DNA from: Candidatus Korarchaeum cryptofilum OPF8 | Lineage (GTDB): Archaea > Korarchaeota > Korarchaeia > Korarchaeales > Korarchaeaceae | Assembly (NCBI RefSeq): GCF_000019605.1 | Contig: NC_010482.1 | Span: 930,001-962,000, forward strand | Direction: 5' to 3' | DNA: 32,000 nt | In this document: positions 1-32,000 of the stretch, in pieces | How the letters are laid out: every line of letters starts with the position of its first letter | Numbering within the stretch: the first letter of the stretch is position 1 | Translations under genes and position numbers: made by a program | The notes under the pieces: model-generated | Databases searched by the model: none | What the model saw: the letters and a program-made list of their open reading frames with translations, nothing else | What the model was told of the DNA's origin: nothing

Positions 1-59
1 CTCGATTTAGCTATCTCGTAAAACAATGATTTGATCTCCCTATCTAGCAGGGCTGACAT
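1..59 (-). CDS. 5' end of an unidentified gene that runs off the left edge (partial)
   Basis: ATG at 59 on the minus strand opens MSALLDREIKSLFYEIAKS..., which is still open at base 1. It is the first start codon after an in-frame stop. TTATATAT (87-94, read on minus) lies about 30 nt upstream, the spacing expected for a leaderless archaeal mRNA. Only 19 codons are visible, so no family can be assigned. Confidence 0.3.
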   Translation of the reverse strand, partial: MSALLDREIKSLFYEIAKS

Positions 60-276
60 CTTCCATCGGGCTAAGCTGATAGATCCATATATAACTCTTC
101 CTCCCGTGAATATCTGTAGATTATTTTATAGTTAATTTTACTCTGACTCGCCAGCTCTCGCTATCCCTAGAGGGGCATATTGAGTTGAGTAACCGAGGCA
201 GTATAGCTTTTATAGTCTGAGGAGATGGAGAGGAGGTGATAGCCTGAGATCCTGGAGGCTCATCCTCCCCGCAGCG

Positions 277-801
277 TTGATGATAAGCTTAATGCTCCTA
301 GGGGCGCTCATTTACTTAATCCCGCAACCCGGGGCCAGTGAGGAATGGCCCCTTCCACCTGAGAACCTTCCCTTCACGGATCTCACCTCCAGACTGAACT
401 CCACATCCTTCTCAAATCACGGATTCTTCCTGCTCAACTACCAGCCGATCTTCAGCTTGGGATCGGGATTCGATTTGCCCGCTGGGAGCAACGCATATCT
501 TTACTCCGCAGGTTACGGGAATGACACCTACCTCCTCCTAGTCGTAGCTAAGCTACCGAGTACTCAGAGCTCTTTGCAGTTCGGGGCCAGAGCTGTAAAT
601 CAGTTGAGAGATGAGCTCCCGCCAGAGAAGACCAAGTACTTATTCACAGATGAGATGGGCTTCCTCTCCTATACCGAGGGGAATCAGAGCTTATCCCTAT
701 GGTACGGGAGATCCTGGTTCTTCGAGGTCCTAGCATCCGGCCCCAAGTCGGAGGATTCGATAGACTCCGTGAAGAAGCTGATAAATAGTTTTAGGGGATG
801 A
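277..801 (+). CDS. hypothetical exported or membrane-anchored protein
   Basis: 174-codon ORF (TTG 277 or ATG 280). It has a hydrophobic N-terminus (MISLMLLGALIYLIP) followed by a polar domain with several N-x-S/T sequons (NST, NDT, NQS). A TATA-like GCTTTTATAG lies at 206-215. No family recognised. Confidence 0.5.
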   Translation: MMISLMLLGALIYLIPQPGASEEWPLPPENLPFTDLTSRLNSTSFSNHGFFLLNYQPIFSLGSGFDLPAGSNAYLYSAGYGNDTYLLLVVAKLPSTQSSLQFGARAVNQLRDELPPEKTKYLFTDEMGFLSYTEGNQSLSLWYGRSWFFEVLASGPKSEDSIDSVKKLINSFRG

Positions 802-832
802 CTCATTAAAGTTTATCAGGTCGCTAGAGGAA

Positions 833-1912
833 GTGTGCAAGATGGCTGAGGGTTGCCCGGATGGAGCGCCCCATCGGGTCAGGGCGAAGCTTCAAGTCCA
901 GCTGGAGGGAGGAGCTGTAAGGTGCCTCGCCTGCCCCAGGAAATGCTTTATCCCTGAGGGAAGGTATGGGTTATGCAGATCCAAGGTAAACGTTAGGGGC
1001 ATGCTCTGCGAGGTCAATTATGGGATGATGAGTAGCGTAGCCCTCGATCCTATAGAGAAGAAGCCCCTCTTCCACTTCATGCCCGGGAGCAGGACTTACA
1101 GCATAGGCACAGTTGGTTGCAATATGTTCTGCGATCACTGCCAGAACTGGATAATAAGCCAGTCAGATCCAGAGAAATTCCAGGATCTCATTTACTTACC
1201 TCCAGAGGAGGCTGTGAGGGAGGCTATGAGCTATGGAGCTAAGAGCATAGCTTTCACATACAACGAGCCCACTATAGTGAGCATGGAGTGGGTAGTTGAG
1301 ACAGCTGAACTCGCTAAGAGAGCGGGGCTCGCTACTATAAGCGTGACCAATGGATATTGGAGCGAGGAAGCCAGGGAGAGGCTGATACCTGTTATAGATG
1401 CAGCTAATGTCGATGTTAAGGCCTTCACAGACCAGTTCTACAGGAAAGTAGCTAAAGTTCCCTTCTTGAAGCCTATTTTGGATACTGTGATCGAGTTGAA
1501 GAGGGCCGGGAGGCACGTGGAGCTCACCTACCTTATAATACCGGGATACAACGATGGGGAGGATGAGATAAGATCATTCTCCAGATGGGTCTCAGAGGAG
1601 GTAAGCGCTGACACTCCGGTGCATTTCTCCAGGTTCTTCCCACACTATAAGATGAAGAGCATACCTCCCACACCCATCCAGACGATGGAGAGGGCCCTCT
1701 CTATAGCGAGGGAAGAGGGCTTGAAGTACGTTTACTCTGGGAACGTTCCAGGGGACCCCAGCGAGAATACTTACTGCCCTAAGTGTGGGACCCTCTTGAT
1801 AAAGAGGTACGGGTTCTACGTTGAGAGGTGCAATTTAACGGATGGCAGATGCCCAAAATGCGGTGAGGAGATACCTATAGTCGGTAGATGTTCTAAGAGC
1901 GGATTCTTCTGA
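833..1912 (+). CDS. amrS: radical SAM enzyme, AmmeMemoRadiSam-system type (PflA-activase-like)
   Basis: It has the CxxxCxxC cluster motif GCNMFCDHCQNW. It also has an N-terminal Cys pair (CLACPRKC) and the ALDPIEKKPLFHFMPGS block typical of this family, plus a C-terminal CPKCG...CPKCG zinc ribbon. ATG 842, behind GAGGAAGTG, is a likelier start than GTG 833. Confidence 0.8.
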   Translation: MCKMAEGCPDGAPHRVRAKLQVQLEGGAVRCLACPRKCFIPEGRYGLCRSKVNVRGMLCEVNYGMMSSVALDPIEKKPLFHFMPGSRTYSIGTVGCNMFCDHCQNWIISQSDPEKFQDLIYLPPEEAVREAMSYGAKSIAFTYNEPTIVSMEWVVETAELAKRAGLATISVTNGYWSEEARERLIPVIDAANVDVKAFTDQFYRKVAKVPFLKPILDTVIELKRAGRHVELTYLIIPGYNDGEDEIRSFSRWVSEEVSADTPVHFSRFFPHYKMKSIPPTPIQTMERALSIAREEGLKYVYSGNVPGDPSENTYCPKCGTLLIKRYGFYVERCNLTDGRCPKCGEEIPIVGRCSKSGFF

Positions 1913-1921
1913 GGTTTTATT

Positions 1922-2995
1922 ATGAGGGTACTTCAGATCTGCCACAGATTCCCGCCCCATCCGGGTGGCATCGAGTACCATGTGAAGAGGCTCTCCAGAT
2001 TCCTCTCATCCAGGGGTCATGAGGTGACCGTGCTCACGACGCATAGGGGGCCCACTGAGATCGAGGAGGATGATTATAAGGTAGTGAGGCTCAGATCTTT
2101 CTTAGAGCCTTTGAGGAATCCTTTACCACTTGAGCTCCCATTTTACTTCAGGAAGATAGCTGAAAGCTTCGATCTGATCCACATGCACTCCGTCTACACT
2201 TTCACGACCCTCCTCAGCTATCCATTCGCTAGGAGGGAGAGGGTAGTGATAACTCTCCATGGGAGGGCTTCCTACAGGGGACTCGCATCCCTATTGGCTG
2301 AGCTGCACGAGAGAATATCCTTCAGGATTCTCAGGGGAGCTGCTGTATTCATAGCGTTGAATGAAGTCGATAAGGAGCTGATGGTGAGTAGAGGTATAGA
2401 TGAGAGCAAGATAAGGGTGATCCCAAACTTCATAGATCTGGAGGAGATAGATAACTTAGCTAGATCCTCGAATCCAGTTGAGAGGGAAGGAGATGTACAG
2501 TTGCTCTTCGTTGGTGGATTGACTGAAGCGAAGAACTTGGATTCCCTGCTCTCGGACCTGAGGGGAGTTGATGGGGCTTCTCTATGGATAGTGGGCGATG
2601 GACCGATGAGGGGGAAGCTGATGAAACTAGCCGAGGGGATGAGAGTGAGGTTCCTCGGGAGGATGGATATGGGGGGCTGGATCCCCTATGCCCTGAGCTC
2701 CGATGCCATAATACTGCCATCTAGGAGTGAGGGATTCCCTACGATAGTCCTCGAAGCAATGGCCCTCGGGAAACCCGTCATACTCTCCGATATAGAGGTT
2801 CATAAGAGGTTATTCAGCGGGATAGCCATTTTCTACAGGCCCGGAGATAGGGAATCCTTGAGGAAAGCTTTGAAGAATCTCGAGAATTTTGATATCCCTC
2901 CTGAAAATCTCAGGTCTATTGTTGAAAAAAATTATGATATAAGGGTAGTTGGTGAGAGAATACTATCAGTTTATTCCGATTTAATCGGGGATTGA
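1922..2995 (+). CDS. GT-B fold glycosyltransferase, family 4
   Basis: 357 aa. The N-terminus (MRVLQICHRFPPHPGGIEYHV) and the C-terminal E-x7-E block (SEGFPTIVLEAMALGKPVILSD) are typical of GT4 enzymes. GAGGT lies 8 nt upstream of the ATG, which is 9 bp after the previous stop. Confidence 0.85.
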   Translation: MRVLQICHRFPPHPGGIEYHVKRLSRFLSSRGHEVTVLTTHRGPTEIEEDDYKVVRLRSFLEPLRNPLPLELPFYFRKIAESFDLIHMHSVYTFTTLLSYPFARRERVVITLHGRASYRGLASLLAELHERISFRILRGAAVFIALNEVDKELMVSRGIDESKIRVIPNFIDLEEIDNLARSSNPVEREGDVQLLFVGGLTEAKNLDSLLSDLRGVDGASLWIVGDGPMRGKLMKLAEGMRVRFLGRMDMGGWIPYALSSDAIILPSRSEGFPTIVLEAMALGKPVILSDIEVHKRLFSGIAIFYRPGDRESLRKALKNLENFDIPPENLRSIVEKNYDIRVVGERILSVYSDLIGD

Positions 2996-3804
2996 CCCGA
3001 GCGCCTCCTCCTGTACGCTAGGTATATTGATGCGATAAGCAGGAGAGGTAAAGCTGAGAAGGAAGCTCCCACTACTATTATGTAGATAGAACCTATCAGG
3101 GCCTTCCTGGAATCCTCCCAGATCTTAGCTAGGAGATCCTCCTCAGGAGGTATGTAACCTTCCTTCTTCAGCTCCACATTCACAGTAGCATAATTTATCA
3201 TCGTCTCCAAGTTCCTCCTCATGGCTTCCAACCATTCTATCTGCTGCCTCACTTGAGATAGCTTATCCTCTATCTCTATTATATCTTTGACGCTCTCAGC
3301 TTTATTCAGGAGATCCATCAGCCTACTTTCAGTAGCTTTTAGGCTCTTCAATCTCGTCTCCACATCTAACACTTGCTCCGTAACATCTTCCACATTCCTC
3401 TGCTCCACCTCAACTTTGCCAAGAGATCTTATATCTCTCAGAGCATCTTCCAACTTCTCCACCGGTATCCTCAGGGTTATGTAACCTCCTCCCTCGTATA
3501 TTGAGGAGCTCTGGACATATCCATTATACTTCAGAGCGATCTGAGATAGCTTCAATTGAGCTGAATTTACATCACTCACCTGGAGCTTCAGATAAGCACT
3601 TACTGTTACGTTTCTTCCTGAAGGTATTGAGATGGCTTCCTTGCCAGAGGGAGCTTGTTCCCTCTTTAAACTCGCTGCCGCAGTTACCTCTGGCATATAC
3701 TGAGGCGCCTGCTGAGGCTGACTCTCGAAGAGGTAGGGGTATATGAGGTAGCCGGCCAGCAGGAGGACCGCCAAAAAGGCCGCTAGTGATATCTCTCTCT
3801 TCAT
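2971..3804 (-). CDS. DUF4349-like membrane-anchored coiled-coil protein
   Basis: It has an N-terminal TM helix (ISLAAFLAVLLLAGYLIY). The central block LQVSDVN...GYITLRIPVEKLEDALRDIRSLGKVEVEQRNVEDVTEQVLDVETRLKSLK matches my memory of DUF4349. A C-terminal TM helix follows. I trimmed the start to ATG 3804 (MKREISL) because the longer ORF (to 3867) would overlap the upstream gene. Confidence 0.7.
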   Translation of the reverse strand: MKREISLAAFLAVLLLAGYLIYPYLFESQPQQAPQYMPEVTAAASLKREQAPSGKEAISIPSGRNVTVSAYLKLQVSDVNSAQLKLSQIALKYNGYVQSSSIYEGGGYITLRIPVEKLEDALRDIRSLGKVEVEQRNVEDVTEQVLDVETRLKSLKATESRLMDLLNKAESVKDIIEIEDKLSQVRQQIEWLEAMRRNLETMINYATVNVELKKEGYIPPEEDLLAKIWEDSRKALIGSIYIIVVGASFSALPLLLIASIYLAYRRRRSGQSPIKSE

Positions 3805-3826
3805 AACTCTGCATAGCACTACTCGC

Positions 3827-4729
3827 TTAAAATGGGAGCTTATAAGCTGCGACCCCGCTCGAAGCATTCAGTATGGGAGGATGGAAGAGAACACTATCGG
3901 CAGCCACAGTGACTACAGTCCCTCCGTACTTTTTCTTGGCATATAAGCTAGCTAGATAGTGAGCACCCGTCGACATACCTCCCATAATCCCTTTCTTCAG
4001 GAGCTCAGAGGCCCACTCAATCGCTTCAGCTCTGCTGACCTCATAGACTTCATCCACTAAGCTGAGGTCGAGATTATCGGGGATATGATAACTATCGTAA
4101 CCTTCTACCTCCCCCTCGAACTTACTAGAGAGGCCGAATTTCCTAGCTAGTTCTGAGCCTTTAGAGGTAACTGCTATTATTTTGGTCCCGAATTCCTTCT
4201 TAAGAAGTTTCCCAACACCTGTTATCGTACCTCCAGTCCCTACTCCCATCACGAAAACATCCACTCTCCTTAAACTCTCCAATATCTCCTCTCCCATCCT
4301 CTCCTGTCCCCTAGGGTTAGCTGGATTCGAGTCCTGCATCAAGAATGTGGCTCCCTTCTCCTCAGCTATCCTCTCAGCTACGGATTTTATGCTCCTGGGA
4401 TCCTCAGGGGGGACGTTGGGGCATGTGTAAACTTTAGCGCCTAAGCTCCTCATCAGGGCGACCTTGACGGGGCTCGATTCCTCCTTAACTGTTATATAGA
4501 CATCGAAACCCATCGCTCTGCCGTGTAGGGAGAGTGAAACTCCAGTGCACCCGCTCGTGGCTTCGACTATAGCTCCACCCCTGCCCTTCCTATCTATTAG
4601 ATCTAGGAGCATCGAAACTGCCATCCTATCTTTATGGCTGCCTCCGGGATTCAGGTACTCTAGCTTGAATGAGATACCGTCTACATCGACTATAGGAGTG
4701 TTCCCAACGCATTCCCAGATCTCGGGCAT
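3827..4729 (-). CDS. fold-type II PLP enzyme, cysteine synthase / cystathionine beta-synthase family
   Basis: 300 aa. It has the PLP-lysine block NPGGSHKDRMA and the glycine loop GVGTGGTITGVG. A TATA-like TAATTTTTAAG (minus, about 4756-4768) lies roughly 33 nt upstream of ATG 4729. Confidence 0.8.
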   Translation of the reverse strand: MPEIWECVGNTPIVDVDGISFKLEYLNPGGSHKDRMAVSMLLDLIDRKGRGGAIVEATSGCTGVSLSLHGRAMGFDVYITVKEESSPVKVALMRSLGAKVYTCPNVPPEDPRSIKSVAERIAEEKGATFLMQDSNPANPRGQERMGEEILESLRRVDVFVMGVGTGGTITGVGKLLKKEFGTKIIAVTSKGSELARKFGLSSKFEGEVEGYDSYHIPDNLDLSLVDEVYEVSRAEAIEWASELLKKGIMGGMSTGAHYLASLYAKKKYGGTVVTVAADSVLFHPPILNASSGVAAYKLPF

Positions 4730-5002
4730 ATGAAAAATTTGAGCGTAGACTCTTAAAAATTACCCTTTGAGACCCATGGGAGATTCGCAGGAGCGAGCGT
4801 TAGAGTTATCTTCAAGCATAAAACATATATTAATCCCTATAATATTAATATTCAGATTAATTAACTAAAAGCTCCTATTTGTTATATATTCACACATTTA
4901 CGATTACAGTTGATGGAAATTTTTTCAATAAAAAATTAAAGAGACATTCCCGTTAAAGGATTAAAAAAATAGGCCTTAATTATGTGAATTTAACCGACCT
5001 CT

Positions 5003-5016
5003 AAGTTTTTATATTA
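5003..5016 (+). promoter_or_regulatory. BRE/TATA-like box for the peptide ABC transporter operon
   Basis: AAGTTTTTATATTA lies about 45 nt upstream of ATG 5057 and is followed by GGAGGTG (5044-5050). It matches the box recurring upstream of other genes in this window. Confidence 0.45.
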
Positions 5017-5047
5017 GTTTATCTTAGAGCTTAGGCCTCCTGAGGAG

Positions 5048-6718
5048 GTGCCCGTAATGAATGCCCGTGATCTAGCCTTAGTTATACTCCTCTTCATAGT
5101 GGGTGCTGTCATCGGTTATTTCGCCGCGGGCCCCGGCAAGGTGACTACTGTCACGACTACTGTGACCACGACAGTGGTTCAGACAGTTACACCGACTGTA
5201 ACACCGACCACTACGACTGCTGCCATGAAGACTCCCGCTGATACTCTGATAATCGCCATGGATACATCCGATGCTGTTTCACTCGATCCCGCGAGAGCTT
5301 ATGAATTCACGTCTTGCTTCGTCACGAACCAGCTATACGATAAACTCGTTGACTTCGAGCTCCCCGATCTGATAAATGCGAAGCCAGAAGTCGCTGAGAG
5401 ATGGGAGGTAAGTCCCGATGGGATGACTTGGACGTTTTACATAAGGAAGGGCATCAAGTTCGCCAGCGGAAACCCGCTAACAGCTGATGACGTCGTTTAT
5501 TCCCTTCAGAGGGTAGTTAAGTTGAAGCAAACGGCTTACTCAGTGCTTGAGCCATTCCTGAAGACCCCGGATCAGATAGAGAAGATCGATGATTATACTG
5601 TCAGGATAAAGCTCAATAAGACTGTTGCTCCCAGCTTCTTCCTCAGTGTCTTGACCTTCACGACATCGAGCATCGTGGATAAGAAAGTTGTAGAGGCCCA
5701 CGAGAAGAATGGAGATATGGGAAGCGCTTGGTTGGACGATCACAGCGCTGGAAGCGGTCCCTTCGTGCTGGAGAAATGGGATAGGGAGTCCCAGTTCATC
5801 CTTAGGGCCAACCCATACTATTGGAAGCCTGGACAGCCCCACGTCAAGACTATCATAATAAAGCATGTCGCTGAGCCTACGGATCAGCTCCTACTCATAC
5901 AGAAAGGGGATGTAGATGTTGCAACTGACTTAACCCCAGATCAGATAAAGCAGATCGAGGGGCAGCCCGGGATTCAGATCGTTAGGGCTGAGAGGTTGCA
6001 TAACGTCTACATAGGGATGAACGTAGCCGTGAAACCCTTGGATAAGGAGGAGGTGAGGGATGCTATAAGGTACTGCATAGATTACGATGGTATAGTGAAT
6101 GGGATATTGAAGGGAGCCGCTATAAAGTGGCAGACAGTGATTCCGAAGGGGTTGCTAGGTGCCAACCCGAAGACTCCCTACTATAAGGATGTTAATAAAG
6201 CGAAGGAGCTACTAGCTAAAGCCGGTTATCCGAACGGCTTCACGATAGAGTTGACGACACCGCCGACTTATCCGCAGATAGATATAGCGACTAAGATACA
6301 GGCCGATCTGGCTGAGTGCGGTATCACGGTGAAAATAGTTCAGATGACGCAATCTATGATGTATGAGAAGTACAGGAAGCAGGGACTTCAGATGGTCTTA
6401 GCAGGATGGGGCTCAGATTATCCTGACCCGGACAGCAATGCTATGGCCTTCGCCAACTATAGGATAAAGCAGTTAGCTTGGAGGAACAGCTGGTATGATG
6501 ACTACGCGGCAGACTTGGCTGAGAAGGCTAGCGTGGAGATGGATACTAAGAAGAGGGAACAGATGTACCTCAATCTAACGGATTATATACTGGATCATGG
6601 TCCTTACGTCATGCTCTATCAGACAGTCGCTCAGCAGGCTGTTAGGGATTATGTGAAGAACTGGCTGCCCGATCCCACGTTCTACTACTTGGATCTCTCC
6701 AAGGTCAGTAAGGGATAA
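5048..6718 (+). CDS. ABC transporter solute-binding protein, family 5 (Dpp/Opp/Nik type), membrane-anchored
   Basis: The 556-codon ORF has the length and sequence character of family-5 peptide-binding proteins. An N-terminal TM anchor (LALVILLFIVGAVIGYFAAG) is followed by the Thr/Val-rich linker VTTVTTTVTTTVVQTVTPTVTPTTTTA. Because GGAGGTG sits at 5044-5050, ATG 5057 is a likelier start than GTG 5048. Confidence 0.85.
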   Translation: MPVMNARDLALVILLFIVGAVIGYFAAGPGKVTTVTTTVTTTVVQTVTPTVTPTTTTAAMKTPADTLIIAMDTSDAVSLDPARAYEFTSCFVTNQLYDKLVDFELPDLINAKPEVAERWEVSPDGMTWTFYIRKGIKFASGNPLTADDVVYSLQRVVKLKQTAYSVLEPFLKTPDQIEKIDDYTVRIKLNKTVAPSFFLSVLTFTTSSIVDKKVVEAHEKNGDMGSAWLDDHSAGSGPFVLEKWDRESQFILRANPYYWKPGQPHVKTIIIKHVAEPTDQLLLIQKGDVDVATDLTPDQIKQIEGQPGIQIVRAERLHNVYIGMNVAVKPLDKEEVRDAIRYCIDYDGIVNGILKGAAIKWQTVIPKGLLGANPKTPYYKDVNKAKELLAKAGYPNGFTIELTTPPTYPQIDIATKIQADLAECGITVKIVQMTQSMMYEKYRKQGLQMVLAGWGSDYPDPDSNAMAFANYRIKQLAWRNSWYDDYAADLAEKASVEMDTKKREQMYLNLTDYILDHGPYVMLYQTVAQQAVRDYVKNWLPDPTFYYLDLSKVSKG

Positions 6719-6740
6719 AAACCCCTACCCACTTTTTTGC
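6719..6740 (+). terminator. possible intra-operon oligo-T attenuator after the binding-protein gene
   Basis: A T6 run (6733-6738) lies 15 nt after the stop and just before the GGAGG of the next gene. Archaeal termination signals are oligo-T tracts. Partial termination here would give excess binding protein. Confidence 0.3.
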
Positions 6741-6755
6741 ATAAGGAGGATCTCT

Positions 6756-7769
6756 ATGGATCTCAGGACTTATATTATAAGGAGATTAGCCTTAATGATT
6801 TTTGTCCTATTTGGAATTATAGTGATAACATTTGTAGTATCTCATGTGATCCCGGCGGATCCGATCGGAGCTATACTGGGCCCTCAGGCTTCCCCGGAGC
6901 TCGTGGAGAAGATAAGGAGGGAGTGGGGATTCGATAAACCCTTACATGAGCAGTTCTTCGACTATATATACAAAGTGGTCAGGGGGGATCTGGGGAGATC
7001 GATAAAGACGAACAAGCCGGTGATGGAAGACCTCCTCTACTTCTTCCCAGCTACGATAGAGCTCGCCACCGCAGCTATAATAGTGGCTATAGCTATAGGG
7101 ATTCCCTTGGGAATAATATCAGCTGTTAAGAAGGACAAGTGGCCCGATCATATTTCTAGGATATTCGCGCTCATGGGCGTGAGCATGCCCGTCTTCTGGC
7201 TGGGTCTGATACTCCTGTTCGTCCTCTATTATAAGTTAGGCATATTCCCGGGGCCCGGGAGGCTCGATCCAGGGATACCCGAGCCCCCCAGGATAACGGG
7301 CCTCTTGACAATAGATAGCTTGATAACTGGGAATTTCGAGGCATTCATTAATGCTCTATGGCACCTAGCATTACCATCATTCGTTTTGGGATACTACGCT
7401 TCAGCTTCGATAGCGAGGATAACGAGGACCGCCCTCCTGGAAGTGCTGACGCAGGATTTCATAAAGGCCGCTAGGAGTAAAGGGCTAGCTGAGAGGATAG
7501 TCCTATTCAGGCACGCATTGAGGAATGCCCTCATCCCAACGACCACAGTGATAGGTATGGCCTATGGTAGCCTATTGGAAGGTGCTATTTTGACGGAAAC
7601 TATATTTGCATGGCCTGGATTGGGAAGATATTCCACAGGAGCCTTCCTATCTGTGGATTTCATGGCAGTTATGGGATCGACTCTATTAATAGCAATAGTT
7701 TACTCGCTAGCCAATCTGATAGTTGATATCCTCTACGCCTTCCTAGATCCTAGGATAAGATATGCGTGA
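6756..7769 (+). CDS. ABC peptide transporter permease (DppB/OppB-like)
   Basis: 337 aa and multi-pass. It has the N-terminus typical of DppB (IIRRLALMIFVLFGIIVITF) and the EAA-type loop KAARSKGLAERIVLFRHALRNAL. GGAGG lies 7 nt upstream of the ATG. Confidence 0.9.
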   Translation: MDLRTYIIRRLALMIFVLFGIIVITFVVSHVIPADPIGAILGPQASPELVEKIRREWGFDKPLHEQFFDYIYKVVRGDLGRSIKTNKPVMEDLLYFFPATIELATAAIIVAIAIGIPLGIISAVKKDKWPDHISRIFALMGVSMPVFWLGLILLFVLYYKLGIFPGPGRLDPGIPEPPRITGLLTIDSLITGNFEAFINALWHLALPSFVLGYYASASIARITRTALLEVLTQDFIKAARSKGLAERIVLFRHALRNALIPTTTVIGMAYGSLLEGAILTETIFAWPGLGRYSTGAFLSVDFMAVMGSTLLIAIVYSLANLIVDILYAFLDPRIRYA

Positions 7770-8646
7770 GGTGATCGATTTGTTCAAGATAAATGAGTAC
7801 TTCAGATCCGAGGACTTCAAGTTCACGATGATTTTGATAAGGAGGAGCCCTCTCACTATTCTAGGGATCTCTATAACACTCCTGCTGATAATGATAGCAC
7901 TACTGGCGCCTATAATAGCTACTGAAGACCCTACGAAAACTGATATGAGCAAGAGGTTGCTACCGCCGAGCATGGAGCACCCCTTCGGCACTGATCAGCT
8001 GGGGAGGGATATCTTCAGCAGGGTCATCTGGGGGTCTAGGATCTCCCTGTTCATAGCTGTAGCAGTCGTTGCAATTTCTCTGACTATAGGGACCTTAATA
8101 GGATTAGTATCAGGATATTTTGGGGGAAAAATTGATGAAATATTGATGAGAATAACTGACATGTTCATGGCCTTCCCTAGGCTGATATTGGCGCTCGCTG
8201 TAGCAGCCGCCTTGGGCCCCGGACTGTTCAACACGATGATGGCCATAGCTTTCGTCGATTGGGTGTTCTACGCTAGACTCGCTAGGGCTATGGCCCTTCA
8301 GATAAGGGAGGAGACGTATATAGAGGCTGCGAGGGCGGTAGGGGCTAGCGACATAAGGATAATCGTAGGGCATGTGCTACCCATGGCCATACCCACTCTG
8401 GTAGTGAGGGCGACTCTGGATATGGGTGGGACCATACTGACGGCAGCTGCCCTGGGCTTCCTGGGCCTCGGAGTTCAACCGCCGACTCCCGAGTGGGGCG
8501 TCATGGTGAGCGAGGGGAGGAGATTCATAACTGAGCAGTGGTGGGTCTCCACGTTCCCTGGCTTCGCGATACTGCTGGCTACGATGGGGTTCAACTTACT
8601 TGGGGACGGGATAAACGATATACTGAATGTGAGGGCGAGGAGATAG
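7762..8646 (+). CDS. ABC peptide transporter permease (DppC/OppC-like)
   Basis: 294 aa. It has the HPFGTDQLGRDIFSRV block and the EAA loop EAARAVGASDIRIIVGHVLP. The start overlaps the previous gene by 8 nt. Confidence 0.9.
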   Translation: MREVIDLFKINEYFRSEDFKFTMILIRRSPLTILGISITLLLIMIALLAPIIATEDPTKTDMSKRLLPPSMEHPFGTDQLGRDIFSRVIWGSRISLFIAVAVVAISLTIGTLIGLVSGYFGGKIDEILMRITDMFMAFPRLILALAVAAALGPGLFNTMMAIAFVDWVFYARLARAMALQIREETYIEAARAVGASDIRIIVGHVLPMAIPTLVVRATLDMGGTILTAAALGFLGLGVQPPTPEWGVMVSEGRRFITEQWWVSTFPGFAILLATMGFNLLGDGINDILNVRARR

Positions 8647-8649
8647 CCT

Positions 8650-9609
8650 ATGCTACTCGATGTTAGGGACCTCAAGGTCAGATTCCACACGTTGAGGGGA
8701 ATTGTGAGAGCTGTTGATGGCGTGAGCTTCTCAGTAAACTACGGCGAGGTCTTAGGATTAGTGGGAGAGACTGGCAGCGGGAAAACGGTGACGGGGCTCA
8801 CTATAATGAGGTTATTGGATGAGAACGCTGAGATAGCTGGAGGAGAGGTGATCTTCGAGGGAAAGGACCTCTTGAAACTTCCGATGAGTGAGATCCTTAA
8901 GATAAGAGGGAGGGATATATCTATGATATTTCAGGAGCCGAAAGCAGCGCTCAATCCCGTCATACAAGTCGGGGATCAGGTCGCTGAAGCCTTCCTAGCT
9001 CATGAGAGTATGAGTAAAGAGGAGGCGAGGGAGAGAGTACTGGATATGTTCAGGAAAGTTGGCCTTCCCGATCCGGAGAGGATTTATAGGAGCTACCCGC
9101 ATGAATTGAGCGGAGGGATGGCTCAGAGAATAGTGATATCGATGGCTTTAGCCCTGAGACCGAAGCTAATGATAGCTGACGAGCCCACCTCTGCGCTGGA
9201 TGTCACTATCCAAGCCCAGATAATGAATCTCTTCAGGGAGCTCATCAGGGAGTTCAACACCAGCGTCATCTATATAACGCATGATTTAGCTCTAGCCGCT
9301 GAGATATCAGATAGGATAGCCGTTATGTACGCTGGGAGGATAGTTGAGGTAGCTAGGACTGAGGAACTATTCGAGAACCCCCTTCATCCATACACAGTGG
9401 GCCTCCTCAGATCGATCCCCGGATCGAAATCCTCCGGAAGTAGGCTCTTCTCCATGGAAGGGGAGATACCCTCCCTCCTCAATCCTCCTCCCGGTTGCCT
9501 CTTCCACCCCAGATGCCCGAAGAGGATGGATATATGTGATAAGGAAGTTCCGAACCTTCTAAATGTGGGAAATGATCATCTCGTCTCCTGCTTCCTCTAT
9601 GGGAGATGA
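8650..9609 (+). CDS. ABC peptide transporter ATPase (DppD/OppD-like)
   Basis: Walker A is GETGSGKT, the signature is LSGGMAQR and Walker B is [11 protein letters not shown]. The C-terminal extension has HPYT plus [21 protein letters not shown]. Confidence 0.92.
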
Positions 9610-10586
9610 TAATCATGCTCAGGCTCCAGGATATCAGGAAGTACTTCCCCGTGAGGGGAGGCGTGCTGATGAAAGTTATCGGGGAGATAAAAGCTGTGGA
9701 TGGAGTATCGATGGATATAGGGAAAGGAGAGACTTTTGGACTGGTTGGCGAGACTGGGAGCGGGAAAACAACGCTGGGAAGAGTTGTCCTCAAATTGATA
9801 GAACCTACGTCCGGGAGGATATTCTTCGATGGGAGGGATATAACTGAACTGAGGGGTAAGGAGCTCCTTCCCCTGAGGAGGGAGATGCAGATAGTCTTCC
9901 AGGATCCGTACAAGGCCCTACATCCGAAGAAGAAGGTCAAGGATATAGTCGGTGAGCCCCTGATCATCCATGAGGGGCTAAGGGGGAAGGAAGTGGAGGA
10001 GAGGGTGAGTGAGATGTTAAAGCTAGTGGGCCTGAACCCCGAGCACATGCATAGATACCCTCATGAGTTCTCAGGGGGACAGAGGCAGAGGATAGTAATA
10101 GCTAGAGCGCTCATACTCAGGCCCAAGTTCATAGTCTTGGATGAACCCACTTCAGCCCTGGACGTCAGCGTACAAGCGAAAATATTGAACTTGCTATCCG
10201 ATTTGAAGGAAAAATTTGGACTAACATACCTACTGATAAGTCATAATCTCGCTGTAGTCAGACATTTTAGTAATAGGGTTGGTGTGATGTACTTGGGCAA
10301 GTTGGTGGAAGTGGCCCCGACTGAGGAACTATTCGAGAACCCGAGGCATCCTTATACGATCGGACTGATCTCCTCCATTCCTGTCCCCGATCCCAAGTTA
10401 GTTAAATCCAGGAGGAAGCTCTTGCTTCTAGGCGAAATACCGAGCCCTATGAATCCACCATCGGGATGCAGGTTCCACACGAGGTGCCCTTACGCTAAGG
10501 AAGTATGCAGGACTGAGGAGCCAAAGATCGAGGAGATCTCTGAGGGACATTATGTGGCATGCCATCTTTGGAGAGAGTTGAGCTGA
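9606..10586 (+). CDS. ABC peptide transporter ATPase (DppF/OppF-like)
   Basis: Walker A is GETGSGKT, the signature is FSGGQRQR and Walker B is [11 protein letters not shown]. The C-terminal extension has HPYT plus [18 protein letters not shown]. An ATGA overlap with the preceding stop suggests translational coupling. Confidence 0.92.
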
Positions 10587-10706
10587 CCTTGAGCGATGAG
10601 CAAAAATTGAGTTTGAAGGATTATATCGCTTTCCTAATAGCGCTTCTAACGACTCACCTCCTCCCCCTGCTATTGATGATCATAATAATGGTGCTGCTGG
10701 TCATCC

Positions 10707-11993
10707 TCATAAGCCATCTCTTCTAACTCTTTTTACCTCATTAAGGGAATCCTCAATAATCCTTATGGCCTCATCCATCTGCTCCTCTGTTATCGTTATG
10801 GGCGGGGTCAATTTGATCACGTTATGATGCCTCCCCACCTGGATGGCTAGGAGACCCCGATCGAATAAAGCCCATTTCACCATCTCAGCTACTTTCTTAG
10901 AAGGTTTGCCTTTCTCATAGAACTCTATTCCCTGAACACATCCAGTTCCTCTGGAATCGACCAGGAAGTCATATCTCTCGACGAACTCCCTGAGGGATGA
11001 GCTCAACTGCTCACCCCTCTCCTTGGCGTTCTCGATCAGATTCTCCTCCCTTATGGCCTCTATAGTTGCCAGGGAAGCTACTGCCGATAGGTAGTGCCCA
11101 GCGAAGGTCCCGAGGCTACCCCCACTGCAGAGGTACCAGTCCTCTAGGAGTCTCCCCCTGAAGGCCACGGCAGCTATGGGGAGTCCCCCGCCCATCCCCT
11201 TACCCATTACCATTATATCGGGCTCGACGCCATGGTGCTCGATCCCGAACCACTTTCCCGTCCTCCCGAAACCGGTATAGACTTCATCCACTATCAGGAG
11301 AGCCCCTGTCTCGTTCGATATCCTCCTAAGTTCTTGGAAGAACCTCGCTGGCGGAAATATTATGCCCCCATGCGATTGTAGAGGCTCCACAATTATAGCC
11401 GCGAGATCCTCTGGCTCGACAGCTCTCCCAATTATTTCCTCCTCTATGAACGAGATTGAGAGATCCACGCAATCATCGCATGGGAGGGATCTCATCTTGC
11501 AGGGGAGGCAGTTGGGGTACGGCGCATATAGAGTATCGCTGACCCTAGGGGCCACTCTCCTCATTCCCTCCGTCGGTGATGACATCAGAGCGTAACCCGT
11601 CAGACCATGATAGGCCCCGAAGAATGAGAGGATGACGCTCCTCTTCGTGACGTATTTAGCCAGCTGGATCGCGAAATCGCTCGCCTCACTTCCTGTAGTA
11701 GCGTAAGCTATTGAAGCGTCCCTGACAGGCACTATAGATTTCAGTTCCTCACCCAACCTTAAGAAGGGTTCCGTTGGAGCCAATAGACCTGAGAATCCTG
11801 TTATTTTATTCACATGCTCCTTGATGCTCTCGACTACCTTGGGATGCGCCTGACCTAAGGAGGTGGCAGCCCCGCTGAAGTCCAGGAACCTCCTCCCATC
11901 CTTCGTCCATATCTCAGCTTTGAACCCCCTATCGACTACTATGGGGAAGGAGGGCTTGCATTTGAATACAGAAGGATAATATGACTCTATCAT
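10707..11993 (-). CDS. class-III (GABA-AT/acetylornithine-AT-like) PLP aminotransferase-fold enzyme; a racemase function is not excluded
   Basis: 428 aa. It has the DEVYTGFGRTGKWFG block and the Schiff-base lysine block MVMGKGMGGGLPI. GGAGAG lies directly upstream of the ATG, which is 9 nt after the epimerase stop. Confidence 0.85.
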   Translation of the reverse strand: MIESYYPSVFKCKPSFPIVVDRGFKAEIWTKDGRRFLDFSGAATSLGQAHPKVVESIKEHVNKITGFSGLLAPTEPFLRLGEELKSIVPVRDASIAYATTGSEASDFAIQLAKYVTKRSVILSFFGAYHGLTGYALMSSPTEGMRRVAPRVSDTLYAPYPNCLPCKMRSLPCDDCVDLSISFIEEEIIGRAVEPEDLAAIIVEPLQSHGGIIFPPARFFQELRRISNETGALLIVDEVYTGFGRTGKWFGIEHHGVEPDIMVMGKGMGGGLPIAAVAFRGRLLEDWYLCSGGSLGTFAGHYLSAVASLATIEAIREENLIENAKERGEQLSSSLREFVERYDFLVDSRGTGCVQGIEFYEKGKPSKKVAEMVKWALFDRGLLAIQVGRHHNVIKLTPPITITEEQMDEAIRIIEDSLNEVKRVRRDGL

Positions 11994-12002
11994 GCTCTCT
12001 CC

Positions 12003-13136
12003 CTACAGAGGCGTAGATACCTCCTTCCCTTCCTCGAAAACTCCCCTCAGCTTTAGCATCCCCTCCTTGACCCTCAAGTTCCCTAAGCCGGGGCCCTCCG
12101 GCAGTATCCTGAAGCCCTTTTCACATTTAGCTCCTCCCTCCACGAAGTCCTCCTTCAGGGATATATCTGAGTCTAGGTCCGTTGTGACCAGATTCCTAGT
12201 GGCTGTGGCGAAGTGGACTGCTGCAGTTATGCTTATACCTCCCTCCATCATACAACCTATCATATTAGGGATCCCGGCGGCTTCGCTTATCGCTGCTATC
12301 CTCCTCGCCTCCAGGAGGCCCCCAGCCTTAGTCAACTTTATGTTTATGTAATCGGCGGCCCTCATCTTCGCGACTAAGAGAGCATCTCTGGCGGAATGGA
12401 CCGATTCATCGGCCATTATGGGGATGGGGCTCACTCTAGTAAGCTCAGCCATCCCCTCATAATCGTACCACTTCACTGGCTGTTCAGCGAGCTCCACATC
12501 ATACCTCTCCATAGATGAGAGGGCCTTCTTAGCTTGCTTAACTGTCCAGCCCTGATTAGCATCTATCCTTATCCTTATGTCCTTGCCCACCGCATCCCTT
12601 ACGGCCTTGACCCTCGCTATATCCTCCTCTAAACCTAGGCCCACTTTGAGCTTCAATATCCTGAAGCCCATCTCAACGTACTTCAGGGCATCTGAGGCCA
12701 TCTCCTCGGGCGACATTATTCCTATGGTGAAATCCGTCTCCACTCTATCTCTATAACCTCCCAGAAGATCCCTCACCCTCACGCCAAGTATCTTCCCCTT
12801 CAGGTCGAAGACAGCCATCTCGAGCGCCAGCTTCGCTGACGTGTTTCCGAGGATAGCTCCTGCTAACTTCCTCTCGATCTCCTCGACATTGAGCGGATCC
12901 TCATTGATCAATTGAGGGGCGAGGACGTTCATAGCCGATAATATGGTGTCCTCACTCTCCCCAGTCACTCTCCTAGATGGGGATGCCTCTCCCCAACCTA
13001 CATTGCCCTCATCATCTATCAGCTTAACTACGACATCAGTGCTGCTGTAGGAAGTGCCCATAGATATTGTGAAGGGCTTCTTGTAGGGGAGCTCAACAGT
13101 ATATACCTCGACTCTCCTGATGGGCATAACGAACAC
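12003..13136 (-). CDS. enolase-superfamily dipeptide epimerase (L-Ala-D/L-Glu epimerase-like)
   Basis: It has the KxK motif (ILKLKVG). The metal ligands sit in RIDANQGW, LAEQP and IMADES. The second catalytic Lys is in NIKLTKAGG, and there is a late D-x-D (TTDLDSD). ATG 13127 (MPIRRVEVY) is a likelier start than GTG 13136. Confidence 0.8.
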   Translation of the reverse strand: MFVMPIRRVEVYTVELPYKKPFTISMGTSYSSTDVVVKLIDDEGNVGWGEASPSRRVTGESEDTILSAMNVLAPQLINEDPLNVEEIERKLAGAILGNTSAKLALEMAVFDLKGKILGVRVRDLLGGYRDRVETDFTIGIMSPEEMASDALKYVEMGFRILKLKVGLGLEEDIARVKAVRDAVGKDIRIRIDANQGWTVKQAKKALSSMERYDVELAEQPVKWYDYEGMAELTRVSPIPIMADESVHSARDALLVAKMRAADYINIKLTKAGGLLEARRIAAISEAAGIPNMIGCMMEGGISITAAVHFATATRNLVTTDLDSDISLKEDFVEGGAKCEKGFRILPEGPGLGNLRVKEGMLKLRGVFEEGKEVSTPL

Positions 13137-13297
13137 TCTAGAATTAAGATTTAAGCATTGCTCGGGATCTCCTTAGGATCACTTTTTGATATTCATGCTC
13201 TCATCATGATGCGAGTTCATATATTAGCAGTGGGTCCCTCACATGATAACAATCTCCCGATTACAAGATCTGAAGATTATTACAAAAATTTGGATGT

Positions 13298-15850
13298 TTA
13301 AGGGGATTTCCCGAGTAAATGCTTGATCAATCCCCTCAGATCTATCGTCGATAGGCAGCAAGGGATCAGGAGGAGGCTGCTCACCACGAGGAGGGAGCTG
13401 AATATCATGGTGATTATATCCGAATATGCGTACAGGCCGAGGAGTAGATATAGGATCGATGCGATCATCATCAAGATCACTGCTTTAGGAACTTTCTTAC
13501 TCAATGGCTTATGTAAGAGCTGGATTATCAAGCTCAGAGGTGCTAGGTAAACCGAGCCCAGGATCATGCTGACTATAATCCCCATCAGTATGATGGAGAG
13601 CTCCCCATGGCCCAACTTTTGCACCTCAGTTCCCAAGCTCAGCGTAGCTAAGAGGGGTGAGAGCGAGTATCTAGTGAGTTCAGCTATTAATGGGTTAGAT
13701 CTCACCATTTCAGCGACCTTAGGGCTCCATGAATAGTAAAATATGTTGAAAGCAAATAGGAATCTTGATCCTGAGTAAGTAGACATCACGACCTCATCCC
13801 TGAAGTTCCTCAGGAAGGAGACCTGGGGAGAGAGTTCTGAACCGTAAGCCGCTGTTGCTATAAAGCATCTAGATTCTCCTCCTGTTATTTGGAGCTGGAA
13901 AGTGCTCGATCTCGTTATTCCCCCAGAGCTACCGGTTACGATGACTGTGAAAGTACCCTGGGTCGACCCAACCCTTATGACTAAGGAGGAGGTCCCCTCT
14001 TTGAGGGAAGGCGGGTTGAATTCAGCCCTAGCATCCGGTGGGAGGCCGGTAACGTTGAGCCCGACTGTCCCATTCCCCTGAAGCCAACTGACGGTCACAG
14101 CGACTGAGCCAGATGAACCCGTGTTTATGGATAGGTTCTCAGGGAAAACCTTAATCGAGAAATCCCTCCCACCAGAAACTATCTGATTCGCGGAAGTCGA
14201 TTGTGTCATTGAAGTGGCTCCCTGACTCTTTGAAGCCTCTAGGACATTCAAGCTGAAGGTGGAGCTCCTCATCAGACCACCTCCGGAGGCAATTATCGTG
14301 ACCGTGTAAGTCCCGGGGGAAGCTGATGATGAGGCTGAGAGGGTCATCTTCACTGTCGAGTTCGGTGGGACCCTGTTGGTATCGCTAGTTATCGATACGC
14401 CCTGAGGCAAGTTCGATGCTGTCAGAGTCACATCATCCGAGAAGCCGTAGAAACTGGAGATTGTGACCCTGAAGGAGCTCTGCTCACCGACTCTGAGGGT
14501 AACTGGTGTGTCAAGGACATCCATAATGAAAGTCGGTTCCCTCCTCGTTGTCCCAGGTCCAGCTGTGCTTCCAGTAGCTGTCGAAACCGTTCCTGTCGTA
14601 TTGGGGGGACGTATTGTTATCAGCGTCGTAGGTATTGCAGTTGTGATCGTCGTGCTCTCAGTTCCGGTGATAGGCCTACTTGTTCTCGTTAGAATCGGGA
14701 TAGGTATCGTTATCAGCTTCGTAGGTGCGAGGAGTTTGAGGACCCTGAGCGTCACGTAAGTCCGGTAAGTGAGCCCTCCCCCAGATCCCTCTATATATAT
14801 GGAGTAATCGCCCGGCGGCGTTGAGGAGCTCGTAGTTATCATTACGATTTCTGGTGTCTCGTGTATGAACTCCACTCTAGAGCCCGGGGGAGGCGGACCT
14901 ACCCCCAAGACCACATCCCCCGAGAAGCCACTAGCCCTATTTATCGATACCGCGAACTTAGCAGTCCCTCCTTGGGCTACCTGCTCGAAATTAGGTGATA
15001 CTGAGAGGGAGAAGAGGGGAGCGTAAGTTATACGGAGGGAGGGATACCAGTCTAGACGAGGAGGATCTGAATCCTTAGAGTAAAATGCTATGTTATTATG
15101 AGGGGGCCCCACATATGAATATACATCTCCTTGAACCATCTTAATGAGAAAGCCCTGGTATGATGCCATTTTGATGATTTGCCTGATATAAGGAGTGACA
15201 TCGAATTCGATGAAACTCCCTTCCCTAACTACTACGCCATCTGAATAGATATTATATGGTGAAATGATCGCATCAGCATGTCCAAGTTCTCTAGCACGCT
15301 CTAATCCCCTCTCTGAGTAGACGATCGTCTTCAAATCCATCACGGAATTGATTTCATCCAAGTTGATTTTATCAAAATTCCCATGGGTTCTCCAAGTAGT
15401 GGAGGACTCGGGGACCGGAATTAGGGTGAGGGGGTAAACTGCTAGTATGAGGTAAGTATCATCACTTATTCCGGAAGGGATTTTTGAGACGTAAAGCCTG
15501 AGCTTTGCGGATGAAAGAGTGTACCCAGAGGGTACAATTATTGATTCGGAAAATACTATGAGAGTTTCTAGATTCTTATCCATGCATTTTAATTCTCCCA
15601 CATCAGCGCAGTACGTTCCGACGAAGAGATTCGGATCCCTTCCATAATTAATATCGGGAGCGCTTTCATTTATGGTGACATCAGCGGCAGGCGATACCAC
15701 TTGAACCGGCATAGCTGGCACAGTGGGGTGAGCTGACGTAGTGGTGCTGAGAGGACTTTCCATCGAGTTGAGATCTATCTGGGAGGCGATCCCCAGAATA
15801 TAAGGAATTAGGAGAAGGAGCAGAAGGGGAATCGAGGGGCCTCTTATCAT
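13298..15850 (-). CDS. large modular cell-surface protein: signal peptide, DNRLRE-like domain, three Ig-like repeats, Thr-rich linker, CFIATAAYGS box and a C-terminal multi-TM anchor
   Basis: The signal peptide is MIRGPSIPLLLLLLIPYILGIA. The N-terminal domain (ADVTINESAPDINYG...LRLYV...TTWRT...IAFYSKDSDPPRLDWYPSLRITY) resembles the DNRLRE/CBM96-type module. Three roughly 90-aa repeats each end in GSGGG-[LI]-x-R-x-S/T-x-x-L-x-V. A Thr-rich spacer lies between repeats 1 and 2. The CFIATAAYGSELSPQVSFLRNFRD box is followed by about three TM helices. A T5 run lies downstream of the stop (about 13279-13283). Confidence 0.8.
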   Translation of the reverse strand: MIRGPSIPLLLLLLIPYILGIASQIDLNSMESPLSTTTSAHPTVPAMPVQVVSPAADVTINESAPDINYGRDPNLFVGTYCADVGELKCMDKNLETLIVFSESIIVPSGYTLSSAKLRLYVSKIPSGISDDTYLILAVYPLTLIPVPESSTTWRTHGNFDKINLDEINSVMDLKTIVYSERGLERARELGHADAIISPYNIYSDGVVVREGSFIEFDVTPYIRQIIKMASYQGFLIKMVQGDVYSYVGPPHNNIAFYSKDSDPPRLDWYPSLRITYAPLFSLSVSPNFEQVAQGGTAKFAVSINRASGFSGDVVLGVGPPPPGSRVEFIHETPEIVMITTSSSTPPGDYSIYIEGSGGGLTYRTYVTLRVLKLLAPTKLITIPIPILTRTSRPITGTESTTITTAIPTTLITIRPPNTTGTVSTATGSTAGPGTTRREPTFIMDVLDTPVTLRVGEQSSFRVTISSFYGFSDDVTLTASNLPQGVSITSDTNRVPPNSTVKMTLSASSSASPGTYTVTIIASGGGLMRSSTFSLNVLEASKSQGATSMTQSTSANQIVSGGRDFSIKVFPENLSINTGSSGSVAVTVSWLQGNGTVGLNVTGLPPDARAEFNPPSLKEGTSSLVIRVGSTQGTFTVIVTGSSGGITRSSTFQLQITGGESRCFIATAAYGSELSPQVSFLRNFRDEVVMSTYSGSRFLFAFNIFYYSWSPKVAEMVRSNPLIAELTRYSLSPLLATLSLGTEVQKLGHGELSIILMGIIVSMILGSVYLAPLSLIIQLLHKPLSKKVPKAVILMMIASILYLLLGLYAYSDIITMIFSSLLVVSSLLLIPCCLSTIDLRGLIKHLLGKSP

Positions 15851-15974
15851 TATATCATTTATAACTATTCATGAACTCTATATAAGCTTTTCTGATGAAA
15901 ACTTAATGAACTATTAATTGTAAATTCTTATAATTTGATGACGATTATTTTAAATAAATTTAATGATGGGGAGA

Positions 15975-16520
15975 TCAGCCCCAGCTAGATCTCCTCAAAT
16001 TCCTCAGGGCATCGGTGAACCATACTAGGGAAGCGAGCACTGATATCATCTCCGGTACGGCAGCGCCGCACTTCCAGATCCCTGACATATTCAGGGCCCA
16101 GGAGATTCCTATTATCAGGGTCACTAAGATAGGATAGCTCTTCTTGGATTCGTAACTGAAAGCTAGTGCTGCGAATGCGAGCATTATGAAGAATATCAAG
16201 CTCACCAAGAAATGGAGGAAGCCGTAGATCTCATCGAAAGTCCCTATCAATATCAGGAAGTAGGACGCTATTATCATGAGCTTAGATGTGAGAGGGTACT
16301 TCCCGTGCATGTACATTATGGAGAAGATCATGAAGAGGAGGCCCCCGGTAACGAGGCCTATGTTGAAGATAGGGGCCACTCCGCTCCTCGAAGCATGCCC
16401 TAGATCGCTCAAAGCATTCTCCTCCCATCTGAACCATGGTGAGAGGTATATAGAGAGGAATATTGAGAATAGTGGGACTATTATCGCTAAAGCACCCAGA
16501 AGCGTAGCTCCCCGCTTCAT
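15975..16520 (-). CDS. multi-pass membrane protein, DUF998-like
   Basis: 181 aa with 5-6 hydrophobic helices. The W...LSDLG...APIFNIGLVTGG block matches my memory of DUF998. TTTTTTATTTAT lies about 25 nt upstream of the ATG (minus strand). Confidence 0.55.
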   Translation of the reverse strand: MKRGATLLGALAIIVPLFSIFLSIYLSPWFRWEENALSDLGHASRSGVAPIFNIGLVTGGLLFMIFSIMYMHGKYPLTSKLMIIASYFLILIGTFDEIYGFLHFLVSLIFFIMLAFAALAFSYESKKSYPILVTLIIGISWALNMSGIWKCGAAVPEMISVLASLVWFTDALRNLRRSSWG

Positions 16521-16551
16521 ACGCTGATAGCCCGAGGATAAATAAAAAATG

Positions 16552-18468
16552 TTATCTCATATCTGGAGGGAGTAACTCCTTCCCGAATGTCCTGAAGAAA
16601 TCTTCCAAGCTCATGCTCCCCAGATTCCCCTTCCCCTTGACCCTAACTGAGATCTCGCCCGTCTTCATCTCCCTTTCCCCTATTATAGCGACTATAGGTA
16701 TTTTCTCCAGCTCGCTCTCCCTTATCCTGTAGCTGAGAGTAGATTCTGCCTTCCTAATATCCGCCCTGACCCCTCTAGCTGACATGAGAGCTAATAGTTC
16801 CTCAGCTCTCCCCTCCTGGGCTTGGGAGACTGGGAGTATCCTTAGCTGAATGGGGGCTATCCATAGGGGAAAGTTCCCAGCGTAATGCTCCAGGAGTATC
16901 CCGAAGAACCTCTCTATAGATCCCAATAGGGCTCTGTGTATCATCACGATGTGCTCCTCGCTACCGTCAGCTTTCACATACTTGAGATCGAATCTCCTGG
17001 GGAGGTTGAAGTCTATCTGTATCGTACTGAGCTGCCACTCCCTCCCTATTGAATCTACGAGCTTCATATCTATCTTTGGGCCGTAAAATGCCGCCTCCCC
17101 TTCCATTATCTCATATCTGTACCCCTTCCTCCTCAGAGCACCCTCTAAGGAGGATTGAGCTGCTGACCAGTCCTCATCGGAGCCCATGTACTCAGATCTC
17201 CTCCTAGGATCCCAAGTGGATATCTCCACCTTCAGCTCCTCGAAGCCGAAGGACCTCATTAAGTACTCATTGAGGTCTATGAGCCCTAAGACTTCATCCT
17301 CAAGATCCTCCCTAGTGGTGAATATGTGAGCATCGTCCTGAGTGAACCCCCTAGCCCTCAACAGGCCGTGAAGGACGCCCGACTTCTCGAACCTATAGAC
17401 AGTTCCGAGCTCGAATAGCCTGAGCGGGAGTTCCCTGTAGCTCCTCCTCTTCGAGTTGTAGATGAGTATGTGGAAGGGGCAGTTCATGGGCTTTACAGCA
17501 TGCTCTATCCCCTCCTTCTCGAAGACGTACATATAATCTCTGTAATAATTCAGGTGCCCCGAAATCTTCCAGAGGGTGCTGTAAGCTATATGCGGGGAGT
17601 AGACGAGCTCGTATCCCCTGCTCAGGTGGACCCTAACTAGGAAGTCCTCTATTATACGCCTGACCCTAGCTCCCTTGGGATGCCATAGGATGAGGCCTGG
17701 ACCTATTATCTCTGACGGCATGGAGAAGAGATCTAGCTGGGGCCCTACGACCCTATGATCCCTCTTCCTTATCTCCTCCCTCCTCACTAAGAATTCTTCC
17801 AGCATCTCCTTGGAGGGGAAGGATATCCCGTAGACTCTCTGCATCACCGGATTCCTCTCATCCCCCCTCCAGTAGGATGAGGAGACCTGAAGAAGCTTCA
17901 TATACTTCACATAACCGGTGGAAGGTAAGTGCGGACCTCTGCAGAGGTCGAAGAACTCCCCCTGCCTGTATATCGATACCACCGGCTCTTCTATCTCCTC
18001 CAGGAGCTCGACCTTATACGGCTCTCCAGCCTCCCTGAAGAGAGCTATGGCCTCCTCCCTCCTCATCTCCTCCCTCACTATCTCGATATCCTCCTCAACG
18101 ATCCTCCTCATCTCCTCCTCTATCAGCTCCAAGTCCTCCTGAGAGAAGGTCTTACCCCCCAGGTCGAACTCGTAGTAGAAGCCCTCCTCTATGGGAGGCC
18201 CTATCCCAAGCTTAGCCTCCTTAAAGAGCCTCTTGACAGCTTGAGCTAATATGTGAGATGTGGTGTGCCAGTAAGCCTCCCTTCCCTCCCTACTATTGAA
18301 GTCCAGAACTCTTATCTCGCCTAGATCATCACTTATCACAGTTGAGAGGTCCAGAAGTCTCCCTGATGCCTCTGCTATCAGTCCTATACCTCTAGGTATC
18401 ACATCTAAAATCCTCTTCCCCTCTTCAGCGTTCAAGGTAGTCCCATCGGGCATTATAACTTTAACCAA
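16552..18468 (-). CDS. thrS: threonyl-tRNA synthetase, full-length bacterial-type (TGS + N2 editing + class II core + anticodon-binding domain)
   Basis: The TGS-like start is VKVIMPDGTTL. The editing-site motifs are HTTSHILAQA (HxxxH) and DLCRGPHLP. The zinc site is KPMNCPFH. Class II motif 2 is YRFEKSGVLHGLLRARGFTQDDAHIF. It is 638 aa. The start is TTG 18468, preceded by GGGAGGTGT. Confidence 0.95.
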   Translation of the reverse strand: MVKVIMPDGTTLNAEEGKRILDVIPRGIGLIAEASGRLLDLSTVISDDLGEIRVLDFNSREGREAYWHTTSHILAQAVKRLFKEAKLGIGPPIEEGFYYEFDLGGKTFSQEDLELIEEEMRRIVEEDIEIVREEMRREEAIALFREAGEPYKVELLEEIEEPVVSIYRQGEFFDLCRGPHLPSTGYVKYMKLLQVSSSYWRGDERNPVMQRVYGISFPSKEMLEEFLVRREEIRKRDHRVVGPQLDLFSMPSEIIGPGLILWHPKGARVRRIIEDFLVRVHLSRGYELVYSPHIAYSTLWKISGHLNYYRDYMYVFEKEGIEHAVKPMNCPFHILIYNSKRRSYRELPLRLFELGTVYRFEKSGVLHGLLRARGFTQDDAHIFTTREDLEDEVLGLIDLNEYLMRSFGFEELKVEISTWDPRRRSEYMGSDEDWSAAQSSLEGALRRKGYRYEIMEGEAAFYGPKIDMKLVDSIGREWQLSTIQIDFNLPRRFDLKYVKADGSEEHIVMIHRALLGSIERFFGILLEHYAGNFPLWIAPIQLRILPVSQAQEGRAEELLALMSARGVRADIRKAESTLSYRIRESELEKIPIVAIIGEREMKTGEISVRVKGKGNLGSMSLEDFFRTFGKELLPPDMR

Positions 18469-18754
18469 AGGGGGACACCTCCCGAGCTCGGATGAATAGA
18501 GTCCTCGGGACTCAAGCAGCTAAGAAGTTTCTCGATCCCTCCTCAAGCTGCACACCTCCCTGAGGTTCATCCTCAGTATAAAAACTTTGCCGTGGGGAGT
18601 CGCTCAATAAATCGCGTCACAAGGGCTCGATAAGAATTCGCTCCCATTTCGATGAGGGGAGCGATCCTGGAAAGGTAATATCAGCTATGAACAGAGACCA
18701 TTCAAGGTCAGCGGGATACCTCACCTTTATTACCTCATCCTCTGTGAGAGATAG

Positions 18755-19339
18755 ATGCTTCCCATAGTGCTCGAGATGCGCGGGCCAGAGGGATGGACGG
18801 CCTCAATCATCAAGTTCGCTGAGGGACTGATGCTTCACTTCGGCAAGCGTTTGAAGAGAGTAATAGCTCTTCCTAGCCCGGATGATCAGGTTTACGATTC
18901 GAATGTGCTCGTGGTGATCGAGAAGCCCACGCTGGATGATGTGAAGATCGTTATGGAGATCGCTGTGAGAAGCGGAGAGAGGCTGAATCCATTAGTGGTG
19001 GATGAGGGGGATGAGGAAGCCGTTAGGATATTCATGAGCTCCTTCCAAATTCCTAAAGCCGATTGGAATTATGAGCACGTTAAGTTCGCTGAGGGACTGA
19101 TGCTTCACTTCGGCAAGCGTTTGAAGAGAGTAATAGCTCTTCCTAGCCCGGATGATCAGGTTTACGATTCGAATGTGCTCGTGGTGATCGAGAAGCCCAC
19201 GCTGGATGATGTGAAGATCGTTATGGAGATCGCTGTGAGAAGCGGAGAGAGGCTGAATCCATTAGTGGTGGATGAGGGGGATGAGGAAGCCGTTAGGATA
19301 TTCATGAGCTCGGGTGGGAGGGATGTCGAAGCTAGATAA
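18755..19339 (+). CDS. tandem-duplicated minimal-nucleotidyltransferase-like protein, putative partner of the downstream HEPN protein
   Basis: The 194-codon ORF contains the same 77-aa core twice. The core layout (helix, then RVIALPSPDDQVYDSNVLVVIEKP, then helices) resembles MNT/NTase-fold antitoxins. However, it has P-S in place of G-S and D-S-N in place of D-x-D/E. The 3' end overlaps the HEPN ORF. Confidence 0.5.
   Translation: MLPIVLEMRGPEGWTASIIKFAEGLMLHFGKRLKRVIALPSPDDQVYDSNVLVVIEKPTLDDVKIVMEIAVRSGERLNPLVVDEGDEEAVRIFMSSFQIPKADWNYEHVKFAEGLMLHFGKRLKRVIALPSPDDQVYDSNVLVVIEKPTLDDVKIVMEIAVRSGERLNPLVVDEGDEEAVRIFMSSGGRDVEAR
18812..19041 (+). repeat. direct repeat copy 1 (230 bp, identical to 19082-19311)
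   Basis: Base-by-base comparison of the two stretches shows no mismatch. The period is 270 bp (90 codons), so the repeat is in frame. Confidence 0.95.
19082..19311 (+). repeat. direct repeat copy 2 (230 bp, identical to 18812-19041)
   Basis: See copy 1. Identity ends abruptly at both borders. The 40-bp spacer (19042-19081) is unrelated to the 40 bp preceding copy 1. Confidence 0.95.
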
Positions 19340-19676
19340 AGCCGAGATACTGCTGAGGGAGGCCAAGGAGGATCTGAAGCACGAGTGCTATAATAAGGCT
19401 GTCTCCGCCTCATATTTCGCCGTTAGGCTCTTCGTTGAGAGTTTCTTACCGGGCTTGATGACGAGGAGGGATGATAAGATAGCTAACGCATTATTCAGGG
19501 AGATTGAGAGGAAAGTTGGGAGGGAAAAAGCCGAAGAGATCAAATCAAATTATCTCTTCCTTTTCGATCAGAGGAAGAAAGCTGATCACAGAGCAGATAT
19601 CTTCGGGAAGGAGGCGGAGGAGATCGTAGCTATGGCGGAGCGTTTGATGAGAGAAATAGAGGAAATCTTGAGATGA
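19314..19676 (+). CDS. HEPN domain protein (toxin-like partner of a HEPN/MNT-type module)
   Basis: About 117-120 aa and all-helical. The N-terminal LLREAKEDLKHECYNKAVSASYFAVRLFVESFL block is typical of HEPN. The R-x4-H motif is present as RKKADH. The start is GTG 19314 or ATG 19323, and either overlaps the end of the upstream ORF. Confidence 0.7.
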   Translation: MGGMSKLDKAEILLREAKEDLKHECYNKAVSASYFAVRLFVESFLPGLMTRRDDKIANALFREIERKVGREKAEEIKSNYLFLFDQRKKADHRADIFGKEAEEIVAMAERLMREIEEILR

Positions 19677-19924
19677 TGCTTAAGCGGGCATCTATCCGAA
19701 GATCCGCTAGCATATTTTTCAGCGAGATCTCATTGAGGGATTATGAGCTCCTTGAATTGATGAATCTCGCTTTTAAAGGATTCGTCCGTCCCCCTTTAAT
19801 AATTGAAGCGATTACTAGTTCATCTGAGAGTACCTCGAACTCTCCAGAGAAACGGCCTATCTTTTGTGTATACAGTTTCAGGGGCCTCAGCGGATCCCAG
19901 TACTTGAAAAGAACCAAAATTTAA
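19673..19924 (+). CDS. hypothetical 83-aa ORF; coding status uncertain
   Basis: Its ATG overlaps the HEPN stop in an ATGA arrangement, which suggests coupling. However, the product is Ser-rich and low in complexity, no family is recognised, and a 58-aa antisense ORF (19741-19917) competes for the same DNA. Confidence 0.25.
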   Translation: MMLKRASIRRSASIFFSEISLRDYELLELMNLAFKGFVRPPLIIEAITSSSESTSNSPEKRPIFCVYSFRGLSGSQYLKRTKI

Positions 19925-19956
19925 TATTTTTTCAACCTACTATATCAGGGGATCTC

Positions 19957-21339
19957 ATGGGATCGATCGTCCCCGAAGTAGTGAGCTTCGCTGCGAGGAA
20001 TACGAAGGAAGTCGGAGACGTCCTAGGGATAGGGGCTGATAAGAGGGTGAAGTGGGCCGAAGGATTGCTCGAGAGGGGACCCGTCAAAGGAACGATATTC
20101 TACGCTGGCGAGATGTATCCCGTGATGGGATACTCTGAGGGGGCCTTCAAGATCCTGAAGAGAGTTGAAGGGCTGATGAACATAAATCATCTAGCCAAGG
20201 TAGGGCCCATAATGAGGAAATTAGGTATCTACACCGTGGGAATGAACAGTTTATGGGGAGGGATAAACAGAAGGTATGAGAAGGCTCTGCAAGATGCTGT
20301 TAAAGTTTTAAGAGGATTGGGGGTTGAAATAGGATTCCTCTTCGAGGATGAACCGCCTTCTGGTGTGGCTTTGCACACATACGGCCTCCTGAGGGAGTTC
20401 CAGGAGCACGCTAACTGGGTTCACAGGAGGTTGAAGGAGCTGGGAGTTAAGAAGATCATAACGCTCGATCCCATAGTTGCTACGGCTTTCAGGCTCTACT
20501 ACCCCGAGTTCGTCCCTGGATGGGATGTAGAATGCTACCATTTCGTCGAGGTAGTAGCTGAGAGAATGGCTGAGCTCGGCCTCAAGTTCGATCTCGGCAG
20601 GAGGATAAAGGTAACATATCACGACCCCTGCTACTTAGCTAGGACTCTGGGTGTCGTGGATGAGGTCAGGTTCATCCTGTCCAGGATAGAGGGAGTTGAG
20701 CTCGTTGAACCTGAGAGGAGAGGGATATTCACGGGATGCAGTGGAGATGGGGGATTGGAGCTCACTCAACCCCCTGTGGCCAGGAAGGTGGCCCTGGATA
20801 GAGTTATGGAGCTCAAGAAGACTGGAGCTAACTTAGTCCTGACTTCATGCCCTGCTTGCATCCTGATGCTGAGGACAGGGTTCGATTTCATCGGTCAAAG
20901 AGTTGGAGTGGAGGATCTCGCCTCCTTGATAGCTGAGGCCATGGCTAGGGGGTCCGAGAGGGTTGAGGGAGAAGTGAAGAATTTTAAGAGGTACAGGGTC
21001 TTCCCCAAGAGCCCTCATTTCGATAGTCTGAGCTTGGAGGATTTATCGAGGGTCCTCAAGATGGAGACAGATAGGTGCAAGAAGTGCGGCTTCTGCAACG
21101 TGGAGTGCCCAACTTCTAAAGCGATGAATAGACTTGAGAGCAGATCTTCCAGGGGGAGGGTCACCTTAATAAACTCTTTAGTGAGCGGAGATCCTGTAAG
21201 GCCTAAGGAAGTCTTGGATAGGCTTTACACATGCGTCCTCTGCGGTAGATGCTCCCAGGAGTGCCCAGCGGGCCTCCACGTGCAGGAGCTCATAGTTTAC
21301 GGGAGAGCTTACGCTATATACTCGGGGACGATCCCTTAG
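19957..21339 (+). CDS. Fe-S oxidoreductase subunit, GlcF/LutA-like, with CCG domains N-terminal and a 2x[4Fe-4S] ferredoxin domain C-terminal
   Basis: The CCG-type block is YHDPCYLAR...GCSGDGG...LTSCPACILMLR. Two CxxCxxCxxxCP motifs (CKKCGFCNVECP, CVLCGRCSQECP) lie at the C-terminus. I trimmed the start to ATG 19957, which is about 30 nt downstream of TTAATATTTTTT (19921-19932). Confidence 0.8.
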   Translation: MGSIVPEVVSFAARNTKEVGDVLGIGADKRVKWAEGLLERGPVKGTIFYAGEMYPVMGYSEGAFKILKRVEGLMNINHLAKVGPIMRKLGIYTVGMNSLWGGINRRYEKALQDAVKVLRGLGVEIGFLFEDEPPSGVALHTYGLLREFQEHANWVHRRLKELGVKKIITLDPIVATAFRLYYPEFVPGWDVECYHFVEVVAERMAELGLKFDLGRRIKVTYHDPCYLARTLGVVDEVRFILSRIEGVELVEPERRGIFTGCSGDGGLELTQPPVARKVALDRVMELKKTGANLVLTSCPACILMLRTGFDFIGQRVGVEDLASLIAEAMARGSERVEGEVKNFKRYRVFPKSPHFDSLSLEDLSRVLKMETDRCKKCGFCNVECPTSKAMNRLESRSSRGRVTLINSLVSGDPVRPKEVLDRLYTCVLCGRCSQECPAGLHVQELIVYGRAYAIYSGTIP

Positions 21340-21349
21340 GGGTGAGATT

Positions 21350-22735
21350 ATGAGCTACGCAAGAGTGCTCACGGAGTTGGGCAAGAGGATAGGGAAGGAG
21401 AAGATATTTACTGAACCCGAGGAACTATATTCGTACGGTGTAGATGCATATACGGAGTTCAAACAGCCTCCAGCTGCTGTAGTTAGAGCTAGTAGTGAGG
21501 AAGATGTCAGGGCCGTCTTGGAGCTGGCGAACAGGGAGAGGGTGCCCGTAGTCCCCAGGGGGAGCGGTACATCTCTCAGCGGCGGCTCCGTTCCAGCGGT
21601 CCCAGGAGCTATTGTGCTGGATCTCACACCGATGAATAAGATAGAGGTGAATATAGATGACGGTTATGTGATGGCCGAAGCAGGAGCTACTGTGCTGGAG
21701 GTGGATAAGGCCTGCAGGAGCTACGGTTTCTTCTTCCCGCCAGATCCAGCCAGCTCGAGGATAGCGACTATAGGGGGCTCATTAGCTGAGAACGCGGGCG
21801 GTCTGAGAGGAGCTAAGTTCGGCGTCATGAAGAACTGGGTCCTAGCGATGGAGGTGATACTCCCAGGGGGCAAGAAAGTCAGGATAGGCGAGCCCGTTTA
21901 CAAGTGGAGGTGGGGCCCCGATCTAATGTCCCTCTTCATAGGCTCGGAGGGGACGCTGGGGGTCATAACAAGAGCTTGGCTCAAGATCTATCCACTCCCG
22001 GAGAAGGTAGTCAGGGTTTTGGGCGTCTTCGATAGGATAGAGGACGCTGGTAAGGCTATCTCCCAGATAAGGAGGAGGGGTTACGTCCCAATGATATTGG
22101 AGCTCTTAGACAGGGAGACCATCGAGATAGTAAACGAATCGCTGGGCTATAACATAGAGGTAGCTGAGGGCATGGTGATGGCTGACGTGGATGGGCCTAG
22201 GGAGAGCGTTTGGAGGATAGCTAGAGAAGTTGAGAGCGTTATGAAGGATTGCGGTGGGAGGACGAGAGCTAGTGATGATCCTGAGGAGATGGAGCAGCTG
22301 TACTTAGCTAGGCAGGGAGCTTACGCTGCTGTCACCAGAGCTTACCCAGGGGTGCTGCTCGAGGACATAACGGTGCCGCTATCCAAACTCATGGAAGCCT
22401 TAAGGGAGCTCGATAGGATGAGGAAGGAATACGGGTTGAAGATGCCTGTATTCGGTCACGCTGGTGATGGGAACCTCCATCCGAATATATGCTTCGATCC
22501 TAGGGATGAGGAACAATTGAGGAAAGCCAGGGAGCTCTTCGTGAAGACTGGACAGCTCGCCATAAAGCTGGGAGGAGCCATAAGCGGGGAGCACGGGATA
22601 GGGCTTGCCAAGAAGGAACTATTCTTGGAGGAGATAAAGGCAGTGAGGGGAGAGGGTTACGTCGAGATGGTGAAGATGATAAAGCAATTATTGGATCCGA
22701 ACGGCATAATGAACCCTGGAAAGATATTCTTCTGA
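21350..22735 (+). CDS. FAD-linked oxidase, GlcD / D-lactate dehydrogenase family
   Basis: It has the FAD_binding_4 block VVPRGSGTSLSGGS and the C-terminal block ISGEHGIGLAKKE...LDPNGIMNPGKIF. The start is 10 nt after the Fe-S subunit gene. Confidence 0.9.
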   Translation: MSYARVLTELGKRIGKEKIFTEPEELYSYGVDAYTEFKQPPAAVVRASSEEDVRAVLELANRERVPVVPRGSGTSLSGGSVPAVPGAIVLDLTPMNKIEVNIDDGYVMAEAGATVLEVDKACRSYGFFFPPDPASSRIATIGGSLAENAGGLRGAKFGVMKNWVLAMEVILPGGKKVRIGEPVYKWRWGPDLMSLFIGSEGTLGVITRAWLKIYPLPEKVVRVLGVFDRIEDAGKAISQIRRRGYVPMILELLDRETIEIVNESLGYNIEVAEGMVMADVDGPRESVWRIAREVESVMKDCGGRTRASDDPEEMEQLYLARQGAYAAVTRAYPGVLLEDITVPLSKLMEALRELDRMRKEYGLKMPVFGHAGDGNLHPNICFDPRDEEQLRKARELFVKTGQLAIKLGGAISGEHGIGLAKKELFLEEIKAVRGEGYVEMVKMIKQLLDPNGIMNPGKIFF

Positions 22736-24106
22736 TCATTCCTTCAATATTTTTTCTATCGGAACTATCTCCTCCTTAGGGGCTTGCTCGAATATCTCAA
22801 GATATTTCCTGAGGGCCTTGGGTATCCTCACGCTCCCATCCTCCCTCTGGTGATTCTCCACTATAGCGCTTATAGTCCTAGTAGTAGCTAATGCCGTGCT
22901 GTTCAGCGTGTGGACGAACTCCCTCCTGCCCTTCCTATCCAACTTTATCCTGAGCCTGTAGCTCTGCCAATCTACACAATTGCTGCAGCTCACCAACTCC
23001 CTGTACTTACCCTGAGCTGGGAACCATCCCTCCAAATCGTATTTCTTCGCAGCACTGGCTCCCAAATCACCCGATGCTATATTCACTATCCTGTAGGGTA
23101 TCTCCAGCTCCCTGTAAATCTCCTCAGCGTTCTCTATCAACCTCTCATGCCAGTACTTGCTTTCTTCAGGCTTCGAGAAGACTATCTGCTCTACTTTAGT
23201 GAATTGGTGGACCCTGAATATCCCCTTAGTGTCCTTGCCGTGAGTACCGGCCTCCTTTCTGAAGCAGGGGCTCAAGCCCACGTAGAGTCTCGGGAGCTCA
23301 TCCTCTGTGAAAGTATCGCCAGCGTGCATAGCTACTAATGGATGCTCCGATGTGGCTATGAGGTAGAGGTCCTCCCCCTCTACCTTGTATATGCTGTCCT
23401 CGAACGTGTTCAGGTCAACTACGCCTAGGTAATAATCCCTCCTCATCATATATGGAGGTATGACCGGTATGAACCCCTTCCTGCTTATTTTATCCAGAGC
23501 GAAAAGGATTAATGCTTGTTCGAGCCATACTATATCCTTGAATAAGTAGAAGAACCTGCTACCTGCTAATTGTCCCGCTTTAACTGTATCAACCTGCTTC
23601 AACATGACTTCGAGTTCATCAGCGTGACCTAGCGGCTCCCAATCTATCAGCTCATATTCTACGTTGAAACCCCTCGTTTGCTCCATGAAGGAATCCAGCT
23701 TGCTCCTAGGTACTTTGGGCTTACCCCAGAACCTTATAGGCTTGTTATAATCCTCATTGGGCCCAATTGGAACGCTATCATCTATTAAAGCCGGCATTGA
23801 CATTAAAATTGAATCCCTCTCTTGGGATAGCTTCTCAAGCACATCCTCGAGCCTCTCTATCTCCTCACCTATCTCCTTAGCCTTCCTTATCAGCTCCTCC
23901 CTTTCCCCAGGATCTGCCCTGGGTATGGATCTGTTTATCTCATTTCTCCTCTCCCTGAGGGAATTCAGCTCAGTCACAGCTTCCCTCCACTTCCTATCTA
24001 ACTCTATCGCCCTCTCTAACATATCCAAGGGGAGGAACCTCCTCCTCAGGTTCTCCCTCAAGATCTCGGGATCCTTCCTCAATGCCTCGAGGACGGACCA
24101 GCTCAA
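22736..24106 (-). CDS. serS: seryl-tRNA synthetase
   Basis: The N-terminal coiled-coil arm contains LRKDPEILRENLRRR. Class II motif 2 is GLSPCFRKEAGTHGKDTKGIFRVHQFTKVEQ. Motif 3 is HTLNSTALATTRTISAIVENHQ. The start is TTG and there is no in-frame ATG nearby. Confidence 0.95.
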   Translation of the reverse strand: MSWSVLEALRKDPEILRENLRRRFLPLDMLERAIELDRKWREAVTELNSLRERRNEINRSIPRADPGEREELIRKAKEIGEEIERLEDVLEKLSQERDSILMSMPALIDDSVPIGPNEDYNKPIRFWGKPKVPRSKLDSFMEQTRGFNVEYELIDWEPLGHADELEVMLKQVDTVKAGQLAGSRFFYLFKDIVWLEQALILFALDKISRKGFIPVIPPYMMRRDYYLGVVDLNTFEDSIYKVEGEDLYLIATSEHPLVAMHAGDTFTEDELPRLYVGLSPCFRKEAGTHGKDTKGIFRVHQFTKVEQIVFSKPEESKYWHERLIENAEEIYRELEIPYRIVNIASGDLGASAAKKYDLEGWFPAQGKYRELVSCSNCVDWQSYRLRIKLDRKGRREFVHTLNSTALATTRTISAIVENHQREDGSVRIPKALRKYLEIFEQAPKEEIVPIEKILKE

Positions 24107-24141
24107 TTTCGCACCCAGCCAATGGTAATGACTGCTTTAAA

Positions 24142-24756
24142 TTATTTCCTCGGGCCCTGGATCGCGAGTAAAGATGCACCTAAGGAGGAGAGTTTAGAGA
24201 TCTGGGGATCCTCAGAGAGCCCAATTATTATTAGATCGCCATCCGAGGCCCCCAAGCTTTCAAGTAGTTTGCTATCATTGGGAGCGTATATCGATAGATC
24301 TTCCCCGGTCTCCGGGAATATCACCCTCTTCCCCCTCACCGCGAATATCAGAGCCCCCTTCCCCCCGAACCTGACGGCCTCATCCCTGAGATCTAGGATA
24401 TCGAGGTAATTGACGCATCTCACCAAAGTCAAGTAGACATCCCCTCTGAATAGTTCCATCAAGCTGACCTTCATAGGTCCCAGAAGGCATCTCCTCAGCT
24501 CTTCAATCTTCTCCCTGCCGAGAGGTGTGAGGAAGCATCCTTCCTTCCCGCAATCTATCCATTTAAGATCCCTCAGCTTATTTATGAGGCTCCTCGCACT
24601 CCCCTCGCCTAGAGAGATAATAGATGATATCCTCTTCCTCCCGCAGGGGCCCTCCTCCAGAGCTAGCATTAGGAGGATCGCATGCAGTAGGTTATAATTC
24701 GGTAGAGGGCCTGGGAGCCTCTCAAATGCCGATCTCAGTTCGCTCAGCACCATCAA
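24142..24756 (-). CDS. putative winged-helix transcription regulator with a C-terminal DUF4443-like domain
   Basis: About 203 aa. The N-terminal segment LLHAILLMLALEEGPCGRKRISSIISLGEGSARSLINKLRDLKWID looks like a wHTH. The overall architecture matches my memory of archaeal HTH + DUF4443 proteins. It is divergent from a promoter that carries a perfect palindrome. Confidence 0.5.
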   Translation of the reverse strand: MMVLSELRSAFERLPGPLPNYNLLHAILLMLALEEGPCGRKRISSIISLGEGSARSLINKLRDLKWIDCGKEGCFLTPLGREKIEELRRCLLGPMKVSLMELFRGDVYLTLVRCVNYLDILDLRDEAVRFGGKGALIFAVRGKRVIFPETGEDLSIYAPNDSKLLESLGASDGDLIIIGLSEDPQISKLSSLGASLLAIQGPRK

Positions 24757-24775
24757 GCCATCATGAGGTGAACGT

Positions 24776-24787
24776 AAACTTTATAAG
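24776..24787. promoter_or_regulatory. shared BRE/TATA box in a 39-bp divergent intergenic region
   Basis: The box is AAACTTTATAAG, and its core CTTTATAAG is nearly its own reverse complement. It lies about 30 nt from ATG 24753 (minus) and about 28 nt from ATG 24811 (plus). This fits leaderless transcripts in both directions. Confidence 0.5.
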
Positions 24788-24791
24788 CATT

Positions 24792-24812
24792 ATGGATGGA
24801 TAATCCATCCAT
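24792..24812. promoter_or_regulatory. 21-bp perfect palindrome, candidate operator
   Basis: The sequence is ATGGATGGAT-A-ATCCATCCAT, with 10-bp arms and no mismatch. It lies between the TATA box and the predicted transcription start of the DUF4430 gene, next to the divergent wHTH regulator gene. Confidence 0.5.
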
Positions 24813-25248
24813 GATGCGTATGAGCGAGAGGGTTCTCAAGGCATTGGTCGTGCTGTTCTTCATCTGGGGAGTCGTGGCCACATCCCTCTACGCGAATGAG
24901 GTGATGAGAGGGCAGGAGGGAGAGATAAGGGTGAACATAGGGATAAGATATGATAATAGGACTGAATGGCACAACTCAACTGTCCTGAGGAAGGGAGCTA
25001 CTCTCTTAGAAGCGACTAAGAGCGTCGCATCCGTCAACTACACTGAGTACCCGGGGATGGGGTGCTTCGTCAATTCGATAAACGGCGTGAGGAATGAGGG
25101 GTCCAAGTACTGGATATGGTGGTACTGGGACAGATCTATGGGCTGGGTGCTCGGGCCTGTAGCCGCTGATAAGTACCTCCTCTCGGACGGCGAGACCTTA
25201 TTATGGTTCTATGAGGATACGAGTAGCTATCCACCGCCTAAGCCTTAA
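24796..25248 (+). CDS. membrane-anchored DUF4430 (transcobalamin-like beta domain) protein
   Basis: The signal or anchor is LKALVVLFFIWGVVATSLYA. The block GMGCFVNSINGVRNEGSKYWIWWYWD...LLSDGETLLWFY matches the DUF4430 pattern. The true start is probably one of ATG 24811, 24814 or 24820. Confidence 0.7.
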   Translation: MDNPSMMRMSERVLKALVVLFFIWGVVATSLYANEVMRGQEGEIRVNIGIRYDNRTEWHNSTVLRKGATLLEATKSVASVNYTEYPGMGCFVNSINGVRNEGSKYWIWWYWDRSMGWVLGPVAADKYLLSDGETLLWFYEDTSSYPPPKP

Positions 25249-25439
25249 GTGGCAGCTAGATAGGTGAGGATGCCGAGCAGACCTGTGGTAGCCCCCAACA
25301 GTAAGTGGATGAGCCTAATATATCTCATATATTTTGAGATGGGCCTCCTGTTGATCAGAAGTATTATTCCCGTCATTAGCGTAGCTGCTCCATACCAGAG
25401 AGAGATGTAGCCCAGGGAATGATGATCTAGGATAAACAT
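25245..25439 (-). CDS. small two-helix membrane protein (64 aa), translationally coupled to the nitroreductase gene
   Basis: ATG 25439 overlaps the upstream TGA by one base (TGATG). The product is MFILDHHSLGYISLWYGAATLMTGIILLINRRPISKYMRYIRLIHLLLGATTGLLGILTYLAAT. It has two hydrophobic helices with a basic loop between them. Confidence 0.45.
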   Translation of the reverse strand: MFILDHHSLGYISLWYGAATLMTGIILLINRRPISKYMRYIRLIHLLLGATTGLLGILTYLAAT

Positions 25440-26158
25440 CACTTCCTCCCCACCGGGAATATGTATATCGGAGCCTCCTCGCAACCTATTATCGACCTCA
25501 GTTGATCATCGTAGAAGGCTCCCACAGCTACAGTACCTAAGTCCAAGACCGTGGCCTGTAAGTATATGTTCTGGCCCACATGACCGGCCTCCATGTAAAC
25601 ATATCTCTCCCCTCTAGCACCGTAGCGGGAGGTAGTCCTGCTGAAATCGGCCGCTATTATTATGCAGATAGGAGCTTCCTTGACCCACTCCTGGTTCAGG
25701 GATGCTCTGTAAATTTCTAGGGAGTGATCACCCTCCTTAATAAGAGTTAAGGAGTGATCGAAAGGATCGTAGTGATAGATACCAGCTGGCAGCCCGATTA
25801 CACCTCTCTCCTTCACCGAGACGTAGATCTCGAGGGGGTAGGTGGCTCCAGCGCTCGGGGCAGCCCTGAATCCCTTTGGAGATGTTATCCCCTGCGCGGC
25901 CCATAGCAATTGGCCTAGCTCCTCCAATCTCAGGGGCTCATCTTTATACTCCCTTACCGATCTCCTCTTGCTTATCGCTTCCTCAACTGAGATAGAGCCC
26001 TTGAGCACTGGATCTGGTAGCTTTATCGTCCCCACTTTCTTCTCCTCAGAAACAGGAATCTCTAAGCTTATGGCTCCCGTTAGAAGGAGAATTATTGCTG
26101 TAACTGAGAGGAAGGCTGCGGATATTAAGATACTCTCGCGCAGCTCCGGGTATCTCAC
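25439..26158 (-). CDS. SagB/ThcOx-type nitroreductase-fold (FMN) protein with an N-terminal TM anchor
   Basis: The blocks RRSVREYKDEPLRLEELGQLLWAAQGIT, RAAPSAGATYPLEIYV and GIYHYDPFDHSL are typical of the SagB-type dehydrogenase domain. The N-terminal hydrophobic helix is ILISAAFLSVTAIILLLTGAI. The start is GTG. Confidence 0.75.
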   Translation of the reverse strand: MRYPELRESILISAAFLSVTAIILLLTGAISLEIPVSEEKKVGTIKLPDPVLKGSISVEEAISKRRSVREYKDEPLRLEELGQLLWAAQGITSPKGFRAAPSAGATYPLEIYVSVKERGVIGLPAGIYHYDPFDHSLTLIKEGDHSLEIYRASLNQEWVKEAPICIIIAADFSRTTSRYGARGERYVYMEAGHVGQNIYLQATVLDLGTVAVGAFYDDQLRSIIGCEEAPIYIFPVGRK

Positions 26159-26175
26159 ACCCTTCCCCCTCAGGA

Positions 26176-26187
26176 AAACTTTATAAG
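26176..26187. promoter_or_regulatory. BRE/TATA box in the 63-bp divergent region between the nitroreductase gene and cysS
   Basis: The 12-mer AAACTTTATAAG is identical to the one at 24776-24787. It lies about 25 nt from GTG 26158 (minus) and about 39 nt from GTG 26222 (plus). Confidence 0.45.
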
Positions 26188-26221
26188 TGCTGCAGTTCCT
26201 TAGCTCGGGTGCTCGCTATGG

Positions 26222-27640
26222 GTGACCGTCTTTGCTGATCTCGTAGTCTTCAATACTCTCACGAGGAGATTCGAGCCCTTCGAACCCCTGGTTGGAAGGA
26301 GAGTTTTCATGTTCGTCTGCGGACCGACTGTATACGATTACTCGCATCTAGGACATGCGAGAACTTATGTCTTCTACGATACGCTAGCTAGATTCCTGAG
26401 GAAACTGGGTTACTCCCTCTTCTACCTCCAGAATATAACGGATGTGGACGATAAGATAGTCAATAGAGCTGCTGAGGAGGGCAGAGACCCTGTAGAGTTA
26501 GCTAGGGAGTTCGAGAGCTACTACTATGAGGATATGAGGGCATTGAACATAACGAGCGTAAACTTATACGCTAGAGCCTCAGATTACCTCAAGGAGATAT
26601 TCGAGCAGGTGGAGACCCTGATAAAATTGGGTAAAGCTTACGTGACTGAGAGCGGAGTTTACTTCGATATAACGACTTTTCCGGACTATGGAAAGCTCTC
26701 CGGTCAGAGGCCCGAGGAACTGAGGGTCCACAGGATAGAGCCGGATCCAACTAAGAGGAATCCAGGGGACTTCGCCCTCTGGAGGAACAGACCTAGGGAG
26801 GAGTTCGGCTGGGAATCGCCTTGGGGTTACGGGAGGCCCGGCTGGCATATAGAGGACACAGCCATATCCATAAAGCACTTCGGGAAGCAGTACGATATAC
26901 ATGGTGGAGCGATAGAGCTCGCTTTCCCGCATCACGAGGCAGAGATAGCGCAAGCGGAGAGCTTCACCGGAGAGAAACCTTTCGTTAAGTATTGGATTCA
27001 CACGGGCCTTTTGACAGTCGAGGGGGAGAAGATGTCCAAATCTTTAGGTAATTTCGTGACTATAAGGGAAGCTCTCCGAGAATATGATGCGAATACACTC
27101 AGGATATTCCTCCTCTCGAGGCACTACAGATCGCCGATAGACTTCAGGTGGGAGTACCTGGAGCAAGCGAGGAGCAGTTATGAGAGGATAATCAACTGCC
27201 TCGAGAACTTGAAGGAACTGGAGATAGGGGAGGAAGGGGATGAGGAAAGGGAATTCTTGAGTAGAGTTAGGGAGAGGAGGGATTCCTTCTATAGGAGGAT
27301 GTTAGACGACGTGAATACTGCTGAGGCCCTAGGAGAGCTCTATGAGTTAGTTAGGGATGTTAATTCCTTCTCGGAGAGGATGGGTAAGATAAGCGAGGCC
27401 GGAAGGAACGAAGTCATCTCTACCTTCTCAGAGCTCCTGGATCTACTAGGTCTCAGAATTGAGGAGGGTCCAGATACCTCAATGCTTCATGCTCTGATCT
27501 CCCTCATACTCGATGTCAGGGAGAACCTGAGGAGGAGGAGGGAATACGATCTTGCTGATGAGATAAGGGGAAGGATGAGGGAGCTGGGAATCGACGTTCA
27601 GGACACTCCTAAAGGAACGAAATGGAGGATTATAGGGTAA
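26222..27640 (+). CDS. cysS: cysteinyl-tRNA synthetase
   Basis: The HIGH motif is HLGHARTYV and the KMSKS motif is EKMSKSLGNF. The N-terminus (FNTLTRRFEPFEP...FVCGPTVYD) is typical of CysRS. It is 472 aa and starts with GTG. Confidence 0.95.
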   Translation: MTVFADLVVFNTLTRRFEPFEPLVGRRVFMFVCGPTVYDYSHLGHARTYVFYDTLARFLRKLGYSLFYLQNITDVDDKIVNRAAEEGRDPVELAREFESYYYEDMRALNITSVNLYARASDYLKEIFEQVETLIKLGKAYVTESGVYFDITTFPDYGKLSGQRPEELRVHRIEPDPTKRNPGDFALWRNRPREEFGWESPWGYGRPGWHIEDTAISIKHFGKQYDIHGGAIELAFPHHEAEIAQAESFTGEKPFVKYWIHTGLLTVEGEKMSKSLGNFVTIREALREYDANTLRIFLLSRHYRSPIDFRWEYLEQARSSYERIINCLENLKELEIGEEGDEEREFLSRVRERRDSFYRRMLDDVNTAEALGELYELVRDVNSFSERMGKISEAGRNEVISTFSELLDLLGLRIEEGPDTSMLHALISLILDVRENLRRRREYDLADEIRGRMRELGIDVQDTPKGTKWRIIG

Positions 27641-27763
27641 ATTATTCAAAAATATAGAATGTGATAATGAATGAATTAATATTATTTATATATTGGTAGA
27701 TATTCTCAAATTTTTATGGAAAATATTTTTACCATTTTGAGCATACATCCTCAGCTGAATGGT

Positions 27764-27777
27764 AAACTTTTTAATTA
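27764..27777 (+). promoter_or_regulatory. BRE/TATA-like box upstream of the pyrophosphatase gene
   Basis: AAACTTTTTAATTA lies about 37 nt upstream of GTG 27809, inside an AT-rich island. Confidence 0.4.
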
Positions 27778-27808
27778 CTCGGGGGCTCGCGGCCGAGGGG
27801 GACCGAAA

Positions 27809-29887
27809 GTGCTCTGGGAACTGGTGATATTGGCATCAGCGACCTCGGGCATCCTGATAGCTCTGCTGCTGAGGTACTTGATAGCTAGAATGAACCCAGG
27901 AAACGAAAAAATGATTAAAATAAGTCAGGCTATAAGGAGAGGATCAAAAGCCTATCTTCATAGACAGTATAAAGTTATACTCCTAGTTATGGTCGTCATA
28001 GCTGCCTTCGTCTACATATTAGATGTCATCCAGCACGGGGGCATACCTTACGTTTCAGCCTCATTCATGCTCGGCACTGTGGCTTCTTTACTCGCTGGTT
28101 ACGTATCGATGGATGCAGCTACGATAACCAACGTGAGAGTAGCTCAGGCAGCGAGGGAAAGCAAGGAGAAACCCCTAGTTGTGGCTTACTTAGGCGGCCT
28201 CGTCTTAGGGCTCATGGTAGTTTCAATGAGTTTAGCTGGAGTAGCCGGTATGTTCTTCCTCTACTGGTGGCTCAACGGGTGGAGCGGGGTCGAGAAAATC
28301 CCTACCTTAGTCATGGGATTCGGATTCGGCGCCAGTTTAGCAGCCCTCTTCGCACAATTGGGTGGCGGTATCTACACTAAAGCAGCAGATGTTGGAGCTG
28401 ACTTGGTTGGGAAGGTCGAAGCTGGAATACCTGAGGACGATCCTAGGAATCCGGCTGTCATAGCAGATAATGTTGGCGATAACGTCGGGGATTGCGCGGG
28501 TAGAGGGGCCGATTTATTCGAGTCCATATCCGCTGAGAACATAGGGTCTATGATAATAGGGGCAGCTCTCTACCTACTGACTAAGAACCTTTACTTCATC
28601 TTCTTCCCGCTGGTCGCTAGAGCTACAGGTATAATAGGGACTCTAGTCGGCTCCCTATTCGTCAAGCCCAGAGAGGGGGAGATGCCCGTCTCCGCTATGA
28701 GAAGGGCTTTAATAGCAGCCGTGATAACTACAGCAGCTCTCTTTTACTTCGTAACGTCCTGGTTCGGCCCAGGCCACGAATACCTCTATCTAGCATCTCT
28801 CCTCGGAATGGCGGCTGCTCTCATAATAGAGCTAGCTATAGAGTATTATACGGAGATACATGGGCCCGTCCTCGACATAGTCAGGTCCACTGAAACTGGT
28901 CCCGCGACCACTATACTATCTGGCCTCTCAGTCGGTATGGAGGCCCCGGCTATCCCAGTCATATCGGTCTTAGCAGCTCTAGGAGCTTCCTACTACTTGG
29001 GAGGGATATATGGGCAGATTAATGGCATTCCTCCGCACTTCTCAGGCATTTATGGGACAGTAGCAGCCACTATAGGGATGCTCTCACTCACTGGAATAAT
29101 ATTGGCCATGGATGGCTACGGCCCGATAGCTGATAATGCGAGCGGCATAATAGAGATGTCGGGGATAGAGGAGGAAGTAGGCAGTGAGGTCAAGGACGTC
29201 CTTGATGCCGCTGGAAACACGACTAAGTCCCTAGCTAAGGGATTCGCTATGGGAAGCGCTGCGATGGCATCACTCCTCCTCTTCCAAGCATATGTGGACG
29301 TAGTCAGGGTGGAGAACTTCAACTTAATGCAACCCGTCACTCTGATAGGGCTCATCTCAGGAGCTATACTCCCGTTCTTCTTCTCCAGCAGGGCCATAAG
29401 GGCCGTGGGGAGGACAGCTTGGGAGATGATAAAGGAAGTCAGAAGACAATTTAGGGAGATTCCTGGGATTCTAGAGGGAAAGAATGAGCCAGATTATGCC
29501 AAATGCGTTGATATAAGCACTAAAGCTGCTCAGAAAGAAATGATAGTCCCTAGCTTAGTATCTTTAATTGCCCCGATAGCGGTGGGCTTCCTACTCGGAC
29601 CCGTAGCCCTAGGGGGCTTCCAGATAGGCGTAACTGCTGCGGGTATCATGTTAGCGTTCCTCATGAACACGGGAGGGGCTGCTTGGGACAACGCGAAGAA
29701 GTACATAGAGAGGAGCGGTAAGAAGGGGACTGAGGAGCATAAGGCTTCGGTCATAGGGGATACCGTCGGGGATCCTCTCAAGGATACCGCGGGACCCAGC
29801 CTCCACGTCCTCCTCAAGCTCGTCAACAACGTCTCAATAGTCATGGGATCCGCGATACTCCTTTACTCCCTCTACTTGCTCGGCTAA
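27809..29887 (+). CDS. hppA: membrane-integral proton-translocating pyrophosphatase
   Basis: It has the blocks GGIYTKAADVGADLVGKVE, DNVGDNVGDCAGRGADLFES, GNTTKSLAKGFAMGSAA and IGDTVGDPLKDT. I trimmed the start to GTG 27809 so that about 28 aa precede PGNEKM...GSKAYLHRQY, as in characterised enzymes. The 31 upstream codons lie in AT-rich sequence that looks non-coding. Confidence 0.93.
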   Translation: MLWELVILASATSGILIALLLRYLIARMNPGNEKMIKISQAIRRGSKAYLHRQYKVILLVMVVIAAFVYILDVIQHGGIPYVSASFMLGTVASLLAGYVSMDAATITNVRVAQAARESKEKPLVVAYLGGLVLGLMVVSMSLAGVAGMFFLYWWLNGWSGVEKIPTLVMGFGFGASLAALFAQLGGGIYTKAADVGADLVGKVEAGIPEDDPRNPAVIADNVGDNVGDCAGRGADLFESISAENIGSMIIGAALYLLTKNLYFIFFPLVARATGIIGTLVGSLFVKPREGEMPVSAMRRALIAAVITTAALFYFVTSWFGPGHEYLYLASLLGMAAALIIELAIEYYTEIHGPVLDIVRSTETGPATTILSGLSVGMEAPAIPVISVLAALGASYYLGGIYGQINGIPPHFSGIYGTVAATIGMLSLTGIILAMDGYGPIADNASGIIEMSGIEEEVGSEVKDVLDAAGNTTKSLAKGFAMGSAAMASLLLFQAYVDVVRVENFNLMQPVTLIGLISGAILPFFFSSRAIRAVGRTAWEMIKEVRRQFREIPGILEGKNEPDYAKCVDISTKAAQKEMIVPSLVSLIAPIAVGFLLGPVALGGFQIGVTAAGIMLAFLMNTGGAAWDNAKKYIERSGKKGTEEHKASVIGDTVGDPLKDTAGPSLHVLLKLVNNVSIVMGSAILLYSLYLLG

Positions 29888-29912
29888 CTCTTTTTATATT
29901 TATACTTTTTTA
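29888..29912 (+). terminator. oligo-T terminator after hppA
   Basis: A T5 run (29891-29895) and a T6 run (29906-29911) lie directly after the stop. The next gene has its own GGAGGTG (29924-29930). Confidence 0.5.
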
Positions 29913-29935
29913 ACTACTGCGAAGGAGGTGGTCCC

Positions 29936-31111
29936 TTGAACAATAAAGAAGTTTATAAAGCGATAATCCTATTCGGCGTAGTCAGTTTCCTCGGAGATGT
30001 TATCTACGAGGGGGCTAGAGGCATAATACCATCTTATCTAGCTTATTTGGGGGCCTCAGCTTTCTTAGTCGGTTTGATCTCAGGAGTAACGGAGTTCATA
30101 GGGATCTCATTCAGGTTCATAAGCGGATTCCTAGTAGATCTGAGCAAATCCTATTGGACCTTTTACATCCTAGGATATGCTCTCATAGTATCGATACCCC
30201 TGCTGGGGCTCTCAAATTCCCTTCAGATAGCGGTAATACTGATACTGATCGAGAGGATAGCTAAGGGGATAAGGGCTCCAGCTAGGGACTCCCTCATCTC
30301 ATTCGTCTCGAGGGGGATGGGACCTGGAAAAGCCTTCGGTATTCACGAAGCCCTAGATCAGATAGGGGCAGTAACTGGGCCCTTGATAATGGGGCTCATC
30401 CTCCTATATTCTAACAATTACTCTTTGGCTTTCCTGAGCTCCTTGATACCTTATCTCTTCCTCATTACCTCGGTCCTCTACATCTATAGGAGATACTCTT
30501 GGGCATCCCCGTCAGAGGGAGGCGGGGGTAAGCTCTCCCTGAAATACGAGAGGAGTTTTTGGATGTATAACATCGCGGTCTTCCTGAATATGATTTCATT
30601 GATCCATGTCTCACTAATAGTCCTCTCTTCCAGCTTAACCTTTAATCCGGGAATGGCTGCGCTCCTCTATATGCTGATACAGTTGGTCGACACGGCATCA
30701 GCACTAGTCGCGGGTTTCATGTTTGATAGATATGGGAGGGCCTTCCTTTACATTCCGTTCGCACTCTCTATAGCCCCATCATGCTTAACTCTCCTCGGAG
30801 GAGGTTCCAATATAGTGTTAGCAGCGATAACATTCGGGATAATCCTGGGGATGCAGGAATCCATATACAGGGCTGCTATCAGCACTCTAGTGCCTGAAAA
30901 TCAGAGAGGAAGTGCTTATGGAATTTTCAATGCGGTATACGGAGTGGGAAATCTCATTAGCGCTCCGATCTTCGGTTACCTCATCCAGAGTAAGATGATT
31001 AGTTTGGGAATCTATTACACAATAATAGGCCAATTGCTCGCAATCATAGCCCTCTTCTTATCCTTAAGGAGAAAAGAGAGGTCTTCAGGGCCTCAAAATG
31101 AACTTAGCTAG
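29936..31111 (+). CDS. MFS-type transporter
   Basis: 391 aa with about 10-12 hydrophobic helices. It has a loop motif ERIAKGIRAPARDSL after helix 2-3 and a similar second-half loop (ESIYRAAISTLVPENQRGSAYG). The start is TTG, 6 nt after GGAGGTG. Confidence 0.75.
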   Translation: MNNKEVYKAIILFGVVSFLGDVIYEGARGIIPSYLAYLGASAFLVGLISGVTEFIGISFRFISGFLVDLSKSYWTFYILGYALIVSIPLLGLSNSLQIAVILILIERIAKGIRAPARDSLISFVSRGMGPGKAFGIHEALDQIGAVTGPLIMGLILLYSNNYSLAFLSSLIPYLFLITSVLYIYRRYSWASPSEGGGGKLSLKYERSFWMYNIAVFLNMISLIHVSLIVLSSSLTFNPGMAALLYMLIQLVDTASALVAGFMFDRYGRAFLYIPFALSIAPSCLTLLGGGSNIVLAAITFGIILGMQESIYRAAISTLVPENQRGSAYGIFNAVYGVGNLISAPIFGYLIQSKMISLGIYYTIIGQLLAIIALFLSLRRKERSSGPQNELS

Positions 31112-32000
31112 CTTGGAGAGGTGGGATATAAGGTAGAGCGTGGCCAGGTTGACGGAGGCTGCTATCACGTAGGCCCCTCCAGCTATACCTAGGGCCAGCA
31201 GGGCGACCCCTAGATTATATATTATGGCATTCGCGACCATGACCACGCTTATCCTCATATGCACCGATAATACTACCGTCAGTCCATATATATGTCAAAC
31301 TGCTGAGATCGTTTCATAACGTTTCAAAAGCTCCAATACTGATTTAGAGTGGGAGATGAGTCATCATCAAGTGAATAACTAGTTTGAGGGGAATTATATA
31401 TGGGATTGATGCATTAGATCATATCCTATTTCAGGAAGTCGGTAGTTTCAGAAGACTGGCTTCAGGATCCTCGTATAGCGAGCAGAGATCTCGGTTTAGA
31501 CCCTACTGAATCTGGCCGTGCTCTTCAGATAATAAGTTGTATTATTAACTGGACTTTCTTCTATAAAAAATTTAAAAAAATTTGATTTTTGATGAGCATC
31601 TGAATAGCACGAACCATTCCCTCTAAGGAGTATATGGGGTGTCGAGAGGTTAAAATTTACATATTAATGAATGTGTTCAAATATTTTTATGAAGCTAGAT
31701 ATTTATAAAAATTTATAATAATTTATTTTGTGATTAATCTATATTATTTTTCATTATTGCCAATATAAGGAAATAAATTTAATAGAATTTGAGAGATCCG
31801 AATCCCACAGCAATCGATAGATCCTAGGTCAACTCTCCTGATCTTTTCGCCGAATTTCCCGTTATTTAATAATAAAAATGCCATTCATGGAGAAATTCCT
31901 CATGCATTTCTATGAAAAATTCGCTATTTTTTCGTAGGTTTGTTGCAGCCTGGCCAGCTCCCCCCATAGTAAACTATTTAATTTTCCATATGGTTAAAAG

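What the first reader, a model, noticed from the sequence alone, without database searches (positions are those of the whole stretch)
18812..19311. Perfect 230-bp in-frame tandem duplication inside the gene upstream of the HEPN ORF
18812-19041 and 19082-19311 are identical at every base I compared. The period is 270 bp, or 90 codons. ORF 18755-19339 therefore encodes the same 77-aa core twice: KFAEGLMLHFGKRLKRVIALPSPDDQVYDSNVLVVIEKPTLDDVKIVMEIAVRSGERLNPLVVDEGDEEAVRIFMSS. The two copies are joined by a 40-bp linker encoding FQIPKADWNYEHV. The 40 bp preceding each copy are unrelated at the DNA level, and only a Trp codon lines up (EGWTASII versus ADWNYEHV). Identity therefore begins and ends abruptly. 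Zero divergence over 230 bp means one of three things: a very recent duplication, gene conversion homogenising two older domains, or an assembly artefact. If it is real, it creates a covalently fused pseudo-dimer of the putative antitoxin-like partner of a HEPN protein. I have not seen that arrangement described.
Basis: seen in the sequence. Interest (0 to 1): 0.7.

Follow-up and report, generated by a model that had tools for sequence, protein, structure and literature searches.

The report
Self-homogenising twin-domain partner of HEPN RNase
The perfect 230-bp repeat is real: it is an ancient in-frame domain duplication in the gene paired with a HEPN RNase toxin, and recombination has kept the two halves DNA-identical in at least 13 separate archaeal lineages, a very clean case of long-term concerted evolution inside one gene.

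Summary
Window 18812-19041 equals 19082-19311 (230/230 nt, period 270) inside ORF 18755-19339, which overlaps a downstream HEPN gene with an intact Rx4H motif.

It is not a one-off assembly artefact and not a recent duplication. The same 194-aa protein is on 8 independent contigs. Eight diverged orthologues in Korarchaeia/Methanodesulfokora and five more distant relatives (one from a Sulfolobales MAG) share the two-domain layout. The Baldrarchaeota relative was compared at protein level only.

In each lineage the two cores are 94-100% identical in DNA. Between lineages they are 56-87% identical (dS 0.55 to saturated). The N-terminal segment and the linker are not homogenised and follow positional orthology. 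So the duplication is old, and recombination between the repeats (gene conversion or unequal crossing-over) keeps the cores identical. Single-copy alleles in sibling strains are the expected deletion by-products.

Each unit folds (pLDDT 90) like a minimal nucleotidyltransferase (MNT) antitoxin. It has no Pfam match and lacks GSX10DXD, and the HEPN lacks the acceptor Tyr. I therefore infer a non-catalytic, covalent pseudo-dimer that sequesters the HEPN dimer.

Caveat: short-read assemblers can inflate "perfect" identity.

Verdict: new variant of a known kind; interest 0.68.

The parts
18726..18732 (+). TATA-like box (TTTATTA) about 26 nt upstream of the ATG; putative archaeal promoter giving a leaderless or short-leader transcript
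   Evidence: Read directly from the sequence. This is inference only; the promoter scanner does not cover archaeal promoters.
18755..19339 (+). Gene for the 194-aa twin-domain protein: two MNT-like alpha/beta units, 5' partner of the HEPN gene
   Evidence: ORF. The identical protein is on 8 contigs. Orthologues of 187-198 aa. AF2 model. Foldseek matches to MNT antitoxins.
18755..18811 (+). Unique N-terminal segment (MLPIVLEMRGPEGWTASII: strand beta0 plus the start of helix alpha1); not homogenised
   Evidence: Only 16/57 nt match the region before copy 2. Conserved among orthologues: MLPIVLEM..W. Positional orthology.
18812..19041 (+). Repeat copy 1 (core of domain 1, K20-S96)
19042..19081 (+). 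Linker (FQIPKADWNYEHV). It is a diverged, shortened homologue of the N-terminal segment and is not homogenised.
   Evidence: Linker-type signature W-x-x-E-[HD] is shared by orthologues. BLOSUM scores: linker-linker 18.7 versus linker-own N-terminus 8.4. pLDDT is below 50 at residues 96-104.
19082..19311 (+). Repeat copy 2 (core of domain 2, K110-S186)
19312..19339 (+). Unique C-terminal tail (GGRDVEAR, stop). It carries a G-rich SD-like stretch (19312-19322) and overlaps the HEPN start codon. It is the most nucleotide-conserved segment between lineages.
   Evidence: Tail nt identity between lineages is mostly 60-100% (range 47-100%), against 56-87% for the core. Sequence read. The translational-coupling role is inferred.
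19323..19676 (+). HEPN-domain gene (117 aa from ATG 19323; alternative GTG 19314), putative RNase toxin
   Evidence: PF05168 E = 4.3e-6, above gathering score. JGI gene calls. Conserved downstream of every two-domain homologue examined except L034/L035, whose contigs are too short to show it.
19572..19589 (+). Rx4H catalytic motif of HEPN (RKKADH); the following HxY tyrosine is absent (H-R-A)
   Evidence: Motif definition RX4HXY from PMC11586414.

Best explanation
Shown. ORF 18755-19339 encodes two tandem copies of a roughly 90-residue alpha/beta domain. It sits immediately 5' of a HEPN gene with an intact Rx4H motif and overlaps it. The duplication is ancient. The same two-domain layout, with its own distinctive linker, occurs in at least 8 diverged Korarchaeia/Methanodesulfokora lineages and at least 5 more distant archaeal lineages. 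In each lineage the two cores are identical or nearly identical in DNA, synonymous sites included, while the lineages differ from one another by 13-44% in nucleotides.

The only process that fits is recurrent homologous recombination between the two direct repeats, that is gene conversion and/or unequal crossing-over. This has gone on since before these lineages split. The tracts are bounded by the already-diverged N-terminal and linker segments on one side, and on the other by the tail that carries the HEPN translation signals. The same recombination produces the precise one-copy deletion alleles seen in sibling strains.

Inferred. Each unit has an MNT-like (Pol-beta nucleotidyltransferase) fold but has lost the GSX10DXD catalytic signature; it reads LP-S-P...[D/E]-S-N, with the Asn invariant. 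The HEPN partner lacks the Tyr that type VII systems AMPylate. The protein therefore most likely acts as a non-catalytic, covalently linked pseudo-dimer that binds and masks the symmetric HEPN homodimer, a type II-like antitoxin or regulatory subunit.

Both halves would contact identical HEPN protomers, so homogenisation would be tolerated or even favoured. That would explain why conversion was never shut off by divergence.
For: Repeat and ORF:
-.

Reality of two copies:
- The identical protein is on 8 contigs from different samples.
- L013 and L006 carry copy-specific SNPs.
- L023/L024 have a copy-specific 15-nt patch in two independent assemblies.
- A relative, P0105, lies on a 2.4-Mb contig.

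Concerted evolution:
- Within-gene core identity is 94-100%, against 56-87% between lineages.
- Perfect repeats of 143-241 nt occur in 13 lineages.
- dS between window and L022 is 0.55 in the core, while dS between the two copies is 0.
- Strain-level synonymous SNPs appear in both copies in parallel.

Ancient duplication:
- The N-terminal segment versus its own linker is only 23-51% nt identical.
- BLOSUM scores show positional orthology: A-A 19.6, B-B 18.7, A-B 8.4.
- P0040 and P0043 have orthologous alpha1 helices but cores that are identical only within each protein.

Deletion alleles:
- L016 and L008 are 98.5-99% identical in flanks to two-copy L022.
- P0109 versus P0105; P0012 versus P0007; P0017 versus P0003.

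Fold:
- Single-unit AF2 model, pLDDT 90, pTM 0.81.
- The best Foldseek hits are MNT antitoxins and nucleotidyltransferase domains: 8xeh_E, 8xeo, 1no5, 6m6u, 7bxo, 5yep, AAD(9). TM is about 0.5 and probability up to 0.93.

Module:
- A HEPN gene follows every two-domain homologue except where the contig is too short (L034/L035), in different genomic neighbourhoods.
- Rx4H is kept in all HEPN partners read.
- Motif definitions and the 5' position of MNT come from PMC11586414 and PMC3710099.
Against: - No read-level data. In short-read de Bruijn assemblies a repeat longer than k is a single node traversed twice and bubbles can be popped. Literal 100% identity, and the parallel SNPs, may therefore be partly assembler-made, and copy numbers above 2 cannot be strictly excluded where the copies are perfect.
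- Homology to MNT is not significant by sequence. There is no Pfam hit in any of 56 members, hhalign probability is 1%, and Foldseek E-values are only 0.04-0.3.
- Toxicity, neutralisation, stoichiometry and lack of catalysis are untested. The two-domain AF2 model is of moderate confidence (pLDDT 73.6, pTM 0.60), so the pseudo-dimer geometry is unknown.
- dN/dS is about 0.1 in both genes, so there is no sign of an arms race that would make homogenisation adaptive.
- About 8 of about 28 two-domain clusters have diverged repeats. Identity is therefore not obligatory for function.
Confidence: 0.75

Rival explanations
1. Very recent tandem duplication specific to this lineage. The copies are identical simply because there has been no time to diverge.
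For: Zero mismatches over 230 nt. Persi et al. (PMC5120217) find that most homogenised protein repeats come from recent duplication.
Against: The same architecture with a homologous linker is present in orthologues down to 49% aa identity. Window and L022 differ at 30 of 231 core sites, and the two copies are 230/231 identical within each genome, so essentially all of these differences are shared by both copies. A fresh duplication of period 270 would give 2 x 270 identical nt, yet 40 nt of each unit are at chance-level identity. Copy number is constant (2) across orthologues.
Confidence: 0.02
2. Assembly artefact. The locus really has one copy, and the assembler looped through a repeat node or joined strain variants.
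For: The repeat (230 nt) is longer than typical k-mers. Contigs L017 and L011 end inside it. One-copy versions exist in sibling assemblies.
Against: The linker is unique sequence that follows one core and precedes another, so reads must contain both junctions. Eight independent contigs from different samples carry two copies. Copy-specific SNPs in L013 and L006, and a copy-specific patch in L023/L024, tie each copy to its own flank. The linker is conserved as protein among diverged orthologues. A weaker version remains possible: a few real differences between copies may have been erased by bubble popping.
Confidence: 0.03
3. The identity is functional at the DNA level. The direct repeats would form a recombinational switch that toggles the gene in frame between two-domain and one-domain forms, changing antitoxin valency and so HEPN control (a phase-variation-like mechanism). 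Selection would then maintain the repeats as recombination substrates.
For: Precise one-copy alleles sit at the same locus in sibling strains in at least 4 lineages. The period is always a multiple of 3 (255-288 nt). Most family members are functional-looking single-domain proteins, so both states are plausibly active.
Against: A one-copy allele has lost the linker and cannot regenerate the conserved linker, so the switch would be one-way within a lineage. One-copy assemblies may be collapse artefacts. No three-copy forms were seen. Ordinary recombination between any 230-nt direct repeat explains the same data without selection for switching.
Confidence: 0.1
4. The pair is not a toxin-antitoxin or defence module. 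The twin-domain protein would be a regulatory or substrate-binding subunit of a housekeeping HEPN RNase, or an active enzyme with a non-canonical site built around the invariant Asn.
For: No PADLOC or PHROGs hit. In the window it lies between thrS and oxidoreductase genes, not in a defence island. Purifying selection, dN/dS about 0.1. The invariant Asn and near-invariant Trp suggest a conserved functional site.
Against: The module is found in unrelated neighbourhoods in different lineages, sometimes next to other HEPN/MNT, MazE or restriction-modification-type genes. It is patchily distributed and occasionally decayed (L010). These are typical traits of mobile TA-like dyads. The gene order (partner 5', HEPN 3', overlapping) matches MNT-HEPN dyads (PMC3710099).
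Confidence: 0.15

Closest known systems
HepT/MntA (HEPN/MNT) type VII toxin-antitoxin systems (Shewanella SO_3165/3166, Aphanizomenon flos-aquae, Legionella; PDB 5yep, 6m6u, 7bxo, 7ae9, 8xeh)
   Same: A two-gene dyad with the small alpha/beta partner 5' of a HEPN gene that carries Rx4H. The partner's predicted fold matches MNT antitoxins best. HEPN proteins act as dimers, and MNT:HEPN complexes of 2:2 or 2:6 are known (PMC11586414).
   Different: The partner here is a covalent tandem of two units. It has no Pfam NTP_transf_2 match and no GSX10DXD motif (LPSP...DSN instead). The HEPN is the PF05168 type and lacks the HxY tyrosine that is AMPylated. Neutralisation is therefore probably by binding rather than by nucleotidylation (inference).
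HI0073/HI0074 and archaeal minimal nucleotidyltransferase-HEPN pairs (PDB 1no5, 1wot, 2rff)
   Same: Domains of about 100 aa of the same predicted fold, paired with a HEPN subunit. They are abundant in thermophilic archaea (PMC3710099).
   Different: Those are single-domain proteins with intact catalytic carboxylates. None is reported as an internally duplicated protein with DNA-identical halves.
Fused MNT-HEPN single-chain systems (PMC13000451) and two-HEPN pseudo-dimers (Cas13, RnlA, Swt1)
   Same: Covalent fusion is used to fix the stoichiometry of a HEPN module.
   Different: In those systems the HEPN is fused to MNT, or two HEPN domains are fused together. Here it is the partner domain that is duplicated and fused, and the HEPN stays separate.
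Long-lasting concerted evolution of prokaryotic paralogues (tuf, mtrA, mtmBC, archaeal histones; PMC6053082)
   Same: Paralogous copies are more alike within a genome than orthologues are between genomes over long times. It is attributed to recurrent gene conversion and is favoured for proteins that form homomers or complexes.
   Different: Those are separate genes. Here the two converting units lie inside one reading frame 40 nt apart, with sharply bounded tracts. The gene belongs to a mobile TA-like module that is absent from that survey's list of 26 genes.
DNA-identical intragenic tandem repeats of bacterial surface proteins (e.g. alpha C/Rib of group B streptococci; from my own knowledge, not checked here)
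   Same: Long, in-frame, DNA-identical repeats within one gene, kept identical by recombination, with deletion variants in populations.
   Different: Those have variable, often high, copy number, encode extracellular stalks and are linked to antigenic variation. Here the copy number is fixed at two, the protein is cytoplasmic, and each repeat is a globular domain matching a dimeric partner.

Membership tests
HEPN domain (Pfam PF05168), downstream ORF | Match to the family HMM above the gathering score | tested here: met
   27.3 bits against a cut-off of 22, E = 4.3e-6, covering profile positions 5-116 of 117.
HEPN RNase | Rx4-6H catalytic motif | tested here: met
   RKKADH at window 19572-19589. 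Conserved as RK[KRYIM]ADH in all partners read.
Type VII HepT toxin | RX4HXY, with the Tyr as the AMPylation acceptor (PMC11586414) | tested here: not met
   The position after H-x is A, P, D or G in the eight lineages, never Y.
MNT / Pol-beta nucleotidyltransferase (Pfam PF01909, PF18765) | Match to the family HMM | tested here: not met
   No hit at E <= 1 for the window protein or for any of 56 family members. hhalign against a canonical MNT alignment gives probability 1%.
MNT / Pol-beta nucleotidyltransferase | GSX10DXD catalytic motif | tested here: not met
   The equivalent register reads L-P-S-P-x5-Y-[D/E]-S-N. Gly is replaced by Pro, the Ser is variable in relatives, and the second Asp is replaced by an invariant Asn.
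MNT / Pol-beta nucleotidyltransferase | alpha/beta fold: alpha1-beta1-loop-beta2-alpha2-beta3-alpha3 | tested here: inconclusive
   AF2 unit pLDDT 90. The Foldseek top list is dominated by MNT antitoxins and nucleotidyltransferase domains, with TM about 0.5 and probability up to 0.93, but E-values are 0.04-0.3.
MNT-HEPN gene dyad | Partner gene 5' of HEPN, adjacent or overlapping, and conserved as a pair | tested here: met
   Stop at 19339 overlaps the start at 19323. The pair is conserved in all lineages examined where the contig extends far enough, and in different neighbourhoods.
Toxin-antitoxin system (type II-like) | The toxin arrests growth and the partner neutralises it by binding | not testable with these tools
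   Needs expression and interaction experiments.
Concerted evolution by gene conversion or unequal crossing-over | Paralogous units are more similar within a genome than orthologous units between genomes | tested here: met
   94-100% within against 56-87% between, in 8 lineages. Five further lineages have perfect repeats.
Concerted evolution by gene conversion or unequal crossing-over | The duplication predates the divergence of the lineages (not independent duplications) | tested here: met
   The non-homogenised N-terminal and linker segments show positional orthology. P0040 and P0043 have orthologous alpha1 helices. There are 40 non-identical nt per 270-nt unit.
Concerted evolution by gene conversion or unequal crossing-over | Identity extends to synonymous sites (mechanistic, not protein-level selection) | tested here: met
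   dS between copies is 0, against dS 0.55 to above 2 between lineages. Synonymous strain SNPs are shared by both copies, with the assembler caveat.
Concerted evolution by gene conversion or unequal crossing-over | Direct observation of conversion events on single molecules | not testable with these tools
   Needs long reads or marked-repeat genetics. Mosaic copies in L006, L013, L023 and L037 are only suggestive.

The most novel reading that the evidence does not exclude
The DNA identity of the two halves may be a selected property of this HEPN-partner family rather than a passive by-product. One version is that homogenisation lets a covalent pseudo-dimer co-evolve symmetrically with a homodimeric toxin, so that every change is copied to both binding faces. 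Another is that the repeats act as an in-frame recombinational switch between bivalent and monovalent antitoxin forms that tunes HEPN release. Either would be a previously undescribed way in which recombination is built into the working of a toxin-antitoxin-like module.
Probability: 0.15. Interest if true: 0.85.

Novelty: new variant of a known kind. Interest (0 to 1): 0.68.

Why it matters
1. It defines an uncharacterised HEPN-partner domain family with no Pfam model. About 90 representative clusters at 50% identity were found, in thermophilic archaea including Korarchaeia, Sulfolobales and Baldrarchaeota. The fold is MNT-like but the catalytic signature is replaced, which points to a non-enzymatic route for controlling HEPN RNases.

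2. Among cases I know of or found, it is an unusually clean example of long-lasting concerted evolution inside a single prokaryotic gene. Copy number is fixed at two, the tract boundaries are sharp and conserved, and the pattern is replicated in at least 13 lineages, with lineages that escaped and one-copy deletion alleles as internal controls. Surveys report such cases as rare (26 genes in PMC6053082; 'only a few proteins' in PMC5120217).

3. It offers a natural reporter for recombination and gene-conversion rates in uncultured hyperthermophilic archaea.

4. It is a test case for the idea that symmetric binding to a homodimer permits or favours homogenisation.

5. It is a practical warning: short-read MAGs alternately collapse, break at or resolve this locus.

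Tried and rejected
- Pfam, NCBIfam, PADLOC and PHROGs scans of the twin-domain protein and its unit gave no meaningful hit. A Pfam scan of 56 family members gave no nucleotidyltransferase hit.
- A profile search of the unit against PDB sequences gave only chance-level hits, with TpbA at E = 0.02-0.05. The HEPN protein against PDB sequences gave nothing.
- Foldseek with the whole 194-aa model was uninformative. It returned ribosomal protein and gelsolin noise because the inter-domain geometry is uncertain. The single-unit model was needed.
- hhalign of the family against a small canonical MNT alignment was not significant, although the register agreed with the manual motif mapping.
- A search for a third donor copy in the window found none.
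- tRNA and Rfam scans of the window found nothing.
- Literature searches for tandem or duplicated MNT, pseudo-dimeric antitoxins, or gene conversion in HEPN/MNT systems found no description.
- P0100 (1232 aa, 7 stretches) from the representative search is an unrelated coiled-coil false positive.
- An arms-race explanation (positive selection) was rejected at the gross level, because dN/dS is about 0.1.
- The JGI product name 'intergrase/recombinase' for the 99%-identical cluster P0001 has no support.
Full report
OBSERVATION

The repeat is exactly as described. Window 18812-19041 and 19082-19311 are 230/230 identical with period 270 (repeat finder; TRF score 1000). Both copies lie in frame in ORF 18755-19339 (194 aa). 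The ORF therefore encodes K20-S96 and K110-S186 as the same 77 residues, joined by the 40-nt linker 19042-19081 (FQIPKADWNYEHV). At the 270-nt offset the sequence upstream of the copies matches at chance level (16/57; 10/40 in the last 40 nt). Only the Trp codon is aligned. There is no third copy in the window.

The next ORF (ATG 19323 or GTG 19314, to 19676) is a HEPN domain above Pfam's gathering score. It has RKKADH (Rx4H) at 19572-19589. The stop codon of the twin-domain gene overlaps the HEPN start. The tail GGRDVEAR is encoded by a G-rich SD-like stretch plus that ATG.

IS IT REAL?

- The exact 194-aa protein is called on 8 contigs from different JGI samples, six of which were retrieved (L001-L006).
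- A 99%-identical variant, L013, comes from another sample.
- In L013 the two copies differ at 3 positions (one is Met to Ile). In L006 they differ at 2. So the assemblies can tell the two copies apart.
- Contigs L017 and L011 stop inside the repeat, as expected at a genuine repeat longer than k.
- The linker is unique sequence that follows one core and precedes the other. It cannot be produced from a one-copy locus.

THE KEY RESULT: THE PATTERN IS REPLICATED ACROSS LINEAGES

A search of 5.8 billion proteins found 13 relatives. Eight of them (49-99% identity, 187-198 aa; Candidatus Korarchaeum, Ca. Methanodesulfokora and unnamed MAGs) have the same two-domain length. Inspection shows that in every one the two halves are almost identical to each other although the proteins differ greatly.

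I fetched the DNA of eight lineages. The internal repeats are as follows:

| Locus | Mismatches between copies |
|---|---|
| window, L022, L025, L014, L027, L030 | 0 |
| L026 | 1 |
| L013 | 3 |
| L023/L024 (clustered in about 15 nt; two independent assemblies) | 10 |

- Each lineage has a repeat of 201-241 nt at a period of 261-270 nt.
- Codon-aligned core identity is 94-100% within a gene and 56-87% between lineages.
- Window and L022 differ at 30 of 231 core sites. Within each genome the two copies are 230/231 identical, so essentially all of those differences are carried by both copies.
- dS between window and L022 is 0.55 in the core and saturates for deeper pairs, yet dS between the two copies of one gene is 0. 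dN/dS is about 0.1 for both the core and HEPN.
- Among strains of the window's own species, 3-6 synonymous SNPs per assembly appear in both copies in parallel.

A full HMMER scan of 1.84 billion representatives found 90 clusters, so the family is small. About 28 of them are two-domain.

- Distant two-domain members again show internally identical cores.
- DNA of five of them (L032-L037) has perfect or nearly perfect repeats of 143-197 nt at periods of 255-288 nt. Four are followed by a HEPN-like gene; the fifth lies on contigs too short to show its neighbour.
- One of these five is from a Sulfolobales MAG. A Baldrarchaeota relative (the P0022 cluster) was compared at protein level only.
- About 8 of the 28 two-domain clusters have diverged halves (47-61% aa). 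These lineages have escaped homogenisation.

OLD DUPLICATION, NOT MANY NEW ONES

- A fresh tandem duplication of period 270 would give two identical 270-nt units. Here 40 nt per unit are unrelated.
- Within a gene, the N-terminal segment and the linker are 23-51% identical in DNA. Across genes they sort by position. The N-terminal type is ..W-[RTA]-x-x-[VI]-[ILM] and the linker type is ..W-x-x-E-[HD]-x. BLOSUM62 scores over 9 residues are A-A 19.6, B-B 18.7 and A-B 8.4.
- P0040 and P0043 give an independent example. Their first alpha1 helices are orthologous to each other, and so are their second alpha1 helices. Their cores, however, are identical only within each protein.
- The two-domain state therefore predates the splits, and the cores have been homogenised repeatedly since.

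Tract boundaries are stable. The copy-1 core spans gene positions 55-58 to 284-288 in four lineages with saturated dS. I attribute this to two causes, both inferred. First, the flanks are too diverged (including a 6-codon indel) to support heteroduplex formation. Second, the tail is constrained by the HEPN initiation signals; it is generally the most conserved segment between lineages, mostly 60-100% nt. L037 shows a graded edge with partial identity before the perfect tract, as expected for old conversion tracts.

BY-PRODUCTS

Precise one-copy alleles (N-terminus of copy 1, core, tail of copy 2) occur in sibling strains:

- L016 and L008 are 99% and 98.5-99% identical in flanks to two-copy L022. 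L007 is 91% identical and lies on a MEGAHIT k141 contig that spans the locus.
- P0012 versus P0007.
- P0017 versus P0003.
- P0109 and P0106 versus P0105.

These are the expected deletion products of recombination between direct repeats. Some could instead be assembler collapse.

WHAT THE PROTEIN IS

- No curated family matches it.
- AF2 on the 20-sequence unit alignment gives pLDDT 90 and pTM 0.81, with topology alpha1-beta1-loop-beta2-alpha2-beta3-alpha3.
- Foldseek against the PDB returns mainly MNT antitoxins of HEPN-MNT systems and other Pol-beta nucleotidyltransferase domains: 8xeh_E, 8xeo, 1no5, 6m6u, 7bxo, 5yep, 7ae9, AAD(9)/AadA, 1wot. TM is about 0.5 and probability up to 0.93, but E-values are only 0.04-0.3. 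The whole-protein model also picked out 2rff and 7bxo_E locally.
- Sequence-profile comparison with canonical MNTs is not significant. It does place LPSP opposite GS and [D/E]SN opposite DxD.
- Family-wide, that Asn is the only invariant residue, and a Trp in alpha1 is nearly invariant.
- The catalytic GSX10DXD signature defined for MntA (PMC11586414) is therefore absent. The Tyr of RX4HXY that MntA AMPylates is also absent from the HEPN partner.
- Gene order (partner 5', HEPN 3') matches MNT-HEPN dyads (PMC3710099).
- The dyad sits in unrelated neighbourhoods in different lineages. In the window and L022 it lies between thrS and a CCG/Fe-S plus FAD-oxidase pair. Elsewhere it is next to nitroreductase, serpin, Nre, acylphosphatase, a restriction-modification-like methylase or a MazE-like gene. 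It is decayed in one MAG (L010). These are the hallmarks of a mobile TA-like module.

MECHANISM I COMMIT TO

Shown: an ancient in-frame domain duplication whose cores evolve in concert by recombination.

Inferred: the product is a non-catalytic, covalent pseudo-dimer of MNT-like domains. It binds the two equivalent protomers of the HEPN homodimer and masks its composite Rx4H site, acting as a type II-like antitoxin or regulator. Because both halves see the same surface, homogenisation is not selected against, so the repeats never diverge enough to stop recombining.

I cannot separate gene conversion from unequal crossing-over between genome copies.

CAVEATS

- All the data are short-read metagenome assemblies. 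A perfect repeat longer than k is one graph node, and SNP bubbles can be popped. Literal 100% identity and the parallel SNPs may be overstated, and copy number above 2 is formally possible where the copies are perfect. L023/L024, with a copy-specific patch about 105 nt from each boundary, argue for exactly two copies.
- The macro-pattern of at least 94% within against 56-87% between lineages cannot be an assembler effect.
- Membership in the MNT family is not established; only fold resemblance and context are.

NOVELTY

Literature searches found no description of tandem or duplicated MNT partners, pseudo-dimeric antitoxins of HEPN, or gene conversion in these modules. Long-lasting concerted evolution in prokaryotes is reported as rare and only for separate genes (PMC6053082). 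Persi et al. note that only a few proteins with constant repeat number show true homogenisation (PMC5120217). The ingredients (TA-like dyad, gene conversion) are known, so I class this as a new variant of a known kind with above-average interest.

Noticed in passing
L016 184-498, L008 2353-2667, L007 4001-4315 (versus L022 3001-3582); also P0012/P0007, P0017/P0003, P0109/P0105: Sibling strains carry a precise one-copy version of the gene at the same locus. Flanks are 91-99% identical to the two-copy relative. These are either real in-frame deletion alleles or assembler collapse of the repeat.
   Followed up: partly
L010 3977-4520 (same as L020; Ca. Methanodesulfokora KUA_Bin04): A decayed copy of the module. 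The MLPIVMEM N-terminus is in a different frame from the rest of a single, linker-type domain, and the downstream HEPN is truncated to 76 aa before the Rx4H motif.
   Followed up: partly
L025 1413-2178: A canonical HEPN (PF05168) plus NTP_transf_2 (PF01909) pair, in HEPN-then-MNT order, lies about 140 nt downstream of the twin-domain/HEPN module. HEPN modules are therefore clustered on one small contig.
   Followed up: no
L023 2123-2617 and L024 355-849: Ten mismatches between the two copies are clustered in about 15 nt (KSA versus EHM) in two independent assemblies. This is an unconverted island inside an otherwise identical tract. The one-copy allele P0017 carries the copy-1 patch with the copy-2 tail.
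   Followed up: partly
L017 (ends at 4182) and L011 (ends at 4181): These contigs terminate inside the repeat core, which is typical of short-read assembly breaking at a repeat longer than k. The locus is a trap for MAG assembly and annotation.
   Followed up: yes
window 18052-18118 (minus-strand thrS, 16552-18468): An imperfect repeat with 15-nt period (4.5 copies, 67% matches) lies inside the threonyl-tRNA synthetase gene. It encodes a Glu/Arg-rich stretch (EEEMRRIVEEDIEIVREEMRREE).
   Followed up: no
P0001 (99% identical to window 18755-19336): JGI names this cluster 'intergrase/recombinase'. No domain search supports that name.
   Followed up: yes
window 19677-19953: A gap of about 280 nt separates HEPN from the CCG/4Fe-4S gene. 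It holds an 83-aa ORF (19673-19924) with no family hit, and no gene is called there in the JGI contigs. No terminator or RNA family was detected.
   Followed up: partly
Family alignment A3 (56 single-domain relatives): The only invariant residue in the whole family is the Asn of the [D/E]-S-N motif, at the position of the second Asp of DxD in MNTs. A Trp at the start of alpha1 is more than 90% conserved. This suggests a repurposed site rather than a merely decayed one.
   Followed up: partly
P0031, P0035, P0039, P0060, P0067, P0071, P0080 (representative clusters): Some two-domain family members have halves only 47-61% identical (74% in P0060, where only part aligns), or identical over only a short C-terminal part. 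These lineages appear to have escaped, or partly escaped, homogenisation and would serve as natural controls.
   Followed up: partly
Linkers of P0004, P0005, P0007, P0008: A Met codon sits 3-6 residues before the linker Trp in four of eight lineages but not in the window (Ile, ATT). Internal initiation of a second-domain-only product is conceivable but not conserved.
   Followed up: no
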